In this document: positions 1 through 64,000 of the stretch, in pieces
Layout: each line of letters opens with the position of its first letter
Position numbering within the stretch: position 1 is the first letter of the stretch
Sequence record: PZ154897.1
Direction: 5' to 3' (one strand)
Length of the DNA stretch: 64,000 nt
Source: a phage
The notes under the pieces: model-generated
Told to the model about the DNA's origin: nothing
Databases searched by the model: none
What the model saw: only the letters and a program-made list of their open reading frames with translations
Program-made: the position numbers and the translations under genes

Positions 1-2314
<2,314 letters not shown>

Positions 2315-2342
2315 TATTAAAGCATATTAAAGAGGATTAAAA

Positions 2343-4322
2343 ATGACTTTATTATCTCCGGGCATTGAGCTCAAAGAAACCACGGTTCAAAGCACCGTGG
2401 TTAATAACTCTACTGGTACAGCAGCTTTGGCCGGTAAATTCCAGTGGGGTCCTGCTTTTCAGATTAAACAGGTTACAAATGAAGTAGATTTAGTTAATAC
2501 TTTTGGTCAACCAACCGCTGAAACTGCTGACTATTTTATGTCTGCGATGAATTTCTTGCAGTACGGAAATGACTTACGAGTAGTTCGTGCTGTTGATAGA
2601 GATACCGCTAAAAACTCATCTCCGATTGCCGGTAATATTGAATACACAATTTCTACCCCAGGTAGTAACTACGCAGTTGGAGATAAAATCACGGTCAAAT
2701 ATGTTTCAGATGCTATTGAAACTGAAGGTAAAATTACTGAAGTAGACACAGATGGAAAAATTAAGAAAATTAATATTCCTACTGCAAAAATTATCGCTAA
2801 AGCTAAAGAAGTCGGTGAATATCCGGAATTAGGTTCTAGCTGGACTGCGGAAATTTCTTCATCTTCCTCTGGTTTAGCTGCAGTAATAACTCTTGGAAAA
2901 ATTATTACTGATTCTGGTATTTTATTAGCTGAAATTGAAAATGCTGAAGCTGCTATGACAGAGGTTGGCTTTCAAGCAAATCTCGAAAAATACGGAATTC
3001 CAGGAGTAGTAGCTCTTTATCCAGGCGAATTAGGCGATAAAATTGAAGTTGAAATCGTATCTAAAGCTGACTACGCAAAAGGGGCTTCTGCATTACTGCC
3101 AATTTATCCAGGCGGTGGTACTCGTGCATCTACTGCTAAAGCTGTGTTTGGATATGGACCACAAACTGATTCACAGTACGCTATTATAGTTCGTCGCAAT
3201 GATGCTATTGTTCAAAGTGTTGTTCTTTCAACTAAGCGTGGTGAAAAAGATATTTACGATAGTAACATCTATATCGATGACTTTTTCGCAAAAGGTGGTT
3301 CAGAATATATTTTTGCAACTGCACAAAACTGGCCAGAAGGCTTCTCTGGAATTTTAACTCTGTCTGGTGGATTATCATCAAATGCTGAAGTAACAGCAGG
3401 AGATTTGATGGAAGCTTGGGACTTCTTTGCTGACCGTGAATCCGTTGATGTTCAACTGTTTATTGCGGGTTCTTGTGCCGGTGAATCTTTAGAAACAGCA
3501 TCTACTGTCCAAAAACACGTCGTTTCAATTGGGGATGCTCGCCAAGACTGCTTAGTATTGTGCTCACCACCGCGTGAAACTGTAGTTGGAATTCCTGTAA
3601 CCCGTGCTGTTGATAACTTAGTCAATTGGAGAACTGCGGCAGGTTCATACACTGATAATAACTTTAATATCAGTTCAACCTATGCAGCAATTGATGGTAA
3701 CTATAAGTATCAGTATGACAAATATAATGATGTGAATCGTTGGGTTCCATTAGCAGCTGATATTGCTGGTTTATGCGCAAGAACTGATAACGTATCTCAG
3801 ACTTGGATGTCTCCAGCTGGTTATAATCGTGGTCAGATTCTTAACGTTATTAAACTTGCTATTGAAACTCGCCAGGCTCAGCGCGACCGTTTATACCAAG
3901 AAGCTATCAACCCGGTAACCGGTACAGGTGGTGATGGTTACGTATTGTATGGTGATAAAACAGCTACTTCTGTTCCTTCTCCATTTGATCGTATTAACGT
4001 TCGTCGTCTGTTTAATATGTTGAAAACGAATATCGGACGTAGTTCAAAATATCGTTTGTTCGAATTAAACAACGCGTTTACCCGTTCATCGTTCCGCACA
4101 GAAACTGCCCAATACTTACAGGGAATTAAAGCTCTCGGTGGAATTTATGAATATCGTGTAGTTTGCGATACAACAAATAACACTCCGTCAGTAATTGATA
4201 GAAATGAGTTTGTTGCAACATTCTACATCCAACCGGCTAGAAGTATAAATTATATCCAACTTAATTTCGTCGCAACTGCTACTGGTGCAGATTTCGACGA
4301 GTTAACTGGTCTTGCAGGTTAA
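2343..4322 (+). CDS. 18: tail sheath protein gp18
   Basis: 659-aa ORF, same length and sequence as T4 gp18 by recall. Confidence 0.95.
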   Translation: MTLLSPGIELKETTVQSTVVNNSTGTAALAGKFQWGPAFQIKQVTNEVDLVNTFGQPTAETADYFMSAMNFLQYGNDLRVVRAVDRDTAKNSSPIAGNIEYTISTPGSNYAVGDKITVKYVSDAIETEGKITEVDTDGKIKKINIPTAKIIAKAKEVGEYPELGSSWTAEISSSSSGLAAVITLGKIITDSGILLAEIENAEAAMTEVGFQANLEKYGIPGVVALYPGELGDKIEVEIVSKADYAKGASALLPIYPGGGTRASTAKAVFGYGPQTDSQYAIIVRRNDAIVQSVVLSTKRGEKDIYDSNIYIDDFFAKGGSEYIFATAQNWPEGFSGILTLSGGLSSNAEVTAGDLMEAWDFFADRESVDVQLFIAGSCAGESLETASTVQKHVVSIGDARQDCLVLCSPPRETVVGIPVTRAVDNLVNWRTAAGSYTDNNFNISSTYAAIDGNYKYQYDKYNDVNRWVPLAADIAGLCARTDNVSQTWMSPAGYNRGQILNVIKLAIETRQAQRDRLYQEAINPVTGTGGDGYVLYGDKTATSVPSPFDRINVRRLFNMLKTNIGRSSKYRLFELNNAFTRSSFRTETAQYLQGIKALGGIYEYRVVCDTTNNTPSVIDRNEFVATFYIQPARSINYIQLNFVATATGADFDELTGLAG

Positions 4323-4357
4323 TACGGTGCATTCTAAAGGCCTGTTTCGGCAGGCCA

Positions 4358-4365
4358 TATAAATA
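4358..4365 (+). promoter_or_regulatory. late promoter TATAAATA (P19 distal)
   Basis: Exact late consensus in 18-19 intergenic region, after GGCCTG/CAGGCC hairpin. Confidence 0.6.
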
Positions 4366-4416
4366 CACTATATCCTTAATTCTTTAATTCTATATGCCCT
4401 AGGTTAAACATAGGGA

Positions 4417-4424
4417 TATAAATA
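4417..4424 (+). promoter_or_regulatory. late promoter TATAAATA (P19 proximal)
   Basis: Exact late consensus 15 nt upstream of gene 19 ATG. Confidence 0.7.
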
Positions 4425-4438
4425 CTACAGAGGCTAAT

Positions 4439-4930
4439 ATGTTTGTAGATGATGTAACACGAGCGTTTGAATCTGGTGATTTTGCTCGACCTAACTTATT
4501 CCAAGTAGAAATTTCTTATCTTGGACAAAATTTTACGTTTCAATGTAAAGCCACTGCTTTACCAGCTGGTATTGTAGAAAAAATTCCAGTCGGATTTATG
4601 AACCGTAAAATTAACGTAGCAGGCGATCGTACATTCGATGACTGGACTGTTACAGTAATGAACGATGAGGCACATGATGCTCGCCAGAAGTTTGTTGATT
4701 GGCAAAGCATTGCTGCTGGGCAAGGGAACGAAATTACTGGTGGAAAACCAGCAGAGTATAAAAAGAGTGCTATCGTTCGTCAATATGCTCGTGACGCTAA
4801 AACAGTAACAAAAGAAATCGAAATTAAAGGCTTGTGGCCTACTAACGTGGGTGAACTTCAATTAGATTGGGATTCAAACAATGAAATCCAAACATTTGAA
4901 GTAACTCTTGCTCTCGATTATTGGGAATAA
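4439..4930 (+). CDS. 19: tail tube protein gp19
   Basis: 163-aa ORF; T4 gp19 length and sequence by recall. Confidence 0.95.
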   Translation: MFVDDVTRAFESGDFARPNLFQVEISYLGQNFTFQCKATALPAGIVEKIPVGFMNRKINVAGDRTFDDWTVTVMNDEAHDARQKFVDWQSIAAGQGNEITGGKPAEYKKSAIVRQYARDAKTVTKEIEIKGLWPTNVGELQLDWDSNNEIQTFEVTLALDYWE

Positions 4931-4977
4931 AATGAATGGGGAGAAATCCCCATCCTGCTTAAAGCAGAGAAGTCCAT

Positions 4978-4985
4978 TATAAATA
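4978..4985 (+). promoter_or_regulatory. late promoter TATAAATA (P20)
   Basis: Exact late consensus about 30 nt upstream of gene 20. Confidence 0.7.
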
Positions 4986-4994
4986 TAACTATAA

Positions 4995-6589
<1,595 letters not shown>

Positions 6590-6590
<1 letters not shown>

Positions 6591-6838
6591 TGGAAGGTTT
6601 AATTGAAGCTATTAAATCAAACGACCTCGTAGCCGCTCGTAAATTATTTGCTGAAGCCATGGCTGCAAGAACGATTGATTTAATTAAAGAAGAAAAAATC
6701 GCTATCGCTCGTAATTTCTTAATCGAAGGTGAAGCACCTGAAGACGAGGATGATGACGAAGACGAAGATGGTGATGATAAAGACGACAAAAAAGACAAAG
6801 ACTCTGACGAAGATGACGAAGACGAGGATGATGAATAA
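6590..6838 (+). CDS. 67: prohead core protein gp67 with acidic C-terminal tail
   Basis: 82-aa ORF between 20 and 68; Asp/Glu-rich tail; T4 gene order. Confidence 0.8.
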
Positions 6839-7263
6839 TGCTTCTGATCCCTGAAACTCATGAATTAGTTCTCGAGAATGTCGAAGCACTTATTCCTGAA
6901 GCACAGGGTCGCTTTGACGAATTGTCTTCTGCTTTAAATAAAGACGATATAAATACAATTGTCGAGAATATGCTTGATGATGAAACTGATTTAGCGATTG
7001 CATTAGCTTCTATTAATGAAAATATGCCGTTAAATGAATTCATTGTTAAGCATGTTTCAGCTCGTGGTGAAATTACTCGCACTAAAGATCGCAAAACCCG
7101 CGAACGAAATGCATTTCAAACCACTGGGCTGTCTAAAGCAAAACGTAGACAAATTGCTCGTAAAGCTACCAAAACGAAGATTGCCAATCCAGCAGGTCAA
7201 TCTCGTGCTCAGCGTAAGCGTAAAAAAGCTCTTAAACGCCGTAAAGCATTAGGATTAAGCTAA
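6838..7263 (+). CDS. 68: prohead core protein gp68
   Basis: 141-aa ORF, basic C-terminus; position between 67 and 21. Confidence 0.8.
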
Positions 7264-7901
7264 TGAATGAACCCCAATTACTAATTGAAACTTGGGGTCA
7301 ACCTGGCGAAATTATTGATGGCGTACCAATGCTTGAATCTCATGATGGAAAAGACCTAGGTTTAAAACCTGGTTTATACATCGAAGGAATATTCATGCAA
7401 GCGGAAGTCGTCAATAGAAATAAACGTCTTTATCCAAAACGTATATTAGAAAAAGCGGTAAAAGACTATATTAATGAGCAAGTTTTAACTAAACAAGCTC
7501 TCGGAGAATTAAATCATCCTCCACGCGCTAATGTTGACCCGATGCAAGCCGCTATCATTATAGAAGATATGTGGTGGAAAGGAAATGACGTATACGGACG
7601 AGCTCGTGTTATTGAAGGTGACCATGGTCCTGGAGATAAATTAGCAGCTAATATTCGTGCCGGATGGATTCCAGGAGTTTCTTCTCGTGGATTAGGTTCA
7701 TTGACTGACACAAATAAAGGTTATCGTATCGTAAACGAAGGATTCAAATTAACTGTAGGTGTTGATGCGGTATGGGGTCCAAGTGCTCCAGATGCATGGG
7801 TAACTCCTAAGGAAATTACAGAATCACAGACGGCGGAAGCCGATACAAGTGCCGATGACGCCTATATGGCTCTCGCAGAGGCCATGAAAAAAGCGTTATA
7901 A
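7263..7901 (+). CDS. 21: prohead core protease gp21
   Basis: 212-aa ORF; T4 gp21 length; gene order. Confidence 0.9.
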   Translation: MNEPQLLIETWGQPGEIIDGVPMLESHDGKDLGLKPGLYIEGIFMQAEVVNRNKRLYPKRILEKAVKDYINEQVLTKQALGELNHPPRANVDPMQAAIIIEDMWWKGNDVYGRARVIEGDHGPGDKLAANIRAGWIPGVSSRGLGSLTDTNKGYRIVNEGFKLTVGVDAVWGPSAPDAWVTPKEITESQTAEADTSADDAYMALAEAMKKAL

Positions 7902-7904
7902 ATA
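7897..7904 (+). promoter_or_regulatory. late promoter TATAAATA (P22)
   Basis: Exact late consensus overlapping gene 21 stop, 28 nt upstream of gene 22. Confidence 0.7.
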
Positions 7905-7931
7905 TTATTATCTAAACAACAGGACTACAAA

Positions 7932-8741
7932 ATGCTTAAAGAACAACTGATTGCCGAAGCGCAGAAAATTGATGCTTCCGTTGCTCTTGATAGTATTTTC
8001 GAATCAGTTAATATTTCTCCGGAAGCAAAAGAAACTTTCGGCACTGTATTCGAAGCTACCGTCAAGCAGCACGCCGTTAAATTAGCTGAATCTCATATCG
8101 CCAAAATTGCTGAAAAAGCAGAAGAAGAAGTAGAAAAAAATAAAGAAGAAGCCGAAGAAAAAGCTGAGAAGAAAATCGCTGAGCAAGCTTCTAAATTCAT
8201 CGACCATCTTGCGAAAGAATGGCTCGCCGAAAATAAATTAGCAGTTGATAAAGGCATCAAAGCCGAACTGTTTGAATCCATGCTTGGTGGATTAAAAGAG
8301 CTCTTTGTTGAACACAACGTTGTTGTTCCAGAAGAATCAGTTGATGTTGTGGCTGAAATGGAAGAAGAGCTGCAAGAACATAAAGAAGAATCAGCTCGTC
8401 TGTTCGAAGAACTCAATAAGCGTGACGCATATATCAATTATGTGCAGCGTGAAGTGGCATTGAGCGAAAGTACTAAAGATCTGACTGAGTCTCAAAAAGA
8501 AAAAGTCTCTGCTCTGGTCGAAGGTATGGATTATTCAGATGAATTCTCAAGTAAATTGAGTGCCATCGTAGAAATGGTGAAGAAGTCTAATAAAGATGAA
8601 AGCACTATTACTGAGGGTATAAATACTCCTGATACTGAAGCAGCCGGACTGAATTTCGTCACTGAAGCTGTAGAAGATAAAGCTGCACAGGGTGCAGAAG
8701 ATATTGTAAGTGTATATGCGAAAGTCGCATCTCGTTTCTAA
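7932..8741 (+). CDS. 22: prohead core scaffold protein gp22
   Basis: 269-aa ORF, Glu/Lys-rich coiled-coil-like; T4 gp22 length. Confidence 0.9.
   Translation: MLKEQLIAEAQKIDASVALDSIFESVNISPEAKETFGTVFEATVKQHAVKLAESHIAKIAEKAEEEVEKNKEEAEEKAEKKIAEQASKFIDHLAKEWLAENKLAVDKGIKAELFESMLGGLKELFVEHNVVVPEESVDVVAEMEEELQEHKEESARLFEELNKRDAYINYVQREVALSESTKDLTESQKEKVSALVEGMDYSDEFSSKLSAIVEMVKKSNKDESTITEGINTPDTEAAGLNFVTEAVEDKAAQGAEDIVSVYAKVASRF
8628..8635 (+). promoter_or_regulatory. late promoter TATAAATA inside 3' end of gene 22 (P23)
   Basis: Exact late consensus about 125 nt upstream of gene 23, in gene 22 coding sequence. Confidence 0.55.
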
Positions 8742-8759
8742 TTTTAAAGGTTAACACAA

Positions 8760-10325
8760 ATGACTATCAAAACTAAAGCTGAACTTTTGAACAAATGGAA
8801 GCCATTACTGGAAGGTGAAGGTTTACCGGAAATTGCTAATAGCAAACAAGCGATTATCGCTAAAATCTTTGAAAACCAGGAAAAAGATTTCCAGACAGCT
8901 CCGGAATATAAAGACGAAAAAATTGCTCAGGCATTCGGTTCTTTCTTAACAGAAGCTGAAATCGGTGGTGACCACGGTTACAATGCTACTAACATCGCTG
9001 CAGGTCAGACTTCTGGCGCAGTAACTCAGATTGGCCCAGCTGTTATGGGTATGGTACGTCGTGCTATTCCTAACCTGATTGCTTTCGATATTTGCGGTGT
9101 TCAGCCGATGAACAGCCCAACTGGTCAGGTATTCGCACTGCGCGCAGTATATGGTAAAGACCCAATCGCTTCCGGTGCTAAAGAAGCATTCCACCCAATG
9201 TATGGTCCAGATGCAATGTTCTCTGGTCAGGGTGCTGCTAAGAAATTCGCTGCTTTGAAAGCAAGTGATACTCTTGAAGTCGGAACTATTTACACTCACT
9301 TCTTCCAGGAAACTGGTACAGTATATCTGCAAGCTACAGCAGCTAAACAAATTGATTTAGGCGCATCTGACGCAGATAAATTAGATGCTGAAATTAAGAA
9401 ACAAATGGAAGCTGGTGTACTGGTAGAAATCGCTGAAGGTATGGCTACTTCTATCGCTGAACTTCAGGAAGGTTTCAATGGTTCTACCGATAACCCATGG
9501 AATGAAATGGGCTTCCGTATCGATAAACAAGTTATCGAAGCTAAATCTCGCCAGCTGAAAGCTGCTTACTCTATCGAATTAGCACAAGACCTCCGCGCTG
9601 TTCACGGTATGGATGCTGATGCTGAACTGTCTGGTATTCTGGCTACAGAAATCATGCTGGAAATCAACCGTGAAGTTGTTGATTGGATTAACTACTCCGC
9701 TCAGGTTGGTAAATCTGGTATGACCCTGACTCCAGGTTCTAAAGCTGGTGTATTTGACTTCCAGGATCCGATTGATATTCGTGGTGCTCGCTGGGCGGGT
9801 GAATCCTTTAAAGCTCTGTTGTTCCAGATTGACAAAGAAGCAGTTGAAATTGCTCGTCAGACCGGTCGTGGTGAAGGTAACTTCATTATCGCTTCCCGTA
9901 ACGTAGTTAACGTTCTGGCTTCAGTTGATACTGGCATTTCTTATGCTGCACAGGGTCTGGCTACCGGCTTTAACACTGATACTACCAAGTCAGTATTTGC
10001 TGGTGTTCTGGGTGGTAAATACCGTGTATATATCGACCAGTATGCTAAACAGGATTATTTCACCGTAGGTTATAAAGGTCCGAACGAAATGGATGCAGGT
10101 ATTTACTATGCTCCATATGTAGCTCTGACTCCGCTGCGTGGTTCCGATCCGAAGAACTTCCAACCAGTAATGGGATTCAAAACTCGTTATGGTATCGGTA
10201 TCAACCCATTTGCAGAATCCGCTGCTCAGGCTCCGGCTTCTCGCATCCAGAGCGGTATGCCTTCTATTCTGAATAGCCTTGGTAAAAACGCTTACTTCCG
10301 CCGTGTATATGTTAAAGGTATCTAA
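8760..10325 (+). CDS. 23: major capsid protein gp23
   Basis: 521-aa ORF, sequence matches T4 gp23 by recall. Confidence 0.97.
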   Translation: MTIKTKAELLNKWKPLLEGEGLPEIANSKQAIIAKIFENQEKDFQTAPEYKDEKIAQAFGSFLTEAEIGGDHGYNATNIAAGQTSGAVTQIGPAVMGMVRRAIPNLIAFDICGVQPMNSPTGQVFALRAVYGKDPIASGAKEAFHPMYGPDAMFSGQGAAKKFAALKASDTLEVGTIYTHFFQETGTVYLQATAAKQIDLGASDADKLDAEIKKQMEAGVLVEIAEGMATSIAELQEGFNGSTDNPWNEMGFRIDKQVIEAKSRQLKAAYSIELAQDLRAVHGMDADAELSGILATEIMLEINREVVDWINYSAQVGKSGMTLTPGSKAGVFDFQDPIDIRGARWAGESFKALLFQIDKEAVEIARQTGRGEGNFIIASRNVVNVLASVDTGISYAAQGLATGFNTDTTKSVFAGVLGGKYRVYIDQYAKQDYFTVGYKGPNEMDAGIYYAPYVALTPLRGSDPKNFQPVMGFKTRYGIGINPFAESAAQAPASRIQSGMPSILNSLGKNAYFRRVYVKGI

Positions 10326-10338
10326 TCTTTGACGATTT

Positions 10339-10358
10339 AAGGGACCTTCGGGTCCCTT
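10339..10358 (+). terminator. intrinsic terminator hairpin after gene 23
   Basis: AAGGGACC-TTCG-GGTCCCTT stem-loop followed by T-rich tract. Confidence 0.8.
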
Positions 10359-10373
10359 TAGTTGTTTTTATGG

Positions 10374-10381
10374 TATAAATA
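10374..10381 (+). promoter_or_regulatory. late promoter TATAAATA (P24)
   Basis: Exact late consensus 28 nt upstream of gene 24. Confidence 0.7.
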
Positions 10382-10408
10382 AATCATATAAACCAAAAGG
10401 AAAGCGCA

Positions 10409-11692
10409 ATGGCTAAAATCAACGAACTTCTGCGCGAATCAACCACAACGAATAGCAACTCAATCGGTCGCCCAAATCTCGTTGCTTTGACTCGCGCTAC
10501 CACTAAATTAATATATTCCGACATTGTAGCAACACAAAGAACTAATCAACCTGTTGCTGCTTTTTACGGTATCAAATACCTTAATCCAGATAACGAATTT
10601 ACTTTTAAAACTGGTGCTACTTACGCTGGCGAAGCTGGGTATGTAGACCGAGAACAAATCACAGAATTAACAGAAGAGTCTAAATTAACTCTCAATAAAG
10701 GCGATTTATTCAAATATAATAATATCGTTTATAAAGTATTAGAAAATACACCATTTGCTGATATTGAAGAAAGCGATTTAGAATTAGCTCTTCAGATTGC
10801 AATTGTTCTTTTAAAGGTTCGTCTATTTTCTGACGCAGCATCAACGAGCAAATTTGAAAGCTCTGATAGCGAAATTGCTGATGCTAGATTCCAGATTAAT
10901 AAATGGCAAACCGCAGTTAAATCTCGTAAACTTAAAACTGGCATTACAGTTGAATTAGCACAAGATTTAGAAGCAAATGGATTCGATGCTCCTAATTTCT
11001 TGGAAGATTTGCTTGCAACTGAAATGGCGGATGAAATCAATAAAGATATTCTACAGTCTTTGATTACAGTATCAAAACGCTATAAAGTTACAGGAATTAC
11101 TGATACTGGATTCATTGATTTGAGTTATGCATCTGCACCTGAAGCCGGTCGTTCATTATACCGAATGGTATGCGAAATGGTTTCACATATCCAGAAAGAA
11201 TCAACTTATACTGCAACGTTCTGTGTTGCTTCAGCTCGTGCTGCTGCGATTCTTGCTGCATCAGGTTGGTTAAAACATAAACCAGAAGATGATAAATATC
11301 TTTCACAAAATGCCTACGGGTTCTTAGCTAATGGTTTACCGCTTTATTGCGATACCAACAGCCCATTAGATTATGTAATCGTTGGCGTAGTAGAAAATAT
11401 TGGTGAAAAAGAAATTGTTGGGTCAATTTTCTATGCTCCGTATACAGAAGGTCTTGACTTAGATGACCCTGAACATGTAGGTGCATTTAAAGTTGTAGTT
11501 GATCCAGAAAGTTTGCAGCCATCTATCGGTTTATTAGTTAGATATGCTTTATCTGCAAATCCTTACACTGTAGCAAAAGATGAAAAAGAAGCAAGAGTAA
11601 TTGATGGTGGAGACATGGATAAAATGGCGGGTCGTTCAGATTTGTCTGTTTTATTAGGTGTTAAACTACCAAAAATTATCGTTGATGAATAA
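10409..11692 (+). CDS. 24: capsid vertex protein gp24
   Basis: 427-aa ORF, gp23-like fold motifs; T4 gp24 length. Confidence 0.93.
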   Translation: MAKINELLRESTTTNSNSIGRPNLVALTRATTKLIYSDIVATQRTNQPVAAFYGIKYLNPDNEFTFKTGATYAGEAGYVDREQITELTEESKLTLNKGDLFKYNNIVYKVLENTPFADIEESDLELALQIAIVLLKVRLFSDAASTSKFESSDSEIADARFQINKWQTAVKSRKLKTGITVELAQDLEANGFDAPNFLEDLLATEMADEINKDILQSLITVSKRYKVTGITDTGFIDLSYASAPEAGRSLYRMVCEMVSHIQKESTYTATFCVASARAAAILAASGWLKHKPEDDKYLSQNAYGFLANGLPLYCDTNSPLDYVIVGVVENIGEKEIVGSIFYAPYTEGLDLDDPEHVGAFKVVVDPESLQPSIGLLVRYALSANPYTVAKDEKEARVIDGGDMDKMAGRSDLSVLLGVKLPKIIVDE

Positions 11693-11695
11693 AAC

Positions 11696-11719
11696 AAAGG
11701 GACCGAAAGGTCCCTTTTT
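11696..11719. terminator. bidirectional terminator hairpin between convergent 24 and rnlB
   Basis: GGGACC-GAAA-GGTCCC stem flanked by A-run and T-run. Confidence 0.8.
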
Positions 11720-11721
11720 AT

Positions 11722-12726
11722 TTAACTTACCAATTCAATCCAAGCCGGACGAAGTACATCTTGTACCATTTTAACTAATTCCTTCTTAATCAAAGAAGGA
11801 TTATCCGCTTGAGTTAAAGTAATACCTTCACGAGAAGTTTCTTCCAAAATATCTTGAACAGTTAGTCCCATCACCTTTCCAAAATCTTTTGGACCAATTT
11901 CGCCAATTTTAGAAATAACGTTATTTACTCGGTTCAGTGTAACGTAGCAAGCTAAAATTCCCAGCAATTTATTATCAGCTTCTGACAGCTCAACTTTAGC
12001 TTTAATAGGCTTATCAGACTTTTTCTTTTCGCTAAATTTAGAGTTCTTGCATTTGATAGCTACGCGATTGCCATTAGGCATCCAAGAAGGATAACAAGGT
12101 TTCAATACATATCCTTCAGCGGTAAATACTTCGCCTTTTGCTTCAGCATTCCAAACGCATTTATTTGCATCAACTAATCCAGCATGGTCTACCGTAAAAT
12201 TATAATCTTGGACGACAGAATCTAAATCATTTGGCAATTTAATAAGCTCTTCAAATTTACCGCGACCTAAAAGTGGAGCCATTTTAAATTTAAATGTATT
12301 GCAGAATGATTCCATCATATAATCATCGACATAAGTCACATCACCACTTTCGGTAGTAACAATAATGTCAAATACATAAAAATCTTTATCACCATAATCG
12401 ACATTCTTCTGAATGCCAGGTCCGGCGAATTCGCCAAAAACTTGATAAGATACAACCGCTGAAGTTTCCATAATATCTTGTACTGCTTTAATGGAATCAG
12501 CATAATTCTTCAAAATAATTTCATACCCAAAGAAATCTTCAGCAGGAAGAATAGGACCAGTTCGTTTAGCACAAGTTACTTTATCACGCTCAATAATCAA
12601 TGAGAAATTTGTGCCATGAATCTTTTCACGAGCTACCCATTCGCCGCCAGTCAATCCTAAACTGTAAAGTTTTTCAATGAATTTAGAATTGTAATGATTT
12701 TCAAGACTGCTATACTTTTTAAACAT
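11722..12726 (-). CDS. rnlB: RNA ligase 2
   Basis: 334-aa ORF, same length as T4 Rnl2; position after gene 24. Confidence 0.85.
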
Positions 12727-12735
12727 AATTAATCC

Positions 12736-13014
12736 TCAAAATGTAATTTCTAACCAATCACCATCACGCTGATCACTATTGACTTTAAAGCTAAATCCTT
12801 CTTTTCTCAGCCAATCACCAATTTCTTCAGTAATCAATTTATCGCGAGCAGTACAATAATAACTAAAATATGTTTTACCTTGTTCAGCTGCTTTATTAGC
12901 AAGTTCCGAAAAATCTTTAATAAAACACTCTAGTTTAAACTGTTTACTTTTAAGTGCTTTTTCGCGTAATTGATTAGCAAAAGATTCATTTTCATAAAGA
13001 TCATACTGTTCCAT
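12736..13014 (-). CDS. hypothetical protein (T4 24.2 position)
   Basis: 92-aa ORF, synteny only. Confidence 0.5.
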   Translation of the reverse strand: MEQYDLYENESFANQLREKALKSKQFKLECFIKDFSELANKAAEQGKTYFSYYCTARDKLITEEIGDWLRKEGFSFKVNSDQRDGDWLEITF

Positions 13015-13216
13015 TTTTCACCTTTTTATTAATGTGTCTTTTTCTATAGACAACTTTTTCTCGAGTCTCAAATTTATTCTTAGCAGTCATAGCTCGAGCC
13101 CATAATACAGCCACTTCTTTCGCCTGTAAGTTCAATTCACGAGCAATTTCAATGAATGACTTTCCAGACTCATGAAGAGTAAACACCACAACCTCAGTTC
13201 TCATAATCAATCTCAT
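13001..13216 (-). CDS. hypothetical small protein with helix-turn-helix-like segment (T4 24.3 position)
   Basis: 71-aa ORF; SGKSFIEIARELNLQAKEV resembles an HTH. Confidence 0.5.
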   Translation of the reverse strand: MRLIMRTEVVVFTLHESGKSFIEIARELNLQAKEVAVLWARAMTAKNKFETREKVVYRKRHINKKVKNGTV

Positions 13217-13284
13217 GTTATCGAGTTGGTGCCATTATATACATCATTTTCTGAGTGTGTTTTGTGTGCTTTCAAAATGAAGAA

Positions 13285-13300
13285 AGGGGCCGAAGCCCCT
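13285..13300 (-). terminator. hairpin terminator downstream of hoc
   Basis: AGGGGC-CGAA-GCCCCT; U-rich on minus strand after stem. Confidence 0.6.
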
Positions 13301-13304
13301 AAGA

Positions 13305-14435
13305 TTATGGATAGGTATAGATGATACCAGTTTCTAAAGCAGTTTTATGAATGATGTATCCATTACGTGATTCTTGAACATCAACTTCTGGATAGTCTTT
13401 CATCATCTTCTGAAGAGTGTAACGATGCAGGTAGTATTTACTGTCTGGATCTTCAGTTTTCCAATCTTTACCTTCTTCAGTCATTTTTTGAATTTCATCC
13501 ATAACCCACCAACCGCACCAGATATAAGCTGAAGTACGATGTGGAAGAGGATGAACATAAGGTAATTCACCTTCTGGTTCCGGAGCAACTTTATCAGTTA
13601 CCTGAACTTGACCTTCTGCTGTGATAGTTTTGCTATCATAATCAGTTGCTGTAACGACAGCAGTAACTTCAATAGTTTGACTTCCAACAGATGAGGTATC
13701 GACAGTATATACGTTAGTTGACCCTTCTACAGGAGAAGAATCTTTCTTCCACGAGTAAGTAATTTGTGCTGCGTCAGGTGCGCCAGTAACATTAGCAGTA
13801 AATGTAGCCGAAGCATCCTGCTGAACATTAATAGAAGGAGGAGTCAATGCAATCTGTGGATTCATTGTCTTCTTATTAACTGTCAATGATACTTCATTAG
13901 AAGTAACTTCTTTTGTATCATAATCTGTCGCTGTTACTTGAGCTACACACTTAATTTTTTTAACTCCGCTTGTAGTAGGAGTGTAATTGAATGTAGCACT
14001 AGTTGCTTCGCTCACAGGAGAACCATCTACATGCCACTGATACGTAGCAGATGCACCTGATGGTTGAGAAGCTAAGGCAGCGGTAAATTCAACAGGAGTT
14101 CCAATTACTCCAGCAGCAGGACTAGCAGGAGTTACAGCTAAGGTAGTTGTCTGTGTCTTATTTTGAACTGTGATAGTTGTAGAAGCTTCTGCTGTTTCGG
14201 GACTACTATCGGCAACTTGATTGGTTGCAACTACTTTAATAGTCTTTTGCCCGGAAGGTCCTTTTAGTACATAACTAAAAGTTGCTGACGTTTCTTCCTG
14301 TGGAGAGTCGTCTACAGTCCAAGCATATGTAATAGGTCCATCTCCAGTTTGACCACTGGGTGTAGCAGTAAACTGCTGAGTCTGATCTATAACTCCAGTA
14401 GGTGTTTTAGGAGTTATATCAACTGTAAAAGTCAT
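13305..14435 (-). CDS. hoc: highly immunogenic outer capsid protein Hoc (Ig-like repeats)
   Basis: 376-aa ORF, repeated Ig-like T/S-rich modules; T4 Hoc length. Confidence 0.85.
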   Translation of the reverse strand: MTFTVDITPKTPTGVIDQTQQFTATPSGQTGDGPITYAWTVDDSPQEETSATFSYVLKGPSGQKTIKVVATNQVADSSPETAEASTTITVQNKTQTTTLAVTPASPAAGVIGTPVEFTAALASQPSGASATYQWHVDGSPVSEATSATFNYTPTTSGVKKIKCVAQVTATDYDTKEVTSNEVSLTVNKKTMNPQIALTPPSINVQQDASATFTANVTGAPDAAQITYSWKKDSSPVEGSTNVYTVDTSSVGSQTIEVTAVVTATDYDSKTITAEGQVQVTDKVAPEPEGELPYVHPLPHRTSAYIWCGWWVMDEIQKMTEEGKDWKTEDPDSKYYLHRYTLQKMMKDYPEVDVQESRNGYIIHKTALETGIIYTYP

Positions 14436-14444
14436 AAGTTATCC

Positions 14445-15125
14445 TTATTTTAATGTTACGAAAGAAGAATTGCGTGTTTCACGAATTAAAACTGATCCAT
14501 CACGATTAATGTAATAAATTAAGCTAAATAAAGTTTGGTGTGCTGACGCGTGTTCAAAACTAGTTGGGTGAGATTTCCAATCCGGAGTTTCAGCTATCCA
14601 TTGATAAATCCACCAAGGAACAGTGCAGAATCCTGGATTTTTTCCAATCAGCTGAAGATTCGGACTAAAGTTTTCCGGAAGAGTAAATACAGACGGCTTT
14701 TCAGATTCAATAATCTCAGCTACAGCCTTCTCGAATTTTTCTTCAACAAAAGGAGTATCTTCAATCAAAACATCGGTATTTTCGGGAATTTTATCCATTT
14801 CTACTACTTCAATTTTAATGTCAGATTTAACCGGAGAATCAATCAGAAGTGCTGCTTCTGGATTGACTTCTTCATCGTCATATTTTAATCCCTCTGCGGC
14901 ATCAGCAGCATCAATTAAGTCTTTAATAGATAACCCATCAGTCTCTGGCATAGGTTCACTAGCGAGCTTCTGGAGGGCTTCTTCAATATCAGCAACGATA
15001 TTATCAAAAGATTTATTCTTTTTGACCTTTATACCAAACTGTTCAGCATATTCAGCTAATTTAGCCTTAGCTTCTTTATTATCATCAAGAGCCTTCAGCT
15101 CTGCAATATAATCTTTATCTATCAT
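14445..15125 (-). CDS. inh: Inh, inhibitor of prohead protease
   Basis: 226-aa ORF between hoc and uvsW; synteny and length. Confidence 0.7.
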   Translation of the reverse strand: MIDKDYIAELKALDDNKEAKAKLAEYAEQFGIKVKKNKSFDNIVADIEEALQKLASEPMPETDGLSIKDLIDAADAAEGLKYDDEEVNPEAALLIDSPVKSDIKIEVVEMDKIPENTDVLIEDTPFVEEKFEKAVAEIIESEKPSVFTLPENFSPNLQLIGKNPGFCTVPWWIYQWIAETPDWKSHPTSFEHASAHQTLFSLIYYINRDGSVLIRETRNSSFVTLK

Positions 15126-15138
15126 AATATTTCCTCAG

Positions 15139-15146
15139 TATAAATA
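15139..15146 (+). promoter_or_regulatory. late promoter TATAAATA (PuvsW)
   Basis: Exact late consensus 30 nt upstream of uvsW. Confidence 0.65.
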
Positions 15147-15175
15147 TAGATATATTTATTACATGGTATTTAGAC

Positions 15176-16687
15176 ATGACTGACATTAAAGTACATTTTT
15201 ATGATTTTAGTCACGTGAGAATTGATTGTGAAGAAAGTACATTTCATGAACTCCGTGATTTCTTTAGCTTTGAAGCTGATGGGTATCGTTTTAATCCGAA
15301 GTACAGATATGGCCACTGGGATGGACGAATCCGTCTTTTAGATTATAATCGTCTTCTTCCATTCGGCTTAGTCGGGCAAATTAAAAAGTTCTGTGATAAC
15401 TTTGGCTATAAAGCCTGGATTGACCCACAAATTAACGAAAAAGAAGAATTATCAAGAAAAGATTTTGATGAATGGCTTTCTAAATTAGAAATCTATTCAG
15501 GAAATAAAAGAATTGAACCACACTGGTATCAAAAAGATGCAGTGTTCGAAGGATTAGTTAATCGTCGTAGAATTCTTAATCTTCCAACATCCGCTGGTAA
15601 ATCTTTAATTCAAGCTTTGCTTGCTCGATATTATTTGGAAAATTATGAAGGTAAAATTCTTATCATTGTTCCAACAACTGCTCTGACAACTCAGATGGCT
15701 GATGACTTTGTTGACTATCGTTTATTCAGTCATGCAATGATAAAGAAAATCGGTGGTGGAGCATCAAAAGATGATAAATATAAAAATGATGCACCGGTAA
15801 TTGTTGGTACATGGCAAACTGTAGTAAAACAACCAAAAGAATGGTTCTCACAGTTTGGAATGATGATGAATGATGAATGCCATCTTGCCACAGGAAAAAG
15901 TATTTCATCTATCATATCAGGTTTAAATAACTGCATGTTCAAATTCGGTTTGTCTGGTTCATTACGTGATGGCAAAGCCAATATCATGCAGTATGTTGGA
16001 ATGTTTGGTGAAATATTTAAGCCAGTAACGACTTCTAAATTAATGGAAGATGGACAAGTAACTGAGTTAAAAATTAATAGTATTTTTCTTCGTTATCCCG
16101 ATGAGTTCACTACTAAATTAAAGGGAAAAACTTACCAAGAAGAAATAAAAATTATTACTGGGCTCAGTAAAAGAAATAAATGGATCGCTAAATTAGCTAT
16201 TAAGCTTGCGCAAAAAGATGAAAACGCTTTTGTCATGTTTAAACATGTATCGCATGGTAAAGCTATTTTCGATTTAATTAAAAATGAATACGATAAAGTT
16301 TATTACGTATCAGGGGAAGTTGATACAGAAACCCGCAACGTAATGAAAACCTTAGCTGAAAATGGTAAAGGAATAATTATAGTAGCTAGTTATGGCGTAT
16401 TTTCTACTGGTATTTCAGTTAAAAATCTGCATCATGTTGTTTTAGCGCACGGCGTTAAATCAAAAATCATTGTATTACAAACAATCGGTCGTGTATTACG
16501 TAAGCATGGTTCTAAAACAATCGCAACAGTCTGGGACCTCATTGATGACGCGGGCGTAGTTTCTAAATCAAAAACATCTTCTAAAAAATACTCGCATTTA
16601 AACTATCTTTTAAAACACGGACTTGATCGTATTCAGCGTTATGCTGATGAGAAGTTTAATTATGTGATGAAAGAGGTTAAACTTTGA
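15176..16687 (+). CDS. uvsW: UvsW recombination/repair helicase (SF2)
   Basis: 503-aa ORF; Walker A TSAGKS, DECH box; T4 UvsW length. Confidence 0.9.
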   Translation: MTDIKVHFYDFSHVRIDCEESTFHELRDFFSFEADGYRFNPKYRYGHWDGRIRLLDYNRLLPFGLVGQIKKFCDNFGYKAWIDPQINEKEELSRKDFDEWLSKLEIYSGNKRIEPHWYQKDAVFEGLVNRRRILNLPTSAGKSLIQALLARYYLENYEGKILIIVPTTALTTQMADDFVDYRLFSHAMIKKIGGGASKDDKYKNDAPVIVGTWQTVVKQPKEWFSQFGMMMNDECHLATGKSISSIISGLNNCMFKFGLSGSLRDGKANIMQYVGMFGEIFKPVTTSKLMEDGQVTELKINSIFLRYPDEFTTKLKGKTYQEEIKIITGLSKRNKWIAKLAIKLAQKDENAFVMFKHVSHGKAIFDLIKNEYDKVYYVSGEVDTETRNVMKTLAENGKGIIIVASYGVFSTGISVKNLHHVVLAHGVKSKIIVLQTIGRVLRKHGSKTIATVWDLIDDAGVVSKSKTSSKKYSHLNYLLKHGLDRIQRYADEKFNYVMKEVKL

Positions 16688-17376
16688 ATTATAAATTAAT
16701 ATATGATAATTTAATTAATAGAGCCCAGAATCGGGCTCGCCTTAATGGATACACTGAAACTCATCATATAATTCCTAGATGTATGGGCGGTACAGATGAT
16801 AAGTGTAATTTGGTAGAACTAACAGCTGAAGAGCATTTTATAGCTCATAAACTTTTAGCTAAAATTCATCCAAACCATTACGGTATAATTAAAGCCGTTA
16901 TATGTATGGGGATGAATTCAAAGACTCATGAAAGACACGTTAATAAATCTTACGCCTGGGAACGTCGTAAAATGGCAGAACTTCAATCAGGTGAAGGTAA
17001 TCCATTTTACGGAAAACACCATACGGAAGAACATAAACAATATATGTCAAAACTCATGAAAAATCGTCCAATTACGTGGGGAAGTAAAATTAGTAAAACT
17101 AAAAGAATGAACCCAACAAAATGGACTGAAGAAGCTAAAAGATTGCATTCTATCAATCAATCAGGTAAAAATAATGGCATGTATGGAAGGAAACATTCCG
17201 CTAAATCTATTCAGAAAATTAAAGATAACATGCCAGATAATTCAGGAGCTAATAACCCAGCTGCTAAACCTATAGAAGTAAATGGTGTTAAGTATAAATG
17301 CATGAAAGATGCTTCTAAAGCTACTGGATTATCAATGTACAAACTAAGAATACTTAGAAAAACAGTTAATTTATAA
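16684..17376 (+). CDS. HNH homing endonuclease with NUMOD3-like repeats
   Basis: 230-aa ORF; HHIIPRCMGG...N...EH..AH HNH motif; NPFYGKHHTEEHK repeats; N-terminus paralogous to 43031-43762; TTG start overlapping uvsW stop. Confidence 0.8.
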   Translation: MNYKLIYDNLINRAQNRARLNGYTETHHIIPRCMGGTDDKCNLVELTAEEHFIAHKLLAKIHPNHYGIIKAVICMGMNSKTHERHVNKSYAWERRKMAELQSGEGNPFYGKHHTEEHKQYMSKLMKNRPITWGSKISKTKRMNPTKWTEEAKRLHSINQSGKNNGMYGRKHSAKSIQKIKDNMPDNSGANNPAAKPIEVNGVKYKCMKDASKATGLSMYKLRILRKTVNL

Positions 17377-17390
17377 GGGCTTCGGCCCTT
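17376..17390 (+). terminator. hairpin after HNH gene
   Basis: AGGGC-TTCG-GCCCT stem-loop overlapping stop codon. Confidence 0.5.
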
Positions 17391-17401
17391 TGGAGAAAAA
17401 G

Positions 17402-17632
17402 ATGTTACTAAAATTTAAACAATTTCTTTATGAAGCTTCTATTGATGAATTTATGGGTAAAATTGCCTCTTGTCAAACATTAGAAGGTCTAGAAGAACTT
17501 GAAGCTTATTATAAGAAAAGAGTCAAAGAAACTGAATTAAAAGATACTGATGACATCTCTGTCAGAGATGCTTTGGCAGGAAAAAGAGCTGAATTAGAAG
17601 ATTCAGACGATGAAGTAGAAGAAAGCTTTTAA
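17402..17632 (+). CDS. uvsW.1: UvsW.1 small acidic protein
   Basis: 76 aa from ATG at 17402; matches T4 UvsW.1 length. Confidence 0.7.
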   Translation: MLLKFKQFLYEASIDEFMGKIASCQTLEGLEELEAYYKKRVKETELKDTDDISVRDALAGKRAELEDSDDEVEESF

Positions 17633-17687
17633 ATTAAAAAAGGCCCAACCAAAAAGGAAGGGCCAAAACTATAGACTAAAGGTCACA

Positions 17688-17855
17688 CTATAGCAAAAGT
17701 TGTGTTTCATTTAATTGTTCTTCCGAACTTTCTGAAACTGGTAGTTCTTTAATGTAATTATAGCAAGGCCCAGGATGTACAGGACCTTTGTCTGTTTCAA
17801 CAACCAATGCAGAATCGATTGGAGTTTTACAGACAACACAAATCTTATCTGACAT
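17688..17855 (-). CDS. small Cys-rich (CxxC...PxPC) protein, uvsY.-1 position
   Basis: 55-codon ORF found by manual translation (below ORF-track cutoff); zinc-ribbon-like CVVC...GPC. Confidence 0.45.
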   Translation of the reverse strand: MSDKICVVCKTPIDSALVVETDKGPVHPGPCYNYIKELPVSESSEEQLNETQLLL

Positions 17856-17883
17856 GATTGTCTCCTCTAAATTATATATCTAT

Positions 17884-18108
17884 TTATATAACTCTCATAT
17901 GCATATCAATGCCCATATCTTTAGAATAAAAATATTCATCAAGATATCCGGCAAATTTTCCTTTAATATAAAGGACATCTTCACCACACGGGTGATCGGC
18001 CAGGATACGAATATCCTGACGCTTAAGATTATACTTTTTCATTAAGAATTGAATTTCCGTTTCAAATTCTTCTTCATAATTAAAAGCATCATCAATGCTA
18101 TATCTCAT
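17884..18108 (-). CDS. hypothetical protein (uvsY.-2 position)
   Basis: 74-aa ORF abutting uvsY; synteny. Confidence 0.55.
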   Translation of the reverse strand: MRYSIDDAFNYEEEFETEIQFLMKKYNLKRQDIRILADHPCGEDVLYIKGKFAGYLDEYFYSKDMGIDMHMRVI

Positions 18109-18521
18109 TATTTTCCAGCCTCAAATGCCCGCATGTCTTGAATATGCTTAATAGCAAATCCACGTGATTTAATAGCATCAAGAGCTCCGCTACAGAAATC
18201 CAATAAAATCCCCCAATACTGTAACGAGGTATCAACCTTTAAAACATCCTTATCAGCTGATAGAACTGTCTTCATTTCTGATTTCTCGTAACGATCCATA
18301 CTAAATTCATCACCATCTCCTCGTCCCGAGTAGTAGTCTAATCTAGCTTTAAGAGCAACTTTTTTCTGTGCGTCAATTCTAAGCATTTCCTTTTTAATAC
18401 TTGAATGCTTATTAAGCCATTTACTATATAACATCACATTATTAGCTGCTTCATACTGTAATTTAGTCGAATCTATAAACACATCTTTCTTCAATTCTTC
18501 TTGAAGATCTTCTAATCTCAT
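18108..18521 (-). CDS. uvsY: UvsY recombination mediator
   Basis: 137-aa ORF; T4 UvsY length; synteny. Confidence 0.9.
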   Translation of the reverse strand: MRLEDLQEELKKDVFIDSTKLQYEAANNVMLYSKWLNKHSSIKKEMLRIDAQKKVALKARLDYYSGRGDGDEFSMDRYEKSEMKTVLSADKDVLKVDTSLQYWGILLDFCSGALDAIKSRGFAIKHIQDMRAFEAGK

Positions 18522-18561
18522 ATTGTTCTCTATTCAATTGTTATTGGATGGACTTAGATTC

Positions 18562-18590
18562 ATTATACCACGTTTATACGTGAAGCATTA
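18562..18590 (-). promoter_or_regulatory. middle promoter (MotA box TGCTTCA, 13-nt spacer, TATAAT) for uvsY
   Basis: Minus-strand ataaTGCTTCAcgtataaacgtggTATAAT upstream of uvsY start. Confidence 0.65.
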
Positions 18591-18986
18591 TACTCTGTTA
18601 CTGGAAGCCAGTTGTAGTTTTATCTGCTCAATGTCATCAGGGTTATCGATGACCGAAAAGCGTATTTCTACTATCAGAGTATAATCATCATAAACTGGTA
18701 TCACATTAACTGATAATTTATCAATACGTGGCTCATAGTTTCTTACTGCGCTTTCAATATTGCGCTCAACTGTGTCAGCAGTAAGAGGAGTCATATTTTC
18801 AAAAAGCTGGTCTGATAAATCACATCCAAATTCAGGGTCAAACGGTCTTGAACCTTTTCTTGTTGTAATAATTCCCAAAAGACTGTTTTTAATTGACCTT
18901 AATCCAAGTGATCTGGAAACATCTTTGTTCCAATCAATTTTCATTTCCGGGTCAATATCAGAATAAAGCTTATTAATATTTGCCAT
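18588..18986 (-). CDS. 25: baseplate wedge protein gp25
   Basis: 132-aa ORF; T4 gp25 length; synteny. Confidence 0.9.
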   Translation of the reverse strand: MANINKLYSDIDPEMKIDWNKDVSRSLGLRSIKNSLLGIITTRKGSRPFDPEFGCDLSDQLFENMTPLTADTVERNIESAVRNYEPRIDKLSVNVIPVYDDYTLIVEIRFSVIDNPDDIEQIKLQLASSNRV

Positions 18987-19612
18987 TATAGTAACTCAAA
19001 GAACTCTTTGAGGCCTCTTATTACGTGAGCATGGGTTTTTCCACACTCTGGACACTTAATTGGAACAGCCAAATAAACGGTAGGTTTTAAAAGCATATCT
19101 TTTATAGCTACAATATCTGACTCTGTGATGATAGAATATAAATCTTCTAGTTCCTTTTCATTTAAGTCTTCAACTGGAATGCTTTCCCCGTTAGCATGAA
19201 TCGTTTCTATGCATGATACTATCATGTGGGCTATATTTTTATCATCAAAAATTTTAGGGTATCGGAATTTAATTTTAATGTCACCCAGTGTATACCAGAG
19301 GTCTTCTGGTGCATCTATTTGTGTATGTAATAGATTTATATGAGTTGGTATTTCAGTTCCACAGGTGCACTTCCAGGAGTTTTCGTGATTAACTTCGCCG
19401 AGAGAATGTGCCCATAAATGAATCAACAATAGTTCTGATTCTTGGCGGTTTAAATCTTTTGCATTTGTGCAGTCTTTGATTAGCTTTTTAACAATTACTT
19501 CTACAGAACCATTATTTTTGGCAGTAATAAGTTCTAGATATTCTTTAAGCGTGAATGCGCGACAATTGATTATTTTAGAACCAACTCTCACATCAAATTT
19601 GTATTCATACAT
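18986..19612 (-). CDS. 26: baseplate hub protein gp26
   Basis: 208-aa ORF; T4 gp26 length. Confidence 0.85.
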
Positions 19613-19633
19613 ATTTAGCTCCTTTATTTATCA

Positions 19634-19645
19634 TATTTATAAATA
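19634..19645. promoter_or_regulatory. divergent overlapping late promoters (TATTTATAAATA) for 26 (-) and 51 (+)
   Basis: Palindromic element gives TATAAATA on both strands between divergent late genes. Confidence 0.65.
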
Positions 19646-19662
19646 GAATAAAAGGAGCATCT

Positions 19663-20412
19663 ATGGCAAACATTATTCGTTGTAAATTACCAGATGGTGT
19701 TCATCGTTTTAAACCATTTACGGTAGAAGATTATCGAGATTTTTTGTTAGTTCGAAACGATATAGAACATCGGTCACCACAAGAACAAAAAGAAATAATT
19801 ACTGATTTAATTGATGATTATTTTGGAGACTATCCGAAGACTTGGCAACCATTTATATTTTTGCAGGTATTTGTAGGGTCGATAGGTAAAACAAAAGTAC
19901 CAGTCACATTCGTATGTCCAAAATGTAAAAAAGAAAAGACAGTTCCATTTGAAATATATCAAAAAGAATTAAAGGAACCTATTTTTGATGTAGCTAATGT
20001 TAAAATTAAATTAAAATTTCCTTCTGAGTTTTATGAAAATAAAGCAAAGATGATTACTGAAAATATTCATTCTGTTCAAGTAAATGAAATATGGTATGAT
20101 TGGAAGGAAATTAGCGAGTCCAGTCAAATAAAACTCGTTGACGCCATCGAGATAGAAACATTAGAAAAAATTCTCGATGCAATGAATCCTATTAATTTAA
20201 CTCTACATATGTCATGCTGTAATAAGTACATTAAAAAATACACTGATATAGTAGACGTGTTTAAGCTATTAGTTAACCCAGATGAGATATTTACTTTTTA
20301 TCAAATTAATCACACACTCGTAAAAAGTAATTATAGCTTAAATTCAATAATGAAAATGATTCCTGCTGAGCGCGGATTCGTATTAAAACTGATTGAGAAG
20401 GATAAACAATAA
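19663..20412 (+). CDS. 51: baseplate hub assembly protein gp51
   Basis: 249-aa ORF; T4 gp51 length. Confidence 0.85.
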
Positions 20413-21587
20413 TGAGTATGTTGCAACGCCCAGGATATCCAAATCTCAGCGTTAAATTATTTGATAGCTACGACGCTTGGAGTAATAATAGATTTGTTGA
20501 ATTAGCTGCTACTATTACCACATTAACTATGCGGGATTCTCTTTATGGCCGAAATGAAGGAATGCTGCAGTTTTATGATTCTAAAAATATCCATACAAAA
20601 ATTGATGGAAATGAAATAATTCAGATTTCTGTAGCTAATGCAAATGATATTAATAATGTTAAAACAAGAATTTATGGATGTAAGCATTTTTCTGTGTCAG
20701 TAGATTCAAAGGGTGATAACATCATTGCTATTGAATTGGGAACTATTCATTCTATAGAAAATCTTAAATTTGGTAGACCATTTTTCCCTGATGCAGGTGA
20801 ATCTATAAAAGAAATGCTTGGCGTCATTTATCAAGACCGTACATTATTAACTCCAGCGATAAATGCTATAAATGCTTATGTTCCTGATATTCCATGGACT
20901 AGCACATTTGAAAACTATTTGTCATATGTAAGAGAAGTTGGTCTAGCTGTAGGAAGTGACAAATTTGTGTTTGTGTGGCAAGACATCATGGGAGTTAACA
21001 TGATGGACTATGATATGATGATAAATCAAGAACCGTATCCAATGATTGTCGGTGAGCCATCTTTAATAGGTCAATTCATCCAAGAATTAAAATATCCATT
21101 AGCATATGATTTCGTTTGGTTGACTAAATCGAATCCTCACAAACGTGACCCAATGAAAAACGCTACTATCTATGCGCATTCATTTTTAGATTCTTCATTG
21201 CCAATGATTACTACAGGAAAGGGCGAAAACTCTATTGTAGTGTCAAGGTCAGGTGCTTATTCTGAAATGACTTATAGGAATGGATATGAAGAAGCTATTC
21301 GTCTTCAAACTATGGCACAATACGATGGCTATGCTAAATGTTCTACTGTCGGTAATTTTAACTTGACTCCTGGCGTTAAAATTATTTTTAACGATAGTAA
21401 AAACCAATTTAAAACAGAATTTTACGTTGATGAAGTCATCCATGAATTATCTAATAATAATTCAGTAACTCATCTATATATGTTCACTAATGCAACGAAA
21501 CTGGAAACAATAGACCCAGTTAAGGTTAAAAATGAATTTAAATCTGATACTACCACTGAAGAAAGTAGTTCTTCCAATAAGCAATAA
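20412..21587 (+). CDS. 27: baseplate hub protein gp27
   Basis: 391-aa ORF; T4 gp27 length. Confidence 0.9.
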
Positions 21588-22065
21588 AGAAGTTTCTATT
21601 CCTAAAATGGGTCTTAAACATTATAACATTTTAAAGGATGTTAAAGGTCCTGATGAAAATTTAAAACTTCTTATTGATTCTATTTGTCCGAATTTATCGC
21701 CGGCAGAAGTTGATTTCGTTTCTATTCATTTATTGGAATTTAATGGAAAGATTAAATCTCGTAAAGAAATAGATAGTTATACTTATGACATTAATGATGT
21801 CTATGTATGCCAAAGATTAGAATTTCAATACCAAGGAAATACATTTTATTTTAGACCTCCTGGAAAATTTGAACAATTTTTAACTGTGAGCGATATGTTA
21901 TCCAAATGCTTGCTTAAGGTCAATGATGAAGTTAAAGAAATTAATTTTCTTGAGATGCCAGCATTCGTTTTAAAATGGGCAAATGATATTTTTACAACTT
22001 TAGCAATTCCTGGCCCTAATGGTCCAATAACCGGAATTGGCAATATTATTGGATTATTTGAATGA
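21532..22065 (+). CDS. 28: baseplate hub distal protein gp28
   Basis: 177-aa ORF overlapping gene 27 end; T4 gp28 length. Confidence 0.8.
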
Positions 22066-23834
22066 AAAAGCCACAAGAAATGCAAACGATGCGTAGAAAA
22101 GTTATTTCAGATAATAAACCAACACAGGAAGCGGCTAAATCCGCTTCTAACACTTTATCTGGACTTAACGATATATCTACGAAATTGGATGATGCTCAAG
22201 CTGCTTCTGAGTTAATTGCTCAAACTGTCGAAGAAAAATCGAATGAAATAATTGGAGCAATTGACAACGTAGAAAGCGCAGTGAGTGATACTACTGCTGG
22301 TTCTGAGTTAATTGCTGAAACCGTTGAAATTGGCAATAATATTAATAAAGAAATCGGTGAATCACTCGGGAGCAAATTAGATAAATTAACAAGTTTACTA
22401 GAGCAAAAAATTCAGACAGCTGGAATTCAACAAACAGGAACTAGTTTAGCCACGGTTGAAAGCGCTATTCCTGTTAAAGTTGTTGAGGACGATACAGCTG
22501 AATCTGTGGGTCCTTTATTACCGGCTCCTGAAGCAGTTAATAATGATCCTGATGCTGATTTTTTCCCTACCCCTCAGCCAGTCGAACCTAAACAAGAATC
22601 GCCAGAAGAAAAACAGAAAAAAGACGCATTTAACTTAAAATTATCTCAAGCTTTAGATAAATTAACAAAGACTGTTGATTTCGGATTTAAGAAATCTATT
22701 TCAATTACTGATAAAATATCAAGCATGCTATTTAAGTATACCGTCAGTGCTGCTATTGAAGCTGCTAAAATGACTGCAATGATATTGGCTGTTGTTGTTG
22801 GAATAGATCTACTGATGGTTCATTTCAAATATTGGTCAGATAAATTTTCGCAGGCTTGGGATTTGTTTAGTACAGACTTTACTAAATTCTCTAGCGAAAC
22901 CGGAACATGGGGTCCTTTATTACAAAGCATCTTTGGTTCTATTGATAAAATTAAGAAGCTGTGGGAAGCTGGAGATTGGGGCGGATTGACAGCAGCTATT
23001 GTAGAAGGACTTGGAAAGGTTCTTTTTAATTTAGGAGAGCTTATTCAGCTTGGAATGGCTAAATTATCTGCTGCAATTCTTCGAGTCATTCCTGGCATGA
23101 AGGATACCGCTGATGAAGTAGAAGGAAGAGCACTAGAAAATTTCCAAAATACTACAAATGCTTCTCTTAACAAAGAAGACCAAGAAAAAGTTGCAAACTA
23201 TCAATATAAAAGAATGAATGGAGAACTTGGTCCGATAGCAAAAGGACTAGACAAAATTGCGAACTGGAAAACTCGTGCATCTAACTGGATTCGTGGTGTT
23301 GATAATAAAGAAGCACTAACGACTGATGAAGAGAGAGCAGATGAAGAAGAAAAATTAAAGCAACTTTCTCCGGAGGAAGCTAAAATTGCTTTAATGAAAG
23401 CTAATGAAGCTCGTGCTGCTATGAATCGTTTTGATGAATATGCTAATTCAGCTGATATGAGTAAAGATTCAACAGTTAAATCAGTTGAATCTGCCTATGA
23501 AGACCTTAAAAAACGGATGGATGACCCGGATTTAAATAATTCACCGGCAGTTAAAAAAGAACTTGCTGCTAGATTTTCTAAAATTGATGCTACTTATCAA
23601 GAGCTCAAGAAAAATCAGCCTAATGCCAAACCTCAAACTTCTGCTAAATCGCCAGAAGCAAAACAAGTCCAGGTAATAGAAAAGAACAAAGCACAGCAAG
23701 CTCCTGTTCAACAAGCATCTCCTTCGATCAATAATACTAATAATGTTGTTAAGAAAAATACTGTCGTTCATAATATGACACCTGTAACAAGCACAACTGC
23801 TCCTGGTGTATTTGATGCGACTGGAGTTAATTAA
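22062..23834 (+). CDS. 29: tail tube tape-measure / baseplate hub protein gp29
   Basis: 590-aa ORF; T4 gp29 length. Confidence 0.9.
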   Translation: MKKPQEMQTMRRKVISDNKPTQEAAKSASNTLSGLNDISTKLDDAQAASELIAQTVEEKSNEIIGAIDNVESAVSDTTAGSELIAETVEIGNNINKEIGESLGSKLDKLTSLLEQKIQTAGIQQTGTSLATVESAIPVKVVEDDTAESVGPLLPAPEAVNNDPDADFFPTPQPVEPKQESPEEKQKKDAFNLKLSQALDKLTKTVDFGFKKSISITDKISSMLFKYTVSAAIEAAKMTAMILAVVVGIDLLMVHFKYWSDKFSQAWDLFSTDFTKFSSETGTWGPLLQSIFGSIDKIKKLWEAGDWGGLTAAIVEGLGKVLFNLGELIQLGMAKLSAAILRVIPGMKDTADEVEGRALENFQNTTNASLNKEDQEKVANYQYKRMNGELGPIAKGLDKIANWKTRASNWIRGVDNKEALTTDEERADEEEKLKQLSPEEAKIALMKANEARAAMNRFDEYANSADMSKDSTVKSVESAYEDLKKRMDDPDLNNSPAVKKELAARFSKIDATYQELKKNQPNAKPQTSAKSPEAKQVQVIEKNKAQQAPVQQASPSINNTNNVVKKNTVVHNMTPVTSTTAPGVFDATGVN

Positions 23835-23842
23835 GGAATAAT

Positions 23843-24937
23843 ATGGCAATTGTTAAAGAAATAACTACTGATTTAATTAAAAAGTCCGGTGAGAAAATTT
23901 CAGCCGGACAGAGTACTAAATCAGAAGTAGTAACTAAAACATACACTGCCCAGTTTCCAACTGGGCGTGCTAGTGGTAATGACACTACAGGGGACTTCCA
24001 GGTAACAGATCTATATAAGAATGGATTATTATTTACTGCATACAATATGTCATCTAGGGATTCTGGAAGTCTTAGATCGATGAGATCTAACTACTCTTCT
24101 TCATCTTCGAGTATTTTAAGTACAGCTAAAAACACTATTAGTAGTACAGTATCAAAACTATCAAATGGATTAATATCAAATAATAATTCAGGAACAATAA
24201 GTAAAGCTCCTGTCGCAAATATTCTTTTACCGAGATCTAAATCTGATGTTGATACATCATCACATAGATTTAATGATGTTCAAGAAAGTCTTATTAGCAG
24301 AGGCGGAGGTACTGCTACTGGTGTGCTAAGTAATATTGCTTCAACCGCAGTATTTGGGGCACTGGAAAGTATAACACAAGGCATAATGGCTGATAATAAT
24401 GAACAGATTTATACGACAGCCAGAAGTATGTATGGTGGTGCTGAAAATAGAACTAAAGTGTTTACATGGGATTTGACTCCACGTTCAACAGAAGATTTAA
24501 TGGCTATTATTAATATCTATCAATATTTTAACTATTTTTCTTATGGTGAAACGGGTAAATCTCAATATGCTGCTGAAATAAAGGGGTATTTAGATGATTG
24601 GTATCGTTCTACGTTAATTGAACCTTTATCTCCGGAAGACGCAGCTAAAAATAAAACACTATTTGAGAAAATGACAGCAAGTTTAACGAACGTTCTTGTA
24701 GTTTCAAACCCGACAGTTTGGATGGTGAAAAACTTTGGCGCAACATCTAAGTTTGATGGAAAAACGGAAATATTTGGTCCATGCCAAATACAGAGCATTA
24801 GATTTGATAAAACACCTAATGGTAACTTTAACGGATTAGCTATTGCTCCAAACCTCCCTAGTACATTTACTCTCGAGATTACTATGAGAGAAATTATCAC
24901 GTTAAACCGTGCTTCTTTATATGCGGGGACTTTTTAA
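23843..24937 (+). CDS. 48: baseplate tail-tube cap gp48
   Basis: 364-aa ORF; T4 gp48 length. Confidence 0.9.
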   Translation: MAIVKEITTDLIKKSGEKISAGQSTKSEVVTKTYTAQFPTGRASGNDTTGDFQVTDLYKNGLLFTAYNMSSRDSGSLRSMRSNYSSSSSSILSTAKNTISSTVSKLSNGLISNNNSGTISKAPVANILLPRSKSDVDTSSHRFNDVQESLISRGGGTATGVLSNIASTAVFGALESITQGIMADNNEQIYTTARSMYGGAENRTKVFTWDLTPRSTEDLMAIINIYQYFNYFSYGETGKSQYAAEIKGYLDDWYRSTLIEPLSPEDAAKNKTLFEKMTASLTNVLVVSNPTVWMVKNFGATSKFDGKTEIFGPCQIQSIRFDKTPNGNFNGLAIAPNLPSTFTLEITMREIITLNRASLYAGTF

Positions 24938-25724
24938 TGTATTCTTTAGAGGAATTTAATAATCAAGCAATAAACGCAGATTTCCAACGTAATAATATGT
25001 TTAGCTGCGTTTTTGCGCTGGCACACAAAAACTGATAAGAAAATCAGGGGTTAGTAAATATCTTATTGGTGCCATGAGTCAACGTACAGTTCAAAGTTTA
25101 TTGGGCTCATTTACAGTTGGTACATATTTAATTGACTTCTTTAACATGGCATATAACTCATCTGGATTGATGATATATTCTGTAAAAATGCCAGAGAATA
25201 GATTATCCTATGAAACTGACTGGAACTATAATTCTCCTAATATTCGTATAACTGGGAGAGAATTAGACCCTTTGGTTATTTCATTTAGGATGGATTCAGA
25301 AGCATGTAATTATCGTGCGATGCAAGACTGGGTTAACGCTGTTCAAGACCCAGTAACTGGATTGCGTGCTTTACCACAAGATGTCGAGGCAGACATTCAA
25401 GTTAATCTTCATTCTCGTAATGGATTGCCTCATACTGCGGTGATGTTCACTGGATGCATTCCAATATCAGTGAGCGCTCCTGAGTTATCATATGATGGAG
25501 ATAACCAAATAACTACATTTGATGTTACTTTTGCGTATAGAGTGATGCAGGCTGGAGCGGTTGATAGGCAAGCTGCGCTTGAATGGCTTGAATCTGCTGC
25601 TATAAATGGTATTCAAAGCGTTCTCGGAAATAGTGGAGGTGTTACTGGACTATCTAATTCGCTTTCACGACTTAGTAGACTAGGAGGAACCTCAGGAAGC
25701 ATTTCAAATATTAGTATACTATGA
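24937..25724 (+). CDS. 54: baseplate tail-tube initiator gp54 homolog, interrupted by a frameshift as sequenced (32 codons at 24937-25035, remainder in -1 frame to 25724)
   Basis: Tube-fold motifs split across two frames (FQRNNMFSCVF in frame A; ...TTFDVTFAYRVMQ in frame B); synteny after gene 48. Confidence 0.7.
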
Positions 25725-25772
25725 CAGGGATTGTCAATTCGCAAAGTAAAATATTAGGAGCAATATAACAAT

Positions 25773-25790
25773 GGGGACCGAAAGGTCCCC
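25773..25790. terminator. bidirectional terminator between 54 (+) and alt.-3 (-)
   Basis: GGGGACC-GAAA-GGTCCCC with T-run. Confidence 0.8.
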
Positions 25791-25796
25791 ATATTT

Positions 25797-26087
25797 TTAT
25801 TTACGGAATGAAATGAAAGCAGCAACTGAAGCAACTAAACTGTCTTCAATATAAACTTCAATTTTTACCGGAGCTTCTGACTCAAATTTACCTGTTACTA
25901 CACCTTGGAAAATACTTTCAGTCTGTTCTGGCTTTGAAAAATTTTCAGAAGGAAAAATTCCAAACTTTTTATCTGTTCCGAAAATTTTGATAAATTCATC
26001 ATAAACTGCTTCATTAAAAGCATTATCAGCAGGAATAACGCCTTCAACTACAAGTTCTTGACCTAAAAAGCGTAAAGAAGATTTCAT
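25797..26087 (-). CDS. hypothetical protein (alt.-3 position)
   Basis: 96-aa ORF with GAGGAA RBS, downstream of early promoter. Confidence 0.55.
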   Translation of the reverse strand: MKSSLRFLGQELVVEGVIPADNAFNEAVYDEFIKIFGTDKKFGIFPSENFSKPEQTESIFQGVVTGKFESEAPVKIEVYIEDSLVASVAAFISFRK

Positions 26088-26118
26088 TTTGTGTTCCTCA
26101 TGTTATGTCAGTAAGACT

Positions 26119-26148
26119 ACTATAACACAACACGAGGGACTTGTAAAC
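26119..26148 (-). promoter_or_regulatory. early sigma70-type promoter (GTTTACA-N17-TATAGT)
   Basis: Minus-strand -35 at 26142-26148, -10 at 26119-26124; drives ORF starting 26087. Confidence 0.7.
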
Positions 26149-26505
26149 TACATTTTGAACTTTTTAGTACGCGTAATAGGCATGCGTCGATTTTATACTG
26201 TTTCATTGTTTGAAGAGCAGTATCAAAAACAGCATTAATGACACCAATTGGATTTCCACCCAAGTTTTTAAGCTTAACTAATGATAGTTTCTCATTAACA
26301 CCTATCATTACGATATGCATCATTTTGTCGCCTGGCTTAACGTTTTTATTTGTATCACCGCCAGAGGTGTATGTACAAAATCTAAATCCAGGAAGCACGC
26401 TTTCTTCGCCGGCTTGAATAGCAAAATTTGTGGTATTTTATGCTTAGGATTTAAGTTAACAACCGGCGCCGAAGCGCCGTCAAATAATTCTGTAATAAGT
26501 TCCAT
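26120..26505 (-). pseudogene. frameshifted partial duplicate of alt 5' region (alt.-1/alt.-2-like ORFs)
   Basis: MELITELFD...NLNPKHKIPQI and PGFRFCTYTSGGDTN...MKQYKIDACLLRVLKS parallel Alt residues 1-120 in two frames. Confidence 0.6.
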
Positions 26506-26508
26506 GAT

Positions 26509-28560
26509 TTATCCTTGAACGAACTTGTAAGGCATGTTTGCAATATCTATGCAAGACGCAATAATTCCAAGAGATGATTCTACTTTCTGTTTAACATTTG
26601 ATGAAACAAATGATGCAAAGTCAACTCTATCTTCTATATCACCTGTCATTGTAACCAATTCACCAGTTTCCATTAAATGGTCTCCGTCATAGATTACCGA
26701 TTCGGTGAGTTCTTCTGTGGTCATAACTTCAGCTTGAATAAGCTTGTTGTTAGTTCTAACTGTTCCATCGTTGTAAGATGCATCGGTTATTTTATTAACT
26801 TTGACCATTAATCCACGTGGCAAAATGACTTCCATTTCATTTGAAGGCGCTAAACTTCCACCGGGTAAAACAACATTGACTTTATCAGCCCCAGTAATAA
26901 CCCATCCAATTCCAACTAAATTATCGCTAGAATTTACAAGTCCTTCATCAGTTTTATCAATAGAAACACTTAGACGCTTTTCGTCTGGTAAAACACCTAT
27001 AGATGAATCAGTCATCCAAGTACCAAAAATATTTGGATATAATGATGTTGACACAAAGTTTCTAAAATAAAAAACTCGATTTTTTACCATTGCTTCATAT
27101 ATTGAAGGTAACATTCGTTGTGAACGATACAAAGTAATACCTTTTGGTAATCGTTCACCATTTTTAAAGGCTGAATCTAAATTATCAATGGCTTGTTCTA
27201 TTTCAGGTGCTGTTAAAATACTTGTACGCTCATCTGGATTATATAATCCCAAAAGAGCATTATTCATGTCTACATATCCTGAACCTACATATTCACGAAT
27301 TCCGCGTTTTTGCGCTGGTGTGTATTTAGATGAATCTTTATTTTCGACTATAGGATGTAATGACCATCCAGCGGTAAGAGCATATCCACGTAATTCTCTT
27401 CGAATAATCTTTGTTTTTATTGCATTCCAAGAATTTTGTACTAACTCATTTGCAGCATCTTGGTTTAAATGCGAATGTCTGTTAATATTTCTTTCAAACC
27501 AAGCACCTTTATATTTTTCTAAAGTATCATCGACGATAGAAGCAATAGTTTCTAAAGTTTTTATTGAAGTAATAGATTCTTTTCGTAATTTTTCTAAAGC
27601 TTTATTTTTTATTTCTGCATTAATAATGGATTCTTTATCTTCAGGAATTATAGAAGCTTCTCTGAATGCCATCCCAGCTGTAACACTGCTAAGAGCATTC
27701 TCTAGTGCAAATCCTGAAGTAGAAATTACCGTTAATTCATTAGAATCAGAAATTAAAGGAGCGTCCGCTGGTTTATTTAATTCTGCCGCTGAAGCCTCAA
27801 ATTTTTGAAACATCGGTGTTTCAAATCTAGAAGATTCCAATGACTGACTTTGTGCAATTGCTCTACGGGAAATTTTAACTTTAACGATTACAGCTTGGTC
27901 AGAACGTTTATCATTTTCTTGTGCAATAGATGCTGCAATTGCCTCATTTTTAGTTACTTGAGCTCCAGTATCTTTATTGATATAAACATCACCGACCTTC
28001 GATTCAACCTTAGTAAAGAGCTCGGTACTAATTTCCGGAACCCCTGGAATGTCTTCTAGTGATACATTTTTGCGATGTATAAGAATATATGCATACTTTT
28101 TATCATAATCCCAGAGTTCCTTAAGAAGGACGTATCTGCCACCTGAACGACTACGGATAAGTCTATCAGCAATAACTTGAATTTGTCGAGCTTGACCAGC
28201 GGTTTTAGACTTAAGAATACGGAGCATACAAGCATCAATTTTATATTGACGCATTGTTTGCATTGCAACAGTAAAAACTGAATTGATATAATTAATTGGG
28301 CTTGGCCCAAGACCTTTCAATTTAGCAATTGAACCTTTAGCGGTTAATGTAAAAGGAACAATATGCATCATTTTATCGCCCATCTTTAAATCACGATTAG
28401 TATCACCTCCAGATGTATAGGTACATAAACGAAAGCCCGGTTGTTCAATTGCGTCATCAACATGAACTGAAAAAATTTGCGGTATTTTCTTCTTTGGATT
28501 TAAGTTTGTAATTGGAAGAGTAGTATCTTCGTCAAATAATTCTGTAATTAGTTCCATCAT
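26509..28560 (-). CDS. alt: Alt, packaged ADP-ribosyltransferase
   Basis: 683-aa ORF; T4 Alt is about 682 aa; synteny next to gene 30. Confidence 0.9.
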   Translation of the reverse strand: MMELITELFDEDTTLPITNLNPKKKIPQIFSVHVDDAIEQPGFRLCTYTSGGDTNRDLKMGDKMMHIVPFTLTAKGSIAKLKGLGPSPINYINSVFTVAMQTMRQYKIDACMLRILKSKTAGQARQIQVIADRLIRSRSGGRYVLLKELWDYDKKYAYILIHRKNVSLEDIPGVPEISTELFTKVESKVGDVYINKDTGAQVTKNEAIAASIAQENDKRSDQAVIVKVKISRRAIAQSQSLESSRFETPMFQKFEASAAELNKPADAPLISDSNELTVISTSGFALENALSSVTAGMAFREASIIPEDKESIINAEIKNKALEKLRKESITSIKTLETIASIVDDTLEKYKGAWFERNINRHSHLNQDAANELVQNSWNAIKTKIIRRELRGYALTAGWSLHPIVENKDSSKYTPAQKRGIREYVGSGYVDMNNALLGLYNPDERTSILTAPEIEQAIDNLDSAFKNGERLPKGITLYRSQRMLPSIYEAMVKNRVFYFRNFVSTSLYPNIFGTWMTDSSIGVLPDEKRLSVSIDKTDEGLVNSSDNLVGIGWVITGADKVNVVLPGGSLAPSNEMEVILPRGLMVKVNKITDASYNDGTVRTNNKLIQAEVMTTEELTESVIYDGDHLMETGELVTMTGDIEDRVDFASFVSSNVKQKVESSLGIIASCIDIANMPYKFVQG

Positions 28561-28580
28561 ATCCTCTCTAGTGTTTATTC

Positions 28581-28588
28581 TATTTATA
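28581..28588 (-). promoter_or_regulatory. late promoter TATAAATA (minus strand) for alt
   Basis: Plus-strand tatttata 20 nt upstream of alt start. Confidence 0.65.
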
Positions 28589-28593
28589 AAATT

Positions 28594-28611
28594 AAAGGCC
28601 CGAAGGCCTTT
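28594..28611 (-). terminator. hairpin terminator upstream of alt
   Basis: AAAGGCC-CGAA-GGCCTTT stem-loop. Confidence 0.6.
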
Positions 28612-28798
28612 AATAATCTAACGGTAAGAGAGTACGATATATTTCAAACTTTGGACCTTTTTCATAGGCATCAAATGTTTCTGTGAATTTATTATAAGCA
28701 TATGCATCTACAAATTCGAGAATGACTTGTGATACAGAAGTAGAAACATCTCCACCTTCTTTTTGAGCAATGACAATTGTTTCTAAGTAAGCTTTCAT
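28610..28798 (-). CDS. hypothetical small protein
   Basis: 62-aa ORF overlapping gene 30 stop. Confidence 0.4.
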   Translation of the reverse strand: MKAYLETIVIAQKEGGDVSTSVSQVILEFVDAYAYNKFTETFDAYEKGPKFEIYRTLLPLDY

Positions 28799-30258
28799 AG
28801 ACCAGTTACCTCATGAAAATCGCCAAATACATCTTCGAACGTATTAGCTTTAGTTTTATCTTCACGTAAACGAATCGCAATTGGAAGAAATAATTTTACG
28901 TAATCAGTGCGGCCATCAGATTTTAACCAACCATTGCATTCGCACTCTAGAATTTTTCCAATATAATAATTTTGGTTTTCCATAATGCGAGTACGGTCAA
29001 GTTCATGCGATTTTACACCGGCTTTATCTTTTAAGCCTGAACCAGCATTTACCTTAATTTTTCCACACTCTGACTCAAGAATAAATCCACCTGCTTTAGT
29101 AGGGTCTTTACGGTGAGGATAAATTCCTACAATTTTTAAATCAACATCAATTACTTCTTTAAATTTATAGAGATTTTTTGAACGAGCATTTTCCCATAAT
29201 CCATCGATATTTTTGAGAATAATACCTTCAAGACCTTGGTCAATATACTTTTTATAAATTACCTTAGCTTCATCTAGGTTATTTACTACCTGGTTTTCAA
29301 TTAAAATTACTTTATCATAGCCTGATGTCATTTGTTCTAGTTTAGAAAAACGTACATCATATTTTAAACGAAATGCAGGAAGACCGTATATTTCTACCAA
29401 CGGGACATAATCCCAGACCTGAAACTTCATGCATTGAGCTTCTTTTTCAGAAATGGTTCCCTTTAAAGATTTATTGGCGATGCCATTAGATGCAGTACGT
29501 GATTCAGCTACTTCTGTGAAGTCTTTAACTTTGCTGTTTTCAGGATGAGCATCAAAAAGAAAATCTAGGCCTTCTGGTTCCTTTTCAACTTGCTCATGGT
29601 ATACCAATTCGCCATCAATTAACACGCCTTCTGGATGAATCTGGCGGGCTTCAGCGGTCATTTTGATTAATTCTTCCTTAAGAAGATCTAATCCTAGATA
29701 TTCATTACCGGCTCGTGATAAAAGACGAACATCATCTAATTCATCACCTCGGACTTCAGCAAAACACCGAGCTCCATCTGCTTTTAACTGCGCAAAGGCT
29801 GGAAATTTGATATTCTTATTAATGCCTTTTTCATCATAAGAACTTGCGAGCATTTGAGGTTGTTCAGGAATTAAACCCGGCCAAACTTTGTTTGCAATAG
29901 ATACTGAAGCACCACATTCAAGGTCTCGCATCATAACTCGACGCAAAACTTCAACATCATCCTTTTTACCATCGGTGATATATCCGGTTAATTCCTCAAT
30001 TGCTGCATTTCCAGTCAATTTCCGAGTAGCTAACGTGAATTCAATGAAGTCAAGCATATCGGTAATAGTCAGCATTCCAAAACTCTGAGTAGCAATACCA
30101 GGCTTAGGCCATTTTTTGATATAATACTGCAACCCACGAGAATAAGTCAGACGATATACTCGTTTAAGCAATTCATTATCTTTATTCTTTTCAAGAATTG
30201 CTTGCTTCTGCTTAGTTGAACCAATAGATGCTATTTCATTCAGAATTTTAAGAATCAT
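28795..30258 (-). CDS. 30: ATP-dependent DNA ligase gp30
   Basis: 487-aa ORF; T4 DNA ligase length; ligase motif K-x-DG (IKADGAR). Confidence 0.95.
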   Translation of the reverse strand: MILKILNEIASIGSTKQKQAILEKNKDNELLKRVYRLTYSRGLQYYIKKWPKPGIATQSFGMLTITDMLDFIEFTLATRKLTGNAAIEELTGYITDGKKDDVEVLRRVMMRDLECGASVSIANKVWPGLIPEQPQMLASSYDEKGINKNIKFPAFAQLKADGARCFAEVRGDELDDVRLLSRAGNEYLGLDLLKEELIKMTAEARQIHPEGVLIDGELVYHEQVEKEPEGLDFLFDAHPENSKVKDFTEVAESRTASNGIANKSLKGTISEKEAQCMKFQVWDYVPLVEIYGLPAFRLKYDVRFSKLEQMTSGYDKVILIENQVVNNLDEAKVIYKKYIDQGLEGIILKNIDGLWENARSKNLYKFKEVIDVDLKIVGIYPHRKDPTKAGGFILESECGKIKVNAGSGLKDKAGVKSHELDRTRIMENQNYYIGKILECECNGWLKSDGRTDYVKLFLPIAIRLREDKTKANTFEDVFGDFHEVTGL

Positions 30259-30524
30259 TGCTCATCCTTCAAGGTTTGGTTTACAGCTCTATTATAAATC
30301 AATTCATCATTAAGCTCAGGCAAAGACTTATGATATGTAGTTCTAACTTTATTTCCTTGCATCCAGTGCTTGATATAAATGAAACCTTGCTCTACGCATT
30401 TTTTAAAAATTCGTTCGTCTTTTTGAGCTCGGAATTCTGGATTGCATCTAAAGAATTGATTTACGTGACCGTAATCACGTGTAGTATTACCTTCATTTTC
30501 ATAAATAGTGTGAACGACAAACAT
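30255..30524 (-). CDS. hypothetical protein (30.1 position)
   Basis: 89-aa ORF; synteny. Confidence 0.5.
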   Translation of the reverse strand: MFVVHTIYENEGNTTRDYGHVNQFFRCNPEFRAQKDERIFKKCVEQGFIYIKHWMQGNKVRTTYHKSLPELNDELIYNRAVNQTLKDEQ

Positions 30525-31387
30525 TAGAATGCTCCTTGGAAAATATTATCACCACTAGTAAGTCTATTAAAATACCCTGCGTCGCCAGGCTTAGTATAAC
30601 TCCACGTATGGAATGGATTCATATGATACGGGTGCGTATAATATGGATTATATGGATGTGTATAATATGGATTATACGGATTAAATCCAGGAGTTCTCCA
30701 AGTAGTGTTCCAACGAAAAGAATCGTTTTTAACCATCTTCTCAATTACATCTTTTATAGCTTTTTCACTATCAAAACTTTCTTTATTTTCCTTCGGCGAA
30801 AAAAGCTTATTTTCTACATCATTCCATGTATAAACTCGCTGCGCAGTTTTTGGAATATTGTCACGCTCTCCTCGAGCCATCCAATAAACCGGAACATTTA
30901 ATATTTCACTCGCATGATCGCAATGGTGAGCGAGATCGTCAATATAACAAATTACGTTATATTTCTCTTTTGCCTTTTTGAATAACTCTTCTTTTGAAGA
31001 ATCATGACCACACATCATTACTTCTGAGAAGGCACCAGGAAAAAGAGCATTCAAATTAAATTGACGATTCAACAGAGCGTCAATAGAATCACCCAATGCT
31101 GTAACAGCTACAAAATTATAATCTTCTTTTAATTTGTTAATTACACACAGGGCATCTTTATACGGAGACAAGTAACGAATAAAATCTGAACGATTGTATT
31201 TTTCAATTAACTTGACACCAAGTTCTTCATCACAATTAAAGAGTTTACCTGGAGAAATAAATTTCTCATCTTGGATCATTTTTAAAATATGTTCTAACGG
31301 AAGATTATATTTCTGAGCAAAATAAGGAAGGCCTGATTGCCAGCTTAAACATACTCCATCAATATCAGTCAAAATAGTTGGCTTCAT
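30524..31387 (-). CDS. HAD-like (DxDGV) hydrolase/nucleotidase-like protein with C-terminal YNPYYTHP repeats (30.2 position)
   Basis: 287-aa ORF; N-terminal TDIDGV motif; tandem 24-bp repeat in coding DNA. Confidence 0.55.
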   Translation of the reverse strand: MKPTILTDIDGVCLSWQSGLPYFAQKYNLPLEHILKMIQDEKFISPGKLFNCDEELGVKLIEKYNRSDFIRYLSPYKDALCVINKLKEDYNFVAVTALGDSIDALLNRQFNLNALFPGAFSEVMMCGHDSSKEELFKKAKEKYNVICYIDDLAHHCDHASEILNVPVYWMARGERDNIPKTAQRVYTWNDVENKLFSPKENKESFDSEKAIKDVIEKMVKNDSFRWNTTWRTPGFNPYNPYYTHPYNPYYTHPYHMNPFHTWSYTKPGDAGYFNRLTSGDNIFQGAF

Positions 31388-31848
31388 AGAGAGTCTCTTA
31401 ATAGGTTTAACACATCAATAAATTCAGCTTCGGTTAGTATTGTATCATCTTTTGTTAGACCACTAGCCATGCTGTGCTTCAAAACTTTTCCTTTCGAGGC
31501 TTGTAATGCATCGCGAAAGCCCTTGTTTTGGATCGCTGCTTCAAAATATGCATTTGTGTATAATTCTTTCCACGCCGGGGAGTATCTTGAAAACGGAACT
31601 CCAAGCCAGAAGAGGGTCCCACGGTCCTGAGCTCTAGCATAAGACCTTCCAGCTTGTTGGGCGGCAAGCCCGGATAACCCAAATATACGTCTTTGATGTT
31701 CAACATTTTTCACCTTACACCCTTGGAGGAATCCTTCGAGACCTCCAAATTGAATGCCATCCATAACGAAAGGCCATTGGGCGAAATTACTTAATGCACA
31801 TGATGGCCATTTAAAATTGCTTCTTATCTCTAGCTCAGACATTTTCAA
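31384..31848 (-). CDS. hypothetical protein, possible NADAR/YbiA-like domain (30.3 position)
   Basis: 154-aa ORF; SNFAQWPF...DG...F motif pattern; tentative. Confidence 0.5.
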   Translation of the reverse strand: MKMSELEIRSNFKWPSCALSNFAQWPFVMDGIQFGGLEGFLQGCKVKNVEHQRRIFGLSGLAAQQAGRSYARAQDRGTLFWLGVPFSRYSPAWKELYTNAYFEAAIQNKGFRDALQASKGKVLKHSMASGLTKDDTILTEAEFIDVLNLLRDSL

Positions 31849-32041
31849 TACTTATAATTTCAACATCAGCCCAATGACCATAGCAAGGAAGACGAAATTC
31901 AACTGGCCAGTTAGGGTCCTTTTCTAATATAATAGACTCAACTTGTGGTTCTTCATGTTCATCAGTATACGGACCTTTATACGTTACTTTATATGTGACC
32001 TTAATGTACTGAATTCCAAAAATCTTATTAATTATATTCAT
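31835..32041 (-). CDS. hypothetical small protein
   Basis: 68-aa ORF in compact minus-strand operon. Confidence 0.4.
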   Translation of the reverse strand: MNIINKIFGIQYIKVTYKVTYKGPYTDEHEEPQVESIILEKDPNWPVEFRLPCYGHWADVEIISIENV

Positions 32042-32235
32042 ACTAATTCCTTTAATCCATAGATAGGAGATAATTCATCACCCATACGAAGATCTTCATT
32101 TCCATCTACCCAGGAAACAATATAAGCCTCTTTTATTTGAATACCACTCCATTTAAATGGAGGTAGAACCTTAGAAATTAATCCAGGTATACCAACTCCC
32201 TTTAATTCAACAGTTTGACCTAAAAAGAATTTCAT
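32038..32235 (-). CDS. hypothetical small protein
   Basis: 65-aa ORF, start/stop overlap with neighbours. Confidence 0.4.
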   Translation of the reverse strand: MKFFLGQTVELKGVGIPGLISKVLPPFKWSGIQIKEAYIVSWVDGNEDLRMGDELSPIYGLKELV

Positions 32236-32522
32236 TAAAACCTCATCTGAAAACCATGCGATTTAACATTACCACCACCAATGTCAGAAATATTAATTTC
32301 ACGCGCAATTGAAGGGTCAATGTCAATTTCACGATTGAGTTTAGTGATAGCTAAAGTATCGCGCCCATTTACAGTACGGAACTCTAAAGGACATACTACA
32401 TTAACGTAGTTTTTAATCGATTCGCTGGTAGGTTGCAAATGAGCAGGAAGGTCTTTAGGCGCCTTAGAGAAAACTACTTCGCAGAAGTTTTTACGAGTAT
32501 CAAAATAAGTAGTCATAAACAT
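32235..32522 (-). CDS. hypothetical protein
   Basis: 95-aa ORF, start/stop overlap. Confidence 0.45.
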   Translation of the reverse strand: MFMTTYFDTRKNFCEVVFSKAPKDLPAHLQPTSESIKNYVNVVCPLEFRTVNGRDTLAITKLNREIDIDPSIAREINISDIGGGNVKSHGFQMRF

Positions 32523-32563
32523 AGTATTTTCCTCAGTAAGGGGCCGAAGCCCCTCATTTTATT

Positions 32564-32929
32564 TTAAATATCAAATTCGTTAAGAACTACATCAAAGATT
32601 GCTTCAAGATGCTCAGGTTTAGCTCTGTTACTCAGAATATGACGAATCCAAGTTTTAACCAGAAGCTTACGATTGACGCCATTCCAGCAAGGATGAGTAC
32701 CTAAATCGCGTTGACGAAAATCATCATCTAATGCGATTTTAAAAGAAGAACCTTCTTTCGTGATTGAAACCGTGCTGCCATTTTCAAATCGCATATAAAC
32801 GTAGTTAGGAGTCATATACTGTTCAATTTCGCATACTGATCCATTTTGATGTTTCCAAAGGCAGATAGTATCAATAGAACCTGCAATACCATTAGAAACA
32901 TATTTACGTTCAAAGTTGATGTAGTTCAT
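32564..32929 (-). CDS. hypothetical protein
   Basis: 121-aa ORF downstream of early promoter. Confidence 0.5.
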   Translation of the reverse strand: MNYINFERKYVSNGIAGSIDTICLWKHQNGSVCEIEQYMTPNYVYMRFENGSTVSITKEGSSFKIALDDDFRQRDLGTHPCWNGVNRKLLVKTWIRHILSNRAKPEHLEAIFDVVLNEFDI

Positions 32930-32966
32930 TTTTATTCTCCGAGATGTTTAATTGCGGTACAGGTAT

Positions 32967-32995
32967 ATAATATCATATCCTGTACCAAAGTAAAC
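32967..32995 (-). promoter_or_regulatory. early promoter (GTTTAC...TATTAT) with 8-bp inverted repeat spanning -10
   Basis: Minus-strand GTTTAC at 32990-32995; IR ggtacagg/cctgtacc at 32956-32986. Confidence 0.6.
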
Positions 32996-32997
32996 AA

Positions 32998-33330
32998 TTA
33001 TTTTACTACTTTCCAGTGCTGCATGTCAAGTTTACCAACTTTTTTCATCTTCTCAATTAAGCGTTCGGCACGTTGGCGAGCTGTAACATAATACCATTCA
33101 CCCAATTCATTTTGTTCAATTTTTCCAACGATTACTGTATTCAATTCATAAATCCAACCAGTAAAGAAATTATGAACTTGGATTGTAAAGGTGAAATCTG
33201 TTCCCATACCTTCTGTTGTTTCTACTTCAATAATATCACCTTCAACTGCCATTAAGAACCACATAGTTTCATCATATTTACCATTGAAGCATTTAGTTTT
33301 AACTGTAGCGTTCAGATTAATCGTTTTCAT
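32998..33330 (-). CDS. hypothetical protein
   Basis: 110-aa ORF downstream of early promoter. Confidence 0.5.
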   Translation of the reverse strand: MKTINLNATVKTKCFNGKYDETMWFLMAVEGDIIEVETTEGMGTDFTFTIQVHNFFTGWIYELNTVIVGKIEQNELGEWYYVTARQRAERLIEKMKKVGKLDMQHWKVVK

Positions 33331-33357
33331 TTTATTCTCCTTTGTTTGTGTAAGATA

Positions 33358-33387
33358 ATACTATCACAAAGGAACTATACTGTAAAC
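33358..33387 (-). promoter_or_regulatory. early promoter (GTTTACA-N17-TAGTAT)
   Basis: Minus-strand consensus upstream of ORF starting 33330. Confidence 0.6.
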
Positions 33388-33416
33388 AACTTTGTGCAAT
33401 CTTTGGAAAATAAAAA

Positions 33417-33436
33417 AGGACTCCCGAAGGAGTCCT
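33417..33436 (-). terminator. intrinsic terminator
   Basis: AGGACTCC-CGAA-GGAGTCCT followed by U-run on minus strand. Confidence 0.75.
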
Positions 33437-33440
33437 TAAC

Positions 33441-33617
33441 TTATGCTTTCTGCTTACCAAAACGAGAAGCATCATCTCGAAGAACCGCACGTGCTCGGCG
33501 CATGATCTTCTCAACAGTTTGATTGATACGAGAGTTCGACCCACGCTTGTAACCAGCGCGTTTAGAATCACCAACTTTCTTTTCAACTGCTTTCTTTGCT
33601 TTAGCTTGTTTTGCCAT
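33441..33617 (-). CDS. small basic protein (rIII-region gene; identity uncertain)
   Basis: 58 aa from MAKQAKAKK; Lys/Arg-rich; position upstream of 30.x cluster. Confidence 0.45.
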   Translation of the reverse strand: MAKQAKAKKAVEKKVGDSKRAGYKRGSNSRINQTVEKIMRRARAVLRDDASRFGKQKA

Positions 33618-33855
33618 TATAAATTCTCTTTTAAATGAAAATGCAGGACTTATTGGCATTGCCTGCGCAAGCCCTCAAGGGGAACATAGGTTTTGAATAT
33701 TTACCGACAGGATAACCATAAACCTCGTCAACATTCAAGAGGTACACCATAAAACTGCCGGGGTCTTAAAACTATAATGATTCGCAAATCATTAATCAGA
33801 CAGTTCGATGGCTCCTCGATTTTAGCTCACACTAAGGCAGTGAATCTCCAATAAA

Positions 33856-34104
33856 TTACTTCAGTGTTACCACAAAGTGACGAACTGCTTTTCGTGCAGC
33901 AGAAGCCAGAGGCTTAGCATACTTAAGTTCATCTTTTTCCTGAAGCTCAGCAGCTAATGCAGTTTGAGCAGGATTCAGATGTTTGAAATAACGCAGGATT
34001 TCAAGAGCTTCGGCTTCAACATCAATAGATGCGCCATAGTTTTCGTGACCATTATTCCATGCGTTTCGTTGCAGTTCAAGAGCGTGTTGTAATTGTTTAA
34101 TCAT
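33856..34104 (-). CDS. hypothetical protein (31.-1 position)
   Basis: 82-aa ORF. Confidence 0.5.
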   Translation of the reverse strand: MIKQLQHALELQRNAWNNGHENYGASIDVEAEALEILRYFKHLNPAQTALAAELQEKDELKYAKPLASAARKAVRHFVVTLK

Positions 34105-34251
34105 TTAAAAATTCTCGTTAGAGATTAAAACTCGGTAGTCACGTTCTTCTGAATTTCATCTTCTTTCGACAGATCTCTCAGTTGTAGACTACCACATAGA
34201 ATTGTTCGGTTAACTTATTATTCCGACACCCAATTCATATTATTATTTATA

Positions 34252-34587
34252 TCACTTATAAAGACACGGAATAGCTTTATAGTGACAGGTAACGAATTTT
34301 TGTTTAATTTCTTTTGGCTGCTTAAGACCCAGAGCTACAAAAGGATGTGGAACGTTTCGAATTTGACCAACTGGAAGAGAAGTCAAATCACCAACTTCGC
34401 AGAAACCTTCAGGAACATCAGGACCAACAGAGTGAATTACACACAGTTCAGGAACTTCACCTTGAACACGTTTACCGATAATAAGTCCTGATTCTGTAAC
34501 TTCTTCATCACCGGCTTGTGCAGGTTCAGAAACTAAAATAACATATTCACCGACAGCACGAATTGGTAGCTGTTGTACTTCAGACAT
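34252..34587 (-). CDS. 31: gp31 co-chaperonin (GroES-like)
   Basis: 111-aa ORF; T4 gp31 length and sequence by recall. Confidence 0.9.
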
Positions 34588-34617
34588 CGTTTTTCCTTTT
34601 TGTTAACAGATGAATTA

Positions 34618-34645
34618 ATAATAACAAATAATTCTTAAAGCATTT
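34618..34645 (-). promoter_or_regulatory. middle promoter (MotA box aaaTGCTTTA, 12-nt spacer, TATTAT) for gene 31
   Basis: Minus-strand MotA-box consensus centred about -30 upstream of gene 31. Confidence 0.65.
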
Positions 34646-34952
34646 ATTTACCAATAAATTGAAGCAAATGCTCAACTTTCATACCATTAACGGAAATCAA
34701 TTTGTCAATAGAAAAACCTCGCCATGCACCGAGCTCAACATCAAATACTGGAATCATATCAGTAGATTCTTTCCGAGTAGATTCAGTCAATTTACCAGTT
34801 TGCATGGTTGGCATAAAGTCTGCATCACGAGTACCTTTCATAGTACGAATAGTACCGTCAGACTTTTCAAAAACTACGTTTGAAATACCCATGGACAATT
34901 TAGTTTTCAAAATTTCACGAATTGCTACTTTCTGTTCAGTCGTCAGTTTCAT
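34644..34952 (-). CDS. hypothetical protein
   Basis: 102-aa ORF. Confidence 0.5.
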   Translation of the reverse strand: MKLTTEQKVAIREILKTKLSMGISNVVFEKSDGTIRTMKGTRDADFMPTMQTGKLTESTRKESTDMIPVFDVELGAWRGFSIDKLISVNGMKVEHLLQFIGK

Positions 34953-35189
34953 TTATTTACCTATCACAGTTTTAATATGAGTTGTTCCACGTTCTTTAAG
35001 AGTGGAAAGCAACTTTTGGCATTTTTCTAAATCAGATTTCCAACTATACGGTCTATCAATACAAACCCATTCTGACTTATAATACTGCTTCCATTTAGAG
35101 AAAAAATACTTCTTATACTCTACAGCAAATGAAATGTTCTCGTTGGAATAAGAACTAATTGCTGTGAGTTGTACCAAACGAAATTTCAT
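34953..35189 (-). CDS. hypothetical protein
   Basis: 78-aa ORF abutting cd. Confidence 0.45.
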   Translation of the reverse strand: MKFRLVQLTAISSYSNENISFAVEYKKYFFSKWKQYYKSEWVCIDRPYSWKSDLEKCQKLLSTLKERGTTHIKTVIGK

Positions 35190-35770
35190 TATTCACCACA
35201 GAATTCGTTGATATTTTCCCAGTTTAACTTATTCAAGTTTTTCTTAGGAACATTAAACACTTCAATACCCGCATTTCGCAGAATATCATCCCAGCCAGGT
35301 TTATTTTTATCGTATGTTTCGCAATAAACCAGCTTTTTAATACCAGATTGAGCTATCGCTTTTGCACAATCTGGGCAAGGAGAAAGTGTTACATACATAG
35401 TAGCACCTTCAATTGAAGAACCATTTCGCGCAGCAAACAAAATCGCATTTAGTTCAGCATGAATTTCATTTTTAGACGACCACTCAGAGTGAGCACTACG
35501 ATGTTCTTTCGCCAAGACAAAACGATCAGTTGAACCAAACGATACACATTCGGGCTTATGACCTTGAATGATAGTGTGTTTAGGCTTATTCAGCAACCAA
35601 CCTTGCTCGGCAGCATAATCACAACAATTCACACCACCTGCCGGAGAACCGTTATATCCAGTAGAAATAATACGCCCATTCTTTTCAATTACTGCTCCTA
35701 CCTTCCAGGAGCAACATTTTGATTCTTGTGATACTAAATATGCAATTTGAAGTACTGTACTCGCTTTCAT
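35189..35770 (-). CDS. cd: dCMP deaminase
   Basis: 193-aa ORF; zinc motifs HAE...PCxxC; T4 Cd length. Confidence 0.9.
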   Translation of the reverse strand: MKASTVLQIAYLVSQESKCCSWKVGAVIEKNGRIISTGYNGSPAGGVNCCDYAAEQGWLLNKPKHTIIQGHKPECVSFGSTDRFVLAKEHRSAHSEWSSKNEIHAELNAILFAARNGSSIEGATMYVTLSPCPDCAKAIAQSGIKKLVYCETYDKNKPGWDDILRNAGIEVFNVPKKNLNKLNWENINEFCGE

Positions 35771-36105
35771 TTCATAATCACCAGATAAGCAGATTTAGCA
35801 GTTTCAACACGATAAATTTCGTGACGAAGTTTAGTTATACTTTTAATAACAGAACTAATTATATTCTGCCCATCTTTAAAGCGGTTTTTCTTATCAATAA
35901 AAATTGCGCCAATCATCTTTTTGTGAAGCTCAACCGGATACTTCGTCACAATAATAGCATCATACACAGAAGGATGAATACTGTTCACCAGAGTATCATT
36001 CATTAAAGTTATTCTAATGAACTGTGCTGTTTCAGAGTCAAGCGCTCTATGATCGCCAGTATCATTTTCAAGACAATTATCAATTATATCAGTTAAATTC
36101 ATCAT
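35767..36105 (-). CDS. hypothetical protein (cd.1 position)
   Basis: 112-aa ORF. Confidence 0.5.
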   Translation of the reverse strand: MMNLTDIIDNCLENDTGDHRALDSETAQFIRITLMNDTLVNSIHPSVYDAIIVTKYPVELHKKMIGAIFIDKKNRFKDGQNIISSVIKSITKLRHEIYRVETAKSAYLVIMK

Positions 36106-36338
36106 AGTACGCCATACACCCTTTGTGCTTCAACTAATCCATCAAAATCCAGTTTAAGATGTGTTATTTGGTCACCATCACCTGGATTCACAATTACTAA
36201 TACTGAACGAGGAGTCTCGGTAATAACACGAACCGATGTTTCAGGAAATCGTTCAGAAACCTTATTTACCAATTCTTGAGCAAATAGTTTAACTTTTTCT
36301 TGGAATTCTTTAACAGTAATTGGTTTTTCGCTTAGCAT
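36102..36338 (-). CDS. hypothetical protein
   Basis: 78-aa ORF. Confidence 0.45.
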   Translation of the reverse strand: MLSEKPITVKEFQEKVKLFAQELVNKVSERFPETSVRVITETPRSVLVIVNPGDGDQITHLKLDFDGLVEAQRVYGVL

Positions 36339-36859
36339 GTTGATCCCAGCTCCTTACTTTCAACGTTTTTAACTAATTTGACAGAAACTAATTCGGCATC
36401 TTGGGTAATCATTACCGGGCCTTCTTCATACTCTTCAAGATATTCTAGAGCTTTCTTTTTAGCTTCTTCCTTCGTATCAGTTTGAGCATAGATATAGAAC
36501 ATACAACCAGTAATACCTACTACTTTCCACTTAATTTCTTTATCAGCTTTAATTTCAAATTTACTGACAGAATCATCTTTTTGAACTTCTTCGAAAAAAG
36601 AATATTCTAACATATAAGCAATTGAAAATAACGGGCTAACTTTATAGGATTCGCCCATTACATCAACAGCTTTATACCAGCAATCGTCAATTTCGCGTTT
36701 AATGCTAATAACATTTTTCGCAGGATCTATTTTTACTTTAAATGAATTTTCCCCAATAAACTGGGCAATTCGTTTATTAGCCCCGCAAGTTTCATTAAAA
36801 ATATCTTTATATCCAGCTTTAAAGCGATAAACCTTACCTTCTTCAAACCATTCGCTCAT
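36332..36859 (-). CDS. hypothetical protein
   Basis: 175-aa ORF downstream of early promoter. Confidence 0.5.
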   Translation of the reverse strand: MSEWFEEGKVYRFKAGYKDIFNETCGANKRIAQFIGENSFKVKIDPAKNVISIKREIDDCWYKAVDVMGESYKVSPLFSIAYMLEYSFFEEVQKDDSVSKFEIKADKEIKWKVVGITGCMFYIYAQTDTKEEAKKKALEYLEEYEEGPVMITQDAELVSVKLVKNVESKELGSTC

Positions 36860-36889
36860 TTCAATTTCCTCATTTGTTTTGGTAGAGCT

Positions 36890-36919
36890 ATAATATCACA
36901 ACTCTACCGTAAAGTAAAC
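36890..36919 (-). promoter_or_regulatory. early promoter (GTTTAC...TATTAT) with 7-bp inverted repeat spanning -10
   Basis: Minus-strand GTTTAC 36914-36919; IR ggtagag/ctctacc 36881-36908. Confidence 0.6.
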
Positions 36920-36921
36920 TA

Positions 36922-37197
36922 TTAAATTGCTTTGAATTCTGATGTCTGTGATTCAAAACGAATATCGCCTTTGATAACTAACTCAGCATCAAGACCAAAT
37001 ACGACAATGATATGCGCAGAACCTGGATACAGCGTAATGGCGATAGAATCCACCTGGTCTGGAAGCAAAGTGTTCAATACATGAGTCACTTGAGCATGAA
37101 TTCGAAGCTCAGCTGCGTTATCAAGCTTTTCAAACATATTATTAGCGATAATTTGGCTAAACACTACTTCTACGATTTTAGAATAAGTCGGAAACAT
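36922..37197 (-). CDS. hypothetical protein
   Basis: 91-aa ORF. Confidence 0.45.
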   Translation of the reverse strand: MFPTYSKIVEVVFSQIIANNMFEKLDNAAELRIHAQVTHVLNTLLPDQVDSIAITLYPGSAHIIVVFGLDAELVIKGDIRFESQTSEFKAI

Positions 37198-37199
37198 AT

Positions 37200-37400
37200 T
37201 TACCTCACATAATTTTCTTCAAGCCAATCAATAACATCCAACGCATTATCAAAAGTTGAACCATCTACTTTGTCTTCTGTTTCATAATCAAGAACATCTA
37301 AACCTACTCTTCCATCAACAATAGGCCATAAACAAAATAGATATTTCTTTTCTTTTTCAATCTTATCACAAAGACGATAAATCTTTTCTATGTTATTCAT
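37200..37400 (-). CDS. hypothetical small protein
   Basis: 66-aa ORF. Confidence 0.4.
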   Translation of the reverse strand: MNNIEKIYRLCDKIEKEKKYLFCLWPIVDGRVGLDVLDYETEDKVDGSTFDNALDVIDWLEENYVR

Positions 37401-37589
37401 AAGTTTTCCATGGTAAAGGTAGTTTAGTTTTCTTTACTGTTAGTTCAACATCAGGATTCTTTTCTCTTAATTTAAGGCATTCCTCCCAAGCTCTGATTTC
37501 ACTAGTGAATATACAAAATTGCCCATTACTAGTACCAACTAAACCACTATTTACAATAACAATAGCCCAAGTTTCATGATGCCACGCCA

Positions 37590-37590
<1 letters not shown>
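37393..37590 (-). CDS. hypothetical small protein
   Basis: 65-aa ORF. Confidence 0.4.
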
Positions 37591-38802
<1,212 letters not shown>

Positions 38803-38806
<4 letters not shown>

Positions 38807-39039
38807 TTATTTTTCTCAACCAATGATTGAATATAATCATGCAGGTCTTTAGATGCTTTACCCCACTTATTTTGATATTCATTTTTAAGATTAGCCCGAG
38901 ATTGAGCTAATAAAACATCATTAGTTGGAGGTAAAGATTCTAATCGTTGAATCTGGCGTCCATAAATCATTGCAGCCATCTCGGATTCATAAATCAATCC
39001 TTTGAGATGTTCAAATTGATGCCATGAAATCATTTGCAT
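38803..39039 (-). CDS. hypothetical protein
   Basis: 78-aa ORF. Confidence 0.4.
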
Positions 39040-39329
39040 TTATCCTCTTTTAGCTCTTGGCGATAATAACATATCATAGTTTTCTGATCATGTACATATC
39101 GTTTTACATCATTAAGCCAAATACGAAATTCCTGGGAATCTTCGAATGGCATACCGACCCAAGCTTTACCATCAATAACTTTAACTTGCCAAGATAGTTT
39201 AGCTTCATCATATGACTTTATTTGCACAGGCCAATTAGGATGAACTGTTTCTTTCTTTACTTCTAGAGGCTTTGTCGAACAACCAACTAGAAGACCAATA
39301 GATAATATTACTGCTGATAGTTTAATCAT
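39030..39329 (-). CDS. predicted lipoprotein
   Basis: 99-aa ORF; signal peptide with lipobox LVGC at residues 14-17. Confidence 0.5.
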   Translation of the reverse strand: MIKLSAVILSIGLLVGCSTKPLEVKKETVHPNWPVQIKSYDEAKLSWQVKVIDGKAWVGMPFEDSQEFRIWLNDVKRYVHDQKTMICYYRQELKEDKCK

Positions 39330-39679
39330 TTAGAAAGGTCCTGGATGTCTTCTGCGAACTTGTTGAAGGAGTTGTTGATTTGTTTTTCAACCAATCCTGG
39401 CTTATGAGCCACCACATCCGCCTTCTTTGCATCTTTGCGCAGTTTTTCATTTTCACGCTCAATAGCAGCAATTGCCTCACGATTTTTATTATTCATCGCA
39501 TCAATATAATTATACTGAATTCGCAAATTATCTAATGCTAAAGCGTTTTCATTGGCCGTTTTTGTAATTTCTACAACAGACGTTTCTAATCTTTCAATTT
39601 TACTTTTTAAAATTAAAGAAGTTCCGCCCAATGCGATTACAATTAATAACAAACCTGCTGTCGTATTACTTAATTGCAT
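39326..39679 (-). CDS. predicted membrane-anchored coiled-coil protein
   Basis: 117-aa ORF; N-terminal hydrophobic helix LLLIVIALGGTSLIL. Confidence 0.45.
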   Translation of the reverse strand: MQLSNTTAGLLLIVIALGGTSLILKSKIERLETSVVEITKTANENALALDNLRIQYNYIDAMNNKNREAIAAIERENEKLRKDAKKADVVAHKPGLVEKQINNSFNKFAEDIQDLSK

Positions 39680-40176
39680 AAAGTTTTAATAACCTCTACA
39701 ATATCGTCTTGAGAAAGACCGTTAATTAAAATATGATGTTCAGCTGGAGATTTAGAAATTTTAAAGCATGCCTCAACATCTTCTGCCATATCTGATGCAC
39801 TACGATTTGGATTACTAATTCCAAGACGATGTTTTCCCGTTAAAGGATTAACGATGATATAGCATTTACAGCTGTTAATATGAACATTAGGTTGAGTCTG
39901 ATTAATGAACACATCACAATCATATTTCGCAAGCTGATTTTCTAAAAAGACTTTCATCTCCTCAACTGCATCAGGAAGCATATCACGGGCTTGCTCAAGA
40001 CGACGATTTCGATATTCTTTGATGGTCGTTTTCCGCTTAACTTGCTTAGCTAAATCTTTCTTAAGATCGGTGATATATCCAACTCGACGATTTCCTTTAA
40101 ATACAGAAATCCCATCTGTAGTATCACCGTATGCTTCAACGACCATTTCAGTAGTAATAAGCTGCAAATCCATCAT
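39670..40176 (-). CDS. alc: Alc-like protein (transcription termination on dC-DNA), by position and length
   Basis: 168-aa ORF immediately downstream of rnlA; T4 Alc about 167 aa. Confidence 0.55.
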   Translation of the reverse strand: MMDLQLITTEMVVEAYGDTTDGISVFKGNRRVGYITDLKKDLAKQVKRKTTIKEYRNRRLEQARDMLPDAVEEMKVFLENQLAKYDCDVFINQTQPNVHINSCKCYIIVNPLTGKHRLGISNPNRSASDMAEDVEACFKISKSPAEHHILINGLSQDDIVEVIKTLCN

Positions 40177-40204
40177 AAAGTCCTCATGTTATGTCAGTAA
40201 GTCT

Positions 40205-40234
40205 ACTATAACACAACACGAGGGACTTGTAAAC
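40205..40234 (-). promoter_or_regulatory. early promoter (GTTTACA-N17-TATAGT), near-identical copy of 26119-26148 cassette
   Basis: 53-bp identity with 26096-26148 except one base; includes leader and GAGGA RBS. Confidence 0.7.
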
Positions 40235-40237
40235 AGC

Positions 40238-41825
<1,588 letters not shown>

Positions 41826-41833
41826 AATAAAAT

Positions 41834-41847
41834 GGGCCTTGCGGCCC
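41834..41847 (-). terminator. hairpin between nrdB and denA
   Basis: GGGCC-TTGC-GGCCC with U-run on minus strand. Confidence 0.5.
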
Positions 41848-41852
41848 ACTCC

Positions 41853-43031
41853 TTAAAAGTATTTTTTAAAACTCATCATAACTTTATCATCAACATCATT
41901 ATCAATCTGTGCAACAAGGTAAGATGACAGTTCTACTTCTTGTGGCGCGGATTGAACATTATCAGAATTAAGATATTCACGAATCCAAGGATATGGGTGT
42001 TTAACCGGAGCATCGGTAATTGGGCATGGAAGACCACACTGTTTCATACGAGATACAGTTAAGTAATCAATAAAGCTCCACATGCTATTTGTATTTAATC
42101 CAGGAACATCACCATCTTTAAATAAATGAACTGCCCAGTCTTTTTCTTGACGGTTAACTTCCATGAAAATATCAACTGCTTCTTGTTCACACTCTTGAGC
42201 AATTTTAACCCATTCATCACCATCAGTTCCAAGCTGAAGTTGACGAATAATATATTGAGTGCCTTTAAGGTGAAGCTGCTCATCACGAGCAATGAACTTC
42301 ATAATCTTGGCATTACCTTCCATGATTTCCATGTTCTTATGGAAGTTAAATGTACACGCGAAAGATACGTAAAAACGAATAGCTTCCAGGGCGTTGATTA
42401 CATGAAGGCAAAGATAAAGAGATTTCATTAGTGCTCGTTTAGCTTCGGCTTCTTGTTTAATAGCTCGATTTAAACGAAAATCAGCATCAGGAGATTCTTT
42501 GGCTAGTTCTACAAATTCTTTAGCATTTTCCCATTCACGGGTCTTCTTAAGAACATCATCGTAATAGCGACCAATGGACTCAGCGCGTTTCATAATATCT
42601 TCATCTAATACAATCTCATCAAATACCTTTGACGGATCAGTATAAAGATTTCGCATGATATGGGTATATGAACGACTATGAATAGTTTCACTAAAAGTCC
42701 ATGTAGCAACCCATGTATCAAGACTTGGGTCTGAAATTAACGACATAAGTACAGCAGACGGTGCACGACCCTGAATGCTATCTAGAAGTGATTGATACTT
42801 CAGGTTATTAGTAAAAATATCTTGCTGATATTGAGGAAGCTTGTTAAATTGTGCAGCATCCATCATCAAGTTTACTTCTTCAGGACGCCAGAAAAATGAC
42901 AATTGCTTTTCGGTTAAATCTTCAAAAACTTTATGGCGTTGAATATCATAACGCGCAATACCAAGACCTGAACCGAAGAACATAGGTTCTTTTAAAACAT
43001 CAACTGGATTTGTATTAAAAACTGTAGACAT
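41853..43031 (-). CDS. nrdB: ribonucleotide reductase small subunit NrdB (intronless)
   Basis: Continuous ORF from MSTVFNTNPVD; no intron interruption. Confidence 0.93.
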   Translation of the reverse strand: MSTVFNTNPVDVLKEPMFFGSGLGIARYDIQRHKVFEDLTEKQLSFFWRPEEVNLMMDAAQFNKLPQYQQDIFTNNLKYQSLLDSIQGRAPSAVLMSLISDPSLDTWVATWTFSETIHSRSYTHIMRNLYTDPSKVFDEIVLDEDIMKRAESIGRYYDDVLKKTREWENAKEFVELAKESPDADFRLNRAIKQEAEAKRALMKSLYLCLHVINALEAIRFYVSFACTFNFHKNMEIMEGNAKIMKFIARDEQLHLKGTQYIIRQLQLGTDGDEWVKIAQECEQEAVDIFMEVNRQEKDWAVHLFKDGDVPGLNTNSMWSFIDYLTVSRMKQCGLPCPITDAPVKHPYPWIREYLNSDNVQSAPQEVELSSYLVAQIDNDVDDKVMMSFKKYF

Positions 43032-43762
43032 TAATTTTTCCTCTTTAAAATTCTGCCGTGTTTCCAACCTGGCGGAATAATATCATCTTTACCTATAAGC
43101 GTGCATTCACTTCCATTATTAATCCATTTCTTACCGCGGATTCCTTTATAATCTCTTGGTTTTATTTTGTCAAACTTTGCATCAAGTTGATATGACCATC
43201 TAAATCCATAAGCATATTGAAATTTACCCTCGGCACAATATTTGATATTTGATCCGTTTCCATTAACTGACCGGGACGCTGCCGCAATAGAGTGAAAGGT
43301 TTCTATGAAATCCCCGTCTAATGAGAATTTATGTATTTCTATAGATGGGCATGCATATCTATTCACGTTTGATACATGCTGTTTAGTTTCGTTTTTATGG
43401 TGCTTGCCTAACATTCCTTTAGGATGAGGATTATTTTTCCAATATTTCTTAAAGAACTCAGAATTAGCTTTAGCAAATAATTTTCTGTGTAAGCTGTACA
43501 ATCTGTTATTAATTCTATTGCCAGCTTTATCTGTTGCCATTAACGTTAACGCAGAGGCAAGCCCAAAATGGCCTTCATTTATCTTACATAGTAGTAGATG
43601 AGCTATAAAATGTTCTCTGGCTGTTAATTCAACTAAATTTTCCTTATCATCAGAACCTCCCATACATCTAGGGATTATATGATGTGTCTCTTTATATTCT
43701 GATAAAGATTCCCGAGCCTGAGCTCGGGAAATTAGGTCGTTATAGATTTTTTGATAATTCAT
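43031..43762 (-). CDS. mobE: HNH homing endonuclease, MobE-like, between nrdA and nrdB
   Basis: 243-aa ORF; HHIIPRCMGG...EHFIAH HNH motif; position as T4 mobE. Confidence 0.8.
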   Translation of the reverse strand: MNYQKIYNDLISRAQARESLSEYKETHHIIPRCMGGSDDKENLVELTAREHFIAHLLLCKINEGHFGLASALTLMATDKAGNRINNRLYSLHRKLFAKANSEFFKKYWKNNPHPKGMLGKHHKNETKQHVSNVNRYACPSIEIHKFSLDGDFIETFHSIAAASRSVNGNGSNIKYCAEGKFQYAYGFRWSYQLDAKFDKIKPRDYKGIRGKKWINNGSECTLIGKDDIIPPGWKHGRILKRKN

Positions 43763-46026
43763 TACAATTTACACGCTGCGCAATCATCGGCTTTTGGAGT
43801 TTCTATTTCGTAATCATCAGTACCGGAACCATCACGAGTATTATGATAATAGAAGTTTTTAATGCCATAATACCATCCGTATAGCATGTCATCAATCATT
43901 ATTGACATTGGAACCTTTCCTTTTGGAAAAATCTGCGGGTCATAATATGTATTTGCTGAAGCTGATTGACATACCCATTTAAGCATAATAGCTACCTGCG
44001 TAAGATAAGGTTTATTACCTTTCTTAGCTAATTTCCATGTATAATCATATAGGTCTATGTTATGTTCAATATTGGGCACGACTTGATTAAAGGAACCCTC
44101 TTTTGATTCTTTAACAGAGACTGGTCCACGTGGAGGCTCGATACCGTTTGTACTGTTAGAAACTTGGGAAGATGACTCACATGGCATAAGTGCTGATAAT
44201 GTGCTATTACGGATGCCAAAGAGCTTAAGGTCTTCCCGCAGCGCCGACCAGTCACAAACGTATTTTGGAGCTGCGATTTGGTCAATCTTTTTATTGTACC
44301 AGTCGATAGGTAATTCGCCTCGAGACCAACGAGTGTCTGAATAATATTCGCAAGGTCCTTTTTCTTTGGCGAGCTTAATGGATGCTTTAATGAGTCCATA
44401 CTGTAATCTCTCAAATAGTTCATGTGTTAAATCGTTAGCATCTTCATAAGAAGCAAAGTTACTTGCCAGCCAAGCTGCATAGTTGGTAACACCTACACCA
44501 AGATTTCGACGCTTTTTAGCTTTTTCTGCTTCAGGAACTGGATATCCTTGGTAATCCAAAAGATTATCAAGAGCACGAACTTGAACTTCTGCTAATTCAT
44601 TAATTTTATCTTGGTCTTGCCAATCGAAGTTATCCAACACAAATGCAGATAACGTACACAATCCAATTTCGGCATCAGGACTATTCACATCATTTGTTGG
44701 AATAGCAATTTCACAGCACAAATTACTCTGACGAATAGGTGCCTTTTCACGAATAAATGGAGTATAGTTATTCGTATTATCAATGAACTGTACATAAATC
44801 CTTGCTGTTCCTGATCGTTCAGTCATGAGTAGTTCAAACAGTTCACGTGCTTTAATACGCTTTTTACGAATATTAGGGTCTTTTTCTGCGGCTTCATATA
44901 ATTCACGGAAACGGTCTTGGTCTTTAAAATAAGAATAATAAAGCTCGCCACCCATTTCATGCGGACTGAACAAAGTAATGTAGTCGTTCTTTCCAAAACG
45001 TTCCATCATCAAATCATTCAGCTGGACGCCATAATCCATATGACGGATACGGTTTTCTTCTACACCTTTGTTATTTTTCAAAACGAGAAGATTTTCAACT
45101 TCCAAATGCCAAATAGGATAATAAGCAGTAGCAGCGCCGCCACGAATTCCACCCTGTGAGCATGATTTAACAGCAGTCTGAAAATGTTTCCAAAAAGGAA
45201 TAACACCAGTATGGCGTACTTCACCTGTGCCAATCTTAGAACCTTCAGCACGAATCATACCAACGTTAATGCCAATTCCAGCTCGTTTAGAAATATATTC
45301 AACAATTGAAGCGGAAGCCTTATTGATAGACTTCAATGAATCTCCTGCCTCAATAACAACACATGAACTAAACTGTCGAGTCGGAGTACGGCAACCAGCC
45401 ATAATAGGAGTTGGCAATGAAATCTGTCGAGTAGATACTGCTTCATAAAAACGAATAACATGTTTTAATCTATCAACAGGTTCATCTTGATGCAATGCCA
45501 TTCCAATAGTCATAAATGCAAACTGTGGAGTTTCATAAATTTGACCAGTGGTTTTATCTTTAACTAGATATTTTTCTTTTAATTGCATCGCCCCGGAATA
45601 AGTAAATTCCATATCCCGCTCGTGCTTAATTTTTGATTCTAAAAATGTAATTTCTTCTGCTGAATATTTTGACAATAATTCAGGGTCGTATTTACCTTCA
45701 TTTACACAGTAAGAAATATGGTCAATAAATGAACGTGGTTCATACTGCCCATAAACATGCTTACGAAGAGCAAACATTAAACACCGTGCAGCTACGTATT
45801 GATAATCAGGCTCTTCAACCGAAATAGAATTCGCAGCAGCCTTAATTACAATGGTTTGAATGTCATCAGTGGTCATTCCATCACGGAGATATGATTTAAT
45901 ATTTTCATATAATTCATAAGGATCTACAGATGTTCCTTCAGCTGCCCAAGATAAAACTTTAATAATTTTTTGCGGGTCAAAGCTCTGAGAAACACCACTA
46001 CTTTTGATAACATTAATTAATTGCAT
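43762..46026 (-). CDS. nrdA: ribonucleotide reductase large subunit NrdA
   Basis: 754-aa ORF; T4 NrdA length; C-terminal CxxC. Confidence 0.95.
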   Translation of the reverse strand: MQLINVIKSSGVSQSFDPQKIIKVLSWAAEGTSVDPYELYENIKSYLRDGMTTDDIQTIVIKAAANSISVEEPDYQYVAARCLMFALRKHVYGQYEPRSFIDHISYCVNEGKYDPELLSKYSAEEITFLESKIKHERDMEFTYSGAMQLKEKYLVKDKTTGQIYETPQFAFMTIGMALHQDEPVDRLKHVIRFYEAVSTRQISLPTPIMAGCRTPTRQFSSCVVIEAGDSLKSINKASASIVEYISKRAGIGINVGMIRAEGSKIGTGEVRHTGVIPFWKHFQTAVKSCSQGGIRGGAATAYYPIWHLEVENLLVLKNNKGVEENRIRHMDYGVQLNDLMMERFGKNDYITLFSPHEMGGELYYSYFKDQDRFRELYEAAEKDPNIRKKRIKARELFELLMTERSGTARIYVQFIDNTNNYTPFIREKAPIRQSNLCCEIAIPTNDVNSPDAEIGLCTLSAFVLDNFDWQDQDKINELAEVQVRALDNLLDYQGYPVPEAEKAKKRRNLGVGVTNYAAWLASNFASYEDANDLTHELFERLQYGLIKASIKLAKEKGPCEYYSDTRWSRGELPIDWYNKKIDQIAAPKYVCDWSALREDLKLFGIRNSTLSALMPCESSSQVSNSTNGIEPPRGPVSVKESKEGSFNQVVPNIEHNIDLYDYTWKLAKKGNKPYLTQVAIMLKWVCQSASANTYYDPQIFPKGKVPMSIMIDDMLYGWYYGIKNFYYHNTRDGSGTDDYEIETPKADDCAACKL

Positions 46027-46283
46027 AAGTCCTCAACTTGAAAATCGTCTTTAAACAATCGGTTAACTATATGAGCTATTATATCACCATGACACGGCTT
46101 TGGTTTACATGTGCATCCTAGCCTCATTCCACGTAAAGGCTCTAAATGTGCTTTAGTTATTTCTCCGGATTTAATTCGACGTATAAAATCTTTTTTGAAT
46201 AATTCAATGGCAGCCTCCCGGCTGCCAGCATCTTTACCGACGTAATTTCCCCCAAAATGTACCACGGTGAATATTAACATCAA
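46017..46283 (-). CDS. hypothetical Cys/His-containing protein (nrdA.1 position)
   Basis: 88-aa ORF; CTCKPKPCHGD. Confidence 0.45.
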   Translation of the reverse strand: MMLIFTVVHFGGNYVGKDAGSREAAIELFKKDFIRRIKSGEITKAHLEPLRGMRLGCTCKPKPCHGDIIAHIVNRLFKDDFQVEDLCN

Positions 46284-46297
46284 AGTCGGATTTGTAT

Positions 46298-46573
46298 TTA
46301 TTCACTACCTGGCATAGACGGCCCGCGCGGTGATAATTCGTCATATTGTTTTTCCGTTAAAACAGTAATATCATAGTAACAATCAGAAGAAGTTTTAACT
46401 GTGGAAATTTTATTATCAAAATACTCACGAGTCATTTTATGAGTATAATATTTTTTGCCATAAATGATAATAGGCTGTTCTGGTCCTGGAACTTCTAACT
46501 CGCTTGGATTAGGAAGTGTAAAAAGAACGACACCAGAAGTATCCTTAAATCGTAAAATCATATATCCTCTCAA
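46298..46573 (-). CDS. hypothetical protein (nrdA.2 position)
   Basis: 91-aa ORF. Confidence 0.45.
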
Positions 46574-46584
46574 TTAAATTAAAA

Positions 46585-46896
46585 TTACACCGCCATCTTT
46601 CCTTTAATTGGCGGGTGAGATTCGTAACCTTTAAGAACGAAATCTTTAGGCCTGAGTTTAAGAACATATTTTAATTGTTCTTTAGTAGAAAGATAGCGGA
46701 ATTTATAAGGTAGACCACTTATTACCAGCTCACAAAGCTCTTTAGGTTCACGACGTAAAATTTCTTTACATTGTTCTACGTGATTCATATAGATATGAGT
46801 ATTACCACCAGAAAATATCAAATCTCCTGGAATAAGATTACACATCTTAGCTACAATATGAACTAACGCAGCATATGATGCAATATTAAATGGAAG
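46585..46896 (-). CDS. td: thymidylate synthase, exon 2
   Basis: Encodes LPFNIASYA...KGKMAV; joins exon 1 after intron removal. Confidence 0.9.
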   Translation of the reverse strand, partial: LPFNIASYAALVHIVAKMCNLIPGDLIFSGGNTHIYMNHVEQCKEILRREPKELCELVISGLPYKFRYLSTKEQLKYVLKLRPKDFVLKGYESHPPIKGKMAV

Positions 46897-47158
46897 CATT
46901 ATGTTCAGATAAGGTCGTTAATCTTATCCCGGAATTATATCCAGCTGCATGTCGCCATGCAGTTCAGACTATATCTTCAACTTGTTAAAGCAAGTTGTCT
47001 ATCGTTTCGAGTCACTTGACCCTACTCCCTAAAGGGATAGTCGTTAGGCATTTATGTAGAACCAAAGTCCTACAATTTAGCACGGGATTGTCTACTAGAG
47101 AGGTTCCCCGTTTAGATAGATTACAAGTATAAGTCACCTTATACTCAGGCCTCAATTA
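46897..47158 (-). ncRNA. td group I self-splicing intron, ORF-less (262 nt)
   Basis: Starts UAAUUGAGGCCUGAGUAUAAGGUGAC after exon ...CUUGGGU, ends ...CUGAACAUAAUG; matches T4 td intron core by recall; no internal ORF. Confidence 0.85.
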
Positions 47159-47706
47159 ACCCAAGAAAACATCTACAGAACGTTGATACCACTGCAAATC
47201 CAAATAGCCATTACGCACATTAAACTGATAGAACATATGACAAGGCGGTAATGCCATATATTTAAGTTCAGCTGGATTCCACGCCGACACAATTTGACGC
47301 CTATCATTCGGCAGTTTTTTAATACGATCAATAACTTCTACAATTTGGTCTACACCGCCAAAATCACGCCACTGTTTTCCATAAATTGGACCAAGTTCAC
47401 CACTATGATATCCTAAATCTTTTGCTTGATTTTCGTAATTTTCATCCCAGACTGTTTTGCCTTGAATTAATGAATCATGCTGAATTAATCGTAAATCATT
47501 TACGTTAGTACTTCCTGACAAAAACCAAAGGAGCTCAGCAATACAAGCTTTCCAGGCGAGCTTCTTAGTCGTTACTGCAGGAAAACCTTTAGTTAAATCC
47601 CAGCGTAATTTAGTACCGAACAGAGCAATTGTTCCTGTGCCTGTTCGATCATCAGTTTCATAACCATTTTCCAGGATATCTTTAATTAAAAATTGGTATT
47701 GTTTCA

Positions 47707-47707
<1 letters not shown>
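47159..47707 (-). CDS. td: thymidylate synthase, exon 1
   Basis: 183 codons from MKQYQ to SVDVFLG; start overlaps upstream ORF stop (TAATG). Confidence 0.9.
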
Positions 47708-48736
<1,029 letters not shown>

Positions 48737-48746
48737 ATTATTTTCC

Positions 48747-48989
48747 TTAAACAGACTTTTTCACAATTTTCCAATCAGCTTTAAACTGTTCAACGTCAGA
48801 ATGATAAATCCAGAATCCTGCGCTTTCTCCATCCTCATAAAGAGGGCATCCATCGCATTCATCTTCCCATCCCATATCACGCAAAAGATGTTCAGCTTTT
48901 TCAACGAGTTCAGAATCTTTACCGATGATATTAAAATACCATTTACCTCTAACTTCTGAATCTTTGATGCTCTGGCGTTGTAATCTCAT
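48747..48989 (-). CDS. hypothetical protein (frd.2 position)
   Basis: 80-aa ORF downstream of early promoter. Confidence 0.45.
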   Translation of the reverse strand: MRLQRQSIKDSEVRGKWYFNIIGKDSELVEKAEHLLRDMGWEDECDGCPLYEDGESAGFWIYHSDVEQFKADWKIVKKSV

Positions 48990-49014
48990 TTTATTCTCCT
49001 TAGTTGATAGGGTA

Positions 49015-49044
49015 ATAGTATCACACTACTACCCTGTTGTAAAC
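49015..49044 (-). promoter_or_regulatory. early promoter (GTTTAC...TACTAT) with imperfect inverted repeat
   Basis: Minus-strand GTTTAC 49039-49044, -10 49015-49020. Confidence 0.55.
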
Positions 49045-49424
49045 TACTTTTTGAAAGTTTTTCGCAAAAGTTCAATGATTTCATCTACATTGTTTTCGTC
49101 TACAATGCAGTGAATTTTTGTTACGCCAGAAACCTTGTCTTCTATTTCATCTTCTTCAGAAGTCGGTTCTTTATACTCGCGGAAACAATGAAATTCGTCT
49201 TCGCAAATTTCTAAAAGTCTATCTTTGAGGTAAAAATGCTTTCCATTTGCGCATTCAATGTGTTTTACTGCTTTATATCCATTAGCGACGGAAACTTCTT
49301 TAACTTCAAACCATCCGCCATTATCTCGAATAGCTTTAACTATTGATGAATTAGAACGTGGGCTATAATTAATAAATGTATCAATAAGTCTTGGAACAAG
49401 TTCATATTTTCTACCAGTATACAT
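49044..49424 (-). CDS. hypothetical protein (frd.3 position)
   Basis: 126-aa ORF. Confidence 0.45.
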   Translation of the reverse strand: MYTGRKYELVPRLIDTFINYSPRSNSSIVKAIRDNGGWFEVKEVSVANGYKAVKHIECANGKHFYLKDRLLEICEDEFHCFREYKEPTSEEDEIEDKVSGVTKIHCIVDENNVDEIIELLRKTFKK

Positions 49425-49444
49425 TGCGTTTTCCTCATTTTAAT

Positions 49445-49462
49445 AGGGGCTTGATAGCCCCT
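49445..49462 (-). terminator. hairpin downstream of gene 32 region
   Basis: AGGGGC-TTGATA-GCCCCT stem-loop. Confidence 0.5.
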
Positions 49463-49468
49463 TGATAA

Positions 49469-50647
49469 TTACTGCTCAATAAATCCTGTGTAAAATTCTA
49501 CATCTTCAGCATCCATACCGTCACAATATTCATTAACCATAAATTGTTTAAGACGATTTAAAGGACCTTCAATAACAACTGAAACATTGCAATTAGGATC
49601 ATTTAGTGCGCTTGTAATACGGAGTTCAGGATAACGATTACGAATAATTTCTTCAATATATTCAAAATCAACAACATCAATATCAATTTTAGCCATGTTA
49701 TTTTCCTCTTTAATCATCATCAGCAGTATTGCCGATAGTTGTATAGTACCACAGTATGCTTTGGGGTCCGTGTCATCAGCACTAGATGAACTGCCAGAGC
49801 TTGAGCTCATAAAATCATCTTCAGTTTTTGTTTTGAAGTCATCAACATTGAATGCATCCAAATCATCAGCAACTTTATCAGCTTTCTTAGCGGCAGTTGC
49901 TGCGGCACCACCCATAGCAGCAGTTCCCATAACTTGACTGAACTTAGTGCTCAGTTCTTCAAACGATTTGAATTTATCTTTAGAAGTCATTTCAGAAAGG
50001 TCAACCATTTGTTCGAACAGTTCTTTCTGGAAAGATTCATCATCAATGTTTGGAATCGCAGATTGATTCAGGAATTTAGATTCGTCGTAGTTACTAAAAC
50101 CAGAAACTTGTTTAACTTTCAGTACAAAGTTAGCACCTTCCCACGGACAAGTTACATCAACAGGAGTTTCACCCATTTCAACATCAACTGCAATCATTGC
50201 ATTGATTTTATCCCAGATTTTCTTACCGAAACGATATTTAAATACTTTACCTTCATTTTCTGGAGCAGCTGGGTCTTTTACAACAAGAATGTTAGCCCAG
50301 TAAGAAGTTTTACGTTTAACAAGACCGTACTCTTTATTGTCAGTGTTATACAAATCATTTTTACTGATGTACTGACATACTGGACAAGAATCGTAATCAC
50401 CGTAGGTAGATGAGCATGTTTCGATATACCATTTACCATTTTTCTTGAAACCGTGATTTACAAGAAGTGCGAATGGTGCTTGTTCATCATTTTTAGACGG
50501 AAGAAAACGAATTACTGCTTGACCGTTACCCGCATTATCGAGTTTCAGTTTCCACTCGCCTTTATCTTCAGAAGAAAAACCACCTTTATTTCCAGCCAGT
50601 TTAGCCATTTGTGCAGCGAGTTCAGCAGTAGATTTACGTTTAAACAT
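49469..50647 (-). CDS. 32: gp32 single-stranded DNA-binding protein; ORF as sequenced extends to 392 codons by read-through into a downstream 75-codon ORF
   Basis: N-terminal about 294 aa match T4 gp32 by recall; no stop after acidic tail; internal ATG with RBS at 49696. Confidence 0.85.
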
Positions 50648-50698
50648 TTTTATTTCCTTTTTTAATTTAATTAACAGTTGGTGCTATGACACTTTACC

Positions 50699-51331
50699 TC
50701 ATAGCTGGCATAATTCGCAATACTCTGGGTCTTCGAGAGGTATCCAACCTGAGTTGAAATACTTTACCATCGATTTAGCAGTTGTATCAGTTATATTTAT
50801 ATTACCTTTAACTCTTCGCCATCCAGGAGTTTTACCGTACAGATTAGAGGATAATAATAACACATAATTCTCGTAAGCAATATGAGATAATTTCCAAGAC
50901 TCTATATTAGCTCGTGATGTTTTCCAAGGTCTAAAATCGTCACGGTTCATATAATTAGCCAATCTCATATGCTCTCTAACTTCCGGGTCTTTGGCTGGAT
51001 GAGTTTCACCACTCACACCAAATCCGCCGCCAGCATATACCAGATTAAAATAGTCTGGATTATCTCTGGCATTTACTTCAAGTTGGTATTTTCGCTCTGC
51101 TTCAATAACATCCAAATCATCATCAATTTGAATTATTTTAACGCTCGGTTTTTGAAGCATTACCGCATTTAAAAATCTTTTTTGTTTGCACGAGCTCCAG
51201 TATTCCTTTCCGGAAGAGTCATATATTATTCCATTCTCAAATGAGCAATTTAATTTACTGCCGATATAGTAGTACGGCGGAGTCTTATTTTTGACACGGT
51301 CTTCAAATGTAAACCAATATACTATATTCAT
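50699..51331 (-). CDS. putative GIY-YIG homing endonuclease (SegG-like, 32.1 position)
   Basis: 210-aa ORF between 32 and 59; NIVYWFTF...YYYIGSK resembles GIY-YIG. Confidence 0.55.
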   Translation of the reverse strand: MNIVYWFTFEDRVKNKTPPYYYIGSKLNCSFENGIIYDSSGKEYWSSCKQKRFLNAVMLQKPSVKIIQIDDDLDVIEAERKYQLEVNARDNPDYFNLVYAGGGFGVSGETHPAKDPEVREHMRLANYMNRDDFRPWKTSRANIESWKLSHIAYENYVLLLSSNLYGKTPGWRRVKGNINITDTTAKSMVKYFNSGWIPLEDPEYCELCQL

Positions 51332-51332
51332 A

Positions 51333-51986
51333 TCAATACTTACAAGATTTCACAGTTTCAATGAAAACACTTTTAGCTTTCTGTGAATCAATATTTAAAA
51401 TTTTTCTATAAGCTTTTAACTTTATAGAATAATTATTCCAGACTAAATTATCAGTCTGTTCATCATGTTTATCGATTATATTTAAAAACGAATCAAGCAA
51501 GATAAACGTCTCAAACGAAATTATATTCGATTGAAGTAGTTTAAAAATATAACTTGATTGAACTTTTGGATTATACTCAAAGATTTCTTTAAAAGCAGAA
51601 ACTTCAACTTTTTTACTAAAATAATAAATGTTGCGAATATCTTCTTCAAACTTAAATTTAATTTGCTTTAAGCGTCCGATATATTCACGATAAAACACAA
51701 GTGCATCAGCGTCAGAGATGTCACCAATCCAAGCATCTTGGTTAGCAACAAGATTGCTTATAAAGATTAAGGCAAGTTCCTTTAATTTATATTTTTCTGA
51801 TAGCTTCTGGAAAAAATACTTATCCCTTCGCTTTTGATAAGCGGCATCAGACACCCGCATGCACCAATTATACTTAATTACATCATACTTTCCATTCATA
51901 TGTTGTTTTATCATTAAGTATAATTTATAAACTGATTTACCATCAATGTATCTTTCACCACCAGCAGGCATGCGGAGTTTAATCAT
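51333..51986 (-). CDS. 59: gp59 helicase loader
   Basis: 217-aa ORF; T4 gp59 length; synteny. Confidence 0.9.
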   Translation of the reverse strand: MIKLRMPAGGERYIDGKSVYKLYLMIKQHMNGKYDVIKYNWCMRVSDAAYQKRRDKYFFQKLSEKYKLKELALIFISNLVANQDAWIGDISDADALVFYREYIGRLKQIKFKFEEDIRNIYYFSKKVEVSAFKEIFEYNPKVQSSYIFKLLQSNIISFETFILLDSFLNIIDKHDEQTDNLVWNNYSIKLKAYRKILNIDSQKAKSVFIETVKSCKY

Positions 51987-52321
51987 AGTAGAAAATCTAA
52001 TGTATTAGTTTTTTCACAACGAACAACAGAAGGACGTAAAAGATTTTCGTCGATAGCTTCTGACTGAATTTTTTCAATTATACCCGAAGGAATAAATTTA
52101 GCAAATTGAGTTTCAGGAATAGAATTTTCTTCTAAGAATGCTGTTGTAGCTTCAAGATAACTCATTCCAAACTCTTCTACCATTTTTTCAATGATAAATC
52201 CATTTTCTTGGCGGTCAAGAAGCTTTGCTATTTCATCCTTTTCTTTCTTAATTGAAAGTTCTTTTTCTGAAAGACCGGTCTCATCGACCGGACGAATATC
52301 ATTTAGAGAAAACTGTGTCAT
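51983..52321 (-). CDS. 33: gp33 late transcription co-activator
   Basis: 112 aa from MTQFSLNDIRP; synteny. Confidence 0.85.
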   Translation of the reverse strand: MTQFSLNDIRPVDETGLSEKELSIKKEKDEIAKLLDRQENGFIIEKMVEEFGMSYLEATTAFLEENSIPETQFAKFIPSGIIEKIQSEAIDENLLRPSVVRCEKTNTLDFLL

Positions 52322-52568
52322 AAAGTTCAACTACCTCTTCAGTTTCAGCTTCAAACACATCACGGTTATCTTTATGATACAAAGCTAATAGACGATTAAA
52401 CATCTTGCCATCAACGCCAAGTTCATCTTTGGCACGAATTCGAATATCTTTAATCAATTCATTATAACCAGAAATTTTCAGTTTATGATCAGATGCTTCT
52501 TTAATAAATTTAGCCAAGTCTTCGCCATGGATAGCTTCATCAAATTCAACCATTTCTTTTTTAGCCAT
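52299..52568 (-). CDS. dsbA: DsbA double-stranded DNA-binding protein
   Basis: 89-aa ORF; T4 DsbA length; synteny. Confidence 0.8.
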   Translation of the reverse strand: MAKKEMVEFDEAIHGEDLAKFIKEASDHKLKISGYNELIKDIRIRAKDELGVDGKMFNRLLALYHKDNRDVFEAETEEVVELYDTVFSK

Positions 52569-52576
52569 TATTCACC

Positions 52577-53494
52577 TCAAAATTCATTAATGCTATTAGT
52601 TAATTTAGAAAGACCCGCTTTTACAAAATATGAATAAATTTTGCCACGCGGTGGTAATTTATATGAATTATAGTAATTCACAATGTTTGAAGCAATATTA
52701 TCAGGAATATAATCAAAATCAATTAGAACTAAATTTTCTTTATACCGATTATATTCAGATTCAGTGAGAAGCACCTTAGCTTGCTCGCGGTCATTAGCAA
52801 TAGCTTCAACAATAGAGGTTTTCATTGAAGGAGTTCGTTCACCTTCAACTCTGGTAAACCAAAAGTCAGATCGTACTTTAACTGAAGCAACGTTATCCTT
52901 TTTGTCGCCTTTAAGGATTTTAGTCATACAGTCAATTTCAGCAGAACCGCTTTTAATTTTAACCCATTTCTTGTGCATCGGTGACCATTGCTTAACATTT
53001 GGGTATTTGTGAAGTTGAGTAAAGTCACCATCCGATGAAATGATTAAAATCTTGTGTCCTTCTAAAGAGAACTTTTTAACCAAAACAGCAATATGGTCAT
53101 CTGCTTCATACTTATCAATATCCATAACAATGTATGGCATATAAGCTTTCAATTCATCTATAACTTTATGACTGGATTCAAAATAACCTTCCCAATCCCA
53201 AGTAGATTCTTCTCGTGCTTTTCCACGGTTTTTCTTATAATAATAAGCGAAATCACGACGCCAGTATCCAGATTTCGCATTATCGATACACAGTACAATT
53301 TTAGTGTATCCAAGAGTTTTTGCTTTTTTGACATTAAACTTAATTGAGTTCAATATCAAATGACGAACCATTGATAAATTAATTTTTTCTTTATCTGGGA
53401 AGTTTACTAGAGCAGTTGAAAGTGCAATTTGACTAAAGTCAATTAAGCAGATTCCTTCTTTGTAATCTTCATCCAGCATCATTTCTAAATCCAT
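52577..53494 (-). CDS. rnh: RNase H (5'-3' exonuclease/FEN)
   Basis: 305 aa from MDLEMMLDEDY; T4 RNase H N-terminus by recall. Confidence 0.9.
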   Translation of the reverse strand: MDLEMMLDEDYKEGICLIDFSQIALSTALVNFPDKEKINLSMVRHLILNSIKFNVKKAKTLGYTKIVLCIDNAKSGYWRRDFAYYYKKNRGKAREESTWDWEGYFESSHKVIDELKAYMPYIVMDIDKYEADDHIAVLVKKFSLEGHKILIISSDGDFTQLHKYPNVKQWSPMHKKWVKIKSGSAEIDCMTKILKGDKKDNVASVKVRSDFWFTRVEGERTPSMKTSIVEAIANDREQAKVLLTESEYNRYKENLVLIDFDYIPDNIASNIVNYYNSYKLPPRGKIYSYFVKAGLSKLTNSINEF

Positions 53495-53556
53495 ATGAAC
53501 CTCGTTCAATTAGTGAGATTTCTATTATATACCATCCGAATCTTAAAGTAAACAAG

Positions 53557-53564
53557 TATAAATA
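53557..53564 (+). promoter_or_regulatory. late promoter TATAAATA (P34)
   Basis: Exact late consensus 35 nt upstream of gene 34. Confidence 0.7.
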
Positions 53565-53598
53565 CTTATTATTGAAAACACAATAGGAGCCCGGGAGA

Positions 53599-56500
53599 AT
53601 GGCCGAGATTAAAAGAAAGTTCAGAGCAGAAGACGGTCTGGACGCAGGTGGCGATAAAATAATCAACGTAGCTTTAGCTGATCGTACCGTAGGAACTGAC
53701 GGTGTTAACGTTGATTACCTAATTCAAGAAAACACAGTTCAACAATACGATCCAACTCGTGGATATTTAAAAGATTTTGTAATCATTTATGATAACCGCT
53801 TTTGGGCTGCTATAAATGATATTCCAAAACCGGCAGGAACTTTTAATAGTGGACGCTGGAGAGCATTGCGTACTGATGCTAACTGGATTACAGTTTCATC
53901 GGGTTCATATCAATTAAAATCTGGTGAAGCTATTTCGGTTAACACTGCAGCCGGTAATGATATTACATTTACTTTACCATCTACCCCAATTGATGGTGAT
54001 ACTATCGTTCTCCAAGACATTGGAGGAAAACCTGGAGTTAACCAAGTTTTAATTGTAGCTCCAGTGCAAAGTATTGTAAACTTCAGAGGTCAGCAAGTAC
54101 GTTCAGTACTAATGACTCATCCAAAATCACAGTTGGTTTTAATTTTTAGTAATCGTCTGTGGCAAATGTATGTTGCTGATTATAGTAGAGAAGCTGTAGT
54201 TGTAACACCAGCGAATACTTATCAAGCGCAATCTAACGATTTTATCGTACGTAGATTTACTTCTGCTGCACCGATTAATATTAAACTTCCGAGATTTGCC
54301 AATCACGGCGATATTATTAATTTCGTCGATTTGGATAAATTAAACCCTCTTTATCATACAATTGTTACTACATACGATGAAACTACTTCAATACAAGAAG
54401 ATGGAACTCATTCTATTGAAGGACGTACATCTATTGATGGTTTCTTGATGTATGACGATAATGAAAAATTGTGGAGATTGTTTGACGGGGACAGTAAAGC
54501 ACGTTTACGTATTATAACAACTAATTCAAATATTCGTCCAAATGAAGAAGTTATGGTATTTGGTGCGAATAATGGAACAACTCAAACAATTGAGCTTCAG
54601 CTTCCAACTAATATTTCTGTTGGTGATACTGTTAAAATTTCCATGAATTACATGCGAAAAGGCCAAACAGTTAAAATCAAAGCTGCCGGTGAAGATAAAA
54701 TTGCTTCTTCAGTTCAATTGCTGCAATTCCCAAAACGTTCAGAATATCCGCCTGAAGCTGAATGGGTAACTGTTCAAGAATTAGTTTTTAACGGTGAAAC
54801 TAATTATGTTCCAGTTTTACAACTTGCTTATATAGAAGATTCTGACGGAAAATACTGGGTTGTACAACAAAACGTTCCAACTGTAGAAAGAGTTGATTCT
54901 TTAAATGATTCTACTAGAGCAAGATTAGGCGTGATTGCTTTAGCTACACAAGCGCAAGCTAATGTCGATTTAGAAAATTCTCCACAAAAAGAATTAGCAA
55001 TTACTCCAGAAACATTAGCTAACCGTACTGCTACAGAAACTCGTAGAGGTATCGCAAGAATAGCAACTACTGCTCAAGTGAATCAGAACACCACATTCTC
55101 TTTTGCTGATGATATTATCATCACTCCTAAAAAGCTGAATGAAAGAACTGCTACAGAAACTCGTAGAGGTGTTGCTGAAATTGCTACGCAACAGGAAACT
55201 AATGCAGGTACTGATGATACTACAATCATCACTCCTAAAAAGCTTCAAGCTCGACAAGGTTCTGAATCATTATCTGGTATTGTAACATTTGTATCTACTG
55301 CAGGAGCTACTCCAGCTTCTAGTCGTGAATTAAATGGTACAAACGTTTATAATAAAAACACTAATAATTTAGTTGTTTCGCCTAAAGCTCTGGATCAGTA
55401 TAAAGCTACTCCAACACAACAAGGTGCAGTAATTTTAGCAGTTGAAAGTGAAGTAATTGCTGGACAAAGCCAAGAAGGATGGGCAAATGCGGTTGTAACG
55501 CCAGAAACGTTACATAAAAAGACATCAACTGATGGAAGAATTGGTTTAATTGAAATTGCTACGCAAAGTGAAGTTAATACAGGAACTGATTATACTCGTG
55601 CAGTCACTCCTAAAACTTTAAATGACCGTATAGCAACTGAAAGTTTAAGTGGTATAGCTGAAATTGCTACACAAGTTGAATTCGACGCAGGCGTCGACGA
55701 TACTCGTATCTCTACACCATTAAAAATTAAAACTAGATTTAATAGTACTGATCGTACTTCTGTTGTTGCTCTATCTGGATTAGTTGAATCAGGAACTCTC
55801 TGGGACCATTATACCCTTAATATTCTTGAAGCAAATGAGACACAACGTGGTACACTTCGTGTAGCTACACAAGTTGAAGCTTCTGCAGGAACATTGGATA
55901 ATGTTTTGATAACTCCTAAAAAGCTTTTAGGTACTAAATCTACTGAAGCACAGGAAGGTGTTATTAAAGTTGCAACTCAGTCTGAAACTGTGACTGGAAC
56001 GTCAGCAAATACTGCTGTATCTCCAAAAAATTTAAAATGGATTGCGCAGAGTGAACCTACTTGGGCAGCTACTACTGCGATAAGAGGCTTTGTTAAAACT
56101 TCATCTGGTTCAATTACATTTGTTGGTAATGATACAGCTGGTTCTACGCAGGACTTAGAGTTATATGAGAAAAATAGCTATGCAGTATCACCATATGAAT
56201 TAAACCGTGTATTAGCAAATTATTTGCCATTAAAAGCAAAAGCCGCTGACACAAATTTATTGGATGGTCTAGATTCATCCCAGTTCATTCGTAGGGATAT
56301 TGCACAGACGGTTAATGGTTCACTAACCTTAACCCAACAAACGAATCTGAGTGCCCCTCTTGTATCATCTAGTACTGCTACGTTTGGCGGATCAGTTTCG
56401 GCAAACAGCACATTAACTATTTCTAATACTGGAACGGCAACTCGTCTGATATTTGAGAAAGGACCTCAAACTGGAACTAACCCAGCGCAGACGATGACTA

Positions 56501-57468
56501 TCAGAGTTTGGGGAAATCAGTTTGGTGGCGGTTCAGATACAACACGTTCTACTGTATTTGAAGTTGGTGATGAAACGTCTAATCACTTTTATTCTCAACG
56601 TAATAAAGCTGGGAATATAACGTTTAGTATCAATGGTACTGTGATGCCGATAAATGTCAATGCTTCGGGTTCTTTGAACGCGAACGGTGTTGCAACATTT
56701 GGTAGTTCAGTTACTGCTAATGGTGAATTCATCAGCAAGTCTGCAAATGCTTTCAGAGCAATAAACGGTGATTACGGATTCTTTATTCGCAACGATGCTG
56801 CTAACACCTATTTTATGCTTACTGCATCGGGTGATCAGACTGGCGGATTTAATGGATTACGTCCTTTAGCTATTAACAATGCATCCGGTCAAGTAACGAT
56901 TGGTGAAAGCTTAATCATTGCCAAAGGTGCTACTATAAATTCAGGTGGTTTAACTGTTAACTCGAGAATTCGTTCTCAGGGCACTAAAACATCTGACTTA
57001 TATACCCGTGCGCCAACATCTGATACTGTAGGATTCTGGTCAATTGACATTAATGATTCAGCTACTTATAACCAGTTCCCAGGTTATTTTAAAATGGTTG
57101 AAAAAACTAATGAAGTGACTGGGCTTCCGTACTTAGAACGTGGCGAAGAAGTTAAATCTCCTGGTACATTAACTCAGTTTGGTAACACACTTGATTCGCT
57201 TTACCAAGATTGGATTACTTATCCAACGACTCCAGAAGCACGTACCACTCGCTGGACACGTACATGGCAGAAAACCAAAAATTCTTGGTCGAGTTTTGTT
57301 CAGGTATTTGATGGAGGTAACCCTCCTCAACCATCTGATATCGGTGCTTTACCATCTGATAATGCTACAATGGGGAATCTTACTATTCGTGATTTCTTAC
57401 GAATTGGTAATGTTCGTATTATTCCTGACCCAGTGAATAAAACGGTTAAATTTGAATGGGTTGAATAA
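53599..57468 (+). CDS. 34: long tail fibre proximal subunit gp34
   Basis: 1289-aa ORF; T4 gp34 length; repeated ATQxExxxGT motifs. Confidence 0.95.
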   Translation: MAEIKRKFRAEDGLDAGGDKIINVALADRTVGTDGVNVDYLIQENTVQQYDPTRGYLKDFVIIYDNRFWAAINDIPKPAGTFNSGRWRALRTDANWITVSSGSYQLKSGEAISVNTAAGNDITFTLPSTPIDGDTIVLQDIGGKPGVNQVLIVAPVQSIVNFRGQQVRSVLMTHPKSQLVLIFSNRLWQMYVADYSREAVVVTPANTYQAQSNDFIVRRFTSAAPINIKLPRFANHGDIINFVDLDKLNPLYHTIVTTYDETTSIQEDGTHSIEGRTSIDGFLMYDDNEKLWRLFDGDSKARLRIITTNSNIRPNEEVMVFGANNGTTQTIELQLPTNISVGDTVKISMNYMRKGQTVKIKAAGEDKIASSVQLLQFPKRSEYPPEAEWVTVQELVFNGETNYVPVLQLAYIEDSDGKYWVVQQNVPTVERVDSLNDSTRARLGVIALATQAQANVDLENSPQKELAITPETLANRTATETRRGIARIATTAQVNQNTTFSFADDIIITPKKLNERTATETRRGVAEIATQQETNAGTDDTTIITPKKLQARQGSESLSGIVTFVSTAGATPASSRELNGTNVYNKNTNNLVVSPKALDQYKATPTQQGAVILAVESEVIAGQSQEGWANAVVTPETLHKKTSTDGRIGLIEIATQSEVNTGTDYTRAVTPKTLNDRIATESLSGIAEIATQVEFDAGVDDTRISTPLKIKTRFNSTDRTSVVALSGLVESGTLWDHYTLNILEANETQRGTLRVATQVEASAGTLDNVLITPKKLLGTKSTEAQEGVIKVATQSETVTGTSANTAVSPKNLKWIAQSEPTWAATTAIRGFVKTSSGSITFVGNDTAGSTQDLELYEKNSYAVSPYELNRVLANYLPLKAKAADTNLLDGLDSSQFIRRDIAQTVNGSLTLTQQTNLSAPLVSSSTATFGGSVSANSTLTISNTGTATRLIFEKGPQTGTNPAQTMTIRVWGNQFGGGSDTTRSTVFEVGDETSNHFYSQRNKAGNITFSINGTVMPINVNASGSLNANGVATFGSSVTANGEFISKSANAFRAINGDYGFFIRNDAANTYFMLTASGDQTGGFNGLRPLAINNASGQVTIGESLIIAKGATINSGGLTVNSRIRSQGTKTSDLYTRAPTSDTVGFWSIDINDSATYNQFPGYFKMVEKTNEVTGLPYLERGEEVKSPGTLTQFGNTLDSLYQDWITYPTTPEARTTRWTRTWQKTKNSWSSFVQVFDGGNPPQPSDIGALPSDNATMGNLTIRDFLRIGNVRIIPDPVNKTVKFEWVE

Positions 57469-57476
57469 GAGGTATT

Positions 57477-58592
57477 ATGGAAAAATTTATGGCAGAGTTT
57501 GGACAAGGATATGTCCAAACGCCATTTTTATCGGAAAGTAATTCAGTAAGATATAAAATAAGTATAGCGGGTTCTTGCCCGCTTTCTACTGCAGGACCAT
57601 ACGTTAAATTTCAAGATAATCCTGTTGGAAGTCAAACATTTAGCGCAGGTCTTCATTTAAGAGTTTTTGACCCTTCCACCGGAGCATTAGTTGATAGTAA
57701 GTCATATGCTTTTTCTACTTCAAATGATACTACATCAGCTGCTTTTGTTAGTTTCATGAATTCTTTGACGAATAACAGACTTGTTGCTATATTAACTAGC
57801 GGAAAGGTTAATTTTCCTCCTGAAGTAGTATCTTGGCTAAGAACCGCAGGAACGTCTGCTTTTCCATCTGATTCTATATTGTCAAGATTTGACGTATCAT
57901 ATGCTGCTTTTTACACTTCTTCTAAAAGAGCTATTGCATTAGAGCATGTTAAATTAAGTAATAGAAAAAGCACAGACGACTATCAAACTATTTTAGATGT
58001 TGTATTTGACAGTTTAGAAGATGTTGGAGCTACCGGCTTTCCAAGAAGAACATATGAAAGCACCGAGCAATTTATGTCAGCAGTCGGTGGAACTAATAAT
58101 GAAATTGCGCGATTGCCAACTTCAGCTGCTATAAGTAAACTCTCTGATTATAATTTAATTCCTGGTGATGTTCTTTATCTTAAAGCTCAGTTATATGCTG
58201 ATGCCGATTTACTTGCTCTTGGAACTACAAATATATCTATCCGTTTTTATAATGCATCGAATGGATATATTTCTTCAACACAAGCTGAGTTTACCGGGCA
58301 AGCTGGGTCTTGGGAATTAAAAGAAGATTATGTAGTTGTTCCAGAAAACGCTGTGGGATTTACGATATACGCACAAAGAACAGCACAAGCTGGTCAAGGT
58401 GGCATGAGAAATTTAAGCTTTTCTGAAGTGTCAAGAAATGGAGGTATTTCGAAACCCGCTGAATTTGGCGTCAATGGCATTCGTGTTAATTATATCTGTG
58501 AATCTGCTTCACCTCCGGATATAATGGTACTTCCTACACAAGCATCGTCTAAAACTGGTAAAGTGTTTGGGCAAGAATTTAGAGAAGTATAA
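57477..58592 (+). CDS. 35: long tail fibre hinge protein gp35
   Basis: 371-aa ORF; synteny. Confidence 0.9.
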   Translation: MEKFMAEFGQGYVQTPFLSESNSVRYKISIAGSCPLSTAGPYVKFQDNPVGSQTFSAGLHLRVFDPSTGALVDSKSYAFSTSNDTTSAAFVSFMNSLTNNRLVAILTSGKVNFPPEVVSWLRTAGTSAFPSDSILSRFDVSYAAFYTSSKRAIALEHVKLSNRKSTDDYQTILDVVFDSLEDVGATGFPRRTYESTEQFMSAVGGTNNEIARLPTSAAISKLSDYNLIPGDVLYLKAQLYADADLLALGTTNISIRFYNASNGYISSTQAEFTGQAGSWELKEDYVVVPENAVGFTIYAQRTAQAGQGGMRNLSFSEVSRNGGISKPAEFGVNGIRVNYICESASPPDIMVLPTQASSKTGKVFGQEFREV

Positions 58593-58597
58593 ATTGA

Positions 58598-58620
58598 GGG
58601 AGCCTTCGGGTTCCCTTTTT
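58598..58620 (+). terminator. intrinsic terminator after gene 35
   Basis: GGGAGCC-TTCG-GGTTCCC followed by TTTTT. Confidence 0.75.
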
Positions 58621-58623
58621 CTT

Positions 58624-58631
58624 TATAAATA
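58624..58631 (+). promoter_or_regulatory. late promoter TATAAATA (P36)
   Basis: Exact late consensus 24 nt upstream of gene 36. Confidence 0.7.
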
Positions 58632-58654
58632 CTATTAAAATAAAGGGGCATACA

Positions 58655-59317
58655 ATGGCTGATTTAAAAGTAGGTTCAACAACTGGAGGCTCTGTCATTT
58701 GGCATCAAGGAAATTTTCCATTGAATCCAGCCGGTGACGATGTACTCTATAAATCATTTAAAATATATTCAGAATATAATAAACCACAAGCTGTTGATAA
58801 CGATTTCGTTTCTAAAGCTAATGGTGGTACTTACGCCGCGACTGTTCGATTTAATGGAGGCGTACATGTTCCTACTATAGGTAGTAGTCAACAGTGTGGC
58901 GTTTATCCAGGCAACGGTGATGCAGCTACTTTTGCTATGGCAAATATTGACATCGTTTCGTGGAATGGTATCGGTTTTAAATCATCACAAGGTTCAGCAG
59001 ACCGAACTGTTGTAATTAATGCACGTAATGGTGATATTAGTACAAAAGGCGTTGTGACAGCAGTAGGTCAAATAAGAAGTAATGCAGTTTCTCCTGTATC
59101 AGCAAATGACCTTACTAGAAAGGACTACGTTGATGGAGCAATAAATACTGTTACGGCAAATGCGAACTCTAGAGTGTTACGATCTGGCGACACTATGACG
59201 GGTAACTTAACCGCACCAAACTTTTTCTCGCAGAATCCTGCATCTCAACCTTCACACGTTCCACGATTTGACCAAATCGTAATTAAGGATTCTGTTCAAG
59301 ATTTCGGCTATTATTAA
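58655..59317 (+). CDS. 36: long tail fibre distal connector gp36
   Basis: 220-aa ORF; synteny. Confidence 0.9.
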
Positions 59318-59325
59318 GAGGACTT

Positions 59326-62300
59326 ATGGCTACTTTAAAACAAATACAATTTAAAAGAAGCAAAACCGCAGGTGCACGTCCTGCTGCTTCAGTATTAGCC
59401 GAAGGTGAATTGGCTATAAACTTAAAAGATAGAACAATTTTTACTAAAGACGATTCAGGAAATATCATTGATTTAAGCATTTCTGCTGGCGGTAATATCA
59501 GTGGAAATATCACTCAAACTGGTGATTATACACAGACTGGAAAATTTAATTTAATTGGTCCGCAAATTGTAGCAAGCGGTGGATATATTGAGTTTAATTA
59601 TCGTACTACTGGAAGTGGGTCTTGGGCCGGTCAACACACCGCAAAAGCTCCAATTTTTGTAGATTTAAGCTCAGCTACTTCCACATCTGAATATAATCCT
59701 ATAATTAAACAACGCTTTAAAGATGGAACTTTTTCATTAGGTACTTTAGTTTCTGAAGGTTCGTTGAAGATTCATTATATCAATGAATCTGGCGATTCGA
59801 AATATTGGACGTTTCGACGTGATGGCGGATTTACTGTTGACGGCGGAGGTTTAGCAGTATCAGGAGGTAGTATAACTACATCTGGAAATATTGCAGCTCT
59901 CGGAAATATTACTTCACCTCAGATTAATACTAAAAATATTATTTTAGATACAAAAGCATTCGGACAATACGATTCGCAGTCATTAGTTCAATATGTTTAT
60001 CCTGGAACAGGCGAAGAAAATGGTATAAACTATCTTCGTAAAGTTCGAGCTAAATCAGGTGGAACTATTTACCATGAAATTGCTTCTGCGCAGACTGGTA
60101 AGAATGATGAAATTTCTTGGTGGACTGGAAATTCGCTTACTACTAAATTAATGGGTCTTCGTAATGATGGCGCAATGGTATTACGTCGTTCACTTGCTAT
60201 TGGCACAATTACCACTGATGAAAATACTAACAACTATGGTTCTCCTACTCCAATGGGAGAAAGATATATTGCTTTGGGTGATGCTGCAACTGGTTTAAAA
60301 TATATTAAGCAAGGCGTTTATGATTTAGTAGGTAATTGGAATTCTGTTGCTTCTATTACTCCTGATAGTTTCCGTAGTACTCGTAAAGCATTATTTGGAC
60401 GTTCAGAAGACCAAGGCGGAACCTGGACAATGCCTGGAACGAACGCTGCTCTCTTGTCTGTTCAAACCCAGGCAGATGTGAATAACGCAGGCGATGGTCA
60501 AACCCACATTGGATATAATTCTGGCGGTAAATTTTCCCATTATTTCCGCGGTAAAGGCCAAACCAACATTAATACGCAGGAAGGTATGGAAATTAACCCT
60601 GGTATTTTGAAATTGGTAACTGGCTCTAATAACGTACAGTTTTATGCTAACGGAACGGTATCTTCAATACAAAGAATTAAATTTGATAACGGAGTAATTC
60701 TTACTGGTGCTAGACCTGACGGTATTCAACTTGACGCTCCTACATCAGCAGATGGCACTAAAACTATACTGTGGGCTGGTGGTACTCGCGCAGGTCAGAA
60801 TAAAAGTTATGTATCTATTAAAGCATGGGGTAATTCATTTAACGCATCTGGCGATCGTGCTCGTGAAACAGTTTTTGAAGTGGCTGACGGGCAGGGATAT
60901 TATTTTTATGCACAACGCACTACTCCTGCATCAGGTCAAACAGTAGGTCCGGTTAACTTTAAATTTAACGGAACTGTCGAAACAGGCCATATCATAGGCC
61001 TTGGAAATATAAGTGCCTCCGGTACAGGTTCTTTTGGTGGCAATGTTACCATGTCTAATGGTTTGTTTGTCCAAGGTGGTTCTTCTATTACTGGGCAAGT
61101 TAAAATCGGCGGAACATCAGATGCATTAAGAATTTGGAATGCTGAATATGGCGCAATTTTCCGTCGTTCTGAAGATAAGTTTTATATTATTCCAACCCCA
61201 CAGAATGCGGGTGAATCAGGTGGCATTTCTAATTTACGTCCGTTCTATATTACATTAAGTAATGGTAAAGTTTCCATGGATCATGATGTAGATATCGGTG
61301 GCGGTAGATTTAAAGTAGAAGTGGCTGGAACAACATCAGGGCAACGTATTACAGTTAATATGGCATCAGATGCTATTAGACTAAATGCTCCAACGCAAGA
61401 GTCTTCTAACTTCATCCAAGGACGTAAAGCAGATGTTCCGAAATGGTATTTAGGTATTGGCGATGGCGGCAACGTCGTTCGTATGCACAGTTACACCTAC
61501 TCCCACGGTATTGCATTAAACTCTGATACGGTTGATATAGCTAAACCTCTTAGAATAGGTTCAGCTCAATTAGGTACTGATGGTAATATTACTGGCGGTT
61601 CTGGTAATTTTGCTAACTTGAATACCACAATAAATAACCTTAAGACGGATATTGTCTCAAGTTATCCAATTGGTGCTCCGATTCCTTGGCCTACTGATAC
61701 ACCTCCTGAAGGTTATGCCATCATGGAAGGTCAAACATTTGATGCCAACTTGTATCCTAAGTTAGCTGCGGTGTATCCTTCCGGCGCTCTGCCTGATATG
61801 CGTGGTCAAACTATCAAGGGTAAACCATCCGGGCGTGCTGTATTAAGTACAGAAGCAGACGGTGTTAAGTCACATAGCCATAGTGCAAGTGCATCAAACA
61901 CAGATTTGGGTACTAAGACCACTTCTAGTTTTGATTACGGCAGCAAAACGACTTCAAGCTTTGATTATGGTACTAAGACCAGTAATACCACTGGCAACCA
62001 TAACCATACAGTGAGTGGTAATACTGGTTCCGCTGGTGCTCACCAACATGCGCGTTCAGGCCCTCAGATGCAAGGCGGCATACCCACTAGCATATTCTAT
62101 GATGGATACAATAGTGCGGGTCCAAACGGCAACGCTAAAATCACTGGAACCGTGAGCGGTGCTACTGCATCGTCGAATATGGCCAAAACTTCTTCAGACG
62201 GTGCCCACACCCATAGTTGGTCTGGTACTACTAGCGCTACTGGTAACCATGCTCATACTGTGGGTATTGGTGCTCATACACACACTGTAGGCATTGGTGC

Positions 62301-62418
62301 TCATACTCACACGGTAGCTATTGGTTCCCATGGACATACAATAACTGTAAATGCCACAGGAAATACAGAAAACACAGTTAAAAACGTTGCTTTTAACTAT
62401 ATCGTTCGTTTAGCATAA
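59326..62418 (+). CDS. 37: long tail fibre distal subunit gp37 (receptor-binding tip with His-rich repeats)
   Basis: 1030-aa ORF; C-terminal HxH repeats [24 protein letters not shown]; synteny. Confidence 0.93.
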
Positions 62419-62422
62419 GGAG

Positions 62423-62444
62423 AAGGGACTTCTGTCCCTTTTTA
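62423..62444 (+). terminator. hairpin after gene 37
   Basis: AAGGGAC-TTCT-GTCCCTT followed by TTT. Confidence 0.65.
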
Positions 62445-62448
62445 TAAT

Positions 62449-63000
62449 ATGAAACTCTATCACTATTATTTTGACACTAAAGAATTTTACAAAGAAGAAA
62501 ATTATAAACCATTAAAAGGCGTAGGATTTCCGGCTCATTCGACACCAAAAAAACCTTTAGACCCTAAAGAAGGCTATGCTGTTATATTTGACGAACGCGA
62601 ACAAGAATGGGTTTATGTTGAAGACCATCGTGGAAAAACAGTATGGACATATGATAAGCAAAAAATTGTTATTGACACTCCAGGTGCTCTTCAAAATGTT
62701 ACTACAGAAGAACCTGGTGAATTTGACATTTGGACCGGCGACGGGTGGAAGGAAGATGAAGCATATAAACGCGTAGTTCAACGTGATAAGAAAATTCATG
62801 AACTCTATAAATTATTCAGTGTTTTAAGTTCTCTTATTGACGCAGAGGTTGCTAATAGAGAAGAAAAACGAAAATTTAAAGAGCTCAAAAAATTCTTTGC
62901 CCTTTTAGAAAAACATGAACATCTTGGCGGCGAATTCCCTAAATTCCCTGACCTTGAAAACAAATCTATTTTCAAAGCGATTATAAATATCTTTAAGTAA
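62449..63000 (+). CDS. 38: gp38, T4-type tail fibre assembly chaperone
   Basis: 183-aa ORF; T4 gp38 length and N-terminus MK(L/I)YHYYFDTKEFYKEENYKP by recall. Confidence 0.85.
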   Translation: MKLYHYYFDTKEFYKEENYKPLKGVGFPAHSTPKKPLDPKEGYAVIFDEREQEWVYVEDHRGKTVWTYDKQKIVIDTPGALQNVTTEEPGEFDIWTGDGWKEDEAYKRVVQRDKKIHELYKLFSVLSSLIDAEVANREEKRKFKELKKFFALLEKHEHLGGEFPKFPDLENKSIFKAIINIFK

Positions 63001-63009
63001 GGAGGTATT

Positions 63010-63669
63010 ATGGCAACACCAAAAGTATCATTTTCGCCTAGTGATATTCTATTTGGGTTGCTAGATCGTATTTTCAAAGATAACGCTACTGGAAAGGTTT
63101 TAATGTCACGAGTAGCGGTAATTATTCTTTTGTTCCTAATGGCACTAATATGGTACAAAGGAAGTATTTTGCTGGATTATTATGTAAGAGCTAAGTATGA
63201 TACTTATACTGAAATAATCCAAAAAGAACGAGCTTTACGTTTTGAATCTGCGGCTCTAGAACAACTGCAAATAGTTCATATCTCATCTGGTGCAGATTTT
63301 AGTGCTGTGTATTCTTTCAGACCTAAAAACTTAAATTATTTCGTCGACCTTATAGCTTATGAAGGCAAACTACCTAGCACAATTTCTGAAAAGTCCCTTG
63401 GTGGATTCCCAGTGGATAAAACGGCTAATGAATATATGGTTCATTTAAGTGGCCGTCATTTCTCATCTAAATCAGAATTTGCATTTTTGCCTACAAAATC
63501 TAAGACTGCCGAACTTTCTTATATGTATAGTTGTCCATACTTTAATTTGGATAACATCTACGCTGGAACTGTGACGATGTATTGGTATAAGGGGAGTAAT
63601 ATACTTGAGGAAGATCGCTTAGCGGCTATATGCAACCAAGCGATCCGAATACTAGGAAGGGCTAAATAA
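63010..63669 (+). CDS. t: holin T
   Basis: 219-aa ORF; single N-terminal TM helix; T4 holin length; strong SD AAGGAGG. Confidence 0.9.
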   Translation: MATPKVSFSPSDILFGLLDRIFKDNATGKVLMSRVAVIILLFLMALIWYKGSILLDYYVRAKYDTYTEIIQKERALRFESAALEQLQIVHISSGADFSAVYSFRPKNLNYFVDLIAYEGKLPSTISEKSLGGFPVDKTANEYMVHLSGRHFSSKSEFAFLPTKSKTAELSYMYSCPYFNLDNIYAGTVTMYWYKGSNILEEDRLAAICNQAIRILGRAK

Positions 63670-63942
63670 TTAGTTGTTAGAATACATCGCTAAATGACGA
63701 TAAATATTTTCAAAACCTTCATTGAATTCACTAATCAGTGTTTTCTTTTCTTCGGCAGTTAAATTTGTAATTAGTTTTCTGAACGAATTCTGATTTAGCT
63801 GCCGACCATCTTTTTTAATTCCAATCTCATTCAAGAATCCGATGAAACTTGCTCGGTCTTCAACAATATCTTCCCTAGAGAATTTAATCAAAATAGAAGC
63901 AATAGTAATAATTTCACGTACGATTTCAATGTCTTTATTCAT
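63670..63942 (-). CDS. asiA: AsiA anti-sigma70 factor
   Basis: 90-aa ORF; T4 AsiA length and sequence by recall. Confidence 0.9.
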   Translation of the reverse strand: MNKDIEIVREIITIASILIKFSREDIVEDRASFIGFLNEIGIKKDGRQLNQNSFRKLITNLTAEEKKTLISEFNEGFENIYRHLAMYSNN

Positions 63943-64000
63943 AACGTTTTATTCATTCCACTTAGTTGATATGGATATAGTACCATTATCAGTGTTGATT

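Follow-up and report, generated by a model that had tools for sequence, protein, structure and literature searches.

The thymidylate synthase gene (td) of the T4-like phage studied here is read in two pieces, and the question is whether the break marks a pseudogene, a border between two genes or an intron and, if it is an intron, what became of the homing endonuclease I-TevI that is encoded within the td intron of T4. The window, meaning the whole stretch of 64,000 nucleotides that was analysed, comes from a Tequatrovirus genome that is ~94–96% identical to T4 and the nearest deposited phages over the 24 kb compared, and identical to none of them. The original prediction, made from the sequence alone, placed a 262-nt intron with defined ends after codon 183 of td, and both the ORF list and an alignment with T4 (reference NC_000866.4, where the td intron is 1017 nt by our own count) locate the break at exactly these positions (Table 1). 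The intron begins with TAATTGAGGCCTGAGTATAAGGTGACTTATAC and ends with ...CTGAACATAATG; in the RNA it opens with an in-frame UAA and closes with ...CAUAAUG, the terminal G being the same as in T4. When the two exons are joined the reading frame is restored and gives a thymidylate synthase of 286 aa, of which 277 are identical to the T4 enzyme, and at the nucleotide level the exons share 807 of 861 positions with T4. The split td would accordingly be a functional gene with an intron, neither a pseudogene nor the pair of genes that most deposited records show, and is best annotated as a joined CDS. Some small ORFs can be found within the intron (47 aa in sense and 32 and 45 aa in antisense direction) and were dismissed as read-through of ribozyme sequence.

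Table 1. Features of the td and nrdB regions in the window, differences between the window and T4 td introns, and positions of compact-P6a introns in other phages
Feature	Position	Strand	Description	Basis
td (thymidylate synthase) exon 1	47707..47159	minus	549 nt, 183 codons, C-terminal end ...VDVFLG	ORF list and T4 alignment
td group I intron, ORF-less	47158..46897	minus	262 nt	Rfam RF00028 and T4 core alignment
td exon 2	46896..46585	minus	103 codons and stop, N-terminal end LPFNIASYA	T4 alignment
P6a hairpin UGUAGGAC-UUUG-GUUCUACA	47055..47074	minus	8-bp stem, UUUG loop, holds the deletion junction	alignments and independent MFE prediction
I-TevI frame vestige	47044..47065	minus	22 nt, T TGG TTC TAC ATA AAT GCC TAA = W240 F241 Y242 I N A stop	
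T4 difference	intron 129		L7.1, loop position	
T4 difference	intron 182		J8/7, A in window = Rfam consensus base	
T4 differences (two)	intron 195-196		J7/9, joiner positions	
T4 difference	intron 205		L9, GUGA to GCGA, GNRA loop kept	
T4 difference	intron 232		P9.2, G.U to A-U	
nrdB	41853..43031	minus	intronless, continuous ORF of 392 aa	Pfam Ribonuc_red_sm
mobE-like HNH homing endonuclease gene, free-standing	43031..43762	minus	243 aa, between nrdA and nrdB	
denA (endonuclease II)	41415..41849		other flank of nrdB; GIY-YIG, not HNH	
Compact-P6a intron, CJY920	L006:701-954			alignment
Compact-P6a intron, GRNsp7	L007:701-954			alignment
Compact-P6a intron, SEA1	L008:701-950			alignment

A search with Rfam revealed a match to the group I intron family RF00028 on the minus strand (47168..46945, 76 bits, E 1.6e-17, gathering score 50), which is the sole Rfam match across the window; the intron is one that we take to belong to subgroup IA2. 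The proposed likeness to the core of the T4 td intron was borne out by alignment, since the two share the insertion site after codon 183, the splice junctions, the P1 sequence UUGGGU, the terminal G and the helices P1–P9.2, and 256 of the 262 nt are identical (93 of 93 in the first part and 163 of 169 in the last). The td secondary structure was drawn by hand on the window sequence with the helices P1, P2, P3, P4, P5, P6, P6a, P7, P7.1, P7.2, P8, P9, P9.1 and P9.2, and all of its 74 pairs are canonical, including those of the P3/P7 pseudoknot. In P1 the last six nucleotides of exon 1, UUGGGU, pair with the internal guide sequence GCCUGA of the intron.

To this structure 13 td introns were aligned, nine of them from Tequatrovirus (the window, T4, PD112, 215Ecol030PP, BYEP01, C2-3, F1, CJY920 and GRNsp7) and the others from SEA1 and Melville (Gelderlandvirus), PspYZU05 (Jiangsuvirus) and Klebsiella phage EI. 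Across the alignment 99.0% of the cells are paired, all 13 introns have the U.G wobble at the 5' splice site, and compensatory changes, affecting both sides of a pair, are seen in 12 pairs against 2.6 expected from shuffles, none of 500 shuffles reaching 12. When the 3' partners were shifted by 1–3 columns pairing fell to 29–44%, a control that is biased toward the drawn structure as this was drawn from the window. An unconstrained MFE fold (z = -4.5) recovers P2–P6a, P7.1, P7.2, P8, P9, P9.1 and P9.2.

Precursor RNAs of td self-splice in vitro with UUGGGU as the P1 substrate (PMC2729099) and, with a core so nearly identical to that of T4, the intron in the window is predicted to self-splice in the same guanosine-dependent manner. 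The td RNA would fold into the P1–P9.2 ribozyme and leave the pre-mRNA by a guanosine-initiated two-step transesterification, joining ...GGU to CUU... and so restoring the full-length enzyme, while in unspliced RNA translation would terminate at the UAA with which the intron begins. Exon 2 would be translatable only after splicing, and when compared to T4 it holds ~19 nucleotide changes and only 4 amino acid changes; the excess of nucleotide over amino acid changes points to purifying selection and hence argues for splicing. As T4 does not need td on thyA+ hosts, the intron might instead be a splicing-dead relic and td a pseudogene in a phage that relies on the thymidylate synthase of its host. 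This is very unlikely, since all helices and the joiners of the catalytic core are intact, each of the six differences from T4 either lies in a loop or joiner or makes a pair stronger, neither exon is interrupted and purifying selection acts on both (54 nucleotide against 9 amino acid differences from T4), and four phages isolated independently have kept this allele.

The functional reading of td leaves the fate of I-TevI to be explained. In T4, L6a contains the I-TevI ORF with its GIY-YIG, zinc finger and DNA-binding domains. An intron free of any endonuclease ORF had been foreseen, and both the ORF list and tblastn with I-TevI agree with this, the latter finding no I-TevI catalytic domain in the 64-kb window; all that is left of I-TevI is its last six codons and the stop. 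Alignment with T4 located the missing loop as L6a, the window intron being without T4 intron nucleotides 94–848, a clean gap of 755 nt, with P1–P9.2 all paired. The I-TevI ATG is situated at T4 intron position 133 and the missing block consists of 39 nt upstream of the ATG together with codons 1–238, that is, the whole L6a insert. In T4 the region upstream of I-TevI contains a late promoter/operator and a hairpin at the ribosome binding site (PMC2988022, PMC3014915), and the 39 nt fall inside the segment that is absent from the window. Compared with the T4 intron, that of the window lacks the endonuclease and the autorepressor site and has no means of homing autonomously. In this it resembles the laboratory ΔORF td constructs with a shortened P6a, made for splicing studies and able to self-splice in vitro (PMC2729099), which likewise are a ribozyme without the L6a insert, but it is natural, is located in a phage genome and has endpoints of its own.

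The deletion junction lies between 47066 and 47065, with an ambiguity of 1 nt, and shows a microhomology of 1 nt only. The 22-nt vestige of the I-TevI frame which follows it (Table 1) is at the same time the 3' strand of P6a, the P6a/P6 internal loop and the 3' strand of P6. A repeat-mediated 755-nt deletion through the imperfect repeats GGACTTG/GGAATTG was considered and rejected, as it predicts GGACTTGGTTC, one T short of the sequence observed. The position of the junction, hugging the base of the 8-bp inverted repeat, would be compatible with hairpin-assisted slippage. A single deletion of 755 nt would have removed the L6a cassette (late promoter/operator, ribosome binding site hairpin and I-TevI codons 1–238) and ended at the base of the P6a stem, the UUUG tetraloop on the 8-bp stem being its product.

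That the intron of the window most likely derives in this way, by one deletion, from an intron containing I-TevI is suggested first by the P6a stem, which together with both loop ends matches the sequences flanking I-TevI in T4, Melville and PspYZU05, phages of three genera. The Pfam domain PF20987 (I-TevI_DNA-bd) covers I-TevI residues 192–242, i.e. through W-F-Y, and a tblastn search of the phage collection revealed a free-standing GIY-YIG endonuclease gene in phage AnYang, located between genes 33 and 59 and outside any intron, whose product aligns with residues 1 to Y242 of I-TevI (E 6e-13). At the end of this alignment SDKWTGWKY of AnYang stands against SDKWN-WFY of I-TevI, with W240 and Y242 conserved. 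From the span of PF20987 and the AnYang alignment the W-F-Y codons are best seen as sequence of the endonuclease gene, which the ribozyme is unlikely to have contained beforehand, an argument for which one free-standing homologue (AnYang) was inspected in detail. When the I-TevI DNA-binding region was searched against a large protein collection, only four td-intron fragments were matched, which gives no measure of how widespread the C-terminal W-x-Y is, and the I-TevI C-terminus yielded no BLASTP alignment with the mobE-like protein of the window. The P6a/L6a region of the window intron is not free of endonuclease-derived sequence, as the 3' strand of P6a and the loop consist of the W-F-Y codons of I-TevI.

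The opposite direction would make the 262-nt intron a primitive, never-invaded form, into whose P6a tetraloop I-TevI was later inserted elsewhere, nothing having been lost in the lineage of the window. Several observations fit such a history: the missing segment is very nearly the cassette in its entirety, and what remains, a 4-nt loop on a stem of 8 bp, is also how an empty pre-insertion site would look; the junction carries just the one nucleotide of microhomology, whereas the deletions in phages F1 and EI are repeat-mediated; ORF-less td introns with a compact P6a are known in CJY920, GRNsp7 and SEA1; and the 262-nt allele occurs on several core haplotypes and is hence not very recent. We nevertheless regard it as improbable, since the stem would need to contain by chance an in-frame W-F-Y-I-N-A-stop whose W and Y correspond to conserved residues of a free-standing homologue and fall inside PF20987, the introns that truly look uninvaded carry unrelated sequence in P6a, and deletion intermediates in the same loop are found among other phages. 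A polarity based on trees was not established because the intron cores look recombinant. Loss of the endonuclease from the intron, put forward in the original prediction as a possibility, is thus favoured by the I-TevI-flanking P6a stem, by the vestige of the reading frame and by the partial deletions that have arisen independently elsewhere.

To place the allele among other td introns the phage collection was searched, giving 644 records that match the td region and 259 that match the td intron (at 'near' sensitivity), 38 of the latter having the short form, defined as one place covering at least 80% of the 262 nt. I-TevI itself is common among related phages, with 211 records covering at least 80% of a 49-residue query from its C-terminal DNA-binding part. 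The same deletion junction, GGACT/TTGGTTCTAC, in an intron of 262–263 nt is found in vB_vPM_PD112 (two records), vB_EcoM_CE1, 215Ecol030PP and BYEP01, so the allele is already present in public phage genomes and is an ordinary finding; ORF-less group I introns and the decay of homing endonucleases are textbook phenomena. These introns are 95.8–98.1% identical to that of the window, from which they are set apart by a few core polymorphisms; AA at intron positions 195–196 is unique to the window, and the BYEP01 intron is marked by a variant P8 and one additional G in P6a. In all four phages td is annotated as two separate CDSs (thymidylate synthase/hypothetical). The suggestion that the intron and endonuclease profile can type the phage therefore holds to a limited extent, with at least four deposited phages sharing the allele and cores that look recombinant. 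The junction 18-mer GTAGGACTTTGGTTCTAC was also searched in IMG/VR, where it was not found in a td context; its five exact loci there, none with a group I intron by Rfam, were set aside as chance matches. The literature searched gave no description of natural ORF-less td introns, although it is unproven that they have not been described in print.

Engineered ORF-less td introns are in wide use and one deposited annotation of td cites a cloning plasmid, so that the short intron could in principle be an assembly artefact or a laboratory ΔORF construct. Such an origin is extremely improbable, as the genome around td reaches just ~94–96% identity with T4 or any phage deposited, isolates from separate records and countries, e.g. 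Poland and China, have exactly this junction, and the core has natural polymorphisms in common with wild phages.

Other deposited td introns share the insertion site and the P6a stem with the window and are also deletion derivatives of I-TevI, with other endpoints and with remnants of the ORF. In the F1/G28/112 class (~446 nt) the deletion took place via CATTTTAAA repeats and left a 55-aa ORF fusing GIY-YIG and DNA-binding parts (P0004), in Klebsiella phage EI (315 nt) it went via TGGAATT repeats and left a remnant fusing the start and the end, and in the C2-3/HP3 class (320 nt) the last 22 I-TevI codons are kept. The deletions in F1 and EI are flanked by direct repeats of 7–9 nt. The partial deletions in these three classes are independent of one another. 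In the case of EI (MN106245.1, L009) the td annotation carries the note 'with intron of plasmid pMTL007C-E2', presumably because the best match of the annotator was a cloning vector with an engineered td intron; the same record is classified outside Straboviridae despite its T4-like td region.

A further group consists of introns with a compact P6a, found in CJY920, GRNsp7, N2, HMD-9 and 236Ecol005PP (254 nt) and in Salmonella phage SEA1 (250 nt), which like that of the window are ORF-less, with the same core at the same insertion site. Three of them were inspected, and their P6a elements are unrelated 4-bp hairpins, GUUC-UUUU-GAAC in CJY920, CAGC-AGUA-GCUG in GRNsp7 and GUUC-GAAA-GAAC in SEA1, with no sequence derived from I-TevI, whereas the window retains the I-TevI-associated stem. 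Apart from P6a the cores of these three resemble the I-TevI-containing introns of their own genus. SEA1 shares core variants with the I-TevI-containing intron of Melville, which belongs to the same genus. The compact-P6a introns may represent the uninvaded state, and P6a together with the ORF may move as one module between cores.

Taken in the order full I-TevI, F1 (446 nt), C2-3 (320 nt) and EI (315 nt), the window (262 nt) and the compact hairpins (250–254 nt), the td introns of Tequatrovirus and its relatives might form a natural series that covers the whole decay of a single homing endonuclease gene, a reading that we hold tentatively and consider somewhat doubtful. If true and undescribed, such a series would offer a directly testable view of the life cycle of a homing endonuclease in lytic phages, and it would suggest that P6a stem and endonuclease cassette move together. 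It would also suggest that loss of the ORF is favoured, since an intron without it continues to shield td from I-TevI and splices better than one with it. The window intron would provide a clean natural example of homing endonuclease loss from a ribozyme that is still intact, and the state of L6a (full, truncated, cleanly deleted or a compact hairpin) could mark the history of recombination among T4-like phages.

Without I-TevI the intron would have no self-driven homing and would be inherited vertically or by ordinary recombination. The I-TevI site spans 38 bp, with a primary binding region of 20 bp centred on the intron insertion site (PMC2988022), and from a site spanning the insertion point it follows that a td which contains the intron, be the ORF present or not, would be refractory to cleavage. 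As the ORF-less intron still splits this homing site, td of the window would be immune to I-TevI from co-infecting phages. In addition, the 3' end of the I-TevI ORF overlaps P6/P6a/P7, and its translation hinders the formation of these elements and impairs splicing (PMC2988022, PMC3014915); loss of the ORF would end this conflict between translation of I-TevI and folding of the intron, and any selective benefit to the phage may lie there.

The second T4 intron gene considered, nrdB, is a single continuous ORF as had been predicted. Exons 1 and 2 of T4 nrdB align contiguously and end to end on it at 42356/42355, and the group I intron encoding I-TevIII is absent, with no second Rfam group I match in the 64-kb window. 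HNH genes, in the plural, had been said to sit beside nrdB instead of the intron. This part did not hold, as only one HNH gene is located there, the other flank being occupied by denA (Table 1). The HNH protein is 64% identical to T4 MobE over 104 aa and contains the Pfam domains NUMOD1 and HNH (phrog_655, homing endonuclease), although at 243 aa it is longer than T4 MobE with 141 aa. T4 harbours mobE in the same position between nrdA and nrdB together with the nrdB intron, so the mobE-like gene is no replacement for the intron. The ends of this gene fall on the same coordinates as ends of nrdA (43762) and nrdB (43031). A second mobE-like HNH gene is found on the plus strand at 16684–17370; it has NUMOD3 repeats and weakly matches part of the I-TevI DNA-binding domain.

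The identity of nrdB to T4 is mosaic, 84% in the part corresponding to exon 1 and 97% in that of exon 2, with the break in the BLAST alignment at the T4 intron site, 42356/42355, and may reflect a gene-conversion tract near the target of mobE/I-TevIII. In PD112 nrdB (L002:10009-11491) is annotated as two CDSs ~334 nt apart, which suggests that this phage carries a short ORF-less nrdB intron, while nrdB of the window has none. The nrdA.1 homologue (DUF4326, 46017–46344, minus strand) looks frameshifted, with ORFs of 36 and 88 aa, and residues 1–32 and 30–108 of T4 NrdA.1 align in different frames (46344–46249 and 46256–46020).

On the other side of td, an ORF of 68 aa (47707–47913, minus strand; phrog_9550, function unknown, no Pfam match) is situated between frd and td, its stop overlapping the td start (TAATG). 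T4 and F1 are without this ORF and in both frd abuts td. At the same position, the comparison being one of position, PD112, C2-3, GRNsp7 and BYEP01 have a 207-nt ORF for a hypothetical protein, and all four carry ORF-less or shortened td introns.

Follow-up and report, generated by a model that had tools for sequence, protein, structure and literature searches.

Gp32 is the textbook example in phages of an SSB, a protein that binds single-stranded DNA, and its acidic C-terminal domain is a hub that recruits proteins for replication, recombination and repair. The SSB of E. coli and gp2.5 of phage T7 also have disordered acidic tails, in which a short conserved hydrophobic and acidic motif at the very end recruits the partner proteins, and this tip is essential in both. 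A small deletion in the C-terminal domain of T4 gp32, in the mutant Δ32PR201, yields a viable phage in which the partner specificity is changed and autoregulation is unaffected (PMC535899). A study of the helix bound by Dda reported no electron density for gp32 residues 271-301, and residues 281-301 were outside its peptide-binding tests (PMC11551737); our search of the literature turned up no paper assigning a function or a partner to the last eight residues. The second type of system relevant here are the PeSL (promoter-early stem-loop) elements of T4-like phages, which are documented indel hot spots associated with insertions, deletions and exchanges, and which follow the consensus TTTACW-N17-TAYWAT in T4/PST (PMC4122927).

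The end of gp32 is conserved. Our comparison covered gp32 from RB69-like, Karam-, Winkler-, Acinetobacter, Proteus, Morganella and Providencia phages, at identities of 57-88%, and the tip was found in 17 of the 18 proteins with a normal C-terminus inspected, from several genera, the exception being the Providencia phage PSTCR6 with the tip variant ELEALLNG. Versions of the tip across genera are DLDDLLNDL, DLDDLLAGL, DLDELLNGL, DLDALLADM, GLDDLLKGL and SLDDLLNDI, and the 30-40 residues ahead of it are hypervariable. Since the tip is kept across genera, we consider the long form of the protein to be ancestral and the tip to be under purifying selection. Such conservation argues that the tip matters, and a neutral tolerance of its loss would be surprising.

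The DNA studied here, hereafter the window, is a stretch of 64,000 nucleotides from a phage (sequence record PZ154897.1). It contains the 59-segG-32-frd.3-frd.2 region of a T4-like phage, in which the upstream neighbour of gene 32 at 50699..51331 encodes SegG (209 of 210 residues identical to T4 SegG) and the downstream neighbour at 49044..49424 encodes Frd2. According to the ORF listing, positions 49469..50647 on the minus strand form a single unbroken ORF with an ATG start, the fused ORF gene 32::frd.3, with a product of 392 aa for which a mass of 43.9 kDa and a pI of 4.7 are predicted. The product joins gp32 residues 1-294 to a complete Frd3 by way of 23 read-through codons. An earlier reading of the sequence alone had proposed this 392-aa ORF, following gp32 to about residue 294 and then a downstream 75-codon ORF to ...GFIEQ, and both the ORF listing and the Pfam searches bear this out. 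The gp32 family PF08804 matched residues 40-240 (E 9e-66; score 222 bits, Pfam gathering cutoff 26.8; all of profile positions 1-208), and the Phage_FRD3 family PF05798 matched residues 318-392 (E 8e-32; score 110 bits, cutoff 28.1; all of profile positions 1-75), rising to 114 bits when Frd3 was searched as a stand-alone ORF.

The gp32-derived part comprises codons 1-294 (49766..50647, minus strand; PF08804). The N-terminal KRKST cooperativity motif is present as FKRKST at residues 2-7, the Zn-coordinating residues H65, C78, C88 and C91 of the Zn-finger/OB core fall in invariant columns of the gp32 alignment (A4), and the Dda-binding helix (T4 residues 248-270) is unchanged when compared with the published peptide (PMC11551737). 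This part ends in the Ser/Asp-rich segment ...SSSSADDTD, after which the tip motif [DE]LD[DAE][LI]L[NAEK][DG][LMI] and its immediate stop are absent and the sequence runs on as PKAYCG.... The sequence-only reading had predicted an SSB fusion without part of the acidic tail, and what is gone in alignment A1 is the conserved LDDLLNDL tip.

The read-through linker, codons 295-317 (49697..49765, minus strand), lies between the gp32 part and Frd3, and corresponds to DNA that in long-form phages is the noncoding promoter spacer, -10 box and 5' UTR of frd.3. This DNA is equally conserved in the long-form phages, and there is thus no sign of protein-level selection on the linker. The frd.3 part, 75 codons plus the stop (49469..49696, minus strand; pI 4.07, net charge -10), has an internal ATG at 49696..49694 on the minus strand, preceded by the ribosome-binding region AAAGAGGAAAATAAC (49697..49711, minus strand), which is intact in the window and kept in all 17 loci compared. 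Frd3 is not a separate ORF in the window: its ribosome-binding site and ATG are kept, yet it is continuous with gene 32. The suggestion that an independent gene had come to lie in frame thus holds, as the downstream part is a bona fide Frd3 by its Pfam match and has its own ribosome-binding site before the ATG at 49696. The remaining two frames stop at ...NTADDD-TAA and ...RQYC-TGA, also as previously read from the sequence.

Gene 32 had further been described as lacking a stop after its acidic tail. There is indeed no stop at this place, but it is not simply missing: an alignment of the window, the long-form phage N2 and colinear phages (A1) has a clean gap, in which 107 bp of N2 are absent from the window. 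The junction, GGACC/CCAAAGC (the slash marks the breakpoint), is at 49764..49765 on the minus strand in alignment A1 and the junction tables, and the window reads GGACCCCAAAGC there. The absent segment reads TGGATGACCTTTTGAATGACCTTTAATAG…GGGGACCCTAGAGGTCCCCTTTTTTT…CACAAAACGGTTTACAA in N2, and the deletion takes away the last 8 gp32 codons (LDDLLNDL) together with TAA, the hairpin GGGGACCCTAGAGGTCCCC that forms the terminator of gene 32, with its run of seven T and an AT-rich stretch, and the -35 box TTTACA of the frd.3 early promoter plus one further A. A promoter and terminator scan of the long form (L001) scored the hairpin and T-run as terminator-like and recovered the promoter TTTACA-17-TACTAT with an upstream TG, and several GenBank records have a terminator annotated at the long-form position; the same scan found no terminator-like site in the window between 48900 and 50800.

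The long-form intergenic element between genes 32 and frd.3 fits the T4/PST PeSL consensus, and the cassette is incomplete in the window, where the TG-n-TACTAT and the ribosome-binding site are kept and the stem-loop and -35 box are absent. The extended -10 element TGgTACTAT of this early, PeSL-type promoter survives at 49743..49751 (minus strand), now inside coding sequence. Directly from the sequence we also noted CGGACC of gene 32 at 49765..49770 (minus strand), a candidate weak hybrid -35 box with three of six matches to TTGACA, placed 16 nt upstream of TACTAT in the window and 17 nt upstream in the Δ106 alleles described below; the promoter scan of the window did not flag it as a promoter element. 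Its spacing is legal and it may weakly stand in for the -35 box, so that promoter spacing is one possible filter on the right endpoint of Δ106/Δ107; with three matches and a site not flagged by the scan, we rate this idea low.

A megablast search with 601 bp around the junction matched 503 phage records. In most of these the match was split in two over a span of about 707 bp, and in a few it was colinear. With a query of 54 nt spanning the junction, the same junction was recovered from four independently isolated phages from three countries, all fused and of the Δ107 type: phiC600P9 (MT630408, MZ681930; China), vB_Eco-B1.1 (ON871820; Poland), GEP001 (PV173775; China) and CrRp10 (MG775043, NC_054899; France). 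In all four, the annotation has a CDS of 1179 nt with the name 'single stranded DNA-binding protein'. A tblastn census that is independent of the spacer sequence gave the same Δ107 set. The architecture claimed as an anomaly is thus shared by relatives, which makes it a feature of a lineage rather than a peculiarity of one sequence.

The carriers of the junction differ in other respects. Over 12 kb the window reaches no more than 96% identity with any record, and it is distinct from the four fused phages; segG lies upstream of gene 32 in the window whereas gene 59 is directly upstream in phiC600P9, vB_Eco-B1.1, GEP001 and CrRp10. The right flank of CrRp10 has 52 mismatches in 400 nt and a very different frd.3 allele next to the same junction. 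As the junction is linked to two frd.3 alleles and to differing flanks, the allele has persisted through recombination. CrRp10 has a latent period of 17 min and a burst of 85, and the paper that describes it makes no mention of the fusion (PMC7412075); the carriers of the allele are viable and CrRp10 grows normally. Only one cluster of 392 aa was found among 5.8 billion proteins, and gapped patterns for any short form returned no short and only 3 long forms from IMG/VR, where close relatives of T4 are few.

From the junction and tblastn searches, followed by reading of the loci, we could distinguish at least four deletion alleles, all of which start at the same nucleotide, GGACC/, after GACACGGACC, and take out the tip with its stop codon as well as the stem of the terminator. 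The Δ106 allele is present in TB004, Sfk20, SP21535, EO1 and 11B_SA_NWU, which have an unfused gp32 of 310-311 aa in which the former promoter spacer and 5' UTR are read in another frame, up to a TAA inside the frd.3 ribosome-binding site. The Δ107 allele, in the window and the four phages above, gives the 392-aa fusion. A shorter deletion in IME537, GGACC/CATTTTTTTTTTTCAC…, keeps the promoter and yields an annotated in-frame gp32-Frd3 fusion of 402 aa, and another shorter deletion in ZN18 results in the gp32 tail …DTDLFQKIFS*. Altogether, about 11 distinct deposited phages and the window carry a deletion allele, among about 500 locus-holding records (~3%), and these carriers are distributed over at least five ICTV species. 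Such rarity fits a mildly deleterious variant.

The retained spacer of the window, CCAAAGCATACTG, lacks only the first A of the TB004/N2 spacer, and the window differs from the long-form N2 by one mismatch in 400 nt on the left and five in 400 nt on the right. The spacer match and the near-identical flanks indicate that Δ107 arose on an N2-type haplotype, most likely in a single step or else when a Δ106 allele like that of TB004 lost one A. Furthermore, the same Δ106 endpoints are seen on at least three unrelated spacer haplotypes (EO1 has that of UViG1, TB004 that of N2, and Sfk20 approximately that of IME537), each of which is also found in long forms. The right endpoints of IME537 and ZN18 differ from those of Δ106/Δ107, and these alleles are thus independent events.

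The shared left endpoint may have a structural basis. The hexamer GGACCT of gene 32 (L001 1732-1737) ends exactly at this endpoint, is complementary to AGGTCC in the 3' arm of the terminator and also matches the 5' arm (GGGGACC). Because it complements one arm and equals the other, the left endpoint would be a deletion hot spot, and an alternative hairpin or slipped pairing at the PeSL element is a plausible cause, by hairpin-assisted deletion at the GGACCT/AGGTCC inverted repeat. T4 deletions are reportedly made by minihomology recombination and repair, as in a paper on T4 escape from CRISPR attack. The right endpoint of Δ106/Δ107 lies just after TTTACA, with 0-1 nt of microhomology. The hairpin or direct-repeat idea accounts for the left endpoint but not for this right endpoint, and it accounts reasonably well for the deletions of the IME537 and ZN18 types.

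Three other candidates were tried and rejected. Ectopic PeSL exchange was considered as a source of the spacer haplotypes, and the spacers at the 4 other TTTACW-N17-TAYWAT sites of the window proved to be unrelated. A large DNA hairpin joining both Δ106 endpoints was sought by folding L001 1715-1880, where the terminator stem alone was robust (z = -1.45), which leaves the 6-nt complementarity GGACCT/AGGTCC at the left endpoint. Cleavage by SegG was considered since SegG targets gene 32, but most of the fused phages have no segG upstream.

We conclude that the deletion at the gene 32-frd.3 junction of the window is very probably a real and heritable allele, carried by a minority lineage of Tequatrovirus phages. 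Alternatively, the true sequence could be a long form or TB004-like (GGACCACCAAAG), and a base dropped from the C-run during sequencing or assembly could have produced the fusion artificially, in which case gp32 would in fact end at a stop. The fused and unfused short forms are indeed only a single A beside the C-run apart (CCACC versus CCCC), the deleted segment holds a strong GC hairpin, and the exact 392-aa protein of the window found no match in a collection of 15 billion proteins or in the contig index. However, the same CCCC junction and a 392-aa ORF are present in four other phages that were isolated and assembled independently, both depositions of phiC600P9 are fused, one of them (MZ681930) with a substitution at the junction (CCTC, DTDLKAYC), and with 0-1 nt of microhomology there is no repeat for an assembler to collapse. 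The sequencing indel to which the sequence-only reading had alluded is hence not supported, given the recurrence of the junction in phiC600P9 (deposited twice), vB_Eco-B1.1, GEP001 and CrRp10, and an artefact of this kind is extremely unlikely. The C-run could also act at the level of translation, if tRNA-Pro slipped by -1 on C-CCC (GAC CCC AAA), so that a gp32 of about 312 aa and not the fusion frame would be the main product. Four C's in a row permit perfect P-site re-pairing in the -1 frame, and this frame yields the tail used by the five natural unfused alleles. On the other hand, the zero frame GAC CCC AAA does not place a canonical X XXY YYZ heptamer in register, no stimulatory structure was found downstream of the C-run, the C-run is not kept among the fused phages (CCTC in phiC600P9 MZ681930), and IME537 is fused through a completely different junction. 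We regard such recoding as most improbable.

A genuine allele might nevertheless be more than tolerated. Alleles without the tip could have been positively selected, for evasion of a defence that senses the SSB or for a boost of frd.3-frd-td, with the fusion as a by-product or itself useful. In the latter variant, the acidic Frd3 would replace the acidic tip or act at the replisome. The structural diversity of at least four distinct deletions that all take out the tip and the terminator stem, the recurrence suggested by identical Δ106 endpoints on unrelated haplotypes that also occur in long forms, the two independent in-frame gp32-Frd3 fusions (392 and 402 aa), the spread over several species and the strongly acidic character of Frd3, which adjoins gene 32 in several genera, all speak in its favour. 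Even so, the alleles are rare, the carriers follow no host pattern, a shared mutational hot spot accounts for the recurrence without selection, and two fusions among four alleles is no enrichment when random deletions fall in frame one time in three. To our knowledge, no defence system reads the gp32 tip. Phage SSBs including T4 gp32 do trigger defences such as DARNA, but DARNA senses SSB-bound ssDNA and not the tail (bioRxiv 10.64898/2026.02.22.705581). Positive selection of tip loss thus appears very unlikely. It is likewise unlikely, in our judgement, that the tip has been lost repeatedly and independently by precise, site-directed deletion and that the loss is kept for a conditional payoff, for example escape from SSB-sensing defences, with the fusions hinting that Frd3 acts together with gp32 in the replisome.

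Returning to the heritable deletion allele, its consequences for expression can be outlined from the sequence. The deletion places gene 32 in frame with frd.3, and a ribosome past gp32 residue 294 would cross 23 codons and go on into Frd3. Its predicted translation product would consist of the complete gp32 B-domain, the core and the Dda-binding helix, followed by a flexible tether and then a folded, acidic Frd3, and we infer that a fusion protein of about 44 kDa is produced. As the terminator is lost, transcription of gene 32 is expected to continue into frd.3 and frd.2, and the intact frd.3 ribosome-binding site should allow some free Frd3 to be made by separate initiation at the ATG at 49696. 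The autoregulation of gp32 works at the 5' leader, and no change in it is expected. Modelled alone, Frd3 is an acidic, compact beta-alpha-beta-beta-alpha-alpha domain with a predicted fold at pLDDT 92.9. The full-length AlphaFold model of the fusion, built from a shallower alignment because MAFFT misplaced short sequences in the block alignment of gp32 and Frd3, is of low confidence (mean pLDDT 61.7, with residues 266-315 below 50). It keeps the topologies of both the gp32 core and Frd3, and would agree with a pair of folded modules joined by a flexible tether.

Our findings describe a rare natural allele of a well-known gene and no new kind of system. A handful of GenBank genomes already contain the allele without comment, and our literature search found no description of a gp32-Frd3 fusion. 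Its interest lies in an apparently dispensable SSB tip that is otherwise conserved, in a recurrent breakpoint and in a pitfall for annotation. We infer that loss of the tip is tolerated in wild phages, and viable phages in which it is replaced by unrelated sequence, by a short tail or by a folded domain of 75 residues represent a ready-made allelic series, which can be used to ask what role the tip has and which partner it binds. The shared breakpoint is also a compact, easily handled example of how structure may direct deletion at a cassette of terminator and promoter. Furthermore, in automated pipelines the 392- and 402-aa chimeras silently receive the name 'single stranded DNA-binding protein', and Frd3 disappears from the gene list; several carriers (CrRp10, Sfk20 and TB004) are candidate therapeutic phages.

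Compared with T4 gp32 (301 aa), the protein of the window has the N-terminal motif, the Zn-finger/OB core, the Dda-binding helix and the Ser/Asp-rich acidic segment in common, and its gp32 residues 1-294 are 92-99% identical to gp32 of the T4 and N2 types. It differs by the absence of LDDLLNDL and by 98 extra residues, the 23-residue linker and Frd3, and its gene has no stop or terminator of its own. The unfused short forms in TB004, Sfk20, SP21535, EO1 and 11B_SA_NWU share the left endpoint of the window and have also lost the tip, stop, terminator and -35 box, and TB004 has the same N2-type spacer; in these phages, however, 106 bp rather than 107 are deleted, another frame is read and Frd3 remains separate. 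IME537 and ZN18 resemble the window in where the deletion starts on the left (GGACC/) and in having lost both tip and terminator stem, but less DNA is deleted in them and the entire TTTACA-N17-TACTAT promoter is retained.

The long-form element between gene 32 and frd.3, a stem-loop followed by TTTACA-N17-TACTAT, resembles the described PeSL cassettes (Arbiol 2010; Comeau 2014, PMC4122927). In classical PeSL events two copies of the element recombine and whole ORFs move, whereas in the window one breakpoint falls within an essential coding sequence. The T4 mutant Δ32PR201 is a laboratory mutant with a deletion internal to the C-terminal domain, in which the tip, stop and terminator are kept and no fusion is formed, unlike in the window. 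Finally, the gp32 tip is similar in character to the ends of E. coli SSB (...DDDIPF) and T7 gp2.5 (a C-terminal Phe), yet in contrast to these two proteins, natural phages in which gp32 has no tip are viable.

The homing endonuclease gene segG lies directly upstream of gene 32 in the window (50699-51331, minus strand), and its product matches T4 SegG at 209 of 210 residues. The gene is missing from four other phages (phiC600P9, vB_Eco-B1.1, GEP001 and CrRp10) that carry the same 107-bp deletion fusing gp32 to Frd3, and the deletion allele therefore resides in a different, mosaic background here. One of these phages, phiC600P9, has been deposited twice, and the two records disagree at junction codon 295, which reads GGACCCCAAAG (Pro) in MT630408 versus GGACCTCAAAG (Leu) in MZ681930. 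The fusion itself is present in both.

The related 106-bp deletion, which leaves gp32 unfused, has identical endpoints in TB004, Sfk20, SP21535, 11B_SA_NWU and EO1, where it is associated with at least three unrelated haplotypes of the spacer between the promoter -35 and -10 elements. These haplotypes were also found in long-form phages, and the microhomology at the deletion endpoints amounts to 0-1 nt. Since a homologous crossover would be unable to move a spacer that abuts the junction, the sequence comparison suggests that this precise deletion happened recurrently.

Near the junction, a direct repeat (TAGTGCTGATGA / TACTGCTGATGA, 11/12 matches) occurs at positions 1717-1728 and 1880-1891 of the long-form locus L001, with equivalents on the minus strand of the window at approximately 49782-49771 and 49726-49715. 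One copy is located in the "SADD" codons of gp32 and the other just upstream of the frd.3 ribosome binding site, and it is because of this repeat that the alternative frame ends in ...TADD. The similarity could be due to chance (roughly p = 0.04) or to an old duplication. Just past the frd.3 stop codon is a GC-rich hairpin that lacks a T-run (GGGGCTATCAAGCCCC, 49443-49465, minus strand), which is probably the first RNA structure met by gene 32 read-through transcripts in the allele of the window. The consensus of early promoters of the PeSL type, TTTACW-N17-TAYWAT, was matched four times in the window versus 0.36 matches expected by chance, all on the minus strand: at 36890-36918, at 49015-49043 immediately after frd.2, at 53524-53552 and at 54052-54080.

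The start of Frd3 varies among gene callers, giving proteins of 75, 82-84 or 96-99 amino acids (entries P0122-P0148, P0132, P0136), because no stop codon interrupts the frd.3 frame in the 5' UTR and promoter that precede the gene, and this holds even for the long-form phages. Two "metaclust" entries (P0002 and P0005, 528 and 440 amino acids) obtained high gp32 scores, yet list many unrelated Pfam domains and appear to be database artefacts or chimeras.

A second in-frame gp32-Frd3 fusion, of 402 amino acids and independent of that in the window, was observed in phage IME537 (MT179807, positions 406-1614 of the locus), where the deletion is shorter, the frd.3 promoter is kept and the junction reads GGACC|CATTTTTTTTTTTCAC. 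Phage ZN18 (MN716856, locus positions 406-1311) has LFQKIFS in place of the gp32 tip, following a deletion of about 71 bp that also eliminated the terminator stem, a change that is easily missed because gp32 retains its normal length of 301 amino acids.
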